The notes under the pieces are model-generated. The model was not told the DNA's origin. It saw only the letters and a program-made list of their open reading frames with translations, and searched no databases. Below are positions 1 through 64,000 of a stretch of DNA of 64,000 nucleotides, in pieces (the first letter of the stretch is position 1; every line of letters starts with the position of its first letter). The position numbers were made by a program, and so were the translations under genes. The DNA is from Bacteriovoracaceae bacterium (GTDB taxonomy: Bacteria; Bdellovibrionota; Bacteriovoracia; Bacteriovoracales; Bacteriovoracaceae). Location of the stretch: positions 1,312,001 to 1,376,000 of the forward strand of contig JBLWTJ010000001.1 in assembly GCA_048270185.1 (NCBI GenBank), in the 5' to 3' direction.

Positions 1-947
1 GTCTCATCTTCTTCTTCCCAGTCTTCAAGTTCAAGCATATTAATGGCCGCAAGAATACCGGCCAGAGGATTATTTAACTCGTGAGCAATTGAGCTTGTAA
101 TAATACCAAGTTCAGAATGAGACTTTGTATAGTTGAATTCTTGCTTAACAAGACAAATAGTCTTGAGGTGTCCTAATTGCGAAAAGAGGATTTTATACTT
201 TTGATCTTCAATATCTATCCAGTCAGAATCAATCGATGCTAATAGATGATTTGGAGTGATATTTAACTTAGAAAAAAGATCATTATGATAACTTACAATT
301 TTATCGTCATTTAAAATAACGACGGGATAATTGAGTTGATTAATTAACTCGGAAAGCCCGACCTGACTCTGTGCCTGAGAGTGCTCATTAGCACTTGTAA
401 GTCGGACAAACTCTGCAATGGCCGGAATCAAATTTAGAGCTTCTACATTTCTAATCTTTAGTAGATAGAAGTGATCCTGATCTTCAAAACAAAAGTCTTC
501 TTCAACACTATAGAGAAAAGATTCAGACTTCTTTATCTTTAAAACCTGAAACTCACTCTTGATTTCATAGAGTTTAAATAGTGCATTGATGAAATTGTGA
601 TCAACTTCTGAATATACTTTTTCAATGAATGTTGTCACTTCTGCTGGATTTGAAGCTTCAAAGTTTAAGCTATAACCAATCTTAAACTGACGATGAAGTT
701 CTCTGCGAAAACTTAAAAGATCCTTTAACTCATTTGTATCAGTTAGTTCGATAATATGATCATCAAGCTTAATTATAAGAGGCTCACCTGATTCAATTGT
801 AAAATCAAAGTCAATTTCACTCTCACTAAATCCTGAATAATTTAAAGTTTTAAGAAGTTCTTCGTTAAGTTCGAGATTTGAGTGATACGAGAAATTCTGT
901 TTTAGAGAATCAATATCAATGTCTTTGAATGTTAGTGTTGAATTCAT
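1..947 (-). CDS. Sensor histidine kinase (N-terminal part; runs off the window start)
   Basis: Hand-translated ORF, not in the track. It starts MNSTLTFKDID with ATG at 947 overlapping the xseA stop (ATGA) and stays open to position 1. It contains the H-box SSIAHELNNPLAGI. Confidence 0.85.
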   Translation of the reverse strand, partial: MNSTLTFKDIDIDSLKQNFSYHSNLELNEELLKTLNYSGFSESEIDFDFTIESGEPLIIKLDDHIIELTDTNELKDLLSFRRELHRQFKIGYSLNFEASNPAEVTTFIEKVYSEVDHNFINALFKLYEIKSEFQVLKIKKSESFLYSVEEDFCFEDQDHFYLLKIRNVEALNLIPAIAEFVRLTSANEHSQAQSQVGLSELINQLNYPVVILNDDKIVSYHNDLFSKLNITPNHLLASIDSDWIDIEDQKYKILFSQLGHLKTICLVKQEFNYTKSHSELGIITSSIAHELNNPLAGILAAINMLELEDWEEEDE

Positions 948-2242
948 ACATCACCCTTTTTGAGAGTAACCATTCCATCCGCATAGTGGATATCGACATC
1001 AACATTCTTAAGCTTTGCTAAATCCTTAGCACTACTCACTACTTTATCTCCAATTTGAGTATAGGCATAGCCGCGAGTAAGAACATTCTTTGGATTGAGG
1101 GCCCCGAGAACTTTTTCGAACTCTAAATTCTTATTTTTAAAGTTGTGAATTTTCTCTTTAATGGCCTTGATTAGGTCTCTGCTTAGGCGATCAAGCTCAT
1201 AGCTATACTCATAGAGAGAAAGGATCTGCTCTTTTCTCTTAATAAGATTTAATTTTTCTAATTCGTGTTTATACTCAGATATTTTTGACTTAAGGGCCTG
1301 GAGAAAACTGAGTGGAGATGTTTCACTTAAAATATCATAGCGACGTCTTAACTGATCTTGCATTGAATTTCTTAGATCCTTCTTAAGTCTCGAAAGATCA
1401 TTATCAATAACGAGATATTTCTGCGTTAGAATTTCAGCAGCGGCCGAAGGAGTCTCCATTCTAAGGTCGGCCACGTAATCAGAGATCGTAAAGTCAACTT
1501 GGTGACCCACAGCACTTACTGTTGGAATTGGACAATTATAAATATCCCAAGCTAAGGCTTCATCATTGAACGCCCATAGGTCTTCCATTGATCCACCACC
1601 ACGGGTGAGGACAATGACGTCTAACATATCTTTAGTGCGACCTTCTTCTTTTGCTTTTAAATGGTAAGCAATTAACTTCTCTAAGGCCTTACGAATTGAA
1701 GCAGGAGCATTAACTCCTTGAACAAGGGCCGCAGATAAAAGTACCTGATGGTAGTCAGAGCGTCTTCCTGCAACATTTAGAAAATCTTGCAAAGCGGCTG
1801 CACCTTTAGCAGTGATAACTCCGATTTTCTTTGGCATAGAAGGGATTGGTAACTTTGAGCTCATATCAAAGAGTCCTTCGTCTTGAAGCTTCTTCTTAAG
1901 CATTTCAAATTGCTCTTGAAGATCTCCCTTACCGGCAGGAACAATTCTTTTAACAATTAATTGAAATGTACCACGAGTTGGGTAAACCGAAACTGAGCCC
2001 GAGACAATGACCTTATCTCCGGCCTTAATATTTTTGATAGTAGGGTTTCTCATGGCATCCATTTTAAAAAGGGCCATTTGCATGAGAGCATTGCCATCAC
2101 CTAACGAGAAATACCAATGTCCAGCACCTGAAGAGCTTAAGTTTGAAACTTCTCCTGTCACACTAATATTTTGGTAGTTTTTTTCGAGATTATTTTTAAT
2201 GTGATTAACGAGTTGAGAAACAGAAGGGACTTTATTATTCAT
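944..2242 (-). CDS. xseA: Exodeoxyribonuclease VII large subunit
   Basis: N-terminal OB fold (GEVSNL..GHWYFSL), RGGGSMEDLWAFNDE, SAVGHQVDFTISDYVADLRMETPSAAAE and a C-terminal LTRGYA. Confidence 0.96.
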   Translation of the reverse strand: MNNKVPSVSQLVNHIKNNLEKNYQNISVTGEVSNLSSSGAGHWYFSLGDGNALMQMALFKMDAMRNPTIKNIKAGDKVIVSGSVSVYPTRGTFQLIVKRIVPAGKGDLQEQFEMLKKKLQDEGLFDMSSKLPIPSMPKKIGVITAKGAAALQDFLNVAGRRSDYHQVLLSAALVQGVNAPASIRKALEKLIAYHLKAKEEGRTKDMLDVIVLTRGGGSMEDLWAFNDEALAWDIYNCPIPTVSAVGHQVDFTISDYVADLRMETPSAAAEILTQKYLVIDNDLSRLKKDLRNSMQDQLRRRYDILSETSPLSFLQALKSKISEYKHELEKLNLIKRKEQILSLYEYSYELDRLSRDLIKAIKEKIHNFKNKNLEFEKVLGALNPKNVLTRGYAYTQIGDKVVSSAKDLAKLKNVDVDIHYADGMVTLKKGDV

Positions 2243-2309
2243 CTAGATATGATGAAGAAAAAGGCACAAAGTGGGAAGACTAAACGCGTCACCCACTTCG
2301 CTATAAGTA

Positions 2310-3650
2310 TTAGATTTTACTGAATTTTTCGACTGTATTGAGGAATTTAATGGCCTGAATAACTTGGTAATCTTCAGCAGCATTATACTTTGAAGATTTC
2401 TTCTTTTGGCCATTGTGTTCATTAAGTGCTTTTGCTCTTTCGATTCTCTTCATACGAGCAACTTTCTCACGTGCAAGACGTGCTTTCTTTTCTTCTTTTG
2501 TTTCAACTGTAGCTGTTAAGTGGTTTCTTAAATCAACCTCTCTAATTCCACCATCATCATACATATTCTCAGATATGAATTCACCTTCGACTTGTGAAAC
2601 TAGCACATCAGGCTTAATACCTAGGGCCTGAATTTTTCTTCCTTTCGGAGTCATATACTGAGCAATTGTAAGCTTAATTCCTTGATCTTCAGTAATTTGA
2701 GAAACTGTTTGAACACTTCCCTTACCAAAAGAATTTGTTCCAATAATAATTGCACGTCCATGATCTTGGAGAGCACCTGCAACGATTTCAGATGCAGAAG
2801 CACTTGAACCATTAATTAAAACACCTACTGGAACTTTTAATTCTTTATGCCCACTCTTTTTTACATAGCGAATTTCTTTATTCTTTGGATCACGGCCTTC
2901 AGTAGAAACAACCACTCCTTCATTTAAGAAAACTGAGGCTAGGTTTACAGCTTCATTCAAAAGCCCTCCAGGATTATTTCGTAAATCCAAGATAACACCT
3001 TTGAAATTCTTCCCTAGAGCTTTCTTCTCTTTCTTAATTCCATCAACAACAAACTTAGCTGCATTCTTTTGAAATTGGCTTAAACGAATAACTGCATATC
3101 CATTTACTGCATATGACTTAACTGGTTTCGTTTTAATCTTTTGTCTTTTTACGTCAAAGTAGCGAATATCTTTTTCACCCGCTCGCAAAATCCCAAGATT
3201 AATGATGGCACCAAGCTCCCCCTTCATCTTATCAACGGCTTCATCAAGAGTGATCCCTATTGTTGATTCATGATTGATCTCGATGATCTTATCTCCAGGC
3301 TCAAGCCCTGCTTTCTCAGCAGGTGAATCTTCAATTGGAGTAGTGATAACGAGGACACCATCTTTTTGAGTTACTTCAATTCCAAGTCCACCATACTCTC
3401 CACTTGTATCTTCTTGCATCTTTTTAAAGACTTCTTTGTCTAAGAATGCCGAGTGAGGATCGAGAGTTTGAAAGATACCTTTTAAAGCACCATCTATTAA
3501 TTTATCGATATCAACCTGACGGTAATAATTTGTTTCGATAATGTGAATAACTTTGTTGAATAATTCGAGTTTCTCGAAACGAGACTTTTCCTTCGACTGG
3601 ACTGGCACCATCAATGTGCAAAGCACAAGTGCCACAAGAAGTTTCTTCAT
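2310..3650 (-). CDS. ctpA: Carboxyl-terminal processing protease, S41A family (PDZ + peptidase)
   Basis: Signal peptide, LDPHS, PDZ GLGI, LDLRNNPGG, catalytic SASASEI and SFGKGSVQ. Confidence 0.93.
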   Translation of the reverse strand: MKKLLVALVLCTLMVPVQSKEKSRFEKLELFNKVIHIIETNYYRQVDIDKLIDGALKGIFQTLDPHSAFLDKEVFKKMQEDTSGEYGGLGIEVTQKDGVLVITTPIEDSPAEKAGLEPGDKIIEINHESTIGITLDEAVDKMKGELGAIINLGILRAGEKDIRYFDVKRQKIKTKPVKSYAVNGYAVIRLSQFQKNAAKFVVDGIKKEKKALGKNFKGVILDLRNNPGGLLNEAVNLASVFLNEGVVVSTEGRDPKNKEIRYVKKSGHKELKVPVGVLINGSSASASEIVAGALQDHGRAIIIGTNSFGKGSVQTVSQITEDQGIKLTIAQYMTPKGRKIQALGIKPDVLVSQVEGEFISENMYDDGGIREVDLRNHLTATVETKEEKKARLAREKVARMKRIERAKALNEHNGQKKKSSKYNAAEDYQVIQAIKFLNTVEKFSKI

Positions 3651-3670
3651 GATATTTCCTAATCTTAATC

Positions 3671-4705
3671 TTATATATTAAGTTTCTTATTAACTAATGA
3701 AGCTGTATTTTGCGCAGTATTTTTCTTTCTAATTTCAAAATAAACTTTGCTTAAATTACCTTTCTTAATTGAAAAGCGAGTTTTTGCAAGTTGAGTTCCA
3801 GCCGCTATTCCCTGCCCTTTTTTAACATTAGCAGTCAGATCACCTAGATAAATACTTCTTACATCATTACCGTGGTCAACCATGATCACGTTTCCAACGT
3901 TAGCAAGAGATCCAACGTACTCAACCTTTCCGTCTTTTGTTGCAAGAATTTCTTGTCCACTTTTGACAGTATATGTAATCCCCTTCTTTCCATTTTCAAC
4001 TGAAATGTACTTCTTTAGTGGGATGGCGAAGTCTGCAACAAGGCTTGAAGACTTATTTGCAGCTCTTTGTTTCTTTGCAGCTTTCTGTTTAGCAATTCGT
4101 TGATTTTTTTCTAGCTTATGTAATTCTGACTTTAATTTTTCATGATTTTCTTTTTCAGCTAAGAACTCTTTTACTGTTGAGTTTTTCTCACTCTCAAGAT
4201 CTTGAAGAACTGCGTATAACTCTCTTTCAACAGCAATTGTTTCATTCAAAGTTAGTCTAAGTTTTGTTGTCTTCTCTTTTAGATTTTTACAGTAATCAAT
4301 TTTTGATTGAATTTCATTCTTTTCTTTTTTTAGTGATTTTAAAAGTAATTGGCTTTTAACAAGGTCATCGTGAGTTGAATTCTCCATATAGCTTAGGGCC
4401 ACGTGGCGAATCGTTTTCTTAACTTTAATTTTATCTTGTTCTAATTCAAATAGAGATTGATTAAGGTTTTTTTCAAGATCATAAATCTTATAATCGAGAT
4501 CTTGTCTCGATTTCATTGCTTGCATGTAGTCTTCATTCTTAACTTGTAGCTTTGTTTCAATTGATTGAATACTAGACTTATAAGTGTCAATTTTCTTACG
4601 ACTTACATTAACTTGTTTATTAACATTATTGAAGCTTGGGTTATTGGCCCCGAAAGCAAATGAAGATGCAATGAGAATTGATAATAAAATTAAGCTTTTT
4701 GCCAT
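3671..4705 (-). CDS. envC: EnvC-like murein hydrolase activator (coiled coil + degenerate M23/LytM domain)
   Basis: Signal peptide, long coiled coil and a C-terminal LytM-like domain (GNVIMVDHG..YFEIR) lacking Zn ligands. It lies between ftsX and ctpA. Confidence 0.75.
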   Translation of the reverse strand: MAKSLILLSILIASSFAFGANNPSFNNVNKQVNVSRKKIDTYKSSIQSIETKLQVKNEDYMQAMKSRQDLDYKIYDLEKNLNQSLFELEQDKIKVKKTIRHVALSYMENSTHDDLVKSQLLLKSLKKEKNEIQSKIDYCKNLKEKTTKLRLTLNETIAVERELYAVLQDLESEKNSTVKEFLAEKENHEKLKSELHKLEKNQRIAKQKAAKKQRAANKSSSLVADFAIPLKKYISVENGKKGITYTVKSGQEILATKDGKVEYVGSLANVGNVIMVDHGNDVRSIYLGDLTANVKKGQGIAAGTQLAKTRFSIKKGNLSKVYFEIRKKNTAQNTASLVNKKLNI

Positions 4706-5487
4706 TCAACTTTCCCTACGCTGTACCAAGCAGTTGATGCTAGTAAAACGCTACTTACAATTATTGCTAAGACTTGATCTGGTGCAAAGAACGCAAATGA
4801 AACGATACACCCTACTATTGTTGAAGTTAGAATATTTGTTGCATACATTTTTAGTGCAACATTCTTCTTTCTCTGAAATTTTTCAATTAAGTACGAGATT
4901 TGTTTTAGGTTTCTCATAATTGATGCAAATGCAACAAGCCAGAAAAGTGAAACGACGACAATGAGAACTTGAAGAGGTCTCTTCTTAAGCTCAGTCATCA
5001 CATTCTTCCATGATTCATTATTTGCAATTTTCTTACGAATTGATCCAAGGACAACATTGTCCTTACCCGTTAGTCTTACTAAGTACTCACGAATTAGGTC
5101 TGTTGAACTCGCTGAAACTTTCTCATCTAAAACAACTTTTAGACCTTTCATTGAAACGATCTCTGTAATATCACTCTTGTCTAGAGCTAAAACTTCTTTT
5201 AATTGATTCGTTACTGCAAGACTCTTTGTACTGCTAATACTTTCCACGGCCTTAACACCTGGAAGCCCCTCAATCTTACGAGAGATACTACTTGTATTTA
5301 AGTTTCCATCAACAAGTGCGTTAAAGTAGTACTCATTTTGAATTGAAGGTAGAGCATTCGAAATTCTTATCTTGAAACTATCGTAATTTGATACCGTAAC
5401 AACAAGTGAAATCGTTAGCAGTGAAAAAACAGCTTGGCCAAATAAGTTATTCTTTGTAAACCTTGCTAATTCTCTTAAATAAAACAT
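4690..5487 (-). CDS. ftsX: FtsX-like cell division permease (divergent)
   Basis: One N-terminal TM, a periplasmic loop (IEGLPGVKAVESIS) and three C-terminal TMs. It lies between ftsE and envC. Confidence 0.65.
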   Translation of the reverse strand: MFYLRELARFTKNNLFGQAVFSLLTISLVVTVSNYDSFKIRISNALPSIQNEYYFNALVDGNLNTSSISRKIEGLPGVKAVESISSTKSLAVTNQLKEVLALDKSDITEIVSMKGLKVVLDEKVSASSTDLIREYLVRLTGKDNVVLGSIRKKIANNESWKNVMTELKKRPLQVLIVVVSLFWLVAFASIMRNLKQISYLIEKFQRKKNVALKMYATNILTSTIVGCIVSFAFFAPDQVLAIIVSSVLLASTAWYSVGKVEWQKA

Positions 5488-6179
5488 GCATGCCCCGAAT
5501 GAATTAAACGTGAATTATCTAAGTGGATAATTCTCCCAGTGAATCGTTGTACTAATTCGCGATTATGTGAGGCCCAAATAATTGTTGTTCCTCTTTTTGC
5601 GTTATAGATATTAAGTAGATCAAATAAACGTTTCGTATTATCAAAATCAAGTGAACTTGAAGGTTCATCAGCAATGAAAACATCGGGCTTAGAAAGAAGA
5701 GCTCTAATAATGGCAACTTTCTGTCTTAGTCCCCCATTTGCATCCTTGGCCTTTAAACCAATACGATTCTTTATTCCTAAAATTTTAATCAACTCTTTTA
5801 GATCACTTTCGAATTCTTTACGAGATCGATAAACACTTGGATCAAAGGCGAATTGAAGATTTTCAAGTAGGCTCATATTCTCAACAAGGCGTAGATCTTG
5901 AAAAACTTGTGTTGTGAAAACCTTTTCATCAATTTTGATATTTCCGCTAGTTGGCGCGATATTTCCAGCAAGCACATTGAGAAGTGTTGTCTTCCCTGCT
6001 CCAGAAGCACCAGTAACAAAGACGACTTCACCCTTTCGAATCTGCAGATTGATATTTGAAATGGCCTTAACTCCATTGTAATCAACCGTCACATTCTCGA
6101 GTGAGAAATAAGAATTTGGGTTCAAATTCTGATTGCCGAATAAATGATGTGTTTGATTTGCGTAACTGCCTGAGATCAT
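5475..6179 (-). CDS. ftsE: FtsE-like ABC ATPase
   Basis: Walker A TGASGAGKTT, VFQDLRL Q-loop and Walker B IADEPS. Start moved to ATG 6179, which has a GAAGGA RBS. Confidence 0.8.
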   Translation of the reverse strand: MISGSYANQTHHLFGNQNLNPNSYFSLENVTVDYNGVKAISNINLQIRKGEVVFVTGASGAGKTTLLNVLAGNIAPTSGNIKIDEKVFTTQVFQDLRLVENMSLLENLQFAFDPSVYRSRKEFESDLKELIKILGIKNRIGLKAKDANGGLRQKVAIIRALLSKPDVFIADEPSSSLDFDNTKRLFDLLNIYNAKRGTTIIWASHNRELVQRFTGRIIHLDNSRLIHSGHACFI

Positions 6180-6336
6180 TGATATGAGTCCTTCATTTAA
6201 TAATTCAAATCTTCCTAACTTGAATGTGGTCGAAATCCTCTCGACCGTAATTAATTTTATAACAAAATGGAATTTTTCGCAAAGGAGAATAAAGAGTCCG
6301 ACCCACTGAGTCAATTACATTAATTTCACATTTCTG

Positions 6337-7182
6337 GTGTTGATTGAAGCGATATTTCTTCGTAGAATCATCAAAAATCACTCAAAAGAGGTCAAAGTGC
6401 TTGAAAAAATTAATGGAAAACAACTAAATGCGAGTATTCTTGCCAAGAATCTCATTGATTCTGAGCAGGCCAAGAATGATCTATCATTTTATGACATCGT
6501 CTATGTGATCCAGAATGACACCAAGACTTCTTTTAAAAAATCGCAAGTTGAAGGGATTCAGGTAACCCTGGCCTTTACCAACCGTGAACTTTGCCAAAAA
6601 CATACTTTAGATAGTGATCGCGTTCGTGCCATCACTGTTGGAATGCTATGTAAGGAAACAAAATCAAATTCAATCGAAGTCATCGGTATTGATCTCAATG
6701 AAGCGAACCAATTTGACGATTTTATTTTTGCTCCTCCTTATGATGAGCTAACTGGCCAATTTATTATCTCACCAAGAGATGAGGCCATCTCGCTATTATC
6801 AATTGATAATGAGTCCCACCGTTTTATGGGCGTGAAGGCAACTTTCTTTTCAATTACAAATAAGGCCTTAGTCACAATGGGCCTGGCCGAACGAGAAGAA
6901 TACTTAAATGAACTCATTGATAACCTAGGCTTTATCATTCCGCGTATTCCACAACCTAAGGGTAGTGCAAATATTATCTGCTTACTTTTAAATCTCGAAA
7001 ATCCTATTGAGGAAAGGGCCTTTGTAAGAGACTACCCTACATTTGATTCTTATACAGAAGTTCTCTTCGTTAACTCTGAACTTGATTTACTAACAGGTGA
7101 TCTAACAAAGATTAAGTATGATGGGGCAAGTTTAGAAGGTGTTTACTTACCCCTGATTAAAAGAAATAAGGAAGTTAAATAA
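6337..7182 (+). CDS. Hypothetical protein
   Basis: 281-codon ORF; probable start GTG 6397 after GAGG. No motif confidently recognised. Confidence 0.6.
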   Translation: MLIEAIFLRRIIKNHSKEVKVLEKINGKQLNASILAKNLIDSEQAKNDLSFYDIVYVIQNDTKTSFKKSQVEGIQVTLAFTNRELCQKHTLDSDRVRAITVGMLCKETKSNSIEVIGIDLNEANQFDDFIFAPPYDELTGQFIISPRDEAISLLSIDNESHRFMGVKATFFSITNKALVTMGLAEREEYLNELIDNLGFIIPRIPQPKGSANIICLLLNLENPIEERAFVRDYPTFDSYTEVLFVNSELDLLTGDLTKIKYDGASLEGVYLPLIKRNKEVK

Positions 7183-8605
7183 CTCCCTCATCTTTTAAAA
7201 GTTTGTACGCACCATCTGAACAAAAGCAATTTGGTGTGTAGCTCATTGTATTTGAAAGCTTTGAAATAATTGAGTTCTCAACATCGGCCAGTAATTTTAC
7301 TTGTCCGTCATCAAGACGAATTTTCACAGGATCTCTCTCAAGTAGAAGATTCGTGAGATTTGTTTTCTTAGCAAGTTCTCTCGGGCTCTTAACAAAGATA
7401 ATCTTCTTCTTTGGAATATCAGGGATAACCCAGTCGGCATTACTTCCCTTCTCTTTCACAAAGTTCACAATATCAGTTGCCTTATTTGTCGTCTTCTTAA
7501 ATAGCTTTTCATTGAAGCCAACATTATCTTGCTCAAGAAGTGATTGTGAGAAGTCACTCGTATCAACATTCTTAGCACCATGACGAAGAAGAAGGATACG
7601 GGCCATATCTTTAATGTCTGGATACTTATCAAACCCTCCATCAACAAGTAGCTTATGAATTGTATTCATAAAGTATGAATCATTGAATCCGTAGAATCTC
7701 ATTGGATCATTACTGATGATATCTAAAAGTTCACTATAGCGATAAATATGTCCCTTCTCTAGCATGTGATAGCAAAGAGCATCGGCAATTGCATCATACT
7801 TAGAACCTCGTGGTGAGCGAATAACTTGCGAGTACCAAGCAAAGCGTGCACTTAAGAAATCCTCCACACAGTGAAGAGCATTTTCTTTAATGGCCAAAAT
7901 ATCGTGGCCAGCTACCTTCTCTGTTGTGAAGTGGTGAAGTAAGTATTCTCTATCGTAAGTTCCATACTTAAGACCAGTATAGTGTGCATCTCTTAAGAGA
8001 TAGTCCATACGGTCACAATCAATCTCAGAGTGAAGAATTTGATTGGCAAGAATTGATGAGTGCGTACCTTTAACTAGATCAGAAATTTCTTGTGGATCAA
8101 TTCCGTGATCCTTAAGAATGCGAGTAAGGCCTCCTTCATAATCTGTATTCTTGATGATGAATGAGCCTAGGTTTTCGTGATCATCTTGAAGACCTTTTCC
8201 ACCTTTCTTATTTGTCGTCTCCCCGATCTTGATATAGGCCATCTCTGTTGTGTGAGAAAAACAAAATGTTCCAATATCGTGAAGAAGAGCTGAGACGCGA
8301 ATGGCCTGATGATACTTGGCCTCTTTCGATTTTTGCTCTTTAATAAATAACTCATGGTCTTCGACACCACGTCCAACTGATCTTAGGATATGGTGGGCAT
8401 TATTTAAAACACCTATTGAGTGGCCATAGCGCGAGTGCTCGGCACCGTGGAAAACGTAGAATGAAAAACCTAATTGTTTAATCCATCTAAGTCTCTGAAA
8501 AAATGGACTGTGAATGATCTCCATCTCAAGTGGAGTTAAGTCAATAAACCCATAAAGTGGATCGTAGACTTTTAGACCTAATTTAGCGTTTGAGACAACT
8601 TCCAT
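7175..8605 (-). CDS. HD-domain phosphohydrolase (dNTP triphosphohydrolase/YdhJ-like)
   Basis: DPLYG, FQRLRWIKQLG, HSRYGHSIG, LLHDIG..FSH and DCDRMDYLLRD. Confidence 0.9.
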   Translation of the reverse strand: MEVVSNAKLGLKVYDPLYGFIDLTPLEMEIIHSPFFQRLRWIKQLGFSFYVFHGAEHSRYGHSIGVLNNAHHILRSVGRGVEDHELFIKEQKSKEAKYHQAIRVSALLHDIGTFCFSHTTEMAYIKIGETTNKKGGKGLQDDHENLGSFIIKNTDYEGGLTRILKDHGIDPQEISDLVKGTHSSILANQILHSEIDCDRMDYLLRDAHYTGLKYGTYDREYLLHHFTTEKVAGHDILAIKENALHCVEDFLSARFAWYSQVIRSPRGSKYDAIADALCYHMLEKGHIYRYSELLDIISNDPMRFYGFNDSYFMNTIHKLLVDGGFDKYPDIKDMARILLLRHGAKNVDTSDFSQSLLEQDNVGFNEKLFKKTTNKATDIVNFVKEKGSNADWVIPDIPKKKIIFVKSPRELAKKTNLTNLLLERDPVKIRLDDGQVKLLADVENSIISKLSNTMSYTPNCFCSDGAYKLLKDEGVI

Positions 8606-8618
8606 GTTGATCCTTTTG

Positions 8619-8648
8619 AAAAAACAAATGCCCGTAAATTACGGGCAT
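8619..8648 (-). terminator. Rho-independent terminator of the 57-aa small gene
   Basis: ATGCCCGT..ACGGGCAT stem followed by a T-rich tract on the minus strand. Confidence 0.7.
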
Positions 8649-8686
8649 CTTATATTTTATAATAAATTTGTTGATAGATACAAGGA

Positions 8687-8860
8687 TTAAGACTTTTTCT
8701 TTCTTCCTCTTTTCTTAACTGGTGTTGTTGCTACTTTAAGAGCCTCAAAAATCTTCTTTGCTTCAGCTCTTAAGTTATTTTCATAGATAAAGCGGTAGAA
8801 ATTCTCTAAATCTGGTGAACTTCTGAAGTTCTTTGGTAGTCTATTGTCTTCTGTTGACAT
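8687..8860 (-). CDS. Small basic protein (57 aa), not in ORF track
   Basis: AGGAG RBS. Translation MSTEDNRLPKNFRSSPDLENFYRFIYENNLRAEAKKIFEALKVATTPVKKRGRKKKS, followed by a terminator. Confidence 0.8.
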   Translation of the reverse strand: MSTEDNRLPKNFRSSPDLENFYRFIYENNLRAEAKKIFEALKVATTPVKKRGRKKKS

Positions 8861-8938
8861 GTGCTCTCCTTATTAGACTGACATAATAGCTTCAAAATTA
8901 CGCTTTATCAATTCTCTTTAATCTTCTTTAAGTACTGA

Positions 8939-10486
8939 TTAAGCTTCTTTTGCTTCAATCATACCGTAGCTGTGCAGCTTGTTATAAAGAGTCTTTACAG
9001 TAATTCCAAGAACCTTAGCTGTCTTAGTCTTATTACCACCTAGGTGATCAAGAGTTTGGCAGATGTGTTCTTTTTCAATTTCACCTAGCGTCATTTCTCT
9101 GAATACTCTAATTTCTTCTTGAGAATCAGCTACTTCATCTTGCTCAACTTTGATGCTATCAGCAAGGTGATCTCTTTCAACAATCATTCCAGCAGATAGA
9201 ACATAAGCTCTTTCCATGATTGAGTGAAGTTCTCTTACGTTTCCTGGCCAGTTGTAATCTTCAAGAAGTTTAACAACACCTGGAGACATTGACTTTTGAG
9301 CTTCTGGTAACTTTCCTAGGTTTAGGAAGTAGTTAGCAAGAATTTCAATATCAGACTTTCTCTCTCTTAGTGAAGGAACTCTTAGTCCAATTGTTGATAG
9401 GTTGTAGAATAGGTCTTCTCTAAAAGTACCCATTGCTACGTTTTCTTTCATATTCTGTGATGCTGCACAGATAATTCTTACGTTTGATCTTAGTTTTTCA
9501 TGAGTACCAACTCTTGAGTATGATTGCTCATTGATGAATGCCATAAGTCTTGCTTGTACTTTGATTGGCATTTTTTCAATATTGTTGATGAAGATTGTTC
9601 CACCGTTAGCTGCTTCAAGAGCACCTTTCTTAACTCTGAAACCTCTTGCTGCATCAACTTCTTCTTTACCAAAGATTTCTGCTTCTAAGTAGTCATCGTT
9701 ACCCATTGAACAGTCAACAACGATAAAAGCGTGGTTCTTTCTTTCAGAACGGCAGTGAATTCTTCTTGCTACCATTTCTTTACCAACACCAGTCTCACCT
9801 GCTACGAAAGTGTTAACATCAGAAGCTGAAACACGGTCAACAGCGATTAGAAGCTCTTGCATAATTTCAGATTTACCAATGATTTCTTTCTCTTGAGTCG
9901 TTGAACGAGATAGAGATACACCTGGTACTGAGTTCTTAAGTTCAATTTCTTTTTCTTCAATCTTCTGCTTTAGTGATTCGTTAAGGAATTTAGCAGATAG
10001 ATACATTTTCATATTCTTAAGTGGCTTTTGAAGTCCGTTTAGTCCTTCAAGTACACTGTTGATATCTTCTTTCTTAAAGTTGATTTCTTCGTTATTACCT
10101 TTAAAAGAGATTGTTCCGATAATAACACCGTCGATAATCATTGGAACACATAGCTCAGAGTGTGACTCTTCAGTCTTAGTCGTTGCAAATAATGGATCTC
10201 TTTGTACGTTGTTTGAGAAGTAAGCTCTCTTTGTCTTAATAACATGACCAACAGATCCTAGTCCTTTTGAAATTCTCTTAGCGTTCTTAACCGCTTTTGA
10301 ATTCTTAGCTACTAGGCGACAGCTTCCGTCTTCGTGTGCAAGATTGATTAGGATCTCATCACAAATAATCTCAGATCTAAAGAATTTTGATAGCTCACTG
10401 AAGAAAATCTCTTCGTCTAAAGTTGTAAGAAGAGTAGACAGTAGGTTTTCAATTTTTGTTGATTCTTTTTTCATTTCGATTGTCAT
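8939..10486 (-). CDS. GAF-AAA+-Fis HTH enhancer-binding-protein family regulator (atypical)
   Basis: GAF domain (SELCVPMIIDGVIIGTI), Walker A GETGVGKE, WPGNVREL and HTH GGNKTKTAKVLGITVKTLYNKL. The GAFTGA loop is absent. Confidence 0.9.
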   Translation of the reverse strand: MTIEMKKESTKIENLLSTLLTTLDEEIFFSELSKFFRSEIICDEILINLAHEDGSCRLVAKNSKAVKNAKRISKGLGSVGHVIKTKRAYFSNNVQRDPLFATTKTEESHSELCVPMIIDGVIIGTISFKGNNEEINFKKEDINSVLEGLNGLQKPLKNMKMYLSAKFLNESLKQKIEEKEIELKNSVPGVSLSRSTTQEKEIIGKSEIMQELLIAVDRVSASDVNTFVAGETGVGKEMVARRIHCRSERKNHAFIVVDCSMGNDDYLEAEIFGKEEVDAARGFRVKKGALEAANGGTIFINNIEKMPIKVQARLMAFINEQSYSRVGTHEKLRSNVRIICAASQNMKENVAMGTFREDLFYNLSTIGLRVPSLRERKSDIEILANYFLNLGKLPEAQKSMSPGVVKLLEDYNWPGNVRELHSIMERAYVLSAGMIVERDHLADSIKVEQDEVADSQEEIRVFREMTLGEIEKEHICQTLDHLGGNKTKTAKVLGITVKTLYNKLHSYGMIEAKEA

Positions 10487-10616
10487 GTAAGAACTCCTGT
10501 ATATTTTTTACCGTGTGTTATGCGAAGCGTTAAACTAAATTCATAATACAGCGCGTCTGAATTTTTTACAAGACTAAAATACTCAGGTGTTCAAAAAAAA
10601 TGTATGTTTTCCGTAA

Positions 10617-11948
10617 TTACAGTGACTTAAGCCATCTAGCACTTGTACACTTTCCGAAATTTCCGGTCAGTGGACCCAGGATTTTGCCCCAAGTGTCCAT
10701 AATATAGACATTTTGAGTGGCCTTCGATTGTGAAAGAACCCTCAAACTTGTAAAAATAATGAACTGTCCATCTTTTGAGTACTCAGGATCCTCATTTGAG
10801 CCGAAATCCATCGTCAAACGGTGCAGATTCTGGCCATCGGCCCCAACCTTAATGATATCGAAGCGATTATCAATCCAGCTCGAAAAGACGATTTCAGAGG
10901 CATTTGGGTGAAATCTTGGAGTTGCATTAAATTTACCAATAAAAGAGATACGCTTAACGTCCTTTTCAAGCCCAGTTGGATCCATTGTATAGATCATCGG
11001 CTTGCCTGGCCTTCCCGATAGGAAGGTAAGGATCGATCCGTCGGCGCTTAGTGATGGATCTACATCTGGTGCAAAGCTTTGAGTAAGACGTGTAAGAGCA
11101 CGTGTCTTAAGATTCATGCGATAAAGCTCAGCATTACCTTGGTGTGAAAGAGTTAGAATAATCTCTTCCCCATTATTTGTGAAAATCGCACCAGAGTTTA
11201 ATCCTTTGCGATTTGAAATAACCGTCGATTTCTTTGTCGCTACATCATAGAGCATAAGATTGACGTTCTTTACTGCTCCCTGCTTTGATTCATCAATAAG
11301 GCTGTAAACGATTTTACTTCCATCATGTGAAACGGCCGGAGAAATAACAACACCGTTATGCCAAGTTAATCTCTTTGGATTAGCTCCATCAAAGTCCATC
11401 ATAAAGAGTTCTTTCTTACCATCTGGTAGCTTGTGATCAGAAACGAAGACAATCTTGTCTTTAAAGATCGAAACCTTTCCAACAATGGCCTTATAGATCG
11501 CATCTGAAATAGCGTGAATACTATCGCGATCCTTAGGATCATAATCAACACTTGCACTAAGAAGCTGAGTTTCACCGGCAATATTCCATAAACGGTACTC
11601 AAGCTTCATATCTTTCTCACTACGATTCACTCTAAATCGCACAAGGTAATTCGTTTCCTTTGTTTTGTAATTTGCAAAACGAACATTATCAAAAGAAGTC
11701 TGTGAAATTCTTCTTGGTAAGACATTGAAGTAGTCTTGATAGAATTTAAAATCATTTCTTACGATATTAATATAATTTTCTGCAGCTTCTAATTCGTTAG
11801 GAGTAAAGGCCCCTTCAGAAAAGACTTTCTCAATTAATAAAGACTCTTTAACAACTTCAGCATCCCCAACGGAAACAACAGTTAATCCCGAATCAGTAGA
11901 TTGTGCAAAAATGTTTAATGTCATAAATATAGCTATTATGTACTTCAT
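10617..11948 (-). CDS. tolB: Tol-Pal beta-propeller protein TolB
   Basis: Signal peptide, TolB N-domain and PD40 repeats (SPAVSHDGSKIVY, DPSLSADGS, DPEYSKDG). It follows tolQRA. Confidence 0.9.
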   Translation of the reverse strand: MKYIIAIFMTLNIFAQSTDSGLTVVSVGDAEVVKESLLIEKVFSEGAFTPNELEAAENYINIVRNDFKFYQDYFNVLPRRISQTSFDNVRFANYKTKETNYLVRFRVNRSEKDMKLEYRLWNIAGETQLLSASVDYDPKDRDSIHAISDAIYKAIVGKVSIFKDKIVFVSDHKLPDGKKELFMMDFDGANPKRLTWHNGVVISPAVSHDGSKIVYSLIDESKQGAVKNVNLMLYDVATKKSTVISNRKGLNSGAIFTNNGEEIILTLSHQGNAELYRMNLKTRALTRLTQSFAPDVDPSLSADGSILTFLSGRPGKPMIYTMDPTGLEKDVKRISFIGKFNATPRFHPNASEIVFSSWIDNRFDIIKVGADGQNLHRLTMDFGSNEDPEYSKDGQFIIFTSLRVLSQSKATQNVYIMDTWGKILGPLTGNFGKCTSARWLKSL

Positions 11949-11956
11949 GATTCCTC

Positions 11957-12739
11957 CTATATAGGAAAGGCCAGAACAATCTCTCCGGCAACTAACCTAT
12001 TGGCGATTTCTTTATTTGGACGAGGGAAGCGACTCACGGCCTTAATTGAAGAAAGAGCCTTAGCATCGTATTCTTCATTCCCACTCTTCTTTATAATTTT
12101 ATAATCTAACAATTTCCCATCAGCGCTCAAAAATATCTGTACGTGACATGATAATTCTAAGCTTGCGAGATAGGCCGGTAGCTTCCAATTCTTACGAACG
12201 GCCTCCATCACAGAAATAACATACTTATCAAAAGCATCCCGTGCAGCTTCACTAGAAGTTCCTGTATATGAAGTCCCATCACTTAACTTATTCCCGGCCG
12301 CAATAATTCCACTGTAGTCAGTATTATCTTCAACATCTTTCTTTTGGGCTTTTTTCGTAGGCCTTGGCTTATTATCAATCTTCACATCGCGTTTTGCATA
12401 TTTTGAAAGCATATCTGCAAGTGACTTTTGCTTCTTTTCTTTATTAAGTATTACCTTGTCACTACCACCGGTGTCCTTTACTTCTTCTTTAACTTTAGGT
12501 GCCGGTTTTTGTGATGTTCCAGGTGTTAGTTTCTTTAATTGCTGATACGTCATCTTAGGCATCGCTAGAACATCAACCTTGATGGCCTTACCAATAACAC
12601 GTACCTTAGAAACTTCGGGTTTATTATCTTCCCCAAATGGAAGACCAAATTTCATAACAGAAAATGCATACAAAGCACCCACTAATAAAACGTGGATTGC
12701 AAAAGAGTATGTAATGTATTTATTAAAATTATTTTCGAT
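11957..12739 (-). CDS. tolA: TolA/TonB-family energy transducer; proposed ATC start at 12739
   Basis: C-terminal TolA domain III (VRKNWKLP..KSGNEEYDAKAL). The TM motif SFAIH lies upstream of the track's GTG at 12682. Confidence 0.8.
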   Translation of the reverse strand: MENNFNKYITYSFAIHVLLVGALYAFSVMKFGLPFGEDNKPEVSKVRVIGKAIKVDVLAMPKMTYQQLKKLTPGTSQKPAPKVKEEVKDTGGSDKVILNKEKKQKSLADMLSKYAKRDVKIDNKPRPTKKAQKKDVEDNTDYSGIIAAGNKLSDGTSYTGTSSEAARDAFDKYVISVMEAVRKNWKLPAYLASLELSCHVQIFLSADGKLLDYKIIKKSGNEEYDAKALSSIKAVSRFPRPNKEIANRLVAGEIVLAFPI

Positions 12740-12740
12740 A

Positions 12741-13157
12741 CTACTTATCCTCTAATTCCGTAACGAGTGCAATTTCATTAATATTATTCGACTTTAAAAA
12801 AGACATAAGCTTTGCCACCTTCCCATACTCGAGTTGATAGTCAGCTCTTAAGAAGAGAGTCTGAGATTTCGTTTCTTTAAAGCGATCCGTAAGAACACCA
12901 ACAAGCTCACTTAAAAGAATCTTATCCTTTCCTACAAAGTACTCTTCTGAATTCGTATAGCTTAGAATGACTTGAGATGAGCTCAAATTCATGACATTGA
13001 CCTCTCTCGTCTTTGGTAGGGTCAGCTCTATTCCATTAAGCATTAAGGGTGCCGTTATCATAAAGATAACGAGCAGTACGAGCATAACATCAACTAAGGG
13101 CGTAACATTGATTTCTGATACTGGCCCGTCACCGTTTCCACCTGTATTCATTCCCAT
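12741..13157 (-). CDS. tolR: TolR/ExbD
   Basis: [23 protein letters not shown] and LRAD..YGKV. Confidence 0.92.
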
Positions 13158-13178
13158 CTTTGACTCCTCTTAGCCAGA

Positions 13179-13877
13179 TTAAGATTTTGAAGAAATATAG
13201 CGCTCAACTTCATTAATAAATTGATTACTAAAGATATGAAGTTGTTCTCTTAGCTTATTTCTTCTTTGACCAAATTTATTGTAATACCAAGTTGCAGGAA
13301 TCGCGGCCACAAGTCCCACGGCAGTGGCAACAAGAGCTTCTGCAATACCAGGAGCAACAGTTTCAAGAGTTGCTCCTCCACTTGCAAGACCAGAGAATGA
13401 ATCAATAATTCCCCATACAGTCCCAAAGAGACCAACAAATGGCGTAATTGATCCAATTGAAGCAAGAGTTGTAAGGGAGTTACTCATCACCTGATCAACT
13501 TCTGTTGCCTCATTAACAAGTGCACGCTCCATTGACTGGTTAGCAATTGAAGAATAGTGTTCCTTAATTGCTGTATAATTTTCCCCAAGTGCGATTTCTG
13601 TCTTCTTAAGTTCTTTGTATCCACAAAGAAAGACTCTCTTAAGGGGACTGTCTTCAATTGTTTGAGCATCATGATAGGCCTCTTCAAGACTCGTGACTCC
13701 ACTAAAGAAGTGCTTAAAGTCAGCATTGGCTTTTTCCGCCTTATTAAAGAGTGATCTCTTTTGAAAGATGATTGTCCAACTCAGGACAGAGGCTGCAATA
13801 AGTAGAAGTAAGTCGAGCTTTACGACGATACTTGACTCTAAAAGGATTTGAAATATATCTAAGTTGTGACCTTGCAC
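13179..13877 (-). CDS. tolQ: TolQ/ExbB proton channel
   Basis: TPFVGLFGTVWGI and VAPGIAEALVATAVGL..AIPA. Start moved to GTG 13877, which has an AGGAG RBS. Confidence 0.92.
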   Translation of the reverse strand: MQGHNLDIFQILLESSIVVKLDLLLLIAASVLSWTIIFQKRSLFNKAEKANADFKHFFSGVTSLEEAYHDAQTIEDSPLKRVFLCGYKELKKTEIALGENYTAIKEHYSSIANQSMERALVNEATEVDQVMSNSLTTLASIGSITPFVGLFGTVWGIIDSFSGLASGGATLETVAPGIAEALVATAVGLVAAIPATWYYNKFGQRRNKLREQLHIFSNQFINEVERYISSKS

Positions 13878-14677
13878 TACACTTCTCCTTGCTTTCTTAA
13901 AATATATGAATAAGCGATTGTTACGATTAATAGACTCGAAGCAGGGATTAAAAGATTCCCTAGTTTCGAGAAGAAAATTGCATAATAAGTTCCCCAAAGT
14001 GGATCATGCCCCAAGAAGGCAAACAGAGGAACAAAGACAATTGAAACAAATATAAGTCCCTTAAGGACTGAGTAATTAAATAAGTAGAGGTGAATATAGG
14101 CAATGAAGAATAGAATAAGGTGTCCTAATTCTAGACTCGAATTGCGAGGAAATAAAACCACAAGTGATAAGTAGAGCATCAGCCCTTCCACCAATATATG
14201 AAGATACTTCCCTACTCGGCGATTCCTAATAAAGATCTTTGCATTTAAAAACTCAAAGAAGAAGAAAGCAAAGATTAAAATATTATGAACAATCAATTGA
14301 AAGAAGCTAAATTGAACATTCTCCATATGCGTTGGCTTACTAAAGAAGATTATTACTAAAAGAGACGCAAAAGAAATTAGATACGTTGGAAAATTAACAT
14401 TATTGTACCAATCAAAAGAGAGCTGGCTCTTGATATCTTTAAAGCGCATATCAGAAAAGAAGTAAGTCGTGGCCAAGTACCCTAAGATTCTGGCAGTCAC
14501 AAGAACTTGCCATGAAAAATCATAGAGCCAATTTTCGACGATAATAAGCTTATGACCAAGTCTGAAATGAAAGAATGTAATAATCGAGACGAGGATAAAA
14601 TAGATAATCCAATAAATGATTATTGAAGTCGCATACTTGGCCGCGTAAATAGATTTTTCTTTGGCATATAACTTCAT
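13877..14677 (-). CDS. Integral membrane protein, unknown function
   Basis: 266-aa highly hydrophobic ORF, translationally coupled to tolQ. Confidence 0.7.
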   Translation of the reverse strand: MKLYAKEKSIYAAKYATSIIIYWIIYFILVSIITFFHFRLGHKLIIVENWLYDFSWQVLVTARILGYLATTYFFSDMRFKDIKSQLSFDWYNNVNFPTYLISFASLLVIIFFSKPTHMENVQFSFFQLIVHNILIFAFFFFEFLNAKIFIRNRRVGKYLHILVEGLMLYLSLVVLFPRNSSLELGHLILFFIAYIHLYLFNYSVLKGLIFVSIVFVPLFAFLGHDPLWGTYYAIFFSKLGNLLIPASSLLIVTIAYSYILRKQGEV

Positions 14678-14678
14678 A

Positions 14679-15539
14679 TTAATTCGCAGTCGGGTCTATC
14701 CACTTTAGTTGTAATTCAGGAGCTGGATAAATCTTTGCATAATTCTTATAAAGAAGATTCCCCTTTGTAAGAGAATCAATCTTTTCTAATAAGTGATAAT
14801 AATTTTTCCAATACTTTGGATTATTCTTTAAGATGACATCCATTTTCTTTGTAATCTTAAATTGATCCTTAAAAGAGAATCCTGAATTAAAGATAATGTC
14901 ACTATAACGAGCTAAGACTTTGGCAAATTCCTCTTTTGGAAATTGTTTTTTATAGAAATTTGTATTCATAAGTCTTAATAAAGTAGCATCATCAAATTTA
15001 TTAATAAATTGGTTATCTTTAAGTCTTAGTAAGTCTTCAAACATCACAAGAGATATTTGAAGTTTTGATAGATCCATTGCTCGCACAAAAGGAACACTTA
15101 CAACAAATAGGTAGTGGTTTTCAGAAAGAGGCAGTCCAAAGTGAGTCATATTGGCCGAGTTGATATAGAGAATATCAAATTTCACACCAAAGTAGCCTAC
15201 CTCAGCAAGAAACTTTGAAAAGTACTCTTTAATACCAAAGTCTGGTTTATGAAAGTCCCACTTAAGGAGATCAACATTCTTAACAAGCCAATACTGAGTG
15301 ACGATATGCCAGAAGTCACGCCCTGCAGGAGTATTGTAGAAAGCCTTCTTCGTGGCCTCCACATCAACTTTCTTTGCGGCCATCTTCTTTTGCTTTTCTT
15401 TGGCCGCCTTCTCAAGTCCATCCTTCTTTAAGACCTTTTGGATCTTATTGAAGTTCACAAATTCATTTTCAACAGGAGTTGAATCCTGTGCAAAGGCTAA
15501 ACTAGAAAATAATAAAGATGAGATTAGTAACTTCTTCAT
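14679..15539 (-). CDS. Exported protein resembling a catalytically dead M48 peptidase
   Basis: Signal peptide. Aligns by eye with the M48 protein at 58779-60161, but has EDLLR where that protein has HEXXH. Confidence 0.6.
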   Translation of the reverse strand: MKKLLISSLLFSSLAFAQDSTPVENEFVNFNKIQKVLKKDGLEKAAKEKQKKMAAKKVDVEATKKAFYNTPAGRDFWHIVTQYWLVKNVDLLKWDFHKPDFGIKEYFSKFLAEVGYFGVKFDILYINSANMTHFGLPLSENHYLFVVSVPFVRAMDLSKLQISLVMFEDLLRLKDNQFINKFDDATLLRLMNTNFYKKQFPKEEFAKVLARYSDIIFNSGFSFKDQFKITKKMDVILKNNPKYWKNYYHLLEKIDSLTKGNLLYKNYAKIYPAPELQLKWIDPTAN

Positions 15540-15937
15540 TAGCGACTCTCCCCTTTAATTAGGAGATCTTGTAAGCGGCCCCAGTAATGAATCTCTGTCA
15601 CACCAATATCGATATGATCAAAGAAACGGCGATACATATCTTGCCAACATTCAGTTGGCTTATTCTTTCCAAGTACATTTGTACTCATAAAACCTTTGTA
15701 ATTTGAATACTCGACTTGATAAAACTCAGAAATTGGAGAACTTAGAACATAGAAAGGTTGTCCACACTCAAATGTTGATAATACTCTAGAGAACTTCGAA
15801 GGATTTTGATGAAGTTGTGAGTAAACGGTTTGAATGTAGTAGATCGTTTTCTTAGGTGTATCTTTGGACGTGGCAGGCTTCTTAGCCTGAGCAAAGACAC
15901 TTGATAATAAAAGAAAAACGACAATAAGCTTTTTCAT
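15539..15937 (-). CDS. Exported small protein, possible SH3b-like domain
   Basis: Signal peptide, LHQNPS..SRVL and YQVEY..YKGFM pattern. ATG 15937 overlaps the lapB stop. Confidence 0.55.
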   Translation of the reverse strand: MKKLIVVFLLLSSVFAQAKKPATSKDTPKKTIYYIQTVYSQLHQNPSKFSRVLSTFECGQPFYVLSSPISEFYQVEYSNYKGFMSTNVLGKNKPTECWQDMYRRFFDHIDIGVTEIHYWGRLQDLLIKGESR

Positions 15938-17163
15938 ACTTTCCATCTAAACTGTATTGTTTCCCATTCATGGCATTGCGGGCAACGCCAGAAGATTTCA
16001 TCTGAGTTATACCCACACTCACGACAATAGTGCTTTGTCAGAGTTTGATGCATATTCTCTAATAAGTCTTTCGTTTGTGTAACAGCTTCTTCCTTCTTAC
16101 CTAGCTCAATAAGAATCTTAATATACTCTGATCTTAGAGCATCTGAAGTTGCATGATCTCCCTTACTCCAATTACTAAGTAACTCGTAGGCCTTGTGAAG
16201 ATTATGGTGCTGTTTATAAAGTCTGATCTTAGTTAAAATGATGGACTCATTCTTAAGTAGATCTTCATCATTAAGTTCTAAGAAGTATTCAATAAGAAGG
16301 TTTAGTCTCTTAAAGTACATTTCTTTATCTTCTTCACTCCCCTTAAACCCTTCTTCTAAGGATTCAAAAGCAAATGAAGCATACATTGGCTGCTCTTTTA
16401 ATAGTTCAAGTAGATAGAACTTCGCTTCATCAACATTTCCCTCTTGAATCAGAATTCTAAGTTTTAGAATTTTTGCTGAAACCGAAGGAGCAAAGCGGAA
16501 GCCATCTTCTAAATCTTCGATGGCCTTAGACATCTGTCCATTTTCAAAGTACTTCTTCGCTTTTTGCACAAGGATATGGGAGATTGTCTCAGACTGATTT
16601 TCATGCCCTACCTTTGAAAGCATAATACGGTAATTATAGGCTTGATCCCAATCACCGATATCTTCATAGATACGACATAGAGATTGGATGACATCATATT
16701 CATCGCGGTTAATCTTAAGCACATCTTTATAAGTTTCAATGGCCTTATCAACAAAGCCACCCTTATCAAAGTCAATGGCCAACTCTTTAAGCGCTCGAAT
16801 ACGGTGATTTTCAGAAATCCCCTCTCTTGCAATTAAAGAGCGGTGAATACTAATGGCCTTTTCAATTTCACCATTACTTCTAAAAAGACCACCAAGTGCA
16901 AAGTATGTATCAATCGTTTCACGGTTAATATCCACAGCACTTAGGAATTCCTTAATGGCAAGGTCACGATTCCCTGAGATTAGGTATTGAGTTGCATTTA
17001 GGAACACTTTTGACTGAGCTTCAAAGATCGAGTTGCGATATCTCTTTGATAATTTGACACCCGTGTCCTTCTCACTAAAGTAGTGATAGATTAAAATCAG
17101 AGTAAGGACAAAAGCTACAACTGCGAGTATATGATCCTGTAGCCAGTTTAAGTAAATATGCAT
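15934..17163 (-). CDS. lapB: LPS assembly protein B (TPR + rubredoxin-like domain)
   Basis: N-terminal TM, ALGGLFRSNGEIEKAISIH, TPRs and a C-terminal YCRECG..FWRCPQCHEWET. Confidence 0.88.
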   Translation of the reverse strand: MHIYLNWLQDHILAVVAFVLTLILIYHYFSEKDTGVKLSKRYRNSIFEAQSKVFLNATQYLISGNRDLAIKEFLSAVDINRETIDTYFALGGLFRSNGEIEKAISIHRSLIAREGISENHRIRALKELAIDFDKGGFVDKAIETYKDVLKINRDEYDVIQSLCRIYEDIGDWDQAYNYRIMLSKVGHENQSETISHILVQKAKKYFENGQMSKAIEDLEDGFRFAPSVSAKILKLRILIQEGNVDEAKFYLLELLKEQPMYASFAFESLEEGFKGSEEDKEMYFKRLNLLIEYFLELNDEDLLKNESIILTKIRLYKQHHNLHKAYELLSNWSKGDHATSDALRSEYIKILIELGKKEEAVTQTKDLLENMHQTLTKHYCRECGYNSDEIFWRCPQCHEWETIQFRWKV

Positions 17164-17173
17164 TTAACCTCTG

Positions 17174-18121
17174 TTATTTAAACATTAATGTTGTTGTGCT
17201 ATTTGCTTTTACAAAGTTCTTAACAGCACCCTTCACTTCATCAAGATCTTCGATGAGTGAGAAGAAGTTCGATTTCTTCTTAATTTTTAGTTCTTCTAAG
17301 TTTAGCTTCCCTTCAAGTTTAAGAGCAGCGTGCATTTGGCGAGCACATGGCCATAGACCTACTAGCTCATCAACAAGTCCAAGCTTCTTTGCTTGAGCAC
17401 CAGAGAAAACTTGTCCTTGAGCAACTTCATTAATTGGCGTTGTAATCTTCTCTCCACGGATAAGACTTACGTCATCGATGAATTGCTTATGAACATCATT
17501 TGTCATCTCAACCATCAGAGCTTCTTCTTCTGGCGTCATTGGACGATTCGGTTGTCCAATATCCTTGTAGCGACCAGCTTTAATAGTTTGTGGATTAACC
17601 ATGGCAAATTTATAAAGCTGAGAGAGATCCATAAATTGCATGATGACCCCAATCGATCCAGTAAGAGTTCCTGGAGATGAACAGATCTTTTCAGTTGCGG
17701 CACCAATATAGTATCCGCCACTAGCTGCAATCGAAGAGAATGAAGCATAGATTGGTTTAGGATTCTTTGTGATTTCGCTATACTCTTTAACACCACGAAT
17801 TCTTAAGATTTCTTGATAGATCTCTTGTGTTGGAGCAACAGCACCACCTGGCGAGTTCACTCTTAGAATGATCCCTTTAACTGAGTCATCGTTTTCAGCT
17901 TTGTGAAGAAGCTCAACAGTTTTCTTGGCATCCATGATCACACCATCAACATTGATTTGTGCAATCTTGTCTTTTGATTTTTGGAAAGATGAAGTCGCCC
18001 CACTATTTCCTTTGAAAATTGAAACTGTGTAAGCTGAAAATAAAATTAACACAATAAAGAAAACTGCCACCATGGCCATAAGGCCAATTACCGCACGATC
18101 TTTAGATTTTGTATTCGACAA
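17174..18121 (-). CDS. sppA: Signal peptide peptidase SppA (S49)
   Basis: RVNSPGG, AASGGYY, TGSIGV and KAGRYKD. Confidence 0.93.
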   Translation of the reverse strand: MSNTKSKDRAVIGLMAMVAVFFIVLILFSAYTVSIFKGNSGATSSFQKSKDKIAQINVDGVIMDAKKTVELLHKAENDDSVKGIILRVNSPGGAVAPTQEIYQEILRIRGVKEYSEITKNPKPIYASFSSIAASGGYYIGAATEKICSSPGTLTGSIGVIMQFMDLSQLYKFAMVNPQTIKAGRYKDIGQPNRPMTPEEEALMVEMTNDVHKQFIDDVSLIRGEKITTPINEVAQGQVFSGAQAKKLGLVDELVGLWPCARQMHAALKLEGKLNLEELKIKKKSNFFSLIEDLDEVKGAVKNFVKANSTTTLMFK

Positions 18122-18212
18122 AGCATCCTCCCTGAGCTTAAAAAACCATACGTCTATCTTCGCAGAAATACTGGATTTTGTACAATTTTTAACATGTTAC
18201 AAAGTTGCCGAT

Positions 18213-18239
18213 TAAAGTTAATTTCATGGATTCCGAAAA
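18213..18239 (+). promoter_or_regulatory. Putative sigma-28 (FliA) promoter
   Basis: TAAA-N15-TCCGAAAA, ~30 bp upstream of ATG 18271. Confidence 0.5.
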
Positions 18240-18270
18240 GAAGAGAGTACTCGTCATAAGTGGGGAAATT

Positions 18271-18540
18271 ATGAAAGGATTCAATTTTAAAAGATTAGCG
18301 ATTATTACTCTAGTGGTTCAGTCAGGATTAGTGATGGCCGAGAAATTTGAAGCTCCTGCATTCTATGACCAGGCGAAAAAACCAATTTCATTCAAAAGCC
18401 AAGTAGTGCACAAAAAGAGTCAGGCTTCATGGCAAGATTCTTATCAAGATGATGCACAATCTGACGCTGAAAAATCAAAACGTCTTCCGTCGTCTAAGAA
18501 CACAAAAGTTAAGTACTGGGATTACGAAAATAAGAAGTAA
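18271..18540 (+). CDS. Small exported hypothetical protein
   Basis: GGGG RBS then ATG 18271; signal peptide; RLPSS motif near the C-terminus. Confidence 0.65.
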   Translation: MKGFNFKRLAIITLVVQSGLVMAEKFEAPAFYDQAKKPISFKSQVVHKKSQASWQDSYQDDAQSDAEKSKRLPSSKNTKVKYWDYENKK

Positions 18541-18563
18541 GTAATTAAGTTTCTTTTTCTAAC

Positions 18564-19397
18564 CTATAAACGACAATCTTTCTTTAAAGTTGATGGCATT
18601 TTTATATTTTTATCTACGAGATCACAAAATAGCTTATTCATTGAATCTTTAATACTCTTATCATTAATCCTATTTGTTTTTCGTACAAGTCTCGATATAA
18701 GATAATTTGACTTAGTTGGTTTGATACTTAAAATATTATCTTTATTTTCAAACGCACATTGATAGTCAGAGTTATCAATACAACCCTCTACTCTAGTCTC
18801 AACGACTCCATAACATCCACTTCTCAAATGCTTGAACAAATCTATTCCATAATCACCTTTCATTTCTTCAAACGATATTTGAAACTTCTTAGCGTAATAT
18901 GAATATGATTCTGCTTCAAAGCACTTTAAATTATCTTGAACTTTTAATCGAGATAGAGTTTTTATAAAATTAACACGATCATTATTTTCAGCATACTCAC
19001 TTAATAACGATTCGCAATTTCCGTAATTACAATCTTCTAATGATTTCTCTTTAGATAAAGTCTTTTGATAGTCTTCGTAGTTTAGCTCTCTGTACTTCTG
19101 AACTCCATAAAACACAGGAGCCCAAATAGGGTAAAAATACGTAAAACTCCAAATACACACCCCGTGAATTTCAATTTCAGAGTCAGAGAAATTTCCCAAC
19201 CCCTCAAATGGCATAGGAATATAATTATCTTTAGCCTTGGACATATCCCAGGCCATTGGCAACTTAAGTCCAAGCAAAACAAACCCAAGTAAAATACTGT
19301 AGCCAACTCTCTTATTTAAGCTTGCAATCTTTCTTCTCTTCTTGAGGTATAACTCAGAAAAAACAAAGCAAATAATCAAAATATCAATCGACATCAT
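18564..19397 (-). CDS. Membrane-anchored Cys-rich hypothetical protein (paralogue of 21688-22566)
   Basis: N-terminal ~55 aa nearly identical to 21688-22566, with a divergent Cys-rich C-terminal domain. Confidence 0.8.
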   Translation of the reverse strand: MMSIDILIICFVFSELYLKKRRKIASLNKRVGYSILLGFVLLGLKLPMAWDMSKAKDNYIPMPFEGLGNFSDSEIEIHGVCIWSFTYFYPIWAPVFYGVQKYRELNYEDYQKTLSKEKSLEDCNYGNCESLLSEYAENNDRVNFIKTLSRLKVQDNLKCFEAESYSYYAKKFQISFEEMKGDYGIDLFKHLRSGCYGVVETRVEGCIDNSDYQCAFENKDNILSIKPTKSNYLISRLVRKTNRINDKSIKDSMNKLFCDLVDKNIKMPSTLKKDCRL

Positions 19398-19417
19398 AAT
19401 ATGATTCTTTCCATTTC
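19234..19417. repeat. 184-bp direct repeat, copy 1 (copy 2 at 22403-22586)
   Basis: Ungapped near-identity at offset 3169, covering 20 bp upstream and the 5' coding end of the two paralogues. Confidence 0.9.
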
Positions 19418-19424
19418 TTAATAA

Positions 19425-19442
19425 AGATTCTAGGTGCTTTTC
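19425..19442. repeat. Degenerate copy of the 18-bp RAYT-flanking repeat
   Basis: AGATTCTAGGTGCTTTTC(ATT) compared with TGGTTCCAGGTGCCTTTT(CATT) at 20633; same orientation. Confidence 0.6.
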
Positions 19443-19445
19443 ATT

Positions 19446-20606
19446 CTAATCGTTTTCTATGGTGATTTTATAAGTGTTATTCTTTCCAGTTTTTTTAAAT
19501 GTCATTCTTAAGTGTTTATTTCTTAAATAATCTTCATCATTATAAAAACGATATCCAATCATGCCTGAATCTATTTCGTAATCAGAAAATGGTTTCCAAT
19601 CAGGATAACGAGCTAAGTATGATGCATCAATATATGATTGTTTCTTCAAACGGGCCATATTTAAGAAGTAGTTATCTACATCCTTCATATTAAACCTCCC
19701 CTTTATAAAAAAAGGCCTAAATTCATATGCTGAATAATATGTTATATAAAGAAGCATTGCGATTGATTGTTTTTCAACAATTTTATTTTTCACAAATATA
19801 CTATCAAGGAATTTATTTCTAGCTTTGAAAGAACTTCCAACAAAACCTCCCTTGTACTCTAATAATTTTTGTCCAGACTCTAGATATTCATCAAATGTGA
19901 ATCTGTCATTTAATAGTAGAGTCTCTCTCAGTTTGTATAACTCATTTTCAGCTGAAAATAATTCATCTCCATACATCATTTTTATAATATTATTTGTCGG
20001 AATATTAATGTGTAATATATCTAATTCGGATATTTTTAAGTAATAAGTATGCTCTTTTATTTTGATTGTTGCATAATCATCATTTAATTTATCAACTAAA
20101 ATTGTACTTCCGGTGTAAAGTAAGAAGTTAAATAACTCTCTATTTTTATCATAAAAAATAGTTTCACTTCCTAGAGGGAGTTTCTCTCCCTCACCTACTG
20201 ATCGTGAAATACATATAGATTTTCTATACTTACCAAGAAAGTTAATATAATAGTCACTTTGCTCAAGCTTAGGATCTTTTGAAGAACAGTTGAGCATATC
20301 CTTGTATTTATCAATAGAATCATTTTTTTGCCATTTAACAAATTCAAGTGCAACCTTCTTAAAACCTCTGTCGTGATAGAGTTTAAAGCGACCAAGCTTT
20401 TGAATATTTTTCTCATCAGGCTTTTGCCAATTCAACGTAATTTGATATTTATCATAAGGAAATCCGTGCCAGTTATTCTCTTTCATAAACGCTATGGCAC
20501 GTTGATCGATTTCCTTGCGTTGCTTTGCTGAATAATTACTCATAGCAGAGGAGTCTACAATAGCTAAAGTTAGAACAATTGAGAATATTGCTTTAAATTT
20601 ATTCAT
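19446..20606 (-). CDS. Exported hypothetical protein, AT-rich
   Basis: Start moved to ATG 20606 (GAGGG RBS); signal peptide MNKFKAIFSIVLTLAIVDSSA. Confidence 0.7.
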   Translation of the reverse strand: MNKFKAIFSIVLTLAIVDSSAMSNYSAKQRKEIDQRAIAFMKENNWHGFPYDKYQITLNWQKPDEKNIQKLGRFKLYHDRGFKKVALEFVKWQKNDSIDKYKDMLNCSSKDPKLEQSDYYINFLGKYRKSICISRSVGEGEKLPLGSETIFYDKNRELFNFLLYTGSTILVDKLNDDYATIKIKEHTYYLKISELDILHINIPTNNIIKMMYGDELFSAENELYKLRETLLLNDRFTFDEYLESGQKLLEYKGGFVGSSFKARNKFLDSIFVKNKIVEKQSIAMLLYITYYSAYEFRPFFIKGRFNMKDVDNYFLNMARLKKQSYIDASYLARYPDWKPFSDYEIDSGMIGYRFYNDEDYLRNKHLRMTFKKTGKNNTYKITIEND

Positions 20607-20632
20607 TTTCCCTCTAGTTTCCGATACAACAT

Positions 20633-20650
20633 TGGTTCCAGGTGCCTTTT
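20633..20650. repeat. 18-bp inverted repeat on one side of the RAYT gene
   Basis: TGGTTCCAGGTGCCTTTT matches the reverse complement of 21656-21673 at 17 of 18 positions. Confidence 0.8.
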
Positions 20651-20690
20651 CATTGACCATGCGTAACCTTATATAAAACTATATAATTGC

Positions 20691-20718
20691 TTATCGTCAT
20701 CGAAGAAAATAAAATTGA
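20691..20718 (-). promoter_or_regulatory. Putative sigma-28-like promoter
   Basis: TCAA-N16-GACGATAA upstream of the 20606 gene; same layout as 22603-22630. Confidence 0.4.
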
Positions 20719-20793
20719 ACAGAATCATTCACTTTAGATAAGCAAAAGATTTACATTATAACTATAAGATAAAACACAGGTAAAGAATTTCAA

Positions 20794-21513
20794 TTAAAAC
20801 AGAGAAATTTGATTTGAATTTGCGTTCTGTATAGGAACAATCTCTTCCCATAGACTAACATACTTAATGTATTTTGGATGAATCACTTCTGGTTCAACAA
20901 TTCTATTTCGAGAATCCTTTCCATAGCGAAAATCAGGCCTCAATAAACCTTGAGAAATGCTTCTATCTTCATCTGTATTGAAACTAATATTTAACCACTC
21001 TAGAGCATCACTTGCTCGATACAAATCAAAAGCAAATAAATCGACTAGCTCAGAATTAGAAAACGGGGTCTCAGGACCAAATAAAGAACAAGTCGAATAA
21101 GGATACATTTGAACTTCAGAGACAAGACTCGCCTTAACAGGGTTTCGTAAAATATACTTGTAAGTATTTGCTCTATAACTTGATTTGGTTAACAAAGAAG
21201 ATTTATATCTACCACCGTAAATTGAGTTTAACACTCCTGCCTTTTTTTGCACTTCTAGTGTTGTCATCTTCATTACCCAGTACATAACTTCATCAATATT
21301 TGCCATGGGAGTTTCGAGCATTAAATGGAAATGATTATTCATTAGTGTAAAGGCATATATTTTCACATTATAATCCCTAACAACTTTCTCTAATGCACTT
21401 AAATAAACCCTCCACATCTGTTTGATAGGCAATGGAAACCAAGTTTTATTATGTGATCTAGCAACAACATGATAAGGATATTTGTTAGTTCTTAATGTTT
21501 TTCTACGCCCCAT
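20794..21513 (-). mobile_element. REP-associated tyrosine transposase (RAYT, Y1/HUH family)
   Basis: YHVVARSHNK, HUH motif MNNHFHL, GRYKS, catalytic YILRNPVKA and YPYST. No adjacent tnpB. Confidence 0.88.
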
Positions 21514-21655
21514 ATTTCACCTCTTACGATATTAACGAGCAAGAAGCTGTAAACTTTAATAAAGATAAGTATCTGAAAGTTTTAAACATTACAGACTATA
21601 TTTAAAAAAACATTAAAATATACATATAAAAAACATGAAAACACATAGCGCAAAG

Positions 21656-21673
21656 AAAAAGCACCTGGAACCA
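21656..21673. repeat. 18-bp inverted repeat on the other side of the RAYT gene
   Basis: AAAAAGCACCTGGAACCA, inverted partner of 20633-20650. Confidence 0.8.
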
Positions 21674-21687
21674 TTTATTGAACCTTC

Positions 21688-22566
21688 TTAATATGATTTA
21701 CACTGATGTTTTAGAACCGTATGGATCTTTTGTTCATGGTTAACTGATTCACATAATATCAAGGTTGCATCATTTTTAAACTTCAAGAATTGTTCGTCGG
21801 AGTAATCTTCTTTCTTATCCAAGTAGTTATTCTTTCCCATAAACCCTATTAATAAAGCTAAGGAAGTATTTATTTTCTTTGAATCAATATTATTTACATA
21901 TTTCATATTTAATTTCAGACATTCGATATCTAGCCCATTGAGACAACTCTTAATTTTCATATTAACAACTTTGGTACACCCTCTTTCTATTGGGTCAATT
22001 AGGTCAATCGAATACTTTTCGACCATATCCTCTATTGTTAAATTAAATTGTTCAGCATAACGAGCATAAGCATTAGCTCTATAGCATTCTAGATTTTTTT
22101 TCTCTTTTAATCGATGTAGTGTAATCAAGAAATTCTTTCTATCATTCTTGTCCGCATAGAAACTGAGTAATGCACCACACTTCCCCATATCACAGTCTTC
22201 TAGAATTTTTTGATCAAAAGCCATTTGATTATAATCTGCATAGGCGTAATCTCTATACTCATTAATAGCAAAAAACACTGGAGCCCATACAGGATAAAAA
22301 TAAGTAAAGCTCCATATTGATGCTCCAAGCAACTCAACCTCAGAATCTGTGAGATTATCGGTCCCCCTGTGTGGCATCGGGATATACCCTTCTCCTTCCC
22401 CGGCCTTGGACATATCCCAGGCCATTGGCAACTTAAGTCCAAGTAGTACAAACCCAAGCAAGATACTGTAGCCAACTCTCTTATTTAAGCTTGATATCTT
22501 TCTCTTTTTTCTGAGATATAGTTCAGAGAAAACATAACAAATTATCAAAATATCAATCGACATCAT
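21688..22566 (-). CDS. Membrane-anchored Cys-rich hypothetical protein (paralogue of 18564-19397)
   Basis: Shared N-terminus MMSIDILIIC..PMAWDMSKA and IWSFTYFYP.WAPVF, with a divergent C-terminus. Confidence 0.8.
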   Translation of the reverse strand: MMSIDILIICYVFSELYLRKKRKISSLNKRVGYSILLGFVLLGLKLPMAWDMSKAGEGEGYIPMPHRGTDNLTDSEVELLGASIWSFTYFYPVWAPVFFAINEYRDYAYADYNQMAFDQKILEDCDMGKCGALLSFYADKNDRKNFLITLHRLKEKKNLECYRANAYARYAEQFNLTIEDMVEKYSIDLIDPIERGCTKVVNMKIKSCLNGLDIECLKLNMKYVNNIDSKKINTSLALLIGFMGKNNYLDKKEDYSDEQFLKFKNDATLILCESVNHEQKIHTVLKHQCKSY

Positions 22567-22586
22567 AATATGATTCTTTCCATTTC
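22403..22586. repeat. 184-bp direct repeat, copy 2
   Basis: Matches 19234-19417 without gaps. Confidence 0.9.
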
Positions 22587-22602
22587 ATTTAATAGTACTA
22601 CT

Positions 22603-22630
22603 TTATCGACATAACAAAATATAAAGTTGA
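22603..22630 (-). promoter_or_regulatory. Putative sigma-28-like promoter
   Basis: TCAA-N16-GTCGATAA, ~35 bp upstream of the 22566 start. Confidence 0.45.
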
Positions 22631-22697
22631 ACAAAGTCATCAACTTCATTAAGTCTAAAGAATAGCGAGGTAGGTATTTGATTATTCTGGTTTTAGG

Positions 22698-23762
22698 CTA
22701 AGACCAAAGATTAGCTTCTTTTTCTAATTCACTCTTAAGCTGTCCGCATGCTGCAAGGATATCACTCCCCTTTGTCGTACGAATCGTCGTCGTAATTCCA
22801 CCACTATCTAATTGCTCTTTAAACCAATTGATACGGCTTACACTTGGGCGCTTAAAATTTGATTCTGGGTATTCATTAAATGGAATGAGGTTAACCTTTG
22901 AAACCTTCTTTGGCAGAAGATTAAGTAGGGCCTTCACATCCTCGGCGCGGTCATTGTACTGATCGATTAGAAGATACTCATAGGTAATATAGCGATGGGC
23001 CTTAAGAGGAATTTCCTTAATCGCTGATAACAGTCGATCAAGGTCATAGGCCTTATTGATTGGCATAAGTTCCGTGCGAATTTCGTTGTGAGCAGCGTGA
23101 AGAGAGATGGCGATATTAACAGGTGGAAATTCTTCAAGCTTCTTGATGGCCGGAACAAGGCCAGATGTAGAAATCGTCACACGTCTTTGAGAAAGACCTA
23201 GGGCCTTCTCATCAACCATCAGTTCAGTTGCGGCCTTTACATTTTCAAAGTTATGCAGAGGTTCCCCCTGTCCCATGAAAACAACATTTGAAAGGCGCTC
23301 TTCTTCACCAACTTTTTCTTTTAAAAATTTTGTAACTGCTAGGAATTGTCCAATGATCTCCCCTGCTTCAAGGTGGCGCATAAGCCCCATTGTTCCAGTG
23401 TGGCAGAAAGTACAACCGATGGCACAACCAACTTGTGAAGACACACAAAGAGTCTTGCGGTTAGAACGAGCAGGAATCATAACCGTCTCAACTGTCTTGC
23501 TATCTCTCATAGCAATAAGAAACTTGCGAGTCCCGTCACTTGAAAGTCCGTTCCAAACTATCTTAGGTAATTCAAAGTCGTAATTTTCAGTTAAAAGCGA
23601 TTTTAAATTCTTTGAAATATTGGTCCAATTTTCAGGATTAAATTCAAGCTTTTCATAAACCCATTGCAGAATTTGATTGGCCACAAAACCCTTCTGACCA
23701 TTCTCTTCAAGGAATGATTTTAAGGCCTTAGGCGATAGCGAATAGAAAAGCTGCTTCTGCAT
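22698..23762 (-). CDS. rlmN: 23S rRNA m2A2503/tRNA methyltransferase RlmN
   Basis: CVSSQVGCAIGCTFC radical-SAM motif, MGQGEP and AACGQL. Start moved to ATG 23762 (GGAG RBS). Confidence 0.96.
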   Translation of the reverse strand: MQKQLFYSLSPKALKSFLEENGQKGFVANQILQWVYEKLEFNPENWTNISKNLKSLLTENYDFELPKIVWNGLSSDGTRKFLIAMRDSKTVETVMIPARSNRKTLCVSSQVGCAIGCTFCHTGTMGLMRHLEAGEIIGQFLAVTKFLKEKVGEEERLSNVVFMGQGEPLHNFENVKAATELMVDEKALGLSQRRVTISTSGLVPAIKKLEEFPPVNIAISLHAAHNEIRTELMPINKAYDLDRLLSAIKEIPLKAHRYITYEYLLIDQYNDRAEDVKALLNLLPKKVSKVNLIPFNEYPESNFKRPSVSRINWFKEQLDSGGITTTIRTTKGSDILAACGQLKSELEKEANLWS

Positions 23763-23915
23763 GATTGCTCCAAATAATTTCAAAAGTCATATATATGGTT
23801 AGTGGCTAATTTTTACAAGATGCCCTGTAGAATTTTTGCTATTTTAGGGGCTTTTAGGGCAGAATAAGGGCAAGTTTACCAAAATCCAATAAAATCACAT
23901 GAGTTTGGAGATTAT

Positions 23916-24734
23916 ATGAAATTAGTTCTATCAATTGTGACGATACTTCTTATGAATACGGCCCTTGCTGGTCTCATTGGAACCGTCCCTTCTAAAGACA
24001 AAATCCTTACTCGCATTGATAAGACAACAACTTCAAATTCGGCCCTTTCATCTCGTATCAAGATCGCCGTTTGGAATATGTATAAAGGTAAGAAGCTTAG
24101 TTGGTATCGTGACTACCAAGATCTACTTGCTGATAGTGATATCATTCTTGGACAAGAATTCTTCTTAAAAGACTCAATGAAGTCGGCCTTAGAGAATCCA
24201 TACCAGAGAGAAAATATTCTCGCGACTTCTTTCTTAAATAAAGAAGGAATCGCCACTGGCGTTTTCACAAGCTCAAGCGTTAAGGCCAAGAGTGCACAAG
24301 CTTTCCAAAGTATTGATCGCGAGCCAGTGGCCAACACACCAAAACTTTCTCTTATTACAACTTACCCACTTGAGAGTGGACAGACGCTAACGATTGTTAA
24401 TATCCACGCCCTAAACTTTGTAGGCATAAATCCATTCTTTAAGCAAGTCAACGAACTGATTAAAGCAGTCAAAAAACTTAAAGGCCCAGTGGTTTTTGCA
24501 GGTGATTTTAATACAAATGCTCCTTCTAAGACTCTTTCAATGAAGATGTTATTTAAAGGTGCGGGCTTTAAGGAAGTTAAATTCTCAGGTAAAGATTCTC
24601 GTATGACGTTCCTCGGCCAAAAGCTTGACCATATTTGGTACCGCGGTCTAGAGCTAGTGGATGCAAGAGTGTTAGGAAATGTTGACGGTTCTGACCATAA
24701 GCCGATGCACGCAATTTTTGACACCATCGAATAA
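23916..24734 (+). CDS. Secreted endonuclease/exonuclease/phosphatase (EEP, YafD-like)
   Basis: Signal peptide, WNMYKG, LGQE, NIHALNF, AGDFN, LDHIWYRGL and SDH. Confidence 0.88.
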   Translation: MKLVLSIVTILLMNTALAGLIGTVPSKDKILTRIDKTTTSNSALSSRIKIAVWNMYKGKKLSWYRDYQDLLADSDIILGQEFFLKDSMKSALENPYQRENILATSFLNKEGIATGVFTSSSVKAKSAQAFQSIDREPVANTPKLSLITTYPLESGQTLTIVNIHALNFVGINPFFKQVNELIKAVKKLKGPVVFAGDFNTNAPSKTLSMKMLFKGAGFKEVKFSGKDSRMTFLGQKLDHIWYRGLELVDARVLGNVDGSDHKPMHAIFDTIE

Positions 24735-24788
24735 TCTCAGCGATAATAGACATTAAATAAATAATTTATTCAGACAAAAGGATTTGTT

Positions 24789-25625
24789 GTGAAAAAAATT
24801 GCATTAAGCATAATGCTTGCGATGTCGACACTTGCAAGCTCAAATATCAGTACAAAATCACTTCTTCATAAAATACCAAGCATCAATAATGTCATCGATT
24901 ACAAATCAAATGTAAGCTGCCCGACTTGCTACTTCCCAAATGAGTTCACGGTAACGGCATGGAATATGTACAAGGGAAAGAATGAAAGCTGGGAAAGTGA
25001 TTTCGATGCACTTCTTGCTGAAAGTGATATCCTGCTTGGCCAAGAGTTTATCCTAAAAGATGTCATGAAGGATCGTCTGCAAACCCCAGTTGATGAAGAT
25101 ATCGTTCTTGCCACTTCTTTTGTAAGTTTTAAAAAGTACAAAACAGGTGTGACTAATATTTCAAAATTTGCGACGTCTTTAATCACTCCCCTTCGAAGTG
25201 ATGTTAAAGAGCCTTTCATTGGCACGCCAAAAATGGTTCTTTCAACTCAGTATGAATTAGAAGACGGGCGCCCAATTACTTTCATCAATATCCACGCCAT
25301 CAACTTCGTGGCCAAGAGAAAGCTTAAGAAGCAACTTAAGCAAGTTATGAAACATATCAATTCGACAACAGGCCCTGTGGTCTTTGCCGGAGACTTCAAT
25401 ACAAATTCAAAGAAGAAAATTCGCATGATGCGCGAGCTCCTAACGTCAATTGGATTCCAAGAGGCCGTCTTCATAGGTCGTGATGATCGTATGAAATGGC
25501 TTGGAAATAAACTGGACTATATTTGGTATCGTGGGCTTGAGCTAATCGAAGCTCGTGTGCGCGGTGAGGTTCAGGGCGCTGACCATAAACCTCTGCAGGC
25601 GACGTTCAAAGTTATTAACGAATAA
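24789..25625 (+). CDS. Secreted EEP-family protein, tandem paralogue
   Basis: Same motifs: WNMYKG, LGQE, AGDFN, LDYIWYRGL and ADH. Confidence 0.88.
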   Translation: MKKIALSIMLAMSTLASSNISTKSLLHKIPSINNVIDYKSNVSCPTCYFPNEFTVTAWNMYKGKNESWESDFDALLAESDILLGQEFILKDVMKDRLQTPVDEDIVLATSFVSFKKYKTGVTNISKFATSLITPLRSDVKEPFIGTPKMVLSTQYELEDGRPITFINIHAINFVAKRKLKKQLKQVMKHINSTTGPVVFAGDFNTNSKKKIRMMRELLTSIGFQEAVFIGRDDRMKWLGNKLDYIWYRGLELIEARVRGEVQGADHKPLQATFKVINE

Positions 25626-25992
25626 ACTGCGAAAAGAATCCCTTCTTATTGTGATCAGGGTTTTCTAATAATTGCCCGTTTTCAATAAAGGCACCGAGTA
25701 GGTCGGAAACTTTATTGCTGGCCTCAAAGCACTTATTGAAACACTCCGGCGAGATGAGACAAACCTTGCCCTGCTTGAAGCGATCGCTTAGGTCGTAGGC
25801 AAATTTTGTGAGCTCATCTTCATCAAAGAAGCCACTAAGGTATCCCTCTGGAGTGACTTCGAGCCTCTCATCCATTTCAATTTCATTTAAGTCTACAGCA
25901 GTCTTTGAAGTGAAGATTGATCTGATGAGAAAGAGATTATATCTTTCGCTATACACGTAACTTACAAATAATACTTTATCTTCGCTTGCCAT
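25615..25992 (-). CDS. Hypothetical protein
   Basis: 125-aa ORF coupled to the upstream gene. Confidence 0.65.
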   Translation of the reverse strand: MASEDKVLFVSYVYSERYNLFLIRSIFTSKTAVDLNEIEMDERLEVTPEGYLSGFFDEDELTKFAYDLSDRFKQGKVCLISPECFNKCFEASNKVSDLLGAFIENGQLLENPDHNKKGFFSQFIR

Positions 25993-25994
25993 AA

Positions 25995-27722
25995 CTACTC
26001 CGAGATAATCCCAAAATCGAGAGAGATACTACCCTTTGGCATAAAGTTTAGCTCGATCTCATAAGGTGAATTATTAATTTCAACGTGATTTTGATCAATC
26101 ATCTTTTGAAAGACATATTCCGATGGATATTTAATTGTAAGCTTTTGCTTATAACTTGATGGATTAAAAAAGCTAATGCGCTTAACTTTGTCATACTTAA
26201 GATCAGAAGAAGCTACTCCCCTTTCTTGCCACTTATGTCTAATCTCTCCACTTTGAGTGATCTGACAAGAGCTATGGCCTATGCTTTCAATTACCTTATT
26301 CCAGAACGTATCAAGCTCCTGCGCTGAACATTCTTTAAAATCATTTGAGTTAAAGATAAGAAGTCTTCCATCACCCATGGCAATAGTATTGATCTCAGTT
26401 AGGTAGCGAATTTTTTCAACGCTTAACTCATTTTCAAGATAGAAAGATTCAAGTCTTCTCACAAGAGCGCGATCAAGATGGGCAAGATCAATAATGACTC
26501 TCCCACCGCTCATGAAAAGTTTTAAAACTTTTCCAAGTAGCTTGTCGTTAATCTCTTTTCCATTAAAGTAGAAGAATTGAAATGAACTCTCCACGAGGTC
26601 TTCCCAGTGAAAAGTATTAATGTCATTAAAGCAATAATCCCACTGAAACTTAGTCTGACAAAACTTAAGAAAGCCTGAATCAATTAATTGATCCTTACTC
26701 TTTCGATCCTTCTTATCATGAAAGATACAAATTGCGTTTGAGGCCTTAAAGATAAATTCATTTTGCGCAAGGATTGTCTTCTCATTATAGAATTCATCAA
26801 GACGAGAAGAATTAATCACCTGCTTTTTTAGATCAGTATAAATTCCATTCTTGTGACGATTTGGCAGAAGAATTGAAGATGGAAGCATTCCATTATCAAG
26901 ACTCTTAAGGGCATCATCAACAATCTTGGAGTCACTCATTTGATCAAGCATTCTCACTTCGATTGAAGACATCGAACCTTCTAAGAAAGAAAAATTCTTT
27001 GTCCCCTGCCAATTCTTATTTAGAGTTTCCTTGGCAATATCGACGTAGATATTTGAGATTGTTTCATTATATTCAAGAATAAAGTCACGTTCTTGATCTG
27101 GTGTAATCTTCTCTAGTTTTAGCTCATGCTTCTTCATATCGATAAAGCGAGTAAGCCCCGATTGAAACGCCACGGAACGATCAAATATATAAGAGTTAAA
27201 AATACCATTAGCGTAGTGCCCGCAAGTCGCGGCCCACAGAGGCGCCTTGATTTCACTCTTTTCAAAGTAAGCACTAAGCTCACTACAAAAGCGAGAGAAA
27301 CCTTTATAAACTCTTGGATCGTAGAAGCTATAGAAATTATGAAGAGTGCCATCACTATCAGCACTTCCCATATTGATTCCATATTCATCACAACTTGCAG
27401 TACGTGCAAGAAGATACGGAATCCCACCATTTGGTAAGTATGGAACAGGAGTTACCGGAAGAAGAAAAATAATTTCTTTTTCAAGTTCTTGGCAAATATC
27501 GTAAAGACGCTTGAAGTCCGTCTCAGGCTTTTGAGACGCAAAATCGATCTTATCACCCGTATCCGTGTGAAAGCTCCAATTAATTGGTACGATTATCTTA
27601 TCAGTTAAAGATGTTTGTTCTATTTTAGATTTCCAAAGGGAAGCTGAAGTTTTCCAGTAAAAGAACCAATTCTCTCCTGGAAATACCGTGTCCTCATCCT
27701 TGACTACAGGTGTTGTAAGCAT
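25995..27722 (-). CDS. Hypothetical protein with degenerate GH35/GH42 beta-galactosidase-like N-terminus
   Basis: PINWSFH..DF..DFKRLYDICQEL..NGGIP pattern. Start ATG 27722 after AAGGAG. Confidence 0.55.
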   Translation of the reverse strand: MLTTPVVKDEDTVFPGENWFFYWKTSASLWKSKIEQTSLTDKIIVPINWSFHTDTGDKIDFASQKPETDFKRLYDICQELEKEIIFLLPVTPVPYLPNGGIPYLLARTASCDEYGINMGSADSDGTLHNFYSFYDPRVYKGFSRFCSELSAYFEKSEIKAPLWAATCGHYANGIFNSYIFDRSVAFQSGLTRFIDMKKHELKLEKITPDQERDFILEYNETISNIYVDIAKETLNKNWQGTKNFSFLEGSMSSIEVRMLDQMSDSKIVDDALKSLDNGMLPSSILLPNRHKNGIYTDLKKQVINSSRLDEFYNEKTILAQNEFIFKASNAICIFHDKKDRKSKDQLIDSGFLKFCQTKFQWDYCFNDINTFHWEDLVESSFQFFYFNGKEINDKLLGKVLKLFMSGGRVIIDLAHLDRALVRRLESFYLENELSVEKIRYLTEINTIAMGDGRLLIFNSNDFKECSAQELDTFWNKVIESIGHSSCQITQSGEIRHKWQERGVASSDLKYDKVKRISFFNPSSYKQKLTIKYPSEYVFQKMIDQNHVEINNSPYEIELNFMPKGSISLDFGIISE

Positions 27723-27905
27723 CAATCCACTCCTTAAGAAATATTGTAGGTTAGCCAAAACACTTTGACAATTTCAACTACTTACAAATTTCAATCAATT
27801 AGCTAAACACACAATAATGGGCAAAAACATTTTGGGCCTTATTGCCATCGAATGTAAGACACGGTAAGTTATTTCAGACAAAAATTCGATTGAGGGGACA
27901 AAAGC

Positions 27906-29048
27906 ATGTGGTATTTCACTGAAGAAGAAAAACAAATCCAAAAAATGTGTCGCGACTTCGCTAGACAAGAATTAGCACCAGTTGCAGAAAAGCATGACAC
28001 AGATGAAACATTCAACATGGATGCCTTCAAAAAAATGGGTGAAATTGGAGTTCTTGGAATTACTGCAGACCCTGAATATGGCGGAGCTGGAATGGGTGCT
28101 CTTGCTGCAACAATTGTCATGGAAGAATTTGGTAAAGCTTGTGCTTCTTCAACTCTTTCATACCTTGCTCACTCAATTCTTTGTGTGAACAATATCGAAA
28201 ACAACGCTTCAAAAGAACAAAAAGAAAAATATCTTCCAAAGCTTATCACTGGTGAGCACATCGGTTGTATGGGTATGTCTGAGCCAGAATACGGATCGGA
28301 TGCAGTAGGTATTCAAACAAAAGCAGAAAAGAAAGACGACCACTATCTTCTAAATGGTACGAAGATGTGGATCACAAATGCTCAGTATGCAGATATCGCT
28401 TACGTTTACACAAGAACAGGAAAAGAGAGAAAGAACCTTTCAACTTTCATTCTTGAAAAAGACAAGGGACACTTCGACTTTGGTAGCCCAATCCACAAAA
28501 TGGGTATGCGTGCATCACCTACTGGTGAGCTAATCTTTGACAACGCTAAAGTTGGTCTTGAGCAACTTGTTGGTAACGAAGGTGACTCAATTTATCACAT
28601 GATGAAAAACCTTGAGATCGAAAGAATCACGATCGCAGGTATCTCACTTGGTATCGCACAAGCTTGTGTTGATCAGTGTATTAAATATGCTAACGAAAGA
28701 TCACAATTTGGAAAAAATATTGGTGAATACCAAATGATCCAAAAAATGATCGCAGAGATGGCAACTGAAACTGAAATGATGAGAAACTTCCTCTACAACG
28801 TAGCTTACCGTTACGATCAAGGAGAGAAGGGGCCAGTTGTAGCAGCTCAAGTTAAGCTAGCTATTCCAAAGATGGCAACAAAAATTGCACTTGATGCTAT
28901 CCAACTTCACGGTGGATATGGTTACTCAAGAGAGTTCCCAGTTGAGCGCATGATGAGAGATAATAAACTTAATGAAATTGGTGCTGGTACTAATGAGGTA
29001 ATGATTATGATCATTGCTAAGAATCTACTTAAGGCAGCACAGGCATAG
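27906..29048 (+). CDS. Acyl-CoA dehydrogenase, isovaleryl-CoA dehydrogenase-like
   Basis: GMSEPEYGSDA, NGTKMWITN, KMGMRASPTGELIF, GGYGY and EIGAGTNE. Confidence 0.92.
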   Translation: MWYFTEEEKQIQKMCRDFARQELAPVAEKHDTDETFNMDAFKKMGEIGVLGITADPEYGGAGMGALAATIVMEEFGKACASSTLSYLAHSILCVNNIENNASKEQKEKYLPKLITGEHIGCMGMSEPEYGSDAVGIQTKAEKKDDHYLLNGTKMWITNAQYADIAYVYTRTGKERKNLSTFILEKDKGHFDFGSPIHKMGMRASPTGELIFDNAKVGLEQLVGNEGDSIYHMMKNLEIERITIAGISLGIAQACVDQCIKYANERSQFGKNIGEYQMIQKMIAEMATETEMMRNFLYNVAYRYDQGEKGPVVAAQVKLAIPKMATKIALDAIQLHGGYGYSREFPVERMMRDNKLNEIGAGTNEVMIMIIAKNLLKAAQA

Positions 29049-29188
29049 ATGGTCTCCGCCCATGCATCGCTGACGTTGCGACGTCGCGATTGCACAACGG
29101 TAAAGCTGCTCGTCATAATGCTCTCGCATGATGACGCCCGCAGATTATGATCATTGCTAAGAATCTACTTAAGGCGGCGCAAGCTTAA
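29003..29188. repeat. 46-bp duplication of the gene 3' end (29003-29048 and 29143-29188) flanking a 94-bp GC-rich hairpin insert
   Basis: The first 33 bp are identical; the remaining 13 bp have 5 differences, all at third codon positions. Confidence 0.92.
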
Positions 29189-29890
29189 TTAAAGCTCAAG
29201 CCCGCCCGCTTTCCAATCACCTATACTTGATTCACGGTCAGCTTCATTCTTGCTGGCCGGAACTCTATTGAAATTCTTTTGAACAGGCGCCACAGGAGTG
29301 GAACCAAATTTAACTGTGTGGCGTGAAGAAGTTGGAGCTTCAACAGTTTTTACTTTATCAACTTCGGCCATCATTTTACGTCCCATACGATTAATTGTAT
29401 CTGTACTTGCACGGTTATGAGCATCAAGACGTTGTTGGTAGTTCTTCTCCATTGCTGCAAGTTTTTGCTTATATTCAAGCGCTGACATTTTCACTTTCTT
29501 CAAGTTTTCTAATTCAGTCGTCACCGCTGCAAGATCAGACTTACTCTTTTCAATAATGGCCTTAAGCGAATTGACGTGTGCGACTTTATGACCAAGTGTT
29601 TGCTTAGCGATATCTTGGATCTTCTTATCGGCCATGTACTTCATGCGCTCCATTTTTAACTTGTCGATCTCACTACCTAATTCAAGGTTTGCTTGAGAAA
29701 GAGATTCAATTTGCGCATTCTTTTTAAACTGACCAAAACCAAGCATCACTGCACAGGCAAGTAGAGCGATATTTGTTGCAGAAAAGATACTACTACTTCC
29801 CTTCTTAGATTTCTTGGCCTTTGATTTCTTCACTCTCTTAGAGTGAACGACGTTCTTGTGTTGTGGTCTAAATTCTTTTAGCGTTTCCAT
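29189..29890 (-). CDS. Single-TM coiled-coil hypothetical protein
   Basis: Basic N-terminus, one TM, coiled coil and an RVPAS motif. Confidence 0.7.
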   Translation of the reverse strand: METLKEFRPQHKNVVHSKRVKKSKAKKSKKGSSSIFSATNIALLACAVMLGFGQFKKNAQIESLSQANLELGSEIDKLKMERMKYMADKKIQDIAKQTLGHKVAHVNSLKAIIEKSKSDLAAVTTELENLKKVKMSALEYKQKLAAMEKNYQQRLDAHNRASTDTINRMGRKMMAEVDKVKTVEAPTSSRHTVKFGSTPVAPVQKNFNRVPASKNEADRESSIGDWKAGGLEL

Positions 29891-30016
29891 GTACTCATTA
29901 TATTTTGATTTGGGGTGAGAACTTAGCTCTTTTCTGGCGGCATACTGATTTCAGTACGTTAATGGAGATTTGAATGGTTAAGCCTATGCAATAATTCTGG
30001 GCACAAGACCCAGCTC

Positions 30017-30196
30017 TTAGTGTGAGCTGAAGTATCTGGCAAAGTCCTGAGCTAGTGGATAAAGAATTAAGTGCATGATAGTAATAACTGCCATCGAGGC
30101 TACGATGAGCATGTAAGGAAATGAATCAGTAAGCTCAACTTCCTCAACAGCTTCAACTTCGTCGGTCTGTGATAGGCGTAGGTCGTTGTGTTTCAT
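30017..30196 (-). CDS. Small membrane protein (59 aa), not in ORF track
   Basis: GAGGAGG RBS. Translation MKHNDLRLSQTDEVEAVEEVELTDSFPYMLIVASMAVITIMHLILYPLAQDFARYFSSH. Confidence 0.7.
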   Translation of the reverse strand: MKHNDLRLSQTDEVEAVEEVELTDSFPYMLIVASMAVITIMHLILYPLAQDFARYFSSH

Positions 30197-30423
30197 GTAA
30201 TCCTCCTCTTTTGCGATTGGGAGGGAATTTCACCCTTTCTATAATTGTAGCGCACATATTCATTAAATAAAACCTATCTAATTCATACATTATATAAACT
30301 ATTGTAATTACGTAGTAGAGACCGAGTAAATTTATAAAATTTAACCATTTAAGATTTCTTTGGTAATGTAGGTGGATTTTACAATTTACTAAGTTATACG
30401 CTTGCAATTTTAAGGGTTTATCT

Positions 30424-31557
30424 ATGAATGATATGCAAAAAGAGATCGTTGAAGGCCTAAGACGCTTTCGCCTGGAAAAAATCGAACCACATATGGAACA
30501 CGACGACTTTGAAGGAAAATTCCGCATGGAAATCTTCAATGAGTTAGGAGAGCTTGGCTTTACAGGGATGACTGTTTCAGAAGAGTACGGTGGATTAAAC
30601 CTTCCTGTTCAAGACTATAGTTATGCTCTTGAAGAAATCGCAAAATCTTCAGTTGCCTATGCTGTAACAATTTCTGTTTCTTCGATGGTGCAATCGATTC
30701 TTGATATCTTTGGAAATAAGGAACAAAAAGAAAAATACCTTCCAGCACTAACAAGCGGAGAGGCCATTGGTGCCTTCGCCCTTTCAGAATCAGGTTCTGG
30801 TTCAGATGCTGCTAGCCTATCAACAACTGCAAAAAAAGTTGATGGTGGTTATATTTTAAATGGTTCAAAACTTTGGATCACTTCAGGTGGAATTGCTAAG
30901 ACTTATGTTGTGATGGCAAGAACTGGAGGAGAAGGAGCAAAAGGCGTTTCAGCATTCATCGTTGAAGATGGAATGGAAGGATTCACTTATGGTAAGAAAG
31001 AGAGAAAGATGGGATGGAATATCTCGCCAACTCGCGAATTACTTTTTGAAAATTGTTTTGTTCCAGATGCCAACCTTCTACAAAATGAAGGAGAAGGTTT
31101 TAAAGTTGCCATGAGTGGACTTGATAAGGGACGTATTGCAATCGGTTCGATCTCTGTTGGCTGTGCCCAGCGTGCACTTGATGAAGCTATCAAGTATTCA
31201 CTTGAGAGAAAGCAATTCAAACAAGCAATCTTTGATTTTCAAGGGCTACAATTTATGATGGCCGATATGGCATGTGATGTTGAAGCTTCAAGGCTTCTCG
31301 TTCAAGCAGCAGCAAAGTCTCTTGATGATGGAAAGCCAAATCAAAAACTTGCTTCAATGGCAAAGATGAGAGCAAGTGATACGGCCATGAAAGTAACAAC
31401 TGATGCAGTTCAAATTCTTGGTGGTGTTGGTTATACAAAAGAATATCCTGTAGAGCGTTTCATGCGAGATGCAAAGGTTCTTCAGATTGTTGAAGGTACA
31501 AATCAAATCCAAAAAGTTGTTATCTCAAGACTTCTTAGAAAGGAGTATGAATCGTAA
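30424..31557 (+). CDS. Acyl-CoA dehydrogenase (short/branched-chain type)
   Basis: FALSESGSGSDAA, NGSKLWIT, GGVGY and IVEGTNQIQ. Confidence 0.92.
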   Translation: MNDMQKEIVEGLRRFRLEKIEPHMEHDDFEGKFRMEIFNELGELGFTGMTVSEEYGGLNLPVQDYSYALEEIAKSSVAYAVTISVSSMVQSILDIFGNKEQKEKYLPALTSGEAIGAFALSESGSGSDAASLSTTAKKVDGGYILNGSKLWITSGGIAKTYVVMARTGGEGAKGVSAFIVEDGMEGFTYGKKERKMGWNISPTRELLFENCFVPDANLLQNEGEGFKVAMSGLDKGRIAIGSISVGCAQRALDEAIKYSLERKQFKQAIFDFQGLQFMMADMACDVEASRLLVQAAAKSLDDGKPNQKLASMAKMRASDTAMKVTTDAVQILGGVGYTKEYPVERFMRDAKVLQIVEGTNQIQKVVISRLLRKEYES

Positions 31558-32783
31558 TGAAAATCGAAATTAGCTCTTTTATTAATGAGAATGACTTTTC
31601 AACTATAATTGATGAAAAGATTAACCAGTTTAAATCAAGTGAGCGCTATGAGTGCATCTCTAGACTAGCTGACTCTCACTATCAACAACAGTGTTTTGAT
31701 GTTCTTGAAAGATTCAATGCAAAGAAAACATTTGTGCAAATTGGAATTGGTGGAAGTTCACTAGGGCCTGAAATGCTTATCAGTGCTCTTGGACATAACT
31801 CACAGAGAAATTTCGTATTTTTAAATAATATTGATCCTGATGATACAAAGAATAAATTAGATAAGATTGATCTTAAAGAATCTCTTTTCTACGTTGTTTC
31901 TAAATCAGGAGGAACAGCTGAAACACTTGCTTCATTTGCTATCGTTGCAAATAAATTAAATCAAGCTGGTGTTAATGAAGAAAATTTAAAAGACTATTTT
32001 GTCTTTGCAAGTGATCCAACAACTTCAAGCCTTAGAGAGCTTGGAGATGAGTTAGGAATTACAACTTTAGATATCCCAACGAATGTTGGAGGACGCTTCA
32101 GTGTCCTAACTCCAGTTGGGCTTCTTCCTGCTCTCTTTGCAGGGATTGATATCAAAGCTTTATGTGCAGCTGGTTTTAACTTTGGTGAAAATCTACACAA
32201 CTCACAAAGCTTTAAAGATGTTTTAAAGACAATCCTAAGTCACAATGAAAATGGATATAATGAAACTGTATTCATGCCCTACTCTAGTCGCCTAAGAGAT
32301 CTATCTTTTTGGTTTATCCAACTTTGGGCAGAGAGCTTAGGAAAGAAGAATGCAAATGGTGAACGTGTCGGACTTACACCTATTCCATCTTATGGAGCAA
32401 CAGACCAACACTCACAAATGCAGCTTTTTATGGAAGGCCCACTTAATAAAGTAATGCTTCTAATAAATGTTAAAGAAAGTGACTGCGATTACAAATTAGA
32501 AAATAATTTCTCACACGCAAAACTTCAAAAGCTAAGTAACTTTTCACTTAAGAACCTAATGGACTCTGAATACTTTGGAACTCTAAAGGCACTTAAAGAA
32601 GAAAAAGTTCCTCATATCACTTTTGAAATTGAGAGAGTAAACGAAGAAAACTTAGCAAATTTGATCATTTTCTTCGAATACTTGACTGCTGTCACAGGTT
32701 TTTGCCTAAATATCGATCCATTTAATCAACCAGGAGTTGAGGCTGGGAAGATATATAGCTTTGAATGGCTTGATAACCTGTGA
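31557..32783 (+). CDS. pgi: Glucose-6-phosphate isomerase
   Basis: IGIGGSSLG, SKSGGTAET, VGGRFSVL, QLWAESLGK, DQHS and FNQPGVEAGK. Confidence 0.93.
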   Translation: MKIEISSFINENDFSTIIDEKINQFKSSERYECISRLADSHYQQQCFDVLERFNAKKTFVQIGIGGSSLGPEMLISALGHNSQRNFVFLNNIDPDDTKNKLDKIDLKESLFYVVSKSGGTAETLASFAIVANKLNQAGVNEENLKDYFVFASDPTTSSLRELGDELGITTLDIPTNVGGRFSVLTPVGLLPALFAGIDIKALCAAGFNFGENLHNSQSFKDVLKTILSHNENGYNETVFMPYSSRLRDLSFWFIQLWAESLGKKNANGERVGLTPIPSYGATDQHSQMQLFMEGPLNKVMLLINVKESDCDYKLENNFSHAKLQKLSNFSLKNLMDSEYFGTLKALKEEKVPHITFEIERVNEENLANLIIFFEYLTAVTGFCLNIDPFNQPGVEAGKIYSFEWLDNL

Positions 32784-32892
32784 AAATTACGAGTATTTGG
32801 TAGATAGCAATCTTTTCCAATCTTGATTAAAATCAAAGGGATAGTTAAAATCTACAAGGTAATTCAAATCGTAAAGTACTGAAAGGACAAAT

Positions 32893-33798
32893 ATGAGTGA
32901 TGACGCTACTCTAGTTTTAACTGACATTAAAGCAGCACTAGCTTCTGCTAACAAAGAAGCTGAAGACAAACCGGCCGCCCTACTTGTAGTTGGTGGTGAT
33001 TTAAACGGAACACTATTTGATTTAACTGTTGAAGAAGTGATTGTAGGACGAAGTGCTAAGTGTGATATCCCACTTGAATTTAATGGGATCTCAAGAGAAC
33101 ACTTTAAGCTAGTTACACACGGTGATGGATACGCAGTTGTTGATCTTGGATCAAGAAACGGAACATTCCTTAACAACGCCAAGGTTGAAGAAACTCAAGA
33201 GTTACAAAAAGGTGACATCATTAAGATGGGTGCTATTGCTCTTAAGTATCTACCAAAAGGTGATCCTGAAAGACTTACTTATGACAAATTACAACTTGAG
33301 GCCAACACTGATGGTTTAACAAGTTGTTATAATAAATCATACTTTAATAAGAAGTTAGATCTTGAAGTTAAGAAATCAAAAGTGACAGGCTCTCCCCTAT
33401 CTCTAATTGTTTTCGATCTAGACCACTTTAAGAAACTTAATGATAATTACGGACACGATGCTGGTGACTACGTTTTAAAAGAGCTAGCAGAAGTTATCCG
33501 TACTAATGGTATTAGAGAAAATGACACTTTCGCTCGCTACGGTGGAGAAGAGTTTGTTGTTCTCTTACCTAGCACAAATATTAAACAATCATATGAAATC
33601 GCTGAACGCTTAAGAAAAGCTGTTGAGATGCACGACTTCATTTACGACGATAATAAGTTACCTGTAACAGCATCGATTGGTGTTTCCGATTATAGACAAG
33701 GAGTTAATAACGGAACAGACCTATTTAAGAGGGCCGACTCTGCTGTATACAAATCCAAGGAAGGTGGGAGAAACCAGGTTAATTTCTATCGCGACTAG
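32893..33798 (+). CDS. dgcB: FHA-GGDEF diguanylate cyclase (DgcB-like)
   Basis: FHA domain (VGRS, ISREH, DLGSRNGT) and GGDEF domain (DLDHFKKLNDNYGH, RYGGEEF) with an RxxD I-site (REND). Confidence 0.85.
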   Translation: MSDDATLVLTDIKAALASANKEAEDKPAALLVVGGDLNGTLFDLTVEEVIVGRSAKCDIPLEFNGISREHFKLVTHGDGYAVVDLGSRNGTFLNNAKVEETQELQKGDIIKMGAIALKYLPKGDPERLTYDKLQLEANTDGLTSCYNKSYFNKKLDLEVKKSKVTGSPLSLIVFDLDHFKKLNDNYGHDAGDYVLKELAEVIRTNGIRENDTFARYGGEEFVVLLPSTNIKQSYEIAERLRKAVEMHDFIYDDNKLPVTASIGVSDYRQGVNNGTDLFKRADSAVYKSKEGGRNQVNFYRD

Positions 33799-33807
33799 TT
33801 CGAGATA

Positions 33808-35475
33808 ATGGAAATATTAGAGAATACACAAAACCGAATTAACCTACTTCCTGAACACTTAATTGATCAAATCAAGGCCGGTGAAGTCGTCGAAAGACCG
33901 GCCAATGTTCTTAAAGAATTACTTGAAAATTCAATTGATGCTAATGCATCTAAAATAAGAGTCACTATTTTAAATGGTGGACTCGACCTTATTGCTATTG
34001 AAGACGATGGTGATGGAATGTTCTTTGATGAACTACCCTACGCCTTTTGTCGTCACGCAACTTCTAAGATAAATAATTTTGAGGATATTTATAAGTTAAA
34101 TACTTTCGGCTTCCGCGGTGAGGCACTGGCTTCCATTTCAAGTGTGGCAAGAATCTCATGTCACTCGGCTCCTCGCTCTAACCCAGAAGCTGGAGCAAAG
34201 TTTGTTATTCACGGGGCACGCACTATTGAGCACTCAAAGTACTCAAGTCACAAGAGTGGAACTTCGACATATGTTAAAGACCTCTTCTTTAATACGCCTG
34301 TGCGTTTAAAGTTTGTGAAGTCAGGTCAAAGTGAAAAGAATGCCCTTAAGCGCGTACTGAATTCATTTCTTATCAACTACCCTCATGTGGAATTTAATAT
34401 TACATGGGATGATAGTGATCCGACGATCTACCGCGCTCAAAGTAATATTGAAAGCCGTATTCAAGAAGTCTTTAAAAAGAAATCGAGAAAGCATAAACCA
34501 GAGATTATTACCGCCGATGGTGGATATCTTGATAATAGCTGTCACATCTATATTTCAAAAGAGGCCTCGAAAGGTTATAGCGGTAAACAGCAATTTCTCT
34601 TCGTTAATAATAGACTCTTTACCGATAAGAAAATTCATCAAATTGTTATTCGCAATCTTGAAAAATTTTGGCCGATCACGATGACTGGTGATTATATCGT
34701 TCAACTTAAGGTTCCTGAAAATACTATTGATGTAAATGTGCACCCGAATAAAACGATTATTAAATTTCTTAAGGCCAATGAGATCTTCTCTCTTGTTAGT
34801 GCCACCACAAAGAAATTAATTAGCGATAACCAAGAGGCCATAGCCTCACAAGAGCTTGAGATGAATGAGAGCGAAGTAAGTTTTAACTCACTTGCTGATA
34901 CTCTCTTTAGTACAGGTGCAGGTCATGAAGTGATAAGTACTGGATTTAATCTCTCTCAATTTCAAAATGAAATCTCAAATAGCTCAGACCAATTTGGCCA
35001 AAGCTCTCTCTTTGGTGAAGTTCAAAGTGAATTAACTATCTCTCTTATTGGTGAAAATATCTTCTTGCTTAATCACGCTGATCGCGGAGCATACTTTGTA
35101 AACGCTGAAACGATTCTTGAGAAATTAATTGATCAAGTTGATATCGATAATATGACGCCACTATTGATCTCAGAGCCAATTTCACTGGTTTCAAGTGAAG
35201 GTGAAAAATTATCAGATTTTCTACAAGCAGGATTTGAAGTTGAAAGACTCGATCAATCAACTTGTGTTCTACGCTCAGTCTCTCACCTCTTTGAAGATCT
35301 ACCTTATGCAAAAATTTGCGAAAATATTTTAAATGATCGAGAACCTCTCGAAGAGATTCGTCTACAAGTATCGGAGATGAGAAAACTTCTCTCTCTTATT
35401 TCATTCTATGAACTTATCGATTTAAAAATTGCTAAGACCATTAGTCCTAAGAAAATAAAGAAGTTACTTAAATGA
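33808..35475 (+). CDS. mutL: DNA mismatch repair protein MutL
   Basis: AGEVVERP, KELLENSIDA, RHATSKI, GFRGEAL and DVNVHPNK. It precedes miaA. Confidence 0.92.
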   Translation: MEILENTQNRINLLPEHLIDQIKAGEVVERPANVLKELLENSIDANASKIRVTILNGGLDLIAIEDDGDGMFFDELPYAFCRHATSKINNFEDIYKLNTFGFRGEALASISSVARISCHSAPRSNPEAGAKFVIHGARTIEHSKYSSHKSGTSTYVKDLFFNTPVRLKFVKSGQSEKNALKRVLNSFLINYPHVEFNITWDDSDPTIYRAQSNIESRIQEVFKKKSRKHKPEIITADGGYLDNSCHIYISKEASKGYSGKQQFLFVNNRLFTDKKIHQIVIRNLEKFWPITMTGDYIVQLKVPENTIDVNVHPNKTIIKFLKANEIFSLVSATTKKLISDNQEAIASQELEMNESEVSFNSLADTLFSTGAGHEVISTGFNLSQFQNEISNSSDQFGQSSLFGEVQSELTISLIGENIFLLNHADRGAYFVNAETILEKLIDQVDIDNMTPLLISEPISLVSSEGEKLSDFLQAGFEVERLDQSTCVLRSVSHLFEDLPYAKICENILNDREPLEEIRLQVSEMRKLLSLISFYELIDLKIAKTISPKKIKKLLK

Positions 35476-36434
35476 TGAATAAGAAATTGATTCTACTTTT
35501 AGGGCCAACAGCTTCAGGAAAGACAGGACTTAGCATCGACTTTGCCAAACGCATTGGTATTGAAAAATGCCAAGTCATTAACTTTGATAGTGTACTCTTT
35601 TACAATGAACTAAATATTGGAAGTGCTAAGCCTGACGAGAAGGAAATGGATGGTGTACCACACCACTTAGTTAGTATCTCCCCTATTACACAAGAGCTCA
35701 ATGCTTCTGATTTTGTTGATCTTGCAAAAAGCAAAATTGATGAGTTACATGAAAAGAATATCGTACCAATTCTGGTTGGAGGAAGTGCCTTCTACCTTCG
35801 TAGCCTTCTGCGCGGAATGTATGAATCTGAAAGTACTGATCCAATGATTCAAGAAGAGGCCAAGAAACTCTACGAAGAGTTAGGAATGAAGCCGATTGTT
35901 GAATACCTCGCAATTCACGACCCTGAGTCTCTTGAAAATCTTCATGAAAATGATCACTACCGAAGAACTCGTGCTTATGAGTATCATCGCATGACAGGAA
36001 AGAAAATCTCCCTGCAAAAGAAACAGGCCGATGAAGTTGGTGCCTATGACTTTTCAAATAATATTCATGGATGGCAGACACTCAATATTTGTCTTGATAT
36101 CCCTAAAGAAGAACATTGGAAAATTATAAATAAACGTACGAAAGAGATGATTGCACAAGGCCTTATCGAGGAAGTAAAAGCAATTCTTCAAAATGAAGAG
36201 CATACAACTGATCTCAAGCCTCTTAAGACTATCGGTTACAAAGAAGTCATCCAATATATCGAAGGCGAAATAACAAGTATTGATGATCTAATTGAAAAGA
36301 TTTACTTTGCCACTCGAAGGTTGGCGAAGTCACAAAAGACATTCTTAAAGAAGGTTACTCCCCTTCATCGCCTCCACCCACTAACACAAAGAAATGAACT
36401 ATATAAGCTTGTCGATGACTTCATTAATGAATAA
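35472..36434 (+). CDS. miaA: tRNA dimethylallyltransferase
   Basis: GPTASGKT, IGSAKP, VPHHL, IGYKE and TRRLAKSQ. Confidence 0.95.
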   Translation: MMNKKLILLLGPTASGKTGLSIDFAKRIGIEKCQVINFDSVLFYNELNIGSAKPDEKEMDGVPHHLVSISPITQELNASDFVDLAKSKIDELHEKNIVPILVGGSAFYLRSLLRGMYESESTDPMIQEEAKKLYEELGMKPIVEYLAIHDPESLENLHENDHYRRTRAYEYHRMTGKKISLQKKQADEVGAYDFSNNIHGWQTLNICLDIPKEEHWKIINKRTKEMIAQGLIEEVKAILQNEEHTTDLKPLKTIGYKEVIQYIEGEITSIDDLIEKIYFATRRLAKSQKTFLKKVTPLHRLHPLTQRNELYKLVDDFINE

Positions 36435-36444
36435 AGTATAAAGT

Positions 36445-37296
36445 ATGAAAAAAATGAAAATTATTATTATATCGGATGGAACAGGATCAACGGCAAAAGC
36501 AATTAGTCGCGCGGCCATGACTCAATTTCCAGATAGCGAAGTCTTCTATACAGGATTTAAAAATGTTCGAACAAAAGAACAAATTAAATCAATTTTTGAT
36601 GAAGCTGCTATCCATCACGACTTAGTAATTTATACAATCGTATCAGCTGAACTTCGTGAGTATACAAAAGAAATTTCAATGCAAAAGCATGTACGCTCTC
36701 TTGATCTTATGGGGCCTGTTCTGACGACTTTTTCAAACTACTTCCACCAAGAACCAAAGAGTGAACCGGGACTATTACACGCTGTTAACTCAGAATATTT
36801 TGACCGCGTTGCTGCCATGGAATTTACTCTAAACCACGATGATGGACGAAATGTTGAAACACTCCACCTTGCAGATGTTATTTTGGTAGGAATTTCTCGT
36901 ACATCGAAAACTCCACTCTCAGTCTACCTTTCTCAACATGGGATCAAGGTTGTTAATATTCCAATTATCAACGGACAACACCTTCCAAAAGAACTCTTTG
37001 AAGTTGATCAAAGAAAGATTTTTGCTCTAACAATTGACCCAGAAGCACTCTACTCAATCCGTAAAAATCGCCTTAATAAATTAGGGGCCACTGAACACAC
37101 AGGTGATTATGCTGATACGAATAAAGTAATTGAGGAGCTCGAGTGGGCCAATGATATCTTTAGCAAGAATAAGAGATGGCCTGTTTTTGATGTGACCGAT
37201 CGCGCTCTTGAAGAGACGGCCACAGATATTATGAGACTACTCCAGATGCGTAAAAATAATATATTTAAGCAACTTATGAGTGAATCCGACGAGTAA
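36445..37296 (+). CDS. ppsR: PEP synthase/PPDK regulatory protein (kinase/pyrophosphorylase)
   Basis: ISDGTG, HDDG, GISRTSKTPLS and ALEETA. Confidence 0.88.
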   Translation: MKKMKIIIISDGTGSTAKAISRAAMTQFPDSEVFYTGFKNVRTKEQIKSIFDEAAIHHDLVIYTIVSAELREYTKEISMQKHVRSLDLMGPVLTTFSNYFHQEPKSEPGLLHAVNSEYFDRVAAMEFTLNHDDGRNVETLHLADVILVGISRTSKTPLSVYLSQHGIKVVNIPIINGQHLPKELFEVDQRKIFALTIDPEALYSIRKNRLNKLGATEHTGDYADTNKVIEELEWANDIFSKNKRWPVFDVTDRALEETATDIMRLLQMRKNNIFKQLMSESDE

Positions 37297-37355
37297 CCCC
37301 TGTAAGCGCCTAGAATTACAAGAAAGCTAATCTCTAAGAAAATAATCTTTTTACT

Positions 37356-37382
37356 TAATTAAATAACCCATCGAACCGATTA
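37356..37382 (+). promoter_or_regulatory. Putative sigma-28 promoter
   Basis: TAAT-N15-ACCGATTA upstream of the 37408/37420 gene. Confidence 0.4.
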
Positions 37383-37407
37383 AGTAATTAACATTATTAA
37401 TTTCACC

Positions 37408-37965
37408 ATGAGGTTTGCTGTGTCAAAAGTCTTATTTTCTGGAAAAATCAAAGTTAAAGGTGCTGGCGCCGACGTTATTTATAAATTCGACACAACAGAG
37501 CCAACTCTTGATGAAGTGGTAATGACCAATTTTTCGCATCTGGATTTCTCTGAATCAGAAAAGAGAATTCTATCAGCAAAGAACCGCAAAGATATTTATA
37601 AATTTGAACATCTAAATTCAAAAGATATTTCGAAGTATGCAAATGATCTACTCTCCCTAATCAATAAGGTGAGTTCTGATCGCATTCAAATAGATTCATG
37701 TGATGCTGGAACATTTATTTGTTTGGCCCTAATTTATTCGGGAAAAATCCCATCCCACAAAGAAGTACACTTTAAACTTAAATCAGTTCCACTCAATCTC
37801 TTTCCAAAAAATCTAGTTAAGCACAAAATTCCAAAGCATAATGTATCAATCTCACTGTGTAACTCAGAGAGTTGGATCAAGGAATTTCGCTCACTACAAA
37901 AGTCTCCAGAATATCTTGAACTGAGTCATATTTCGCCACAAGAAGACTTCGACCTAGTCGGCTAG
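37408..37965 (+). CDS. Hypothetical protein
   Basis: 185-codon ORF; alternative start GTG 37420 after GAGG. Confidence 0.6.
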   Translation: MRFAVSKVLFSGKIKVKGAGADVIYKFDTTEPTLDEVVMTNFSHLDFSESEKRILSAKNRKDIYKFEHLNSKDISKYANDLLSLINKVSSDRIQIDSCDAGTFICLALIYSGKIPSHKEVHFKLKSVPLNLFPKNLVKHKIPKHNVSISLCNSESWIKEFRSLQKSPEYLELSHISPQEDFDLVG

Positions 37966-38004
37966 ACATTGACTTTTCGCCCTGTATCGCAAATCATTAA
38001 ATGA

Positions 38005-38826
38005 GTGATAAAACTTATACTCTTACTCATATTCTCTCTTAGTAGTTTTGCAAATTACCCGTACTTTAAGTTCGACTCTTCAAAACTACAGCTAAGCCAA
38101 GCAAGTTATCGTCGTTACGTAAGGCCTCAGCTGCGCTCAATTAAGAATGACTTCTACTATATTGTTAAGAGAATCACCTATACTTCACAGGATTTTATTA
38201 ATCTTCGCGAAAATAGCCTCAAGCTAAACCTTGTTTTTGAAGAAGCTTATCGTGCCTGTAAAATGAATCAGAAAGCTTGCTATGATTCACTCAAAACAGT
38301 AACTCCCCTCAATCAGAGTATTGAGCGCAATATCAAAAAACTAAGAGATGACTTCAACAAACTTCCTGTTGATCAGTACTCAAATGTGGATAATTACATC
38401 AACCTTATTTCTATCCTTGATAAGATCGACAATCTTAATATGCAAATTGAAAGTTACGTGCAACTACTACACTTAACAGATAAAACAAACTTCGCAACCT
38501 ATGTTCCTCGTATTGATAAGTACCGAAACTATGTTGGTAAGATCTACAATTATTCTAATGATGCTTTTAACTATATCTTCCCAGATGCTCTTAAACCTTC
38601 ATTTGATCAATTCGTTGATAAGTTTCTCTCACCTCTTGAATTAAGAATGATCCCAGAGAATAATACAAAATGGTTCTTTGGACGTCTTGGTGAACTTAAT
38701 ATGAACTGGAATGTCTTCCATATGGACCTTGAAAAAGGTCAAACAGGATTCCCTCGTGAATACGTTAGAAACGTAAAGGTCATGCACGCGAGATGGAATA
38801 GTATTTTAAAATTACTTTTCTACTAG
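38005..38826 (+). CDS. Exported hypothetical protein, predicted helical
   Basis: Signal peptide ending SSFA; 273 aa. Confidence 0.7.
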   Translation: MIKLILLLIFSLSSFANYPYFKFDSSKLQLSQASYRRYVRPQLRSIKNDFYYIVKRITYTSQDFINLRENSLKLNLVFEEAYRACKMNQKACYDSLKTVTPLNQSIERNIKKLRDDFNKLPVDQYSNVDNYINLISILDKIDNLNMQIESYVQLLHLTDKTNFATYVPRIDKYRNYVGKIYNYSNDAFNYIFPDALKPSFDQFVDKFLSPLELRMIPENNTKWFFGRLGELNMNWNVFHMDLEKGQTGFPREYVRNVKVMHARWNSILKLLFY

Positions 38827-38883
38827 CCCAAATAGTCGACTCCGGCTCCTGCCTCTCGTCGACATACCGTCCATCGTGGACAT

Positions 38884-38909
38884 AAAAAAAGGCTCCCATC
38901 GGGAGCCTT
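38884..38909 (-). terminator. Rho-independent terminator of rpsU
   Basis: AAGGCTCCC-ATC-GGGAGCCTT stem with a T7 tract on the minus strand. Confidence 0.8.
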
Positions 38910-38935
38910 CAGTATATAAGAAATTTAAATCTTAA

Positions 38936-39160
38936 TTAGATTTTTGAACCTCTACCGTACTTAGTCTGAGTCTTTTTACGTCTCTTTTCAGCCGCCTGTA
39001 GTTTTTCTTTATTTCTAATAGAAGGTTTCTTATACTCTTGTCTCTTTCTGTATTCTCTAATAACACCGAAAGCTTCACAAAATCTTTTGAACTTCTTAAG
39101 TGCTCTTTCAGCGCTTAGTCTTTCATCGATTTCAATCTTGATTGAGTAATCTTTTGCCAT
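38936..39160 (-). CDS. rpsU: 30S ribosomal protein S21
   Basis: ERALKKFKR..GVIREYRKRQEYKKPS. Confidence 0.9.
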   Translation of the reverse strand: MAKDYSIKIEIDERLSAERALKKFKRFCEAFGVIREYRKRQEYKKPSIRNKEKLQAAEKRRKKTQTKYGRGSKI

Positions 39161-39313
39161 TGTAATTCACCCCCTTCTATCTTTTTTTCTCACTACCTTT
39201 AACGATAGCCTGTTTGAGATTTGTCGCTATAGTCCTAGCGAGATTCGGCAAGTTAAGTTACACTGCGGCTAGAATTGTGTCAACGGCCAATTACAAGGGC
39301 GATAGGAATAATA

Positions 39314-40564
39314 GTGCAACAAGGATTATTTAACTCTCCAGATTCTAAAGAAAATCAGGTCACACCACTGGCTCACCGAGTCAGACCACAGGGTAAGCTT
39401 GAATATGAAGGCTTTGATATACTTGCAAAGAGATTTCCCTTTCTAAAAGGAGAATCCATTCCGTCGATGATTATTTGGGGCCCACCTGGTTCAGGCAAGA
39501 CAACTCTTGCCAAGGTCCTAGGGCACGAAATTGAGGCCAATTTCTACGAGTTTAGTGCTGTCCTATCGGGTGTTGCTGATCTAAAGAAACTTATTCAGCA
39601 GGCCCAAGAAGAATCAAAAGATTATCAACGAAAATCCATTATCTTCATCGATGAGATTCATCGTTTTAATAAGGCCCAGCAAGACGCCCTACTTCCTCAT
39701 GTAGAGCAAGGAAGTTTTATCTTAATTGGCGCAACGACAGAAAATCCGCGTCGTAGTGTAAATCGCGCACTTCTGTCACGTATGAAAGTTATCGAGCTTA
39801 AGTCTTTTACAACTCAGAGAATTTTCGCACTTATTAATAGAACAATTGCTAAGCTAGATATCGAAATTTCCAAAGAGTATGTCGATCTTATTTGCGAGTA
39901 TGCTAATGGTGATGCGCGCATCGCACTTGGAAGCCTTGAAGTTATTCTATCATTAAAAGATGATAGCGAACTCGATTTTGAAACAGTCAAAAATATCATT
40001 AAAGAAAACTCACGAAATTTTGATGCTGGAGGAGATCGTCATTACGATGTGATTTCGGCCTTTATTAAAAGTATGCGTGGAAGTGATCCAAATGCGTCCA
40101 TTCTATGGCTTGCTGTTATGTTAGATGGCGGAGAAGATCCAGTTTTCATTGCCAGACGACTTGTCATCTTTGCAAGTGAAGATGTGGGTAATGCCGATTT
40201 GAATGCGCTTACAGTAGCAACTAATGCACTTCACGTTGTTCAAAATATAGGTATGCCAGAAGCACGTATTACACTTGCTCAGGCCACAACATATCTTGCT
40301 AGTACAGTTAAGAGTAACGCCGCCTACATGGCCATCAATGAAGCTCTGACCTATGTTGAAAACTCACAAACAATAGAAGTTCCTGAACACTTAAAGAATT
40401 TTCCAGACAAGAATCACAAAGTGGTTTATCAGTATCCACATAGCTTTGACGGTGCTTTTATTAAGCAGCAATACGCACCTAAAGATACACCGAAGTTCTA
40501 TCAACCAAAGGATATTGGTGTTGAAAAGAATATTAGAAATCGTCTAAAGGAATTGTGGGATTAA
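39314..40564 (+). CDS. rarA: Replication-associated recombination protein A
   Basis: PLAHRVRP, WGPPGSGKTT, DEIHRFNKAQQD, GATTENP and SAFIKSMRGSD. Start moved to GTG 39314. Confidence 0.94.
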   Translation: MQQGLFNSPDSKENQVTPLAHRVRPQGKLEYEGFDILAKRFPFLKGESIPSMIIWGPPGSGKTTLAKVLGHEIEANFYEFSAVLSGVADLKKLIQQAQEESKDYQRKSIIFIDEIHRFNKAQQDALLPHVEQGSFILIGATTENPRRSVNRALLSRMKVIELKSFTTQRIFALINRTIAKLDIEISKEYVDLICEYANGDARIALGSLEVILSLKDDSELDFETVKNIIKENSRNFDAGGDRHYDVISAFIKSMRGSDPNASILWLAVMLDGGEDPVFIARRLVIFASEDVGNADLNALTVATNALHVVQNIGMPEARITLAQATTYLASTVKSNAAYMAINEALTYVENSQTIEVPEHLKNFPDKNHKVVYQYPHSFDGAFIKQQYAPKDTPKFYQPKDIGVEKNIRNRLKELWD

Positions 40565-40966
40565 TTAATCCCAACGTGAATAGATAACATAGGCGTCTGT
40601 TTGTAGATCTTTGTTAACAAAGAAGAAGCCCATATTAGATTCAACATAACAAGACATTGAATACTCGTGTCCAGGAATGACTTCAACACAACGACTCTTT
40701 GCACGCCCTGTTGGAGTTTTAGCAAAGTTGATGGCAGCATTACTATTACAACCATTAAGCTCAAGAGTTACTCTAATCAGAGCAACAGCTTCTTCAAGGT
40801 GATTATTTTCATAATCATTATCAATTTCATCTGTATTGATTTTAAAAGCACGGCTATCAACATTTAGATCATACGTTAATTTCTTAATACAGCTTAATGT
40901 CGCCTTATTATATGCAGACGCATTGAAAGATATAAGTAAGCTAAGTGCAAAAACGTATTTCATCAT
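40565..40966 (-). CDS. Exported hypothetical protein
   Basis: Signal peptide, 4 Cys, ends in YSRWD. Confidence 0.7.
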   Translation of the reverse strand: MMKYVFALSLLISFNASAYNKATLSCIKKLTYDLNVDSRAFKINTDEIDNDYENNHLEEAVALIRVTLELNGCNSNAAINFAKTPTGRAKSRCVEVIPGHEYSMSCYVESNMGFFFVNKDLQTDAYVIYSRWD

Positions 40967-41198
40967 AAGTTCACCCTAATAAGTTATGTTGAGTTCAAAT
41001 CGACTTATACAAAATGGCTTCCAAGAAATCTACAAAAAACGGTTATTTTATAACTTTTTTGGCCATAGCAATGCATCTACTAACTAAAATTACATAATTA
41101 GAGTATGTTTATTAGAAAAACTTAAAATTTGTATTAGCCATTTTAATAATTATATCTTATAAATGCTCCACACACACAAACCATTAAAGGGGATTTTG

Positions 41199-42017
41199 AT
41201 GAAAATCGTAATCGTTTTAGCAACACTACTTTTCACTCTTACGAGTACTGCCGCAGAATTAAACAACTACTACCCAAAAGAAACTGAAAGCTACATCGCA
41301 AGAGGTGGAGAATCACTAAAGGATTACCTTTTTGAAGTTCTAAACACAGCTCACCAAAGAACTAAGAGTAGAGATACTCTTGGATGTGATAGTTCAGACT
41401 ATGGTAGATGTTACAGCCAAAAAAGCCTTGGCTATAAAGGTGCAAGAAAAGTTCTTTTTGGAAAAATTCACCTTAAAGAAGACGATAAAGGTTACTTCAT
41501 TAAAGATGTATACTGTCAAAAAACACTTAGAAGAGTTCACACTCGTTCAATGGGTCCAGGACAAATCCCTAATTCAAACGTTCTTAACTGTGAGCACACT
41601 TGGCCACAATCAAAATTCTCAGGACGTTTTGGAAAAGACCTTCAAAAATCAGACCTACACCACCTATACCCAACTGATTCAAAAGCTAACTCTGTAAGAG
41701 GTAACTATGAATTTGATAACGTTAATGGTTCACCAGTAGATTACGAAGATTGTACAGCTTCACAAACTCAAGGTAACGGTGCATTCGAGCCACCAAATGA
41801 GCACAAAGGAAACGTAGCAAGAGCACTTTTCTACTTCTCAGTAAGATACGATATCTCAATCTCATCAAGACAAGAAGAAGTTCTAAGAGAGTGGGACAAG
41901 CTTGATCCAATCGATGCAGACGAAAGAGAAAGAAACGAAATCATCTTCGCTGTACAAAAAAACAGAAACCCATTTATCGACATTCCTGGGTTAGCAACTA
42001 AAATCAATAATTTCTAA
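41199..42017 (+). CDS. Secreted endonuclease I family (His-Me finger) nuclease
   Basis: NCEHTWPQS, DLHHLYP..ANSVR, KGNVARALFY and NRNPFID. Start ATG 41199 after AAGGGG. Confidence 0.92.
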   Translation: MKIVIVLATLLFTLTSTAAELNNYYPKETESYIARGGESLKDYLFEVLNTAHQRTKSRDTLGCDSSDYGRCYSQKSLGYKGARKVLFGKIHLKEDDKGYFIKDVYCQKTLRRVHTRSMGPGQIPNSNVLNCEHTWPQSKFSGRFGKDLQKSDLHHLYPTDSKANSVRGNYEFDNVNGSPVDYEDCTASQTQGNGAFEPPNEHKGNVARALFYFSVRYDISISSRQEEVLREWDKLDPIDADERERNEIIFAVQKNRNPFIDIPGLATKINNF

Positions 42018-42029
42018 TTAAAAAATAAC

Positions 42030-42058
42030 AAAGGCCTTCATTAAGAAGGCCTTTTTTT
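42030..42058 (+). terminator. Rho-independent terminator
   Basis: AAAGGCCTTC..GAAGGCCTTT followed by a T tract. Confidence 0.8.
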
Positions 42059-42141
42059 ATGACGAAATCTTACTTTAAAAAAACCATTTCCCATTTAAGA
42101 ATTACTTTGAGATGCTTTTACTATAACTCTTCATCAAGGAT

Positions 42142-42900
42142 TTGAATTTGAAGTTAAAACTCCTCACGATTATTTTTGTGGCCTTCACGACGACGGCCGG
42201 TTACTACCCTGAAAACTTTAAAACAGAAATTGCAAACGACCTCTTAAAAAACGAAAACCTCCGCACAGAACTTCAGATCATCATTAGTCATGGACAGAAA
42301 AAGAATGGCTATGGTGAGGCTAAGAAATACCTTTTTAATGAACTACATTTAAAGAAAGATAATGCTAATCACCCATATGTTCGCGGCGTATACTGTGACA
42401 AGATTTTCACAGAATCAACACCAGATATTGGTAAGCTTGGTAGTGGACGAATTCCTAATCACCAAGTAGTAAACTGTGAGCACACTTGGCCACAATCTCG
42501 CTTTGTTCGTGGATATGATTCTAAATTACAAAAGGGAGATCTTCACCACCTCTTCCCGACTGACTCAAAAGCAAATAGCACAAGAAGCTCAAATGATTTT
42601 GGAGAAGTACCAAACGGTAAGAATGCGACGAAGTCATGTTCAGCATCACATTCAGATGGACGCTACTTCGAGCCACCAAACTTCCATAAAGGAAATGTTG
42701 CTCGTGCAATGTTCTACTTTGCTGTTCGCTACAATGGATCAATTAATTCAAGAATGGAAAAATACCTACGTAAGTGGCATGAAGAAGATCCAGTGGATCA
42801 AGAAGAAATCGAAAGAAATGATGCAATTGAAAGAATTCAACACAATAGAAATCCTTTCATCGATTACCCGGAACTAGTTTCAAAAATCAAAGATTTCTAG
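42142..42900 (+). CDS. Secreted endonuclease I family nuclease, tandem paralogue
   Basis: NCEHTWPQS, DLHHLFP, KGNVARAMFY and NRNPFID. Confidence 0.92.
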   Translation: MNLKLKLLTIIFVAFTTTAGYYPENFKTEIANDLLKNENLRTELQIIISHGQKKNGYGEAKKYLFNELHLKKDNANHPYVRGVYCDKIFTESTPDIGKLGSGRIPNHQVVNCEHTWPQSRFVRGYDSKLQKGDLHHLFPTDSKANSTRSSNDFGEVPNGKNATKSCSASHSDGRYFEPPNFHKGNVARAMFYFAVRYNGSINSRMEKYLRKWHEEDPVDQEEIERNDAIERIQHNRNPFIDYPELVSKIKDF

Positions 42901-43014
42901 AACCTTTTCTACCTTCTGGCGGCCTATCTCATTTAGGCCGTCAAAATATACTGTCGCAACAGCAGCATTCGCAAGAGTCACAACAACCCCAAGAAAGAAT
43001 AAAAACTTAACCAT
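42880..43014 (-). CDS. Small hydrophobic protein (44 aa), not in ORF track
   Basis: AAGGAGG RBS. Translation MVKFLFFLGVVVTLANAAVATVYFDGLNEIGRQKVEKVLEIFDF. Confidence 0.6.
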   Translation of the reverse strand: MVKFLFFLGVVVTLANAAVATVYFDGLNEIGRQKVEKVLEIFDF

Positions 43015-43127
43015 GTAAGCCTCCTTGCTTATTAAACGGTAACATTGGGACTAAGTTATCTCAAATTCTATTTGATTAAGATTGTGTGAAGATAGAAATT
43101 TAAAGAAAATAGGAGTATAAAGTCTAT

Positions 43128-43850
43128 ATGTTCCAATTCATTAAAAACTTCATTAATCACCAAAGATTTAATACTAAGGCCAAAGTTGCTTTCACTAATT
43201 TCTACCGATTCGCTAAAGAATCACAGACATTTCGAGAGTATTGCAAACAAGTCCACGGCATTGATTGCTTCATGCAAAATAATGTCTCAAAAGCTCAATT
43301 TAAGGCCATCACAAAGAACTTTAGTGAAGGACAACAAGTACTTGATATTGGCTGCGGAACAGGCCATTTAACGTCTTACTTAGCTAGTGAATATAAGCTA
43401 AAGGCCAATGGTGTGGATCTGGTTGCCAGCGATGAAAAATTCAAAGAAGCTAATTTTGAAATTACTTCTCTTGGAGAGAATCGCTACGATCTTGCTGTTT
43501 CATTTGACGGCTTCTATATGCTCAATGACCTCAAAAAGACTTTAGAGAAGATTAAGAAGTCTCTAAAGCCAGGAGGAAAATTTATTCTAACTTATACTAC
43601 AAGCAAAGACTTTACGAAGACTAAGCTAGGAAAGATTCTAAAAAACGAAAAGTATGAAATAAAAGACTTCACCCAAGATGATGCAAAATTTAACCTCGAG
43701 GCCAAGAGAGTCCTTGAAAAGTTAGAGCCTAAATTCGTTGAAGAAGGCAATATCTCAACATACCGAACAAAGTATCATGAGATAGCAAAGAATGTTGAGG
43801 CCCATGAATCAAAAGCGATGAAGAGATACCTCGTAACTATTTCTAAGTAG
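43128..43850 (+). CDS. Class I SAM-dependent methyltransferase
   Basis: VLDIGCGTG, YDLAVS and LKPGGKF. Confidence 0.88.
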   Translation: MFQFIKNFINHQRFNTKAKVAFTNFYRFAKESQTFREYCKQVHGIDCFMQNNVSKAQFKAITKNFSEGQQVLDIGCGTGHLTSYLASEYKLKANGVDLVASDEKFKEANFEITSLGENRYDLAVSFDGFYMLNDLKKTLEKIKKSLKPGGKFILTYTTSKDFTKTKLGKILKNEKYEIKDFTQDDAKFNLEAKRVLEKLEPKFVEEGNISTYRTKYHEIAKNVEAHESKAMKRYLVTISK

Positions 43851-43943
43851 TTAGCAAATTTTATTGTAGGCCAAAAGTTTTCTTTGTTAAGACTTTGTGA
43901 ACTCGTTTTACTTTGAGCTCCTGGCTTTTTATAGTTTTAAACT

Positions 43944-44564
43944 ATGAAGAACCTCACCCTTATTTTTCTCGTCATCTTTTTAACCTTTAAAACATTTGGT
44001 GCTAGAGCTGCTGAAATCAAGGGCATCAAGATCTCTAGTCATGTCAATGAGTTCTCTGTCATCGACTCAAAGTATGCAAGGGAGATTTTTCTAGGCCTCC
44101 CCGTCAGAAACACTCCCTCTTCGGTTGTGGGAGATCGCATCTTTCGCCATCACAAGTACTTCTTCTGTGTACGTGAACCTGATCACAGATTTCACTGTCA
44201 CTTATACTTAAATGGAATTGGAGAGGGTGAACTCTCTGCATTTGATACTGATACCGATTTTGGAAAAGGTTCAGTAGTTGAATTCTTAACGACGGTTAAG
44301 GCAAATGGTAAAGCAGATATAAGCTTTGATAAGAATATATTAAAAATCAAATTTGACGGAGCTCTGGCCAGAAGGTTCTGGCAAAAACTTGACCTCATTG
44401 CCGATGATTACCACACGATAGGAAATAAAAAATATGAGGTAAGAAAAGGAAAACACCTTAACTGCTATATCGAGAAGAATGAGAAAAAAGATCACTATCG
44501 CTGCCAATTTAACGTTAAAATAAATACTGATAAAACAGAATTTGAAACTAATGAATTAAACTAG
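43944..44564 (+). CDS. Exported hypothetical protein
   Basis: Signal peptide; two similar C-x(7-9)-C segments (A.(E/R).F..L ... C....C), suggesting an internal duplication. Confidence 0.65.
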   Translation: MKNLTLIFLVIFLTFKTFGARAAEIKGIKISSHVNEFSVIDSKYAREIFLGLPVRNTPSSVVGDRIFRHHKYFFCVREPDHRFHCHLYLNGIGEGELSAFDTDTDFGKGSVVEFLTTVKANGKADISFDKNILKIKFDGALARRFWQKLDLIADDYHTIGNKKYEVRKGKHLNCYIEKNEKKDHYRCQFNVKINTDKTEFETNELN

Positions 44565-44572
44565 AGGGCTTT

Positions 44573-45145
44573 ATGAAATTAATTGGTTCAACGACATCAC
44601 CTTACGTAAGAAAAGTTAGATTAGTTCTCCATGATCTTGGAATTCCTTTTGAATTAGAACAAGTTAGTGCACTTGCACCGGAAAGTGCTAGTAAGCTTGA
44701 GGCCATCAATGCCGCAAGAAGGGTTCCTATTCTAGAAACAGAAGATGGAATTATTTTTGATTCAACTATTATCTGTGAATACTTACTTGCTAAACAAGGC
44801 AAGGAGATTGACCTTAGTACAAAACTTAATCTACGTCTCATTGATGAACTTTGTGATTCGGCCATCCTCCTCTACCAACAAAAGCTTTGGAACTCTGATA
44901 AAAACTGGGAAACGAAATTTTCTAAGAATCAACTAAGTCGCGTAACTAGCGTTCTTAATGGACTTGAAAGTAAAGTTGCTAATAATGATTTAAATCAGAT
45001 GGAGAAAGATTGGCTTCTATGTGTTTTAGATTGGATAACTTTTAGAGATTTCTTTAATTGGAGTATTGATCATAAGGCATTAGATAAGTTTCACAAGAGT
45101 CACAAATCCCAGGAACGCTATCTTTCAACTTCACCACACCTATAA
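44573..45145 (+). CDS. Glutathione S-transferase family protein
   Basis: SPYVRKVR, VPIL and FDSTIICEYL. Confidence 0.88.
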   Translation: MKLIGSTTSPYVRKVRLVLHDLGIPFELEQVSALAPESASKLEAINAARRVPILETEDGIIFDSTIICEYLLAKQGKEIDLSTKLNLRLIDELCDSAILLYQQKLWNSDKNWETKFSKNQLSRVTSVLNGLESKVANNDLNQMEKDWLLCVLDWITFRDFFNWSIDHKALDKFHKSHKSQERYLSTSPHL

Positions 45146-45170
45146 AAAAAGGCCCTTTTAAAGGGCCTTT
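45144..45170. terminator. Bidirectional Rho-independent terminator
   Basis: A7-GGCCCTTT..AAAGGGCC-TTT between convergent genes. Confidence 0.8.
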
Positions 45171-45185
45171 CATCAAATAAATAGA

Positions 45186-46814
45186 TTAGAATAATTGTGA
45201 CCAATCAGTCGTTTGAAGAGTGTTGATAACATGTCTAAGGAACTTAGATCCGATCTCACCATCAATTAGTCTGTGGTCATAAGTGTGAGTTGCATACATC
45301 ATCTGACGAATTGCAATTGCATCATCTTCAGTAACAATTGGACGCTTCTTCATTGTACCAACGCAGAAGATACCAAGTTGTGGTTGAAGGATAACTGGAG
45401 TTGCCATTAGGATTCCAAAAGATCCGTTATTTGTGAAAGTATAAGTTCCACCTGACATATCATCCATCGTTAGCTTCTTAGCTCTTGCCTTTTGAACAAG
45501 CTCGTCTAGCTTTCTAGCAATTCCTCTAATATTTAAATTATCTGCACCCTTGATAACAGGAACAACAAGTCCGTTACCAGGAACAGCTACCGCACAACCA
45601 AGGTTGATATCTTTCTTCATGTGAATTTCATCACCAACAATTGAAGAGTTTACCATTGGGAATTCTTTAAGCGCTTGAACGAGAGCATAAAGAATGAAGT
45701 GCGTATAAGTTAGAGAGAAACCTTCTTCTTTTTTGAATTGGTTTTTAAATGTTTCTCTAAACTTAAATAGGTTTGTCATATCAACTTCATCCATCGAGTT
45801 AACGTGTGGAGAAGTCATTTTAGAAGCGATCATATTCTTAGCAATCGCTTTTCTCATATTATCCATTTGGATAACTTCAACACGTCCACTAGTTGTTGAT
45901 GGAACAGAAGCTGGAGCTGGCGCTGCTTTTGGAGCTGGTGCCGCTGCTGGAGCAGGAGCTGAAGTTGTTGAAGCAGGTGCTGCTCCTCTATTATTTAGGA
46001 AGTTCATGAAGTCGGCTTTGTTAACACGTCCGCCTGCTCCACTTCCTGAAAGGTGTGCTAATTCATTAAGATCAACACCGTGTTTCGCTGCTAGTGTTCT
46101 AACAAGTGGAGTATAGAAACGACGACCTGCTGGAGCTGAAGCTGCTGCCGGAGCTGCTGCAACTGCCGCCGCTGGAGCCGCTGCTGCTGGAGCACTTGCT
46201 ACTGCAGCCGTTGTTGTCGCTGCCGCACCAAATGCTTTTGATGTATCAGTTTCAATTGCTGCGATTTTAATTCCAACGTCAATTGTCTCACCTTCTTCAA
46301 AGAGAATTTGCTCAACACGACCAGCATACGGAGATGGAATCTCTGATTCAACTTTATCAGTCGAGATTTCAAGTAGTATTTCATCGATTTCGATCATATC
46401 ACCTGGTTGCTTGTGCCACTTAGTGATTGTACCGTTTGTGATTGATTCACCCATTTGAGGCATAACAACATCTTCAAGTGTATCAGAAGAAGCTGTCGCT
46501 GCCGGAGCAGGTGCTGGTGTTGCTGCCGGAGCAGGTGCTGCCGCTGCCGCAGGAGCTGAAGAAACAGCCGCATTAGCATCATCATCAATTGCTGCGATTT
46601 TTACACCAACATCAATTGTCTCACCTTCTTCGAAAAGAATCTCAACGATCTTTCCAGAAAATGGAGAAGGGATTTCAGATTCAACTTTATCAGTCGAAAT
46701 CTCAAGTAGGATTTCATCAATCTCAATCGTGTCACCAACTTGCTTGTGCCACTTTGTGATCGTTCCGTTTGTAATAGACTCACCCATTTGTGGCATTACG
46801 ATATCATTTTTCAT
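45186..46814 (-). CDS. 2-oxoacid dehydrogenase E2 dihydrolipoamide acyltransferase (two lipoyl domains; SucB/DlaT-like)
   Basis: Two STDKVESEIPSP lipoyl domains, Ala/Pro linkers, an E3-binding domain and the catalytic YDHRLIDG. Confidence 0.93.
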   Translation of the reverse strand: MKNDIVMPQMGESITNGTITKWHKQVGDTIEIDEILLEISTDKVESEIPSPFSGKIVEILFEEGETIDVGVKIAAIDDDANAAVSSAPAAAAAPAPAATPAPAPAATASSDTLEDVVMPQMGESITNGTITKWHKQPGDMIEIDEILLEISTDKVESEIPSPYAGRVEQILFEEGETIDVGIKIAAIETDTSKAFGAAATTTAAVASAPAAAAPAAAVAAAPAAASAPAGRRFYTPLVRTLAAKHGVDLNELAHLSGSGAGGRVNKADFMNFLNNRGAAPASTTSAPAPAAAPAPKAAPAPASVPSTTSGRVEVIQMDNMRKAIAKNMIASKMTSPHVNSMDEVDMTNLFKFRETFKNQFKKEEGFSLTYTHFILYALVQALKEFPMVNSSIVGDEIHMKKDINLGCAVAVPGNGLVVPVIKGADNLNIRGIARKLDELVQKARAKKLTMDDMSGGTYTFTNNGSFGILMATPVILQPQLGIFCVGTMKKRPIVTEDDAIAIRQMMYATHTYDHRLIDGEIGSKFLRHVINTLQTTDWSQLF

Positions 46815-46835
46815 ATTCAGTCCTTATATATTTAA

Positions 46836-48224
46836 TTAAAAGTTGATTGATCTACCTTTAGCGTTTAACACAGACTCAGCTAGGAATTCTCCTAGAGTTG
46901 GGTGTGGGTGAATTGTTGCAAACATTTCTTCATCAACACCTTCCATTTGTCTAAATAGTACAAATTCGTGAATTAACTCTGTTGCATGAGTTCCAACAAT
47001 GTGAGCACCAAGCATTTCTCCATCTTCACCCATAAGAGTTTTAACAAACCCTTCAGTTTCATTAGAGGCCATTGCTTTCCCATTTGCTGAGAATGGTACC
47101 TTACCTACTGAGTATTTAATTCCTTGTTCTTTAAGGGCTTTTTCAGTGTAACCAACAGATGCAACTTGTGGCTGACAGTAAGTACAACCAGCAACATTCA
47201 TCTTATCTAATGGATGTGGGTGAAGTCCCGCAATCGCTTCAGCAGCAATAATACCTTCGTGAGAAGCTGCGTGTGCTAGAAGAGGTGGACCTGCAAGGTC
47301 ACCAATAGCATAGATATTTGGTACATTTGTTTGATAAGTATCGTTAACAACAACGAAACCACGATCTGTCTGAACACCAACAGTTTCAAGACCGATACCT
47401 TCGATATTACCAGTCATACCAACAGCGATAAGACCCATATCAAATGTGTGCTCAGTTGTTTGACCACCTTTTACTTCAGTAATTGTTACATTACTTCCGT
47501 TATTTCTAGCAGATACTTTTTCGACACCAAGTGACTGCTTGATTCCATACTTCTTATAAGCTTTCTCAACAACTTTAGAAGATTCTTCATCTTCGATTGG
47601 AAGTAGATGCTTTTGAAGTTCAAAGATATGAACATCAACACCAAATGCATTCCAGAAGTAAGCAAACTCAACACCGATAGCACCAGCTCCGATGATCCCG
47701 ATTGACTTTGGAAGCTCTTCCATTTTAATCGCTTCCCAAGCTCCGATAAGTCTCTTTCCATCGTGCTCAAGGCCAGGGAAAGAACGATAGTGAGCACCAG
47801 TTGCAAGGATAATATTAGTCCCTTCAATTGTCTCAGTATGTCCACGAGTTGAAAGTACTTCAACTTGTGTGTTTGAACGAAGCTTACCGTAACCTTCGAT
47901 CACTTCAATTTTGTTCTTCTTCATTAGGTAAGCAACACCACCAGAAATCTTTGCAGAAATTCCTTTAGCGCGTTTAACGGCCTTACCACCGTCTAAACCC
48001 TTAAGTTCAACATCAATTCCAAGATCTTTCATCTCAGCAATTTCGTGTACACTGTGAGCAGCTTTTAGAACTGCTTTCGTTGGGATACAACCACGGTTAA
48101 GACAAACACCACCAAGTTCTTTACTTTCAACGATAGCAGTCTTTTTCCCTAGTTGTGCGGCACGGATAGCAGCGACATAGCCACCAGGTCCAGAACCAAT
48201 AACAATAACATCAAATTTCTTCAT
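46836..48224 (-). CDS. lpdA: Dihydrolipoamide dehydrogenase
   Basis: GSGPGGY, GGVCLNRGCIPTK and HPHPTLGE. Confidence 0.96.
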   Translation of the reverse strand: MKKFDVIVIGSGPGGYVAAIRAAQLGKKTAIVESKELGGVCLNRGCIPTKAVLKAAHSVHEIAEMKDLGIDVELKGLDGGKAVKRAKGISAKISGGVAYLMKKNKIEVIEGYGKLRSNTQVEVLSTRGHTETIEGTNIILATGAHYRSFPGLEHDGKRLIGAWEAIKMEELPKSIGIIGAGAIGVEFAYFWNAFGVDVHIFELQKHLLPIEDEESSKVVEKAYKKYGIKQSLGVEKVSARNNGSNVTITEVKGGQTTEHTFDMGLIAVGMTGNIEGIGLETVGVQTDRGFVVVNDTYQTNVPNIYAIGDLAGPPLLAHAASHEGIIAAEAIAGLHPHPLDKMNVAGCTYCQPQVASVGYTEKALKEQGIKYSVGKVPFSANGKAMASNETEGFVKTLMGEDGEMLGAHIVGTHATELIHEFVLFRQMEGVDEEMFATIHPHPTLGEFLAESVLNAKGRSINF

Positions 48225-48399
48225 AAAAATATTTCCTCAAACTATTGACCATAAGGCCTATAATCAGTAATAAAAGTTAAGATTTAAGGTTCTTCAACGT
48301 ACTAAAATTATTTAAAATTGGCATGACACGTTGCCACGATCTGTTAATATTTACAAATCGTTGTAACCCTCCTCTACAAGCCAGCTTAAAGGGTTTACT

Positions 48400-49251
48400 A
48401 TCAATTTTACACAGAGCGAAATTAAAAATATCAATAAGTATTTCCCTGAAGGCCTTGTGGCCCTTGATTTAGAGACTTCAGGACTTTCTCCTTTAGTTGA
48501 CGAAATCATCGAGATTGCGGCTATTAAAGTCATAGGCAACAAAATAGAAACTTTTGAGACACTGATAAGGCCCAAAAACCCAATTCCACAATTTACAACA
48601 GATATTCATGGAATCACTGACGAAATGGTCAAGGATTCACCGGCCCTTGAAGACAAGCTTCCAGAGTTTCTAAATTTCATAGGAAATCATACACTTGTGG
48701 CCCATAATGCTAAATTTGATATTGGCTTTATTGTCTTCGGAATGCATAAACAGAACCTTGAGTTCCATAAAGCGAAAGTTTATTGCTCTTGTAAGCTTTC
48801 AAGAAAGTACGTCAAAGGTAGCGAGAACCACAAATTATCGACTCTGTGCAAGCACTTTGATATTCCACTGGAGAATCACCACCGTGCCCTCGATGATACC
48901 TATGCCTGCCTACGTGTCTTTGCCAAAACACTGGATAATGTAAAATCAAATCGCCAACTCAAAGAAGGCGAGATCTCAAACATCCAAGACTATAAGAAGG
49001 CCCGTATGAGTGAGGCCCCTGAACAGATTCAGGCCCTACAAAAATATATCGCAAAGCAAGAGATTATTGATATCAAATACAAGGGTGGAAGCTATAAGGG
49101 TAAGTTTAGACCAATAAAACCTGTTGCCCTACTCCCAATGCCGGCCGGAGATGTTCTCTATGCCCATTGCCTACTTACAGATATCTACAAATCATTTGCA
49201 ATTAAAAAGATCCAAGAAATTCGAGATCATGTTGAAAATGACGAGAAGTAG
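48400..49251 (+). CDS. DEDDh 3'-5' exonuclease (DnaQ-like) fused to a C-terminal WYL-like domain; proposed ATC start at 48400
   Basis: DLETSG, HNAKFD and HHRALDD. The C-terminal IKY..RPIKP.AL..LYAHC..KSFAIKKI matches the WYL pattern. The track start is GTG 48457. Confidence 0.82.
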   Translation: MNFTQSEIKNINKYFPEGLVALDLETSGLSPLVDEIIEIAAIKVIGNKIETFETLIRPKNPIPQFTTDIHGITDEMVKDSPALEDKLPEFLNFIGNHTLVAHNAKFDIGFIVFGMHKQNLEFHKAKVYCSCKLSRKYVKGSENHKLSTLCKHFDIPLENHHRALDDTYACLRVFAKTLDNVKSNRQLKEGEISNIQDYKKARMSEAPEQIQALQKYIAKQEIIDIKYKGGSYKGKFRPIKPVALLPMPAGDVLYAHCLLTDIYKSFAIKKIQEIRDHVENDEK

Positions 49252-49266
49252 TTATATAAAAGCGTC

Positions 49267-49509
49267 ATGCTAGCCGGAAAACCACTCTCATATAAAATCC
49301 AATTCGTTGTGATCTTCATTATTCACATAATCCTTCTCTATTGGATTTATTGGTTACTTCAAAATACTGGCGTTCTATCAACGACAGAAGTTATGCTTCA
49401 CTTTACAGGTATTGCAATTTACGGAGCCTCACTTATTAGAGGTTGTGCAGCCTGGGCCAAGTGGCATCACTTAAATGACCTCAAAAAAAATAATAACGAC
49501 AAAGAATAA
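49267..49509 (+). CDS. Small membrane protein (2 TM)
   Basis: 80-aa hydrophobic ORF coupled to the next gene. Confidence 0.6.
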   Translation: MLAGKPLSYKIQFVVIFIIHIILLYWIYWLLQNTGVLSTTEVMLHFTGIAIYGASLIRGCAAWAKWHHLNDLKKNNNDKE

Positions 49510-50438
49510 TGAGAACAGGTCTAAAGAATACCGATCAAATTAATGAATTCTTTGGTCTTAATTTAGAACCATCTCCTTTTGAAATCTTTATCCCCGATCA
49601 TATTAATGAGATTATTAGAAAAGAAGGATTTGATGGCATTCATGCCAAACAATTTCTTCCATCAAATATTGAACTTAGACAAGAAGGTCTTGAAGATCCA
49701 ATTGGAGATCAAGAGAAGTATGTCGCTCCACAATTAATCCACAGATATGACAATCGAGTTCTTTTTACTCCGACGACAATCTGTCCGGTTATCTGCCGTT
49801 ATTGTTTTAGAAAGAATGAGTTAAGTAGCAAGCATGAAATTTTTAAGGCCGACTTTGAGAAAGTCATCGCCTACTTAAAGTCTCACACAGAGATTAATGA
49901 GATTATCTTCTCGGGTGGCGATCCATTCATGTTGTCTGCTTCTAAAATCGATTTCTACTTAAATGAATTTAGTAAATTAGAGCATATTAAATTCATCCGC
50001 TTTCACACGAGAACTCCGGCCTCTCTTCCAAATTATATTGGTAAGGAACTAATCGAAGTTCTCAAGATTTATAAAAAAGTTTTTAACGATATTAATATTG
50101 TTATTCACATCAATCACAAAGATGAAATAACAAGTGATGTTAGAGATTGTATCGCAAGACTAGGAAGACACTTTCCACTGCTATCCCAATCAGTTCTCTT
50201 AAAAAGTGTGAATGATAATGTCGAAGATTTAAGTGATCTTATCTATTCTTTGCATGAGCTAGGTATTAGACCTTACTACCTTCATCATCCCGATCAGGCC
50301 AAGGGTGCCATGCACTTCTACTTATCACTTAGTGAAGGAAGACAAATCTATCAAAAACTTCGTCGCCAAGTTCCAGGCTGGCTTCTTCCTCAATATATTT
50401 TAGATTCTCCTGATGGCTCCGGTAAAAGAAATCCTTAA
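49509..50438 (+). CDS. KamA/EpmB-family radical SAM aminomutase
   Basis: HRYDNRVL, CPVICRYCFR, SGGDP, QSVLLK.VND, PYYLHHPD and a terminal GSGK. Confidence 0.88.
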   Translation: MRTGLKNTDQINEFFGLNLEPSPFEIFIPDHINEIIRKEGFDGIHAKQFLPSNIELRQEGLEDPIGDQEKYVAPQLIHRYDNRVLFTPTTICPVICRYCFRKNELSSKHEIFKADFEKVIAYLKSHTEINEIIFSGGDPFMLSASKIDFYLNEFSKLEHIKFIRFHTRTPASLPNYIGKELIEVLKIYKKVFNDINIVIHINHKDEITSDVRDCIARLGRHFPLLSQSVLLKSVNDNVEDLSDLIYSLHELGIRPYYLHHPDQAKGAMHFYLSLSEGRQIYQKLRRQVPGWLLPQYILDSPDGSGKRNP

Positions 50439-50475
50439 AAAGACAGGGGATTGCCATTTTTTTAACTTGTGACTA

Positions 50476-50504
50476 TTGACAAGTTTTTATCTCAGCAATA
50501 TATT
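50476..50504 (+). promoter_or_regulatory. Sigma-70 promoter of tRNA-Gly
   Basis: TTGACA-N17-TATATT. Confidence 0.7.
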
Positions 50505-50521
50505 TCTTCTCACTCAAATAC

Positions 50522-50597
50522 GCGCGTGTATCTCAGTTGGTAGAGAGCTGCCTTGCCATGGCAGATGTCGCAAGTTCGAACCTTGTCACGCGCTCCA
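50522..50597 (+). tRNA. tRNA-Gly (GCC)
   Basis: 76-nt cloverleaf: acceptor GCGCGTG/CACGCGC, anticodon stem CTGCC/GGCAG with loop TTGCCAT, T-loop TTCGAAC, U73 and encoded CCA. Confidence 0.97.
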
Positions 50598-50792
50598 CTT
50601 TTCTCATTTTTGATATTACAGACTCGTCGAAGATACGCAGCGCTGACGCTTGCTAATCATGCTGAACGCTCGCGCGTTCAGTATCACGCGCTCCACTTTT
50701 CTCATTTTTGATATTACAGACTCGTCGAAGATACGCAGCGCTGACGCTTGCTAATCATGCTGAACGCTCGCGCATTCAGTATCACGCGCTCC
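50586..50792. repeat. 98-bp tandem repeat (2 copies + 11 bp) beginning with the tRNA 3' end
   Basis: TCACGCGCTCC recurs at 50586, 50684 and 50782. The two units differ by one base. Confidence 0.93.
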
Positions 50793-50826
50793 TTGCACTA
50801 AAAAAAATGGTGGTATTTGCGTTCTT

Positions 50827-50881
50827 CGAACGCGCGGGACTTCGTCCCTTATGTGGTGCGAACGCGCGGGGCTTTCGCCCC
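50827..50881. repeat. Two REP-like hairpins in direct orientation
   Basis: CGAACGCGC-GGGAC-TTC-GTCCC and CGAACGCGC-GGGGC-TTTC-GCCCC. Confidence 0.7.
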
Positions 50882-50889
50882 TAGGTTCT

Positions 50890-51417
50890 TTAGTTACATT
50901 TTGAAATTTTACGAGCTTCAGAGTACTCATTTGGTCCGTCAATAAAGTCGATACTAATTGTATTGGCGTTTTTCACTTTATTATTATCAAACCATTCTTC
51001 GTCATAATTTAGTACATCGTCTGAGATCATCTGAGAAAGAAGTTTATTCGCTTCGGCTACATCACCATTAAAACATGTTTCAGTAACCCTAACGTCATAC
51101 CTAATATCTGAATAATCATTGAATTCAATATCTTCAAAGTAATTTATTTTCTTTTTCCCAACTTTAGCAATGAAAGCAGCATTAAATACTTTAAGTACTT
51201 GGTATTTTTCTTGGTATTTCTTAGCCTTTTCTAGCTTTGCTTTGAAGACTTTGTCATTTCCCGCTTTCTTTGCAGTAATAGCTTCAGCTAGGATCTCAAT
51301 TGCAACTTCGATTTGTTTTGTACTTGGATCCATTGTTACCATTGTTTTTGTCGTAGCAAGTCCTGCATTAGCAATTGATGAAACAAGAATTGTTCCTAAT
51401 AGAAAAATTGTTTTCAT
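50890..51417 (-). CDS. Exported hypothetical protein
   Basis: ATG 51417 after AGGGGA; signal peptide ending ANA. Confidence 0.7.
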   Translation of the reverse strand: MKTIFLLGTILVSSIANAGLATTKTMVTMDPSTKQIEVAIEILAEAITAKKAGNDKVFKAKLEKAKKYQEKYQVLKVFNAAFIAKVGKKKINYFEDIEFNDYSDIRYDVRVTETCFNGDVAEANKLLSQMISDDVLNYDEEWFDNNKVKNANTISIDFIDGPNEYSEARKISKCN

Positions 51418-51493
51418 GACATCCCCTAAATGTTGAAAATAGATATTTAGATATATCAATAAAAAAAGATGATGAAACGAGAGTATGTAATTA

Positions 51494-52126
51494 TTATACT
51501 AAGTTGTTAGAAGTTATAGTATGAATGCCTGGGCCACCTTTTATAGCGGCTTCCAGCATGGCCTTGGCAATCTGTGAAGCTGGATTGACTCTCATTGATT
51601 TAGGTATCACTGGAGCTAGGACAGACAAGATACTCTTTGCAATCTCTTCCCCAAGACGGTGCTCTTTTCGATCTCCTCCAATGAGGCCAGGGCGAACAAT
51701 GGTTAATGAATTAAACCCCAACTCTTTTAATCCCTCTTCGACTTCACCTTTGATTCGATTATAAAAAATAACTGAAGTTTGACTGGCTCCCATCGCCGAG
51801 TTTAAAACATAAGTACCAACACCGTTGTCCTTTGCGAGTTGAGCAAAAGTAAGAGGGTAATCCTTATCAACTTTTACGAAAGCTTCTTTTGTTTTTGCAG
51901 TCTTTATCGTTGTTCCAAGTGCACAGATAACGGCATCCACATTCCAACTTGAGAATTGGCCAGGTGATACATGATCAAAGTCGATTATCACTGTTTCTAG
52001 TTTTGGATCTTCAACAAGTTTTCGGCGTGTAGGAGCAATTACTTTTGATATTCGTGAATCAGCAAGGGCCTGTCTTAAAACATGACTCCCAACTAAACCT
52101 GTTGCTCCCAAAAGAAGAAGCCGCAT
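51494..52126 (-). CDS. NAD(P)-binding Rossmann-fold protein (YraR/TIP30-like)
   Basis: GATGLVG, CALGTT, YNRIKGEVE and RPGLI. Confidence 0.88.
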   Translation of the reverse strand: MRLLLLGATGLVGSHVLRQALADSRISKVIAPTRRKLVEDPKLETVIIDFDHVSPGQFSSWNVDAVICALGTTIKTAKTKEAFVKVDKDYPLTFAQLAKDNGVGTYVLNSAMGASQTSVIFYNRIKGEVEEGLKELGFNSLTIVRPGLIGGDRKEHRLGEEIAKSILSVLAPVIPKSMRVNPASQIAKAMLEAAIKGGPGIHTITSNNLV

Positions 52127-52127
52127 C

Positions 52128-52658
52128 CTATTTTTCCTTTACCCAAATAAAGCCACGAAACTCATTAAGTTTAAATCCTGTTGCCTGATCTTTGGGATAG
52201 AGAACTTTTATTTTTGAAGAAACAGGAGCCGAAACCGCTTGGCCATGACAAACTAAGCACTTTGCTTGAACGTAGAGTGGTTCTAGGTATACTCTCTTAT
52301 CATTTTTTAAGCGATGAACGATATATTTACTTGGAGCATTCTTAGGAGTCTTCCCTGAAAAATTAACTAAGTAGTTTTGCATCCATTCTTTTGGAGCATT
52401 TTCAGGATTACGAATTTTGTGTGATGTTCGCCCTACTTGATATTTTGAGAGACGATCACCCACAGCACTTTTCCCAATTGATTTAACATTAGCATGGCAA
52501 AAAGGAATGGCCTCAACGACACCGTCCTTCTTTATCTTTTCAGAGAGATTTTTAACAAGGTTTTGCTTTAAATCTTTTGTAATCCCTTGAGCGTCACTAA
52601 TGAAAGTATCAGCATATGTAATCGTTGAGAAAAAGAGAATTGAGATAAGTATTTTCAT
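52128..52658 (-). CDS. Periplasmic c-type heme protein (DUF3365/Tll0287-like)
   Basis: RTSHKIRNPENAP, CLVCH and YPKDQATGFK..FRG. Confidence 0.82.
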   Translation of the reverse strand: MKILISILFFSTITYADTFISDAQGITKDLKQNLVKNLSEKIKKDGVVEAIPFCHANVKSIGKSAVGDRLSKYQVGRTSHKIRNPENAPKEWMQNYLVNFSGKTPKNAPSKYIVHRLKNDKRVYLEPLYVQAKCLVCHGQAVSAPVSSKIKVLYPKDQATGFKLNEFRGFIWVKEK

Positions 52659-52791
52659 GTATACATTATCTCCTCCTATCGAAGTTTTAGCTAGTAAAAG
52701 AATGGGTTAATTGAAACACGCAACGCGCCATTTTCTTTTTTAAATTTACAATAAAGTCTAACTAAAGTTTAATTTTATAAACTAAATTCAT

Positions 52792-52815
52792 TCAATCAAT
52801 CAATCAATCAATCAA
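52792..52815. repeat. (TCAA)6 microsatellite
   Basis: Six perfect tetranucleotide units immediately upstream of the RBS of the 52826 gene. Confidence 0.9.
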
Positions 52816-52825
52816 TGGACACTCA

Positions 52826-55645
52826 ATGATTAAAAAATTAATTATCACAATACTAGCTTTTCTTAGTATTAACACCTACGCACAAGATTTCACACAATCA
52901 CAAAGTACACCACAAGATTGGGAAACTATTGAAAATGACTTTGTTCAAGTAATTTACCCAAAAGGTCACAAAGAAAAGGCCATCTATATGGCCAACTTAA
53001 TTGAGCACTATTCTCAGTACGTTGGTCTTAGTTACGAAATAAAAAAGCCTAAGAAAGTCGCCCTCATTTTTAGGCCGGAACGCGCGGAACCGAATGGATT
53101 CGTAACTCTCGCACCGAGAAGGACTGAATGGTTTGACTCAAGTAACTTCTTTGCTCACACAGGAACTCTAGAGTGGTTAGAAATACTATCAATTCACGAG
53201 TACCGCCACGTTCTACAATACGATGCCTTCACTAAGAATACTGTGCAATTTGCTGATGCTATATTTGGAGATTTCGGAGTTCAGATTCTCTCATTTCTTG
53301 CTCGTCAACCTTGGTATATGGAAGGAGACGCAGTTTACGCGGAGACAAAGTACACAGAAGCTGGCCGTGGTATTTCATCACGCTTTCTAACTAGACTAAA
53401 GGCCATTCTACTTGCAGGAGAAACGCCTACATACGATCAATTTGTAAGCGGTTCTTACAATGACAAACTAGTTAGCCATTACCTATTCGGTTATATTTTA
53501 ATTTCATATGGTTATAAGACTTATGGAGATAATTTTTGGAATGAGGTAAATAACAATGTTTCAAGAAGGCCATATCCAAACGGTATTGTCGGTGCCATTG
53601 AAAATGTATCAGGAGTTGACTTCTATGACTTCTACTACGCTGCTTTTGAAGATATTAGAAAGAAGTGGCAAAAGGATGCTTTTCCAGAGCTAGAGAAAGA
53701 AGAGTATCAAGTTAAGACAAATGCATATAAAGTTGGAAACAATACCTATTCAATTAACTATGACCTCAATAGTCACTTCACTTTAAAAAAAGGCGACAAG
53801 AAACTCACTGACCTAGCCTATCGCGAAGACCTAACAAGACTTGACTACAGTCAAAAACATGCTGTCTTTACTCAATTTGTACCCCACTGGCGTTATGGAT
53901 TTAAAGGTTACTCAGATCTAACTCTTATTGATCTTGAGGATGGAGATAAGTCTTATATTACAAGTGGTCTAAGACTCTATAACCCTCACTTTAATAAAGA
54001 TGGTTCAAAAATTCTGGCCACTCAATTTGATGATGACAATACTTGGATACTTAATGAGTTTGATACTGCGGGTAATTCTTTAAGAATTATAAAGAATAAG
54101 AACTATCGTTTCTTAGAAGGTGTCCCTTTAAACAATAAAGAAGCGATTGCAATTGCAACTCAAAAAGGTGGAGGAAAAACAATAGTCAAAGTTAATATGG
54201 CCACAGCACAAGTTACAACACTAGTGCCACTTTCTTTTAACAACTTCTACTGGCTTCAGTCGAATTTTAAAGATAGTGTCCTCTTTGAAGGTCAGTACCA
54301 AGGTGCCATTGAAGTATTTAAATTAAACGTTAAAACAAATACTCTCTACAAATGTACAGATAGTCGAATTGCAGCATTTGCGCCAAGCTTTTCAGGTTCT
54401 GATATTACATATTCTGAAGAAACGATTAACGGAAAAAGAATTGTGACGATTCCTCAATCACAATGTCGAACACTTCCAGTAAATGATCTTGTAGCAAAGA
54501 ATAAATGGCTTGATATGAATAGCCCAAGTGATAATTACAATAATTTTAAGGTGCAAAAATTTGATGATCGTCTCCAGATGTGGACAAAGAATTCAACAAA
54601 GTACGAAGCAGAGAAGAAAGAGTATAGTGGTTATGATTGGCGTGCCTTCACGCCACACTCTTGGAATTTCTTTGTAGGTGCAGGTTATGGACTCTCTCTC
54701 ACTTCAGATAATTATCTAAGAGACTTTGGTTGGAATTTAAACCTAGGTTACGAAGCGTTGGCCAATACACCTTACTCATCTGTTAAAATCGACTTTAAAC
54801 GCTATTGGCCAGTACTTAGCCTAATCGCTGATATTAGAGAGAGAGAAGTTGATGAATTTGGAAGTATTAACGAACTTGGATGGGATCAAACTTCATATGG
54901 CCTACAAGTCGAACTCCCTTTCCTTGGTCGACAAAATCTCTATACTCTCTCTGCAGCCGTTGGATATAGTGCAGAACAAGTAATAACAAAAGACTATACA
55001 TTAAATGAAGTGGAACAATCTGGTAAGGCAGACTTTATCAAGCAAACGACATATTTAGAACTAGCAATAGCAAAAGACTTTACTGCCAGATCAATTATCT
55101 CTCCTTGGAGTGCTTCATTACTAGGGATGTATCAAGATGCTGACACAGATGATACAACAGGACTAACGAAAGACTATCGATGGTTTGGTCAATTTAAATT
55201 AACAACTCCTGGCCTATTTAGAAATAACGGTATTAAGTTTGTAGTTTCGGGAGAAAAATATGGAGATGGAAATGGTTATCGTTTTCAACCGGCTTCTGAT
55301 GAGATCGTAGGAAATACACTCTCTCGTGGTTATGAGTACTTTGCCACTCACAGATATGTTAAAACAAGTACAAATTACTTATTCCCTCTTTTTTATCCTG
55401 ATTACAATCTTAAGGCGTTTATGTACTTTAAAAGAATCTACATGAATCTCTTCTATGATAATACTGAATTCTACACAACTAAAAACTCAAAAAGCCGTCA
55501 TATCAGCAGTTATGGAACAGAATTAATTTTTAATACCGTAGTCTTTAGAGCACTACCAATCGATTTTGGTATTCGATATTCAAAGATGCATGAGATTGAT
55601 GATGATGAAGTAAAATTATTTTTAGGAACAGATCTTAGTTTTTAA
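52826..55645 (+). CDS. Outer-membrane protein: Zn-metallopeptidase domain + beta-propeller + probable C-terminal beta-barrel
   Basis: Signal peptide, HEYRH..WYMEGDA gluzincin motif, propeller repeat (NPHFNKDGSKI), amphipathic beta strands and a terminal Phe. Confidence 0.75.
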   Translation: MIKKLIITILAFLSINTYAQDFTQSQSTPQDWETIENDFVQVIYPKGHKEKAIYMANLIEHYSQYVGLSYEIKKPKKVALIFRPERAEPNGFVTLAPRRTEWFDSSNFFAHTGTLEWLEILSIHEYRHVLQYDAFTKNTVQFADAIFGDFGVQILSFLARQPWYMEGDAVYAETKYTEAGRGISSRFLTRLKAILLAGETPTYDQFVSGSYNDKLVSHYLFGYILISYGYKTYGDNFWNEVNNNVSRRPYPNGIVGAIENVSGVDFYDFYYAAFEDIRKKWQKDAFPELEKEEYQVKTNAYKVGNNTYSINYDLNSHFTLKKGDKKLTDLAYREDLTRLDYSQKHAVFTQFVPHWRYGFKGYSDLTLIDLEDGDKSYITSGLRLYNPHFNKDGSKILATQFDDDNTWILNEFDTAGNSLRIIKNKNYRFLEGVPLNNKEAIAIATQKGGGKTIVKVNMATAQVTTLVPLSFNNFYWLQSNFKDSVLFEGQYQGAIEVFKLNVKTNTLYKCTDSRIAAFAPSFSGSDITYSEETINGKRIVTIPQSQCRTLPVNDLVAKNKWLDMNSPSDNYNNFKVQKFDDRLQMWTKNSTKYEAEKKEYSGYDWRAFTPHSWNFFVGAGYGLSLTSDNYLRDFGWNLNLGYEALANTPYSSVKIDFKRYWPVLSLIADIREREVDEFGSINELGWDQTSYGLQVELPFLGRQNLYTLSAAVGYSAEQVITKDYTLNEVEQSGKADFIKQTTYLELAIAKDFTARSIISPWSASLLGMYQDADTDDTTGLTKDYRWFGQFKLTTPGLFRNNGIKFVVSGEKYGDGNGYRFQPASDEIVGNTLSRGYEYFATHRYVKTSTNYLFPLFYPDYNLKAFMYFKRIYMNLFYDNTEFYTTKNSKSRHISSYGTELIFNTVVFRALPIDFGIRYSKMHEIDDDEVKLFLGTDLSF

Positions 55646-55651
55646 AATATT

Positions 55652-55677
55652 GGGCCCGCACTTAGCGGGCCTTTTTT
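55652..55677 (+). terminator. Rho-independent terminator
   Basis: GGCCCGC..GCGGGCC followed by T6. Confidence 0.8.
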
Positions 55678-55681
55678 AAAA

Positions 55682-57523
55682 CTAATCTTCTGATAAGTAC
55701 TCTGTTCCAAGGTGAGAAAAACTCGTCCACGGAAAGATATCAGAAACGACTTCTTTAACGCTTGAGTTAATATCACCAGTATCTTCAATGAGAATCTGTG
55801 TATTCTTAAGTTCTGTAAAAATATTCTCAACAGCTGATGAGACAATGCCAAAAACAGAGAGACTCTTGCGATTAAAAGTCATCGAACTATTTAGTGCTTT
55901 AAAATGCTCTTTAAAGTCACATACGTAAACACAATTACTCTCAACAGAATCACCAGGACTATAAACTTTAAGGTTTGAAATTTCTTTAAACTCTTCACTA
56001 ATCATATCAAGAAAATTTCCGTTTCCTTCAAAGAAGATAAACGCTGGAGGTTGATCACCTCTAAGCTCTTTAAGAGTTGCAATAATTTTCTTCTTATCAC
56101 TAAAACTACCAACAAAGTAGCGAGCTTTATTTTGAACGTTTTTAATATCAAAGCTCTTTTGAAATGAACGATCAATTGAAGGTGTAACCGGCTTCGCATT
56201 TAGGAAGGCCATTTTAATCTTGTTCTTAATCTCTTCTGAGCGTTCAGCTAAATTATTTAGAGCTGGCTTTTCAACAAAGTCACATGCTCCATTATTTAGA
56301 GTTTCCTGTGCATATCTTGTGTCCTCACGACTAGCACTTGAAACAACAATAACGTGTGGGTGGCCCATACGATAATTCTTTTTGAGATATTCAACACCAT
56401 CCATCTCTGGCATGTGAATATCTAAAGTCATAGCATCGACTTTATTAGTCTTTAAAAACTCCATGGCCTCAAGGCCATTTGTTGCAGTTCCTACAAGTTC
56501 AAAGTCTTCATCTTTCTCAAATATCTTAGATAAGAGCTTCACAACACTGGAACTATCATCAACAACAAGCATACGAATTGGCTTTGGAATAGTTGGCATT
56601 GCAAAAACTGGTCTTGATGTTACTGTTGGCCTAGCAATTTCAAGTGCAGGCTTAGCAGCAGCTCTTGCAGGATCAAAACAGTAAACACTTGGCGATAGAG
56701 TTTGCTTTTCAACTTTTAAAGATTTTAGTGACTCACTAATACCCGTAAAGAAAAGTGCATTCTTATGAAGATATTTTTTGAAGTTTGTTACAATTTTTTC
56801 AATACTCGCTTGATCAAAGTAGATAAAAACATTTCGACAAAAGATAATATCAAATTTCTTACCATGGACTAAGTATCTTTCTGGGTGAAGAAGGTTCATT
56901 ACACCAAATTCACAATTCTCTTTTATATTGGTATTAACTTTGGCAAACTTAGAAATCTCACCAGAACCTCTAAGCCAATTTCCCGTTAAATAAATTGTTG
57001 GAATGGTCTTAATTTGACTATAGCGATAGACACCATTTCTTGCTACTTTCACACTTTCTGGATCAATATCTGTTCCAACGATTTCATATTTCATTCCTGG
57101 ATAATTCTTTAGGTGATGATCAAAGAACATAGCTAGAGAATAAACTTCTTGCCCTCGGCTACAAGCGGCTGAAAGAACTCTTATAGTTGAATCACCACGA
57201 GCACGAGTATTTTCAACAATACTATCGAGGTTACGTAAAAGATATTCAAAATGAGTGAACTCTCTAAAGAAGAAAGTATGGTGAGTTGTTAACATGGAAA
57301 TAAGTTGTGAAGATTCTTTCTCATAATTCTTCGTTAAGTATTCAAAGTAAGCTTCAGGAGACAGTCCACCTAGAGTCATCAATCTTCTTTTAAGTCGACT
57401 CACAACCATTGACTGTTGAGCATCACCAAGGACATTTCCACTCTCCTTAGCAACTAATTCCGAAACGTAATTAGCTAGGCTCACAATATTCCAATCATTA
57501 CTCTGCTTTAAAACTCCACTCAC
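55682..57523 (-). CDS. CheR methyltransferase - receiver - degenerate CheB-like domain fusion
   Basis: CheR motifs (TFFFRE, SAACSRGQEVYSLA, FCRNVFIYF), a CheB-type REC domain (VVDDS, LDIHMPEMDG, FVEKP) and a C-terminal domain without GASTGG/QHM. Confidence 0.85.
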   Translation of the reverse strand: MSGVLKQSNDWNIVSLANYVSELVAKESGNVLGDAQQSMVVSRLKRRLMTLGGLSPEAYFEYLTKNYEKESSQLISMLTTHHTFFFREFTHFEYLLRNLDSIVENTRARGDSTIRVLSAACSRGQEVYSLAMFFDHHLKNYPGMKYEIVGTDIDPESVKVARNGVYRYSQIKTIPTIYLTGNWLRGSGEISKFAKVNTNIKENCEFGVMNLLHPERYLVHGKKFDIIFCRNVFIYFDQASIEKIVTNFKKYLHKNALFFTGISESLKSLKVEKQTLSPSVYCFDPARAAAKPALEIARPTVTSRPVFAMPTIPKPIRMLVVDDSSSVVKLLSKIFEKDEDFELVGTATNGLEAMEFLKTNKVDAMTLDIHMPEMDGVEYLKKNYRMGHPHVIVVSSASREDTRYAQETLNNGACDFVEKPALNNLAERSEEIKNKIKMAFLNAKPVTPSIDRSFQKSFDIKNVQNKARYFVGSFSDKKKIIATLKELRGDQPPAFIFFEGNGNFLDMISEEFKEISNLKVYSPGDSVESNCVYVCDFKEHFKALNSSMTFNRKSLSVFGIVSSAVENIFTELKNTQILIEDTGDINSSVKEVVSDIFPWTSFSHLGTEYLSED

Positions 57524-57580
57524 AAATGGCCCCCAAAATCCTCTTTAAAATCGTGACTATTACGATAGTAACAGTAGTCC

Positions 57581-57608
57581 CTTTCGGTCGACAGAAGTAA
57601 AGTCTTTA
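57581..57608 (-). promoter_or_regulatory. Putative sigma-28 promoter for the cheR fusion
   Basis: TAAA-N16-ACCGAAAG upstream of a chemotaxis gene. Confidence 0.45.
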
Positions 57609-57709
57609 CAATATTCTCAATTACTTAGGTAGTTTTTTTGAAGTTAAAAGAAAGTTACTTGAGTTTGTTTATTTAAGTATTAGAAACCTCGTAAAAAGTG
57701 ATAGAAAAT

Positions 57710-58603
57710 TTAATTACAGGACGGATACTTCTTTTTTATCGTAGCTATTACTTGAGCTTTTTTCCCACCCATTATCGTCTTTCCGGTTTTAGAATCTTTT
57801 ATTGGATACGGTTCTCTTAAAACTGACCAATACGCCGCCGCTCCTTTCTTTTCACTACAGGAAATACATCCATCACGATGAGTAAGTTGGTCGATAATCG
57901 CAAATCCACAGGCCAAATTCTTTCTTGGAATAAATAAGTCCTTTGGATGCTCTTTTCTAATTGGACAACCTCTTTTTACATAAGCCGCTTGAGTTGCAGA
58001 CCCAATCGAGAGCTGGAGCATGCCTTTTGAAACGACACCCTTTAAACTTTTAGAAGTTCGACTTTCATCGTAGACTGTCGCTGATTTAAAATTCGATTCA
58101 TACTTTGCCATCGATGTCACCAAATGGGCCCAGAACTTTCTCTTACCCTTATTGTCCAGTTTTTCATATTTTGGACAAAAGGTTTTAATGTCTTTAGGAG
58201 CCTTCTTTAGAAAAAGTGCACCTTGAAAATCTTTCTCCATAATATCCAAATTAAGGGCCAGAGTTTCATCATAATTTTTAGGGTTCTCTCCAACAGCAAC
58301 TTCTTTAGCAGGGTCAGCTTTTACAATTTTTTTAGGTGGTAAAACGTCATTTAAAAATTCAAACTCTTCTTCATCCAATTTATTTCCTAAACCTCTTTCA
58401 AACTTTGAAACACGTTTCTTAGTTCTAGTATCAACGCAATCCCCTGTTGGAGACTGAGTTGCTTCACTCAATGCCTGTGGAACCTTAGGAATCATATCAA
58501 CAGTATTTTTAAAATCTTCAAAGGGAATATACATTAGACTTGCCATTGCGAATGTCGAAAGATTGAAAATAGCTAATATAGATATAATAAGAACTTTAAA
58601 CAT
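57710..58603 (-). CDS. Secreted lysozyme-like/SLT-fold protein (DslA-like)
   Basis: Signal peptide, FW..MAKYESNF, GMLQLS, NLACG and YWSVLR. Start ATG 58603 after GGGGG. Confidence 0.75.
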   Translation of the reverse strand: MFKVLIISILAIFNLSTFAMASLMYIPFEDFKNTVDMIPKVPQALSEATQSPTGDCVDTRTKKRVSKFERGLGNKLDEEEFEFLNDVLPPKKIVKADPAKEVAVGENPKNYDETLALNLDIMEKDFQGALFLKKAPKDIKTFCPKYEKLDNKGKRKFWAHLVTSMAKYESNFKSATVYDESRTSKSLKGVVSKGMLQLSIGSATQAAYVKRGCPIRKEHPKDLFIPRKNLACGFAIIDQLTHRDGCISCSEKKGAAAYWSVLREPYPIKDSKTGKTIMGGKKAQVIATIKKKYPSCN

Positions 58604-58723
58604 CTGATGTGTCCCCCACAAATATCCATAAAATATATTAACACCCAACAATATCACCTAAATGGGAAATATTTAAACTAAACATATTTACAAGGACTTA
58701 CCGAAGAAATTTCTTATTTTTTG

Positions 58724-58750
58724 AAAAAAAAAAGCCCTCAAAAAGAGGGC
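58724..58750 (-). terminator. Rho-independent terminator
   Basis: GCCCTC..GAGGGC stem with a T10 tract on the minus strand. Confidence 0.75.
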
Positions 58751-58778
58751 ACTTTGAAGTCATATTTGAATTTAGATC

Positions 58779-60161
58779 TTATCTTTCATCTAATTTATGC
58801 TCAAGCTTAAGCTTTTGTCTGATTGTCTTTTTGATACTTTCATTAACAGTTAAGCTCATACTTGAAATAAGTCTACGAACCATATAAGAAGGCATTGGCT
58901 CGAGATTGGCCATATTATCTTTAGCTGTTTGATACTCATCACTTGTTACAACAGCACTCTCATTATATGGAATATAATTGAATACTAATTCTTCAATCTT
59001 CTCAACTCTTGTCGAAGGACGAGGGTGAGTTGAATTTAGCAGTTCAACAAAATTTTCATTTCTTTCAGGCATCTGTGCAAAGAACTTAGAAAGACCATAT
59101 GGAGAATAACCAGCGGCATAAGCATATTGAACACCAAGCTTATCTGCTTCAAGCTCTTGTAGACGGCTAAATCCCATTAGTGGAATATCTTCAATTTTGT
59201 CGTAGATATAATATGCTGCTGCTCCACCAAGGATACCAAAGTTTGCCCACACAAGCCCTGCACCAATATACTTAGTAGCAATTGATTTAAGACTTCTAGT
59301 TACTGACTCAGTACCATGTCTTTCTGTTACGTGTGACCACTCATGCCCTAGAACACCAGCTAGCTCTGCTTCAGTTTCAAGAGATTCAATTAGACCTCTA
59401 AAGACAAAAACATATCCACCTGGAAGTGCAAATGCATTCTCAATTGGAGCGTTTACAAAGTAAACCTTAGGTTCAATATCTGGTGAATCTGAAGCTTTGG
59501 CAATTTTAACAAGCATTGATTGTAGGTGCTCTGCCATCTCTCCATCTGCATAAATATAATCACGCATTGAAGCGATTAGATCTTCAGCAGCCGACTTACC
59601 TAAAGAAACATCAGTCTTATACTTGAAGAAGTTCTTTCCAAAACCGTTCTTTAAACGACGATCACCAATTTTTGAATAATTCTTTGATTTACCAACAAGT
59701 TTACAAGAAGATAAACTCTTAAACTTCGACATATCGATGATTAACTCACTTCCATTAACTTTGAAATCAACTGTATTTGTACAGCTAGTAAGTTTAAACT
59801 TCTTACCTTGTAATTTAACAGAACCAATTTTCTTTACATCATACGTTTGAGCTTTCTTATTAACGTTTTCAAGCTCAAAACTCATGTTGATTTCTGTAGC
59901 TGCTAAGTCATTAGCACTATTTGCATAAAAATCTTTTGCGTGATTGTATTCAAGATTGAATTTAACTTTTGATGGATACACTGGCTTAATATCAAAGCTT
60001 TCACCTGAAGTTCCAGATAACTTTAATACCGATTTATTAACCTTAATTTGTCCCGTGATAGCATCATCATTTAGACTGTGGACAAATTTAACTTTTGATA
60101 TTTTTTCTACATCACAAGATACTAGTAAACCTAGCATTAGTAGAAAGCTTAAACTCTTCAT
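58779..60161 (-). CDS. Lipoprotein with M48 metallopeptidase domain
   Basis: Lipobox LVSC, NAFALPGG, HEWSH, FSRLQELEAD and STHP. Confidence 0.9.
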   Translation of the reverse strand: MKSLSFLLMLGLLVSCDVEKISKVKFVHSLNDDAITGQIKVNKSVLKLSGTSGESFDIKPVYPSKVKFNLEYNHAKDFYANSANDLAATEINMSFELENVNKKAQTYDVKKIGSVKLQGKKFKLTSCTNTVDFKVNGSELIIDMSKFKSLSSCKLVGKSKNYSKIGDRRLKNGFGKNFFKYKTDVSLGKSAAEDLIASMRDYIYADGEMAEHLQSMLVKIAKASDSPDIEPKVYFVNAPIENAFALPGGYVFVFRGLIESLETEAELAGVLGHEWSHVTERHGTESVTRSLKSIATKYIGAGLVWANFGILGGAAAYYIYDKIEDIPLMGFSRLQELEADKLGVQYAYAAGYSPYGLSKFFAQMPERNENFVELLNSTHPRPSTRVEKIEELVFNYIPYNESAVVTSDEYQTAKDNMANLEPMPSYMVRRLISSMSLTVNESIKKTIRQKLKLEHKLDER

Positions 60162-60324
60162 AATTCTTCTCCTTCTCTTTAATCCTTTTCTACTACCCCG
60201 AAGCCAAATTGGTGTCTATGAATGTGTAATAACGACATAGTAATAAGTGGCAAGGCTGTCCTATCGAGTAAATTTTATCGATATAAATGGTATAATCAGT
60301 GGTGAGATGAATGAGGTAACAGAT

Positions 60325-60789
60325 ATGTTTAAAAGAACTCTAAGTAACTATAAATACATTATTATATTATGTGCTACATTAACCATGGCCCAAGAAAGGC
60401 GTGATTTTCTGGCCACGGCCTTTCAAAAGAAGGGAGAATACAAAACTGTAGCAAAGAACTCAGACTTTTGTTTTGATGGCGAGCTCACATTTCTTAATTC
60501 GGGTAATAAGAACGATGGACTAAGACTTGGTCAGAGAATTTTCTTCGGTCCATTTACTAAAGAAGCAAAGATTCTAAAAGAGTCAAATGGTTGCACTTAT
60601 TCAAAAAGTTTCACTTACACAAATAATTCTGTTGTCCAAACTTCAAGTGTCAAAGGTTGTCCAAAGAAAGAAAGAACAAAAGATAGTATAGCCACTCAGT
60701 CTCTTACTTTTACTAAAAGTGGATTAATCTATATATCGAAAGAATCGAAGATCAAGTGTACATATGAGAAAGTAAAAGGAGGGCAATAA
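60325..60789 (+). CDS. Exported hypothetical protein
   Basis: ATG 60325 after GAGG; signal peptide, 4 Cys, coupled to the next gene. Confidence 0.65.
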   Translation: MFKRTLSNYKYIIILCATLTMAQERRDFLATAFQKKGEYKTVAKNSDFCFDGELTFLNSGNKNDGLRLGQRIFFGPFTKEAKILKESNGCTYSKSFTYTNNSVVQTSSVKGCPKKERTKDSIATQSLTFTKSGLIYISKESKIKCTYEKVKGGQ

Positions 60790-61592
60790 TGAAGTCCTTA
60801 ATTTGCTTACTCCTTCTTATTGGTTTTAATTACACATACGCCCAGGGAAAAGAAAAAGAGATTGCCGACTTCATGGAAGAAGTTAATGAGATGATCAATG
60901 ATATCGAAGTAAAAGACCCTGTCGAAGACCCATGTCATGAGTGTAATGTTGAAGATAACTATGTTGAAATCAACGATCCCCTACCAACGACTTATGTAAC
61001 TGGTAAAAAGTTCTTTAATGAAAGATGTGAAAAGTTCATTACAAAGACAGGTCAAGAAGGAGAATGGGGAAAGAAGATAACGAAGTATATTGATGAAACT
61101 CCAGGGGCCAAAGAAATTTATCTCTATGATGAAATTGTTGGTATGACGGCCAAGCCATATACATGCCCTAATTGGTACAAGCTTAATGATGATCAACGAA
61201 AGAGATTTTGGATTTGGATGTTTGCTTCTATTGCCCAAGTCGAATCATCATGCGATACCGATGTTGTTAATCTAGGTCCAGTTCCAGATCCGACGGATCG
61301 ACCAACAGGACTCTTTCAACTTAATCAAAATTATACTGGTCGATATTGGCGTGGAGAAAACTGTAAGTTTAACACAGGCTACATTGAAACGATTGATGTG
61401 GACAACCAAATTAATTGCTCAATGGATATTATGATGGAAGTTATAAAGGGCAAGAAAGGAATGTACAAAGGTAATGGACGAATCTTTCCAACAAACTCTT
61501 ATTGGGAAAAATTGAGACCAGGTCATAGTTCAACAGGAGGCCCAATTGGAGAGCTTGTTAGACAATACCCTCCTTGTAATGCCACACCTTAA
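60789..61592 (+). CDS. Secreted lysozyme-like/SLT-fold protein
   Basis: CP.W..L..RFW..IAQVESSC, GLFQL, QINC and YWEKLR. Paralogous pattern to 57710-58603. Confidence 0.65.
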   Translation: MKSLICLLLLIGFNYTYAQGKEKEIADFMEEVNEMINDIEVKDPVEDPCHECNVEDNYVEINDPLPTTYVTGKKFFNERCEKFITKTGQEGEWGKKITKYIDETPGAKEIYLYDEIVGMTAKPYTCPNWYKLNDDQRKRFWIWMFASIAQVESSCDTDVVNLGPVPDPTDRPTGLFQLNQNYTGRYWRGENCKFNTGYIETIDVDNQINCSMDIMMEVIKGKKGMYKGNGRIFPTNSYWEKLRPGHSSTGGPIGELVRQYPPCNATP

Positions 61593-61599
61593 TCTTAAA

Positions 61600-62343
61600 T
61601 TAATCAGCTAAAATTTTCGCAATAAAGGCAGTCTTACCATCTGACTGCCTAATTCCCTTATAAACAATATCATATCCTACTTCAGCTGCTTCGATCCTTG
61701 CTCGCTGTACTTCAATCTCATCACCGAGGTGAGTTTCGGCAAGAAAGTTAATTTCAAATTCTTTAAGGTTTGCTGTTTTATGTAGTTGAATTGGAATCGA
61801 ATCTAAAATCCACTGCGAATACTTTGTATTATTAACGTGCATATTTAAATCGAGATCACTATTACGTACTGTAATCGTATTAATTGTCTCAAAGTTATCT
61901 CGAGACTCGACCTTATGAGCTATATAATCAAGATGATAGTCAGTTCGAGCATTAATTCTCTCTTTTGCAAACTCTGGCTTTTTCACTTTTCTAGTAACGC
62001 CATCAAGTATCATCCAAACCGTCGAACAATCCCCTATCTTCTCACCATTGTGAAAAATTTCAAAGTCGCGAAAAGCATACATACCTTCAGGGTTTCGCGA
62101 CCAAGTTTGTATCTCAATCTCTTCATTCCAACCAGGAAAACGATCCATGCGAAGCTTCTGTCTTACCAAAACCCAAAAGGACTGTTCCGCAATCATCTGC
62201 TCAAGGCCAAAACCTGCCTCCTGAGCGTGAAGGGTTGCGATATCCTGTAGATAACCTAATAATCCATAGAGACCTAATCTGTGGTTAATATTCACATTAG
62301 AAATGCTGATTTTATATTTCTTCTTAAAAATAGGATCTTTCAT
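61600..62343 (-). CDS. Acyl-ACP thioesterase
   Basis: LQDIA..HA, FWVL and DLDLNMHVNNTKY (double hotdog fold). Confidence 0.9.
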   Translation of the reverse strand: MKDPIFKKKYKISISNVNINHRLGLYGLLGYLQDIATLHAQEAGFGLEQMIAEQSFWVLVRQKLRMDRFPGWNEEIEIQTWSRNPEGMYAFRDFEIFHNGEKIGDCSTVWMILDGVTRKVKKPEFAKERINARTDYHLDYIAHKVESRDNFETINTITVRNSDLDLNMHVNNTKYSQWILDSIPIQLHKTANLKEFEINFLAETHLGDEIEVQRARIEAAEVGYDIVYKGIRQSDGKTAFIAKILAD

Positions 62344-62437
62344 ACGTAATATTTAAGCAAAATTGCACTCGTTTTGGCCAGTGTCTAAATGTTGAACACT
62401 ATCTATGGCATTTTTGCATGGTTCCTAGCCTTTTTTT

Positions 62438-62453
62438 TGGCATATCAGTTGCA
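62438..62453 (+). promoter_or_regulatory. Putative sigma-54 promoter
   Basis: TGGCATATCAGTTGCA has exact GG-N10-GC spacing and lies ~33 bp upstream of ATG 62487. Confidence 0.65.
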
Positions 62454-62486
62454 ACTAAGAATATGTACAAATTCTTGGGAGGAATT

Positions 62487-63905
62487 ATGAAAGCTTGTTA
62501 CAAAAAGCTATTTGTTATGAGTGCACTATTTTTAGCGAGTGGCTATGTTCACAATGAACTTAAAATGCCAACGAGTCACAATCTAGGACACTTTCGTGAA
62601 ATAGCGACGGAGGTTACACCTGCGAAAACGTCACAGAGTATTTCAGTAACGACTTACCAAACACATCAAAAAGGTATTTTCGACTTATGGTTTGATTCGG
62701 CCAAATTATTTGGAAAAGTAGTCAATGTCACAAAAGTTGAAATTTCAAATACAGATAAAAATCTAATTAATGATTATAAAGAGCTCACAAAACGCTTTAG
62801 TGATCTTCAAAAGAAATCTGATACGCTAACAGATGAGCTTGTTAAAAGCAGCGAAGAAATTTCTAAACTAAAAGAACAACTAGCTGATATGAAAGAGCCT
62901 CAATCAGATGATGTTGACGATAATATTCGTCAAGAAAAAATTGCAGCTCTTGAAGAACTTATTGCTCAAAGAACTGCAGAACTTGAAACAGCAAAAGAAG
63001 CTATTTCAAAGTTTGAAGAAACAAAAGAGAACCTTAAGGCCATTAGTGAAAAACTTGCTGGACTTGAGGAAGAGAATGAAAGTTTAAAACTTGAGAATGA
63101 AAAACTTGTCTGTGAGTTAAAGAATGCACAATCAAAAGTTGAGACAGAAGAAATAAAGCGTCTTCAAGATGAGCTTGCAAAAATAACAGCTGAACTTGAT
63201 GAGTATAAGAACTCTCAAGACGATGATAAAGATTCAGATAAAGTAGCTGATAATGTCGAAGATGATAAAGACAAAAGCGAAGACGATGATAAGAAAGATG
63301 ACAAGGATGACAAGGATACTAAAGTCGTAAGATCAAAAGATGACAAGAAAGACAAAGATGATAAAGATGAAAATGATGAAGTAACCCAAGCTGCCCTCGC
63401 ACTTGTTGAATATATCAACACAATGAAGGAGCAAATGGCAGCTCAACGCCAACAGCAAGAATTAATGATGATTAAGCAATTAATTAATCCAATGGCACAA
63501 GCTTACACACAGCCACAAATTAATTCTTACTTTGGGACAACAGATGCATTCAACTTAAGAAATCAAACATATCTTGATATGTTAATGGAGTTAAATCAGC
63601 AATCGAATGTTATTGGAAGCCTTAATCAACAGAATAACTGGAATTATGGTTACAAGGACTACTACGGCGCAAATGCACAAAACTACCGCATTAGTGAAGT
63701 AATGCCTTGGGGAACTCACCTCAATGCTGACCAAGCAATGCAAACACAAAACTATGATTACAGCCGTTACGGCTATAGCTGGGGCTCACAAATCCCTACT
63801 CAGAACTTTAATATGGGATTAAATACTGCTAGTACTTCCCCTATTATGGGCAACTATCAAGCATCGCAAAATATAACAAATACAGGTGACTTCAGACTTT
63901 TCTAA
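62487..63905 (+). CDS. Exported coiled-coil protein with D/K-rich linker and Q/N/Y-rich tail
   Basis: GGAGG RBS, N-terminal hydrophobic segment, coiled coil, DDK repeats and a low-complexity tail. Confidence 0.75.
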   Translation: MKACYKKLFVMSALFLASGYVHNELKMPTSHNLGHFREIATEVTPAKTSQSISVTTYQTHQKGIFDLWFDSAKLFGKVVNVTKVEISNTDKNLINDYKELTKRFSDLQKKSDTLTDELVKSSEEISKLKEQLADMKEPQSDDVDDNIRQEKIAALEELIAQRTAELETAKEAISKFEETKENLKAISEKLAGLEEENESLKLENEKLVCELKNAQSKVETEEIKRLQDELAKITAELDEYKNSQDDDKDSDKVADNVEDDKDKSEDDDKKDDKDDKDTKVVRSKDDKKDKDDKDENDEVTQAALALVEYINTMKEQMAAQRQQQELMMIKQLINPMAQAYTQPQINSYFGTTDAFNLRNQTYLDMLMELNQQSNVIGSLNQQNNWNYGYKDYYGANAQNYRISEVMPWGTHLNADQAMQTQNYDYSRYGYSWGSQIPTQNFNMGLNTASTSPIMGNYQASQNITNTGDFRLF

Positions 63906-63933
63906 TCCTCCCCCCCTAAGAAAGTTTGTACGC

Positions 63934-63961
63934 AAAGGCCGACTCCCCCAGTCGGCCTTTT
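63934..63961 (+). terminator. Rho-independent terminator
   Basis: AAAGGCCGACT-CCCCC-AGTCGGCCTTT-T. Confidence 0.85.
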
Positions 63962-64000
63962 CACTTTTCTGGTATATTTTGCCCTTTTTAACTAAACTAA

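Follow-up and report, generated by a model that had tools for sequence, protein, structure and literature searches.

TIRtrons, with their TIRYT enzymes, are a class named by Di Nocera, De Gregorio and Rocco in 2013 (PMC3733652). The locus analysed here shares with those described in that paper a RAYT-like tyrosine transposase gene that has long terminal inverted repeats (TIRs) on both sides, not related to the GTAG REPs, families of TIR copies that are modest in size and form dimers or clusters, and the presence in one genome of several enzymes that each have a TIR of their own. Its TIRs, however, begin with GGTNCC (GGTTCC in the arms) and not with GGGGWSAS, a start found in only some TIRs and not required, and its dimer is fused into a unit of 50 bp whose core is asymmetric and conserved, the gene lying inside a split unit. 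The parts of PMC3733652 used here report no link of TIRtrons to cargo, duplications or hotspots, and neither Bdellovibrio nor Bacteriovorax was found in its main text or four text supplements, figures aside.

The enzyme resembles TnpA_Y1 subclass 2.1 (Quentin et al. 2018, PMC6006769), which is RAYT group 1 (Bertels et al. 2017, PMC5581495) and the largest RAYT subclass, present in 14.9% of strains (PMC6006769). With a length of 239 residues against a subclass median of 238, it shares the NH[YF]H motif (NHFH here), the Y---NP pattern, the downstream serine, the lack of REPs, the low copy number and the divergent paralogs. The match is partial at the tyrosine motif, YILRNP here against the listed YIELNP or Y[IV]HLNP, and the helix-turn-helix tail of the subclass was not detected with Pfam. 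PMC6006769 found no REP-like target for subclass 2.1, and the corresponding parts of PMC5581495 leave open why bacteria keep RAYTs.

RAYT/REPIN groups 2 and 3, represented by E. coli TnpA_REP (PDB 4er8, PMC8266576), have the same fold and catalytic residues, and likewise combine a single-copy enzyme with non-autonomous paired repeats. In contrast to these groups, our locus has no GTAG foot, its arms alone are not hairpins, and the sites number from a few to about a dozen per genome, not hundreds. Enzymes of group 1 (subclass 2.1) encoded by tnpA_REP genes beside prochlorosin genes were proposed as diversifiers of neighbouring genes (bioRxiv 10.1101/2020.03.09.984088); the causal claim was withdrawn by the authors in a post-submission note, and the study, in the parts used here, defines no target repeat or junction.

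A strain-specific island between sppA and rlmN

The window, by which we mean the whole stretch of 64,000 nucleotides analysed, contains a strain-specific island (18537..22698, not assigned to a strand) bounded by the stops of two convergent genes, one of 89 aa and the other rlmN. The first-pass annotation had described an AT-rich block of four co-oriented genes, and this description holds: the ORF listing has A, the Y1 transposase, B and A' on the minus strand, and the GC content is 28-34% at 18500-21999 and 38% at 22000-22499, compared to a contig value of about 37%. The island was seen in the sppA-rlmN interval of none of the 12 congeners; the interval is empty in nine, filled with about 3 kb of different DNA in G003, and not resolvable in G010 and G012. 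Moreover, in contigs of runs X1 and X4, both from one study, 18536 is followed by 17 other letters and then by 22699, a same-species allele lacking the island as a whole. The locus thus varies between strains, as had been supposed; its proposed role as a cassette site, with repeated gain and reordering, is unsupported, since no congener carries the island there and its outer ends lie off the motif, neither motif nor target duplication being seen at either end.

Gene A (21688..22566, minus strand; 292 aa) is a Cys-rich near-orphan with two predicted N-terminal membrane segments, and A' (18564..19397, minus strand; 277 aa) is its diverged paralog, 51% identical. Judging from two hydrophobic N-terminal segments in each, both proteins look membrane-anchored, not exported, contrary to the earlier suggestion of exported cargo; the cargo beside related elements elsewhere is often anti-phage defence (SIR2-HerA, Lamassu and others). 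At the DNA level A and A' share a direct repeat of 184 bp (copy 1, 19234..19417; copy 2, 22403..22586; both on the minus strand) that covers a 20-nt leader and the first 55 codons at 90% likeness. This likeness was correctly reported to stop beside the third copy of the motif described below, ending at 19417, 7 bases before it. However, 12 of 46 third positions differ, so the repeat is old and its tie to the third motif copy is weak.

Gene B (19446..20606, minus strand; 386 aa) has a signal-peptide-like N-terminus. Its most likely start is 20606, which a GAGGG ribosome site precedes; translation from an alternative in-frame ATG, at 20660, would run through the motif. Its single relative (40%) sits in a different element-bearing hotspot, in G008. 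A and B had no match in Pfam, NCBIfam or PADLOC, and structure and feature searches gave no usable family for them; SH3-like structure matches of B, under 0.9, are leads only. Rfam matched nothing over 18300-22900, and a search of the island for terminator-like sites was negative. A promoter-like site inside the TIRtron that faces gene B (20755..20784, minus strand) has only 10 of 12 consensus matches, and the 17 such sites in the region are fewer than the 22.5 in shuffles and not significant.

The transposase lies inside a split element

The transposase gene (20794..21513, minus strand) encodes a Y1/HUH protein that matches Pfam PF01797 at 31.3 bits, above the cut-off. H61-F-H63 and Y120, the latter in the tyrosine motif, are conserved in the alignment, and the predicted structure has 4er8 as its best fold match (E 1.8e-6), with a tail modelled at pLDDT 58-78; the C-terminal QISLF resembles a sliding-clamp motif. 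The gene is single-copy, with paralogs 32-50% identical, and the closest named homologues are 86%, 72% and 70% identical. A search of genome contigs gave 10 loci, one of them, at 52%, carrying a different TIR, and no relative was found in viral contigs. The initial call of a RAYT was right as to a Y1/HUH transposase; the protein is not REP-type and falls in the TIR-associated class already named. A REP-associated RAYT was rejected on the missing GTAG foot, arms that do not fold, only two copies within 2 mismatches and an NF047646 score of 54.2 (cut-off 80). IS200/IS605 was rejected on an NF033573 score of 19.3 (cut-off 55), the single copy, the divergence of the paralogs and ends that do not fold.

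The motif bracketing this gene is the TIR of a TIRtron, not a REP. The inverted pair that had been reported was found at 20633-20655 and 21651-21673 (23 nt, 91% alike), with the arms about 140 nt from each end of the gene. The element core continues inward from both copies, so that the upstream TIR (21648..21673, minus strand) comprises arm 1 and the first 8 nt or so of core, and the downstream TIR (20633..20666, plus strand) comprises arm 2 and 16 nt of core (HMM positions 23-57, E 1.7e-7). The degenerate third copy flanking B was also present (19425..19445, plus strand; 19425-19442 in its shorter extent), with arm 2 and 4 nt of core, direct to the downstream TIR. As had been stated, the copies lie at gene boundaries: copy 1 is 14 nt past the stop of A, copy 2 is 26 nt before the start of B, and copy 3 abuts the stop of B, beginning 3 nt past it. 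Also as stated, single arms have neither a GTAG foot nor a hairpin of their own. The first-pass annotation had missed the larger element of about 50 bp.

The motif is one arm of an arm-core-arm element of about 50 bp, new here, and the transposase gene sits inside a split copy, the upstream and downstream TIRs together making up what reads as one element. This split-element reading comes from the window only, because the TIRs of G015, described below, have no core. A hairpin fold was obtained for the intact element (z about -3.5) and no fold for the copies in the window. From 48 matches RNAalifold derived no common structure, the alignment having mixed both strands of 5 sites.

Within 2 mismatches the inverted pair are the only two motif copies in the 3.35-Mb assembly of the source genome, G000, and HMM search added two further element sites. 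First-order simulation of the 4-kb island produced an inverted match of at least 18 nt with at most 1 mismatch in 47 of 300 runs (observed length, 19 nt), so that locally, and taken by itself, the pair could be due to chance. The case for a real repeat comes from comparison with G015, of another genus, whose 3.4 Mb contain three exact copies, none of them more than 2 kb from the sister transposase. The same TIR surrounds this enzyme and its sister (tree support 95/85), and 34 of 42 related loci carry their own TIRs (score at least 15), compared to 0.5% of 400 random pairs; other TIRtrons of G000 have TIR dimers of their own. The earlier idea that the motif is the cognate repeat of this transposase is supported, by association, with the motif as the end repeat of this transposase clade. 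The G015 locus has a third, direct TIR copy past a cargo gene, and a 5.9-kb block there, with one end at the upstream TIR, is missing from all three relatives.

Dispersed elements adjoin strain-specific genes

Further copies of the motif had been anticipated, and together with the two additional sites in G000 we found element matches in 6 of 12 congeners, 1-16 in each. Each of the 37 scored elements has next to it a gene that lacks an orthologue in G000, compared to 52 of 146 background spacers, in line with the predicted association with the boundaries of strain-specific genes. Elements also occur at insertion junctions: an element marks an inner end in 4 of the 24 host direct repeats (permutation mean 0.36, P 0.0012; the genomes are kin, so P values overstate). 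In G008 there is a clean arrangement of 140-bp duplication, element, cargo and duplication at a site empty in G011, G004 and G009. G008, at its phe locus, and G004, at its recQ locus, share an identical 65-bp stretch of element plus flank, in both cases accompanied by the same cargo gene (617 bp, 97%), so that one element plus its cargo was observed at different loci in two species. The recQ copy terminates in an arm-2 half copy, as gene B does, and the TIR-cargo-half-TIR layout is common to the window, G015 and G004.

A metagenome scan for the motif 16-mer returned at least 120 loci; among the matches listed, 119 were single arms, one (L156) was an inverted pair, and none matched the transposase, A or B. 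We treated these loci as chance for a 16-mer.

Possible mobilisation of neighbouring genes

We lean, by a modest degree, towards a TIRtron in a split element of about 50 bp whose enzyme likely nicks single-stranded DNA and likely moves the mini-element and, occasionally, neighbouring genes. By analogy with ISCR elements, it is likely that the predicted enzyme of this TIRtron/mini-element family mobilises the genes beside it, and that in Bdellovibrio-like relatives it helps to move strain-specific genes between chromosome sites. TnpA_REP cleaves near its own repeats and transfers strands (PMC8266576). Here, the predicted nick would lie either in the core or just beyond the arms, by a few bases; one-ended joining of this end to a site farther down the DNA would follow, and the product would be a circle or strand holding the element, the cargo and some host DNA. 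Re-entry by homologous recombination via the host part would then give the order duplication-element-cargo-duplication, as with ISCR elements. ISCR enzymes belong to another, larger HUH family. What the locus would share with ISCR / IS91 elements (PMC3575428) is an HUH enzyme, one-ended mobilisation of adjacent DNA and host-sequence duplications round captured genes; ISCRs, however, have dissimilar ends without inverted repeats, and the enzyme here is a Y1 protein. With inverted repeats present, membership of ISCR / IS91 was rejected. The island itself may have been built stepwise, with A or A' first, followed by the TIRtron with B and the second allele of A, between the two 184-bp repeats, a step that would leave the half copy at 19425.

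Less probable, though a serious contender, is that the TIRtron copies only its mini-element, as REPINs do, and that the enzyme moves no cargo. Copies would then persist in variable regions through tolerated insertion, and their hairpins would passively attract illegitimate joints during homology-driven DNA uptake. The hairpin fold of the intact element and the microhomology seen at several junctions fit with this, as does the finding that duplication-flanked insertions without elements are common, 20 of the 24 host duplications having none at the inner end. Close enzymes are also unfound in most element-rich congeners: G002, G004, G008, G010 and G011 have elements and no match to this enzyme at 1e-45, and the match in G009 is a paralog with another TIR. 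We count the element-free duplications and the lack of close enzyme matches against mobilisation, together with the single cargo at two loci among 26 loci compared, the lack of a shared cut motif at the junctions (about 2-9 nt outside the arms, once 20 nt) and the lack of joints at motif copies in contigs from 4 of 8 listed runs, in which the transposase gene was uncovered. Two other TIR families are mildly enriched at variable genes as well (20 of 35 sites, P 0.02 versus background). However, copying of the mini-element has difficulty accounting for 37 of 37 elements beside such genes when the sister TIR families of these genomes reach 20 of 35, for the identical element with one cargo at two loci, or for the recurrent layout ending in a half TIR.

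A bolder extension of gene mobilisation, which we hold only tentatively, is that this clade's TIRYTs have been domesticated as recombinases for gene capture. Their recombination site would be the 50-bp element, the enzyme gene would be a cassette that enters and leaves the core of that element, and element-tagged defence and surface genes would be shuttled between chromosomal hotspots. If true, the system would be the HUH equivalent of integrons and ISCRs, with a role for the host that explains the retention of group 1 RAYTs.

It is improbable that the transposase is the resident recombinase of an integron-like platform, adding and reordering cassettes at this locus. Cargo is indeed co-oriented downstream of the enzyme in the window and G015, the promoter-like site (not significant) faces B, the stop that precedes an element is co-oriented in 13 cases and opposed in 4, and arrays of 3-6 elements occur in G004, G008 and G009. 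Yet these arrays are far from any such enzyme, with mixed orientations and 0-3 genes per interval; 15 of 40 elements have no stop codon within 70 nt; and five of the six element-bearing congeners lack a close enzyme match, the sixth having only the paralog. The island, for its part, has one bracketed cargo only and no motif at its outer ends, and is wholly absent from the same-species allele and the congeners. A true integron was rejected, there being no integrase family match among the island proteins, and so was a CRISPR-like repeat, the spacing being unequal and gene-sized. That the elements are regulatory, as terminators or operators with TIR likeness by ancestry only, is very improbable: 25 of 40 have a stop codon within 70 nt and the intact element folds, but none was found in 400 kb of evenly sampled G011 DNA, elements come and go with insertions, and the island offers neither folding copies nor terminator-like sites.

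With a defined 50-bp candidate substrate, a cognate enzyme, mapped junctions and filled and empty alleles in close strains, the family makes host-gene movement by such enzymes directly testable. If these enzymes do move genes, they would provide a compact DNA-joining system and a little-noticed route of turnover for the anti-phage systems of these bacteria, SIR2-HerA and Lamassu among them. A minor observation on the assemblies, not counted as evidence, is that contig C3 of G002 has both of its ends within element cores, perhaps through collapse of inserts; three other contig ends of that genome have no such pattern.

The window transposase is a TIRtron enzyme

The gene between A and B encodes a Y1 HUH transposase: it matches PF01797, H61-F-H63 and Y120 are conserved in the alignment, and its best fold match is the E. 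coli TnpA_REP 4er8. It scores under the curated cut-offs for REP-associated enzymes (54 against 80) and for IS200 enzymes (19 against 55), is single-copy in its genome, which holds three paralogs at 32-50%, and its named homologues are from Halobacteriovorax, which makes a Bacteriovoracaceae host likely. Inverted repeats scoring at least 15 surround the gene in 34 of 42 related loci (41 distinct proteins; weak matches L020-L023 and L049-L055 excluded) versus 0.5% of 400 random pairs, and likewise in 10/15 loci of a second, partly overlapping set. The protein tree and the terminal inverted repeats (TIRs) agree across the related enzymes, and in G015, a genome of another genus, a sister enzyme (support 95/85) has the same TIR. 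The window enzyme belongs to the already known TIRtron/TIRYT class, as set out by Di Nocera 2013 (PMC3733652), and equated with subclass 2.1 by Quentin 2018 (PMC6006769). On the minus strand (20797-20811) the enzyme ends in QISLF, which is kept in three close homologues, resembles the sliding-clamp motif QL[SD]LF quoted in PMC6006769, and may link the enzyme to the replication fork.

Three further TIRtrons of this assembly (G000), each with its own TIR, lie at C1:821213/821988, C1:563170/564087 and C3:365811/366601. For two of them, dimers of the respective TIR occur at other sites, and for the third, single copies do, in keeping with the TIRtrons described by Di Nocera 2013. The dimers span 52-210 bp (e.g. 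C2:44089-44140 and C1:1303487-1303688), and several of these TIRs begin at, or overlap, the stop codon of a neighbouring gene.

The motif is half of a ~50-bp element

The genes, the inverted pair (20633-20655 and 21651-21673) and the degenerate third copy (19425-19445) of the first-pass annotation are all where it had placed them. Within two mismatches the pair are the only two motif copies in the 3.35-Mb assembly and, because the block is so AT-rich, on its own the pair is within chance (47/300 simulations reach 18 nt). It is the comparative evidence that marks it as real. An exact search of 238 genomes with the 16-nt arm found it in 15 of them, 6 of the 12 congeners among these, versus 1 match for the reversed arm. 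The arm of the congeners makes up one half of a ~50-bp unit that consists of arm, 18-nt asymmetric core and inverted arm; an intact copy folds into a hairpin (z about -3.5) and the window's halves do not. In the window the core is divided between the two TIRs, its initial ~8 nt lying in the upstream one and its final 16 nt in the downstream one, with an overlap of about 6 nt, and therefore the transposase gene would sit within a split element, a reading drawn from this one locus, the G015 TIRs having no core.

The first-pass annotation had proposed the motif as the target of this transposase, with a genome-wide count as a check. An element model derived from 10 congener copies, whose own matches follow from the way it was made, located motif-family copies: two further sites in G000, at C1:1062387 (E 3e-12) and C3:235973 (E 0.013), against a best E of 0.91 in the reversed genome, and 1-16 matches each in 6/12 congeners, some being both strands of a single site. 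The literature consulted, including text supplements of two key papers, yielded no report of Bdellovibrionota GGTNCC-type TIRs, which figures, non-text supplements or subscription journals may list, none of a 50-bp fused unit whose split site holds the enzyme gene, and none of the junction evidence.

Elements at two loci (L201:5592-5649, L218:6336-6382) are rearranged: within the core, its first bases are duplicated in inverted orientation, which suggests recombination inside the core. In congener G002 the ends of contig C3 (L202:1-33, L228:9788-9821) break inside or at elements, and the assembly breaks near the core position matching the window's transposase insertion point; that of G010 also breaks inside or at an element (L061 end, L203 start). 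In G121, of another genus, two direct arm copies 2.2 kb apart (L198:7120 and 9311) lie around small variable genes, with neither core nor nearby transposase.

Elements adjoin variable genes

Elements of at least 17 bits numbered 38 in 23 congener loci, one being unscored at a contig edge; L202 (contig end) and L229 (the weakest match, 14-16 bits, among genes with G000 matches) were excluded. All 37 scorable elements have beside them one or more genes that lack a G000 orthologue, against 52/146 background spacers in 400 kb evenly sampled from congener G011, which contained no element, so the suspected enrichment at strain-specific genes holds for the motif family. Two other TIR families of the same genomes lie beside such genes at 12/21 and 8/14 of a subset of sites. 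The Fisher P of the 37/37 against these two families is 3e-6, a value that overstates the contrast, since the genomes are related and hotspots occur repeatedly. The hotspots, which we take to be dus-mutM, recQ, ihf, deaD and others, carry different cargo in each species, with matches including SIR2-HerA, Lamassu and PDC-M54A/M55C. Element-adjacent cargo (L212:8137-10928, L214:6082-8912, L220:6230-12603 and L197:10132-10757) comprises these defence matches and what is presumably a toxin-antitoxin-like pair, for which the defence scan gave weak matches only.

In these loci an element lies at an inner end of 4/24 host direct repeats (permutation mean 0.36, P 0.0012), the other 20 being without one. 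The clearest case is the phe locus of congener G008, with a 140-bp repeat, element, two genes and second repeat; the corresponding site is empty in G011, G004 and G009. B and the TIRtron of the window are arranged in this way too, between copies of an older repeat. Junctions lie some 2-9 nt from an arm on its outer side (20 nt in one case) or within the core's first bases, and no cut motif common to them was found. The G008 phe and G004 recQ loci have two stretches in common, a 65-bp element-plus-flank that is identical in both and 617 bp of a single cargo gene (97%), and the recQ cargo terminates in an arm-2 half copy, like B in the window. Judged from these sequences, one element-plus-cargo unit has moved; none other occurred at two loci among the 26 compared. 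An open frame in G004 (L225:6531-7418) runs through the element into cargo, the element replacing the moved gene's first codons. Element orientation is weakly tied to the upstream gene (of 40, 13 co-oriented, 4 opposed, 8 both, 15 neither).

What was observed directly is the anatomy, the association and where the junctions lie. As for mechanism, we lean towards a model in which the window enzyme would copy the mini-element, at times carrying neighbouring genes along, and homologous recombination via co-captured host DNA would steer these into hotspots. TnpA_REP is known to cut single-stranded DNA close to its repeat and to carry out strand transfer (PMC8266576). ISCRs move neighbouring DNA by a one-ended process and are found with duplicated host segments (PMC3575428). 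The main rival, that the elements are passive, draws on the lack of a close enzyme match in 5/6 element-bearing congeners, and we consider it rather unlikely; a resident integron-like array at the window site is improbable.

The island and its cargo

The transposase, A, B and the motif are absent from the stretch examined beside rlmN in all 12 congeners, where the sppA-rlmN interval is empty in nine, is occupied by other DNA (about 3 kb) in one and is unresolved in two. In the distant congener G003 the 3 kb (L040:5509-8532) is unrelated, and therefore the interval has received another insert. Contigs of two runs of one study join 18536 to 22699, with flanks about 98% identical, so the whole island (18537..22698) is a presence/absence polymorphism. 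The motif is absent from its outer ends. A contig of run X1 tracks A' to 18971 and then runs into at least 255 unlike letters, which may represent a different A' allele, or a mosaic one, within the population.

A and A' are diverged paralogs (51%), each with two hydrophobic N-terminal segments, and have weak relatives only, in 3/237 other genomes. They are closest over a 184-bp 5' repeat, where 12/46 third positions differ, versus 22/47 and 18/40 further on; by this sequence measure the repeat is not recent. The N-terminus of B is signal-like, and its one relative (40%) belongs to a G008 hotspot with elements, some 1.5 kb away from an element. The G015 TIRtron makes up a 5.9-kb block together with three downstream genes, and 3/3 relatives examined lack this block. 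It is bounded at one end by the upstream TIR, the first cargo gene is followed by a third direct TIR copy, and the far end has no TIR copy. In the window, an upstream ATG frame (20660-20606) crosses the element and would give B 18 extra residues. Beside rlmN lie two adjoining endonuclease/exonuclease/phosphatase-like genes (23916-24734 and 24789-25625), the first with a Pfam match.

Follow-up and report, generated by a model that had tools for sequence, protein, structure and literature searches.

The window, i.e., the whole 64,000-nucleotide stretch of a Bacteriovoracaceae genome considered here, contains an acyl-CoA dehydrogenase gene whose last 46 nt recur 140 bp downstream, directly before a convergent gene, with no gap existing between the two genes apart from the insert (Table 1). 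The first 33 nt of the two 46-nt copies are identical, after which five differences are found (copy 1/copy 2: GCA/GCG, GCA/GCG, CAG/CAA, GCA/GCT, and TAG/TAA). All five are silent, with both copies translating to IMIIAKNLLKAAQA followed by a stop codon; an all-silent outcome for five randomly placed changes has a probability of 0.0006–0.0013. The dehydrogenase protein is unchanged by the insertion. The 94-nt spacer between the copies presents a GC content of 57.4%, as compared to 36.6% for the genome, and 0.04% of 94-nt windows are as GC-rich. It codes for nothing, the frames containing stops or offering no long ORF across the spacer, and holds no mobile-element gene. Counting directly from the sequence thus bore out the initial annotation in terms of the 46-bp repeat, the five silent changes, and the GC-rich 94-bp spacer.

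Table 1. Features of the duplicated gene end and its surroundings (window coordinates; qualifiers as argued in the text).
Feature	Position	Strand	Remarks
Intact gene for acyl-CoA dehydrogenase (380 aa), with copy 1 as its end	27906–29048	+	99% identical protein in G002, G004, and G011
Copy 1, working gene end, putatively incoming	29003–29048	+	Five relatives ending in Q-x-stop use neither CAG nor TAG
Overlap zone, last three codons of copy 1 (CAG GCA TAG)	29040–29048	+	7/9 bases as in element left flank; AG lies in element motif
Two-hairpin non-coding element	29049–29142	-	- strand folds better
Hairpin 1, near-invariant base CCGCCCATGC / GCACAACGG (on +), variable covarying top	29056–29100	-	G-T pairs close the base on -
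Unpaired linker, TAAA on +	29101–29104	-	Invariant in 28 aligned copies
Hairpin 2 (GC...GC) and terminal A, fixed right end	29105–29142	-	No microhomology at the joint with copy 2
Copy 2, putative resident end, now stranded	29143–29188	+	Abuts stop codon of convergent gene
Convergent gene, 233 aa, end intact, no Pfam match	29189–29890	-	Homologues in G002, G004, and G011

Assembly support and the probable resident gene end

Runs X1 and X3, coming from two studies, each provided one 167-nt contig covering positions 29006–29172 with 0 differences from the window, while their flanks presented 1–5 SNPs. From a third study (run X7), a 211-nt contig over positions 29077–29280, with 1 difference, bridges the element, copy 2, and the next gene. 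The locus was not bridged in runs X4, X9, X14, and X19, of which X14 and X19 correspond to a related organism containing other genes after the dehydrogenase. RNA run X6 covers positions 29143–29511 and is uninformative on expression. Mis-assembly joining two strain haplotypes, a check for which had been advised from the outset, could be envisaged, as the genome was probably assembled from a metagenome and the 33-bp repeat interrupts the public contigs. Yet, given the identical junction contigs from two studies, the bridging contig from a third, and the same layout in 15 other copies of the element family, the probability of such an event is close to nil; an assembly chimera is very unlikely, with these contig-level data being compatible with a minority empty allele. 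In runs X1 and X3, the depth of the 167-nt contig was 38.5 vs. 26–28 and 9.8 vs. 7–8 for the flanks, respectively. Behind this 1.2–1.4-fold excess there may be a GC bias or an amplification of the 140-bp unit in tandem.

Neither the element nor a second gene end was detected behind the dehydrogenase gene in any of 22 relatives (0/22), and neither an empty nor a donor allele of the window locus was found among the relatives and run contigs examined. In G002, G004, and G011, 1–21 kb of other genes lie behind the dehydrogenase. At the same time, copy 2 agrees in its CAA and TAA with all five relatives whose protein ends in Q-x-stop. Empty sites without the insert were identified at other targets of the element, namely, tRNA-Ser (5/5 relatives), tRNA-Thr (three of the five relatives listed), and tRNA-Arg alleles. 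Most of the empty tRNA-Ser and tRNA-Thr alleles share motifs with the copy-2 flank and not with the insert. Because of the CAA and TAA used by relatives and the likeness of empty alleles to the copy-2 flank, copy 2 is likely the resident end. The view put forward in the initial annotation, namely, that the two ends differ in origin and that incoming DNA completed the gene, was thus sustained, both by the CAA and TAA of the five relatives and by repeats that stop together with conserved sequence, as described below.

The silent differences call for more caution. The AG of the copy 1 stop codon (TAG) is part of an element motif, AG[AC]TGGTC, found in 16 of 20 distinct flanks. Moreover, three fpg copies, one of which is in the source genome, have CAGGCnnAG as their left flank, these being the sole other matches in 237 genomes. 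Judging from these matches, as many as three of the five silent differences could have come from the element. With only two differences then being independent, both of them silent (P ~0.05), the argument from silent changes is weaker here. As such, the earlier contention that these changes reveal both copies to have been under coding selection holds in that all five are silent, but loses force for those that may have come with the element. A diversity-generating retroelement was also considered as the source of the differences and rejected, since these are not limited to adenines.

A dispersed two-hairpin family with a fixed right end

Rather than standing alone as a one-off insert, the spacer is a member of a dispersed family. 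BLAST revealed the element at other loci in 26 of 200 other genomes of the family Bacteriovoracaceae, and a covariance model detected 1–13 copies each in 26 of 150 genomes of the same family, and none in 124 genomes that belong to other families of the phylum. The genome-wide search that had been proposed returned one full copy in the source genome (G000), together with a left-end remnant before fpg. In the GTDB collection, a two-motif pattern matched 29 stretches, of which 27 are titled Bacteriovoracaceae, Oligoflexia, or Bdellovibrionota and one is a chance match; the remaining stretch is a typical copy under an alphaproteobacterial title and is probably mislabelled. In metagenomes, the same pattern likewise matched 29 stretches, including at least one chance match, and viral contigs gave none. 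A shorter pattern gave three matches in viral contigs, the two inspected being chance matches in GC-rich coding DNA. The element matched none of the Rfam family models and nothing among the plasmids or phages searched. A literature search, conducted mostly without subscription papers, returned no prior description of the family, nor was such a repeat found in those parts of the B. marinus genome paper that were available (PMC3526173). Apparently, this is an undescribed dispersed two-hairpin family of predatory Bacteriovoracaceae.

The structure of the element was addressed in an alignment of 28 short-type copies, with copies presenting long insertions, an extra hairpin, or an unclear end being left out. 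In this alignment, 19 of 31 pairs change on both sides and 93% of the cells are paired, a level reached by 0 of 500 shuffles and compared with 27–49% in slid controls; the 31-pair structure was, however, written by hand from the same sequences, with an unaided consensus giving 11 of 19 pairs. Twenty-two columns are invariant, the unpaired linker included. It is this covariation, and not the single-sequence z score, that supports the fold, the window spacer folding only modestly when considered alone (z of -1.57 on the + strand and -2.76 on the - strand). Of the three structures initially described, the third, corresponding to hairpin 2 (stem region 29105–29141), is the conserved one. The first hairpin and the palindrome both belong to one long stem, i.e., hairpin 1, and copy 2 begins with what had been taken as the last G of GCAG in the third structure.

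The strand that folds is the - strand, it being the better folder in 68 of 73 copies. When hairpin-2 loops are read on this strand, 21 of 72 are GNNA tetraloops and 23 are triloops ending in A, whereas GNNA is seen 0 times on the + strand. Loops of the GNNA type and the like are stable in DNA as well as in RNA. Relative to neighboring genes, the folding strand is antisense to the dehydrogenase gene and fpg but sense to tmRNA, and this lack of fixed orientation favors DNA over RNA. As such, very little credence is given to the idea of a structured RNA that acts as stabiliser or terminator at gene ends, with the duplications arising as by-products. The GNRA loops, the G-U pairs on one strand, and the position between gapless convergent genes would agree with such an RNA; opposed to it, besides the orientation just described, are the absence of a terminator-like site and of any Rfam match, and the rule governing the joint, which it leaves unexplained.

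That rule concerns the right end of the element, where the terminal GC of hairpin 2 is followed by A in 66 of 75 copies. A direct repeat (counted at a score of at least 12) starts at the very base after this end in 16 of 77 distinct copies (14 sites), as compared to 2 of 1,417 control positions, although the 77 copies are not independent, with some sharing a target or lineage. These were drawn from 80 distinct copies with a defined end, 77 of which had enough flank; dropped from the test were four model matches without linker, 11 without a defined end, and three that were short. No repeat is detectable in 61 of the 77. In 15 of the 16 repeat-bearing copies, the joint is without left microhomology and, likewise in 15 of 16, a pyrimidine precedes the cut, with nothing else being common to the 14 unrelated sites. 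Repeat length ranges from 13 to more than 117 bp in the family, and several repeats are perfect. The left end of the element, by contrast, is not fixed, with most inserts comprising the repeat, 7–30 nt, and the element core.

The element occurs in both orientations at its targets, which include tRNA 3' and 5' ends, tmRNA, the starts and ends of protein-encoding genes, and Rhs cores. The cut falls between positions 13 and 14 in three different tRNAs. Other copies abut the CCA of tmRNA, tRNA-Leu, or tRNA-Val, or contribute the A with which the fpg start codon begins. Some pairs of copies enclose 4–6 kb of cargo, as seen at fpg, ssb, and tmRNA. At six of the 14 sites, the repeat has its far end on, or no more than ~9 nt away from, a functional boundary, this being a stop codon (the window and L181), a tRNA 5' end (L093, L193, and L186/L191), or a ribosome-binding site (L184). 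At the other eight sites, three repeats run into remnants of a second element and five could not be assigned to a boundary. Repeats that halt at functional boundaries are to be expected of two alleles from diverged genomes, a staggered cut having no cause to halt there.

This last point bears on de novo transposition with a long staggered target duplication, which we regard as unlikely. In such an event, 37 bp would have been duplicated in the window, the left end of the element (CAGGC..AG) would have provided Q-A-stop, and two later point mutations would have given rise to the GCA/GCG differences. Transposition of this sort would agree with the blunt and fixed right end, the makeup of most inserts, the 7/9 match to the fpg-type left flank, the AG motif, and the perfect repeats. 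It is less readily reconciled with a left end that is not fixed, with the six of 14 repeats ending at functional boundaries, or with both GCA/GCG changes being silent and adjacent; moreover, a recoded metK tail in the same genome (see below) cannot be neutral decay, though a different element is involved there.

Several copies present unusual arrangements. At L096, L102, and L116, the right end of the element is fused to the linker of another copy, creating chains of hairpin 2. At L061 (G008, beside tmRNA), modules of three hairpin families are mixed in one stretch. At L092 and L095, the element lies within a tRNA-Pro-like 3' half that is followed by an inverted piece of the same tRNA, an arrangement seen twice in one genome. 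Finally, at L109, L113, and L129, the element directly precedes orphan Rhs core fragments, with a repeat of at least 117 bp and a 1.1-kb insert, a placement that suggests a role in Rhs tip replacement.

Candidate routes of insertion

The explanation that we prefer, and to which we assign an even chance of being correct, holds the insert to be one copy of a two-hairpin repeat with a fixed right end that arrived on the DNA of a diverged relative, behind the same gene. It builds on the family and its fold, on the blunt fixed right end and the repeat that starts from that end, and on the empty sites of relatives that match the downstream flank; from these, we infer four steps. The - strand would first fold as single-stranded DNA, and its 5' end (TGC...) would then be joined to a 3'-OH in the resident gene end, 46 bp before the stop codon. 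The other side would next be settled by homology with the shared gene end, with the incoming DNA acting either as a linear strand or as a small circle crossing over. In this manner, the incoming end would complete the gene, leaving the resident end stranded, and the left motif of the element probably shaped the last codons of the incoming end. As for the catalyst, the most likely candidate is a nick-and-join enzyme of the HUH type, the gene for which would lie elsewhere in the genome; that a protein takes part is suggested by the invariant motifs. HUH enzymes make one-ended nick-and-join joints, according to the accessible portion of PMC8266576, and single crossover of a re-circularised incoming fragment gives rise to duplications in Escherichia coli, according to that of PMC3240628.

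Several observations stand against this explanation. No enzyme is linked to the element, 61 of the 77 copies are without a repeat, and neither the empty nor the donor allele of the locus was found. Repeats of 13–20 bp are, moreover, short for homologous recombination, and GNRA loops suit RNA as much as they do DNA. Lastly, the replication-strand bias expected of IS200/IS605-type single-strand transposition is absent (25 of 48 loci by local GC skew, the 9-kb sign of which equals the 100-kb sign in 90%).

The search for an enzyme relied on the Y1, integrase, and reverse transcriptase proteins of the source genome, which matched in only three of 90 element loci (648 kb); a Y1 match was obtained at one locus and integrase-like matches at two, neither lying between repeats. 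Pfam analysis of 71 of 201 representative neighboring proteins revealed one Y1 and one ISL3 transposase, but no integrase and no restriction-modification family. The source genome contains four Y1 genes, each with its own short inverted repeats and none with the element beside it, and neither the single reverse transcriptase gene nor any of the eight integrase-family genes is found near the element. Although Y1 genes are present in 24 of 26 element-bearing genomes vs. 83 of 124 others (Fisher p = 0.008, with the genomes being non-independent and the comparison confounded by kinship), the genome with the most copies (G016; 13 copies) yielded no Y1 match. Thus, the element is tracked by neither an integrase nor a transposase. 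The preferred explanation finds support, on the other hand, in the recoded spare end of metK, described below, and in the presence of a ComEC-type gene. In the window itself, a RAYT-like Y1 gene (20794–21516, - strand) is accompanied by a 12-bp inverted repeat at positions 20634 and 21661 that is found nowhere else in the genome.

Integrase islands carry a replacement 3' end, and integrative elements bounded by attL/attR replace the 3' end of a gene. The likeness to an attL/attR pair, originally drawn from the window sequence, stands insofar as an incoming, silently different end completes the gene, with the old end being found downstream. It fails in that neither an integrase nor a common att core is present and in that the targets are unrelated and used in both orientations. 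For similar reasons, we attach a low probability to the insert being the relic of an ordinary integrase island that retained attL/attR and lost its interior, an outcome of which the initial annotation had warned. Many copies do lie where islands classically insert, namely, at the 3' ends of tmRNA and tRNA genes, some pairs enclose cargo, as noted above, and the replacement 3' end is of the kind that islands carry. Nonetheless, the end of the element is all that at least 14 unrelated targets, used in both orientations, have in common, and cuts between tRNA positions 13 and 14 with duplication of the 5' end are atypical of integrase sites. Furthermore, no integrase was found in the cargo examined, and none was matched over 15–31 kb at the locus in G002, G004, and G011, where no duplicate gene end was seen either.

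It is also conceivable, if rather improbable, that no dedicated enzyme is involved. In this scenario, the GC-rich hairpin would cap an incoming single strand against exonucleases, and host repair would join or circularise the strand prior to crossover. The absence of a linked enzyme, a joint located one base from the foot of the hairpin, and the presence in the source genome of three other hairpin sequences with the same layout would all agree with such capping, as would the accessible text of PMC3240628, where RecJ is said to possibly destroy the 5' end required for illegitimate joining and where duplications arise from re-circularised fragments. Homology-facilitated illegitimate recombination and crossover of a re-circularised fragment, as presented there, resemble the layout described here in combining homology on one side with a non-homologous joint on the other, the circle giving duplications. 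They differ in that the joint is not set by a sequence element, and in that the classic form involves deletions with microhomology; such 3–10-bp microhomology deletions are absent here (PMC3240628, accessible text). In addition, the 22 invariant columns, the conserved terminal A, and the pyrimidine preference suggest specific recognition.

Returning to a route relying on an enzyme acting in trans, a guide-like match was noted between the 10 nt ending before the left motif and the reverse complement of the cut site. At three of 12 testable sites, this match is centered on the cut and comprises 10, 9, and 8 of 10 positions, as compared to a background of 5 of 754 at 8 or more (binomial P ~6e-5, an optimistic value since the pattern had been spotted by eye before the test). 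At the other nine of the 12 sites, the window included (4/10), as well as at 50 repeat-less copies, only background was seen. The guide-like stretch is missing from four empty tRNA-Arg alleles, and two copies in one genome have the same flank save for a 6-nt block that matches the target of each. A 7-nt match between the window target and a hairpin-2 arm is not significant, with such matches occurring in 3 of 54 copies vs. a 2% background. The stretch may act as a guide, or insertion may leave it behind as a templated by-product. A bolder proposal, which we consider a long shot, is that the element serves as the recognition end for a homing system, as yet undescribed, that acts on single strands and is directed by a guide. 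Here, an enzyme provided in trans would cut at the fixed foot of hairpin 2, a second cut would be directed by pairing with the variable 8–10-nt stretch at the foot of hairpin 1, and a unit comprising gene end, optional cargo, and element would move between lineages, exchanging gene ends, Rhs tips, and small cassettes with no integrase involved. Should the target-matching sequence at the three sites prove functional, it would represent a new natural way of programming DNA insertion.

Comparison with known systems and other hairpin layouts

Insertions with long target duplication have been on record for 25 years, to our knowledge without demonstration of a mechanism; earlier work on such insertions is reportedly that of Nobusato and co-workers in 2000. 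The element works like these. In the portion of Furuta, Abe, and Kobayashi (2010; PMC2853133) that was available, the inserts are restriction-modification genes, and double-strand breakage is proposed. Both cases involve long, variable direct repeats (44–47 bp in several of theirs and 46 bp in the window, as against a threshold of 30 bp), inserts without a mobility gene, and repeats that often span a start or stop and leave the gene intact. According to the same text, the hosts there are mostly naturally competent. In the present case, by contrast, the insert is a constant 94-bp non-coding hairpin family with a base-precise end and usually no genes. The mechanism can be put to a direct test with this family, for which the substrate (94 nt), the strand that folds, and the exact base of the joint are defined, sites are available both with and without the insert, and the host genome encodes four Y1 proteins as candidates. 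Moreover, it would account for the acquisition of small cassettes by these predators, and for the exchange of gene ends or Rhs tips at conserved genes, with no need for integrases.

REP, REPIN, and BIME sequences, served by RAYT enzymes, are likewise short extragenic hairpin repeats with bulged stems, one strand of which is recognised, as far as the accessible parts of PMC3116915 and PMC8266576 relate. They also occur as tandem units that include flanking DNA and have no gene of their own (PMC3116915, accessible part), and the host considered here contains four Y1 genes. Still, the GTAG/GGAG foot is missing here (5 of 54 at the left end and 3 of 54 at the right end), and the C|T joining rule fails, with the base joined to the T of the element being C in 12 of 58 distinct targets, the window included, and A in 26 of 58. 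The 1–13 copies per genome, not clustered at Y1 genes and with long target repeats, also differ from the hundreds described for REP sequences in the text consulted. IS200/IS605 derivatives, as presented in the accessible part of PMC8266576, share with the element a pair of sub-terminal hairpins and a precise end, together with a foot sequence complementary to the cut site, which the element presents at three sites. They differ in that the element has no fixed 4–5-nt target, no fixed left end, and no lagging-strand bias, generates long duplications, and contains a complementary stretch that is 8–10 nt long and varies with the target. Turning to integrons, attC sites carry the core pair RYYYAAC ... 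GTTRRRY at their two ends. This pair was found in 0 of 75 copies of the element, and an attC assignment was rejected.

Other hairpin sequences in the source genome present similar layouts. At L177 (G000:C1:1425500–1425950), the spare end of metK is heavily recoded, including an AGC/TCT change, around a different, dispersed hairpin element. At L179 (G000:C1:541446–541630), the 3' end of a tRNA-Leu gene is present twice, as 40-bp copies that lie 144 bp apart and enclose a further GC-rich hairpin sequence. A third hairpin family occurs in tandem at L178 (G000:C1:686369–686800) and L180 (C4:227027), with a duplicated 20-codon gene end at L178.

Where only the left end of the element remains before fpg (L059:5005–5090; G000:C1:1063704 on), the gene reads ATC CCT GAG, as opposed to ATG CCA GAA in relatives, and the nearest upstream ATG adds eight residues before the N-terminal proline. 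Fpg needs this N-terminal proline. On the basis of sequence, Fpg in the source genome may be impaired or its synthesis started at an unusual codon. Elsewhere in the window, positions 23916–25625 (+ strand) contain two tandem related ORFs of 272 and 278 aa that, by eye, have the look of endonuclease/exonuclease/phosphatase proteins.
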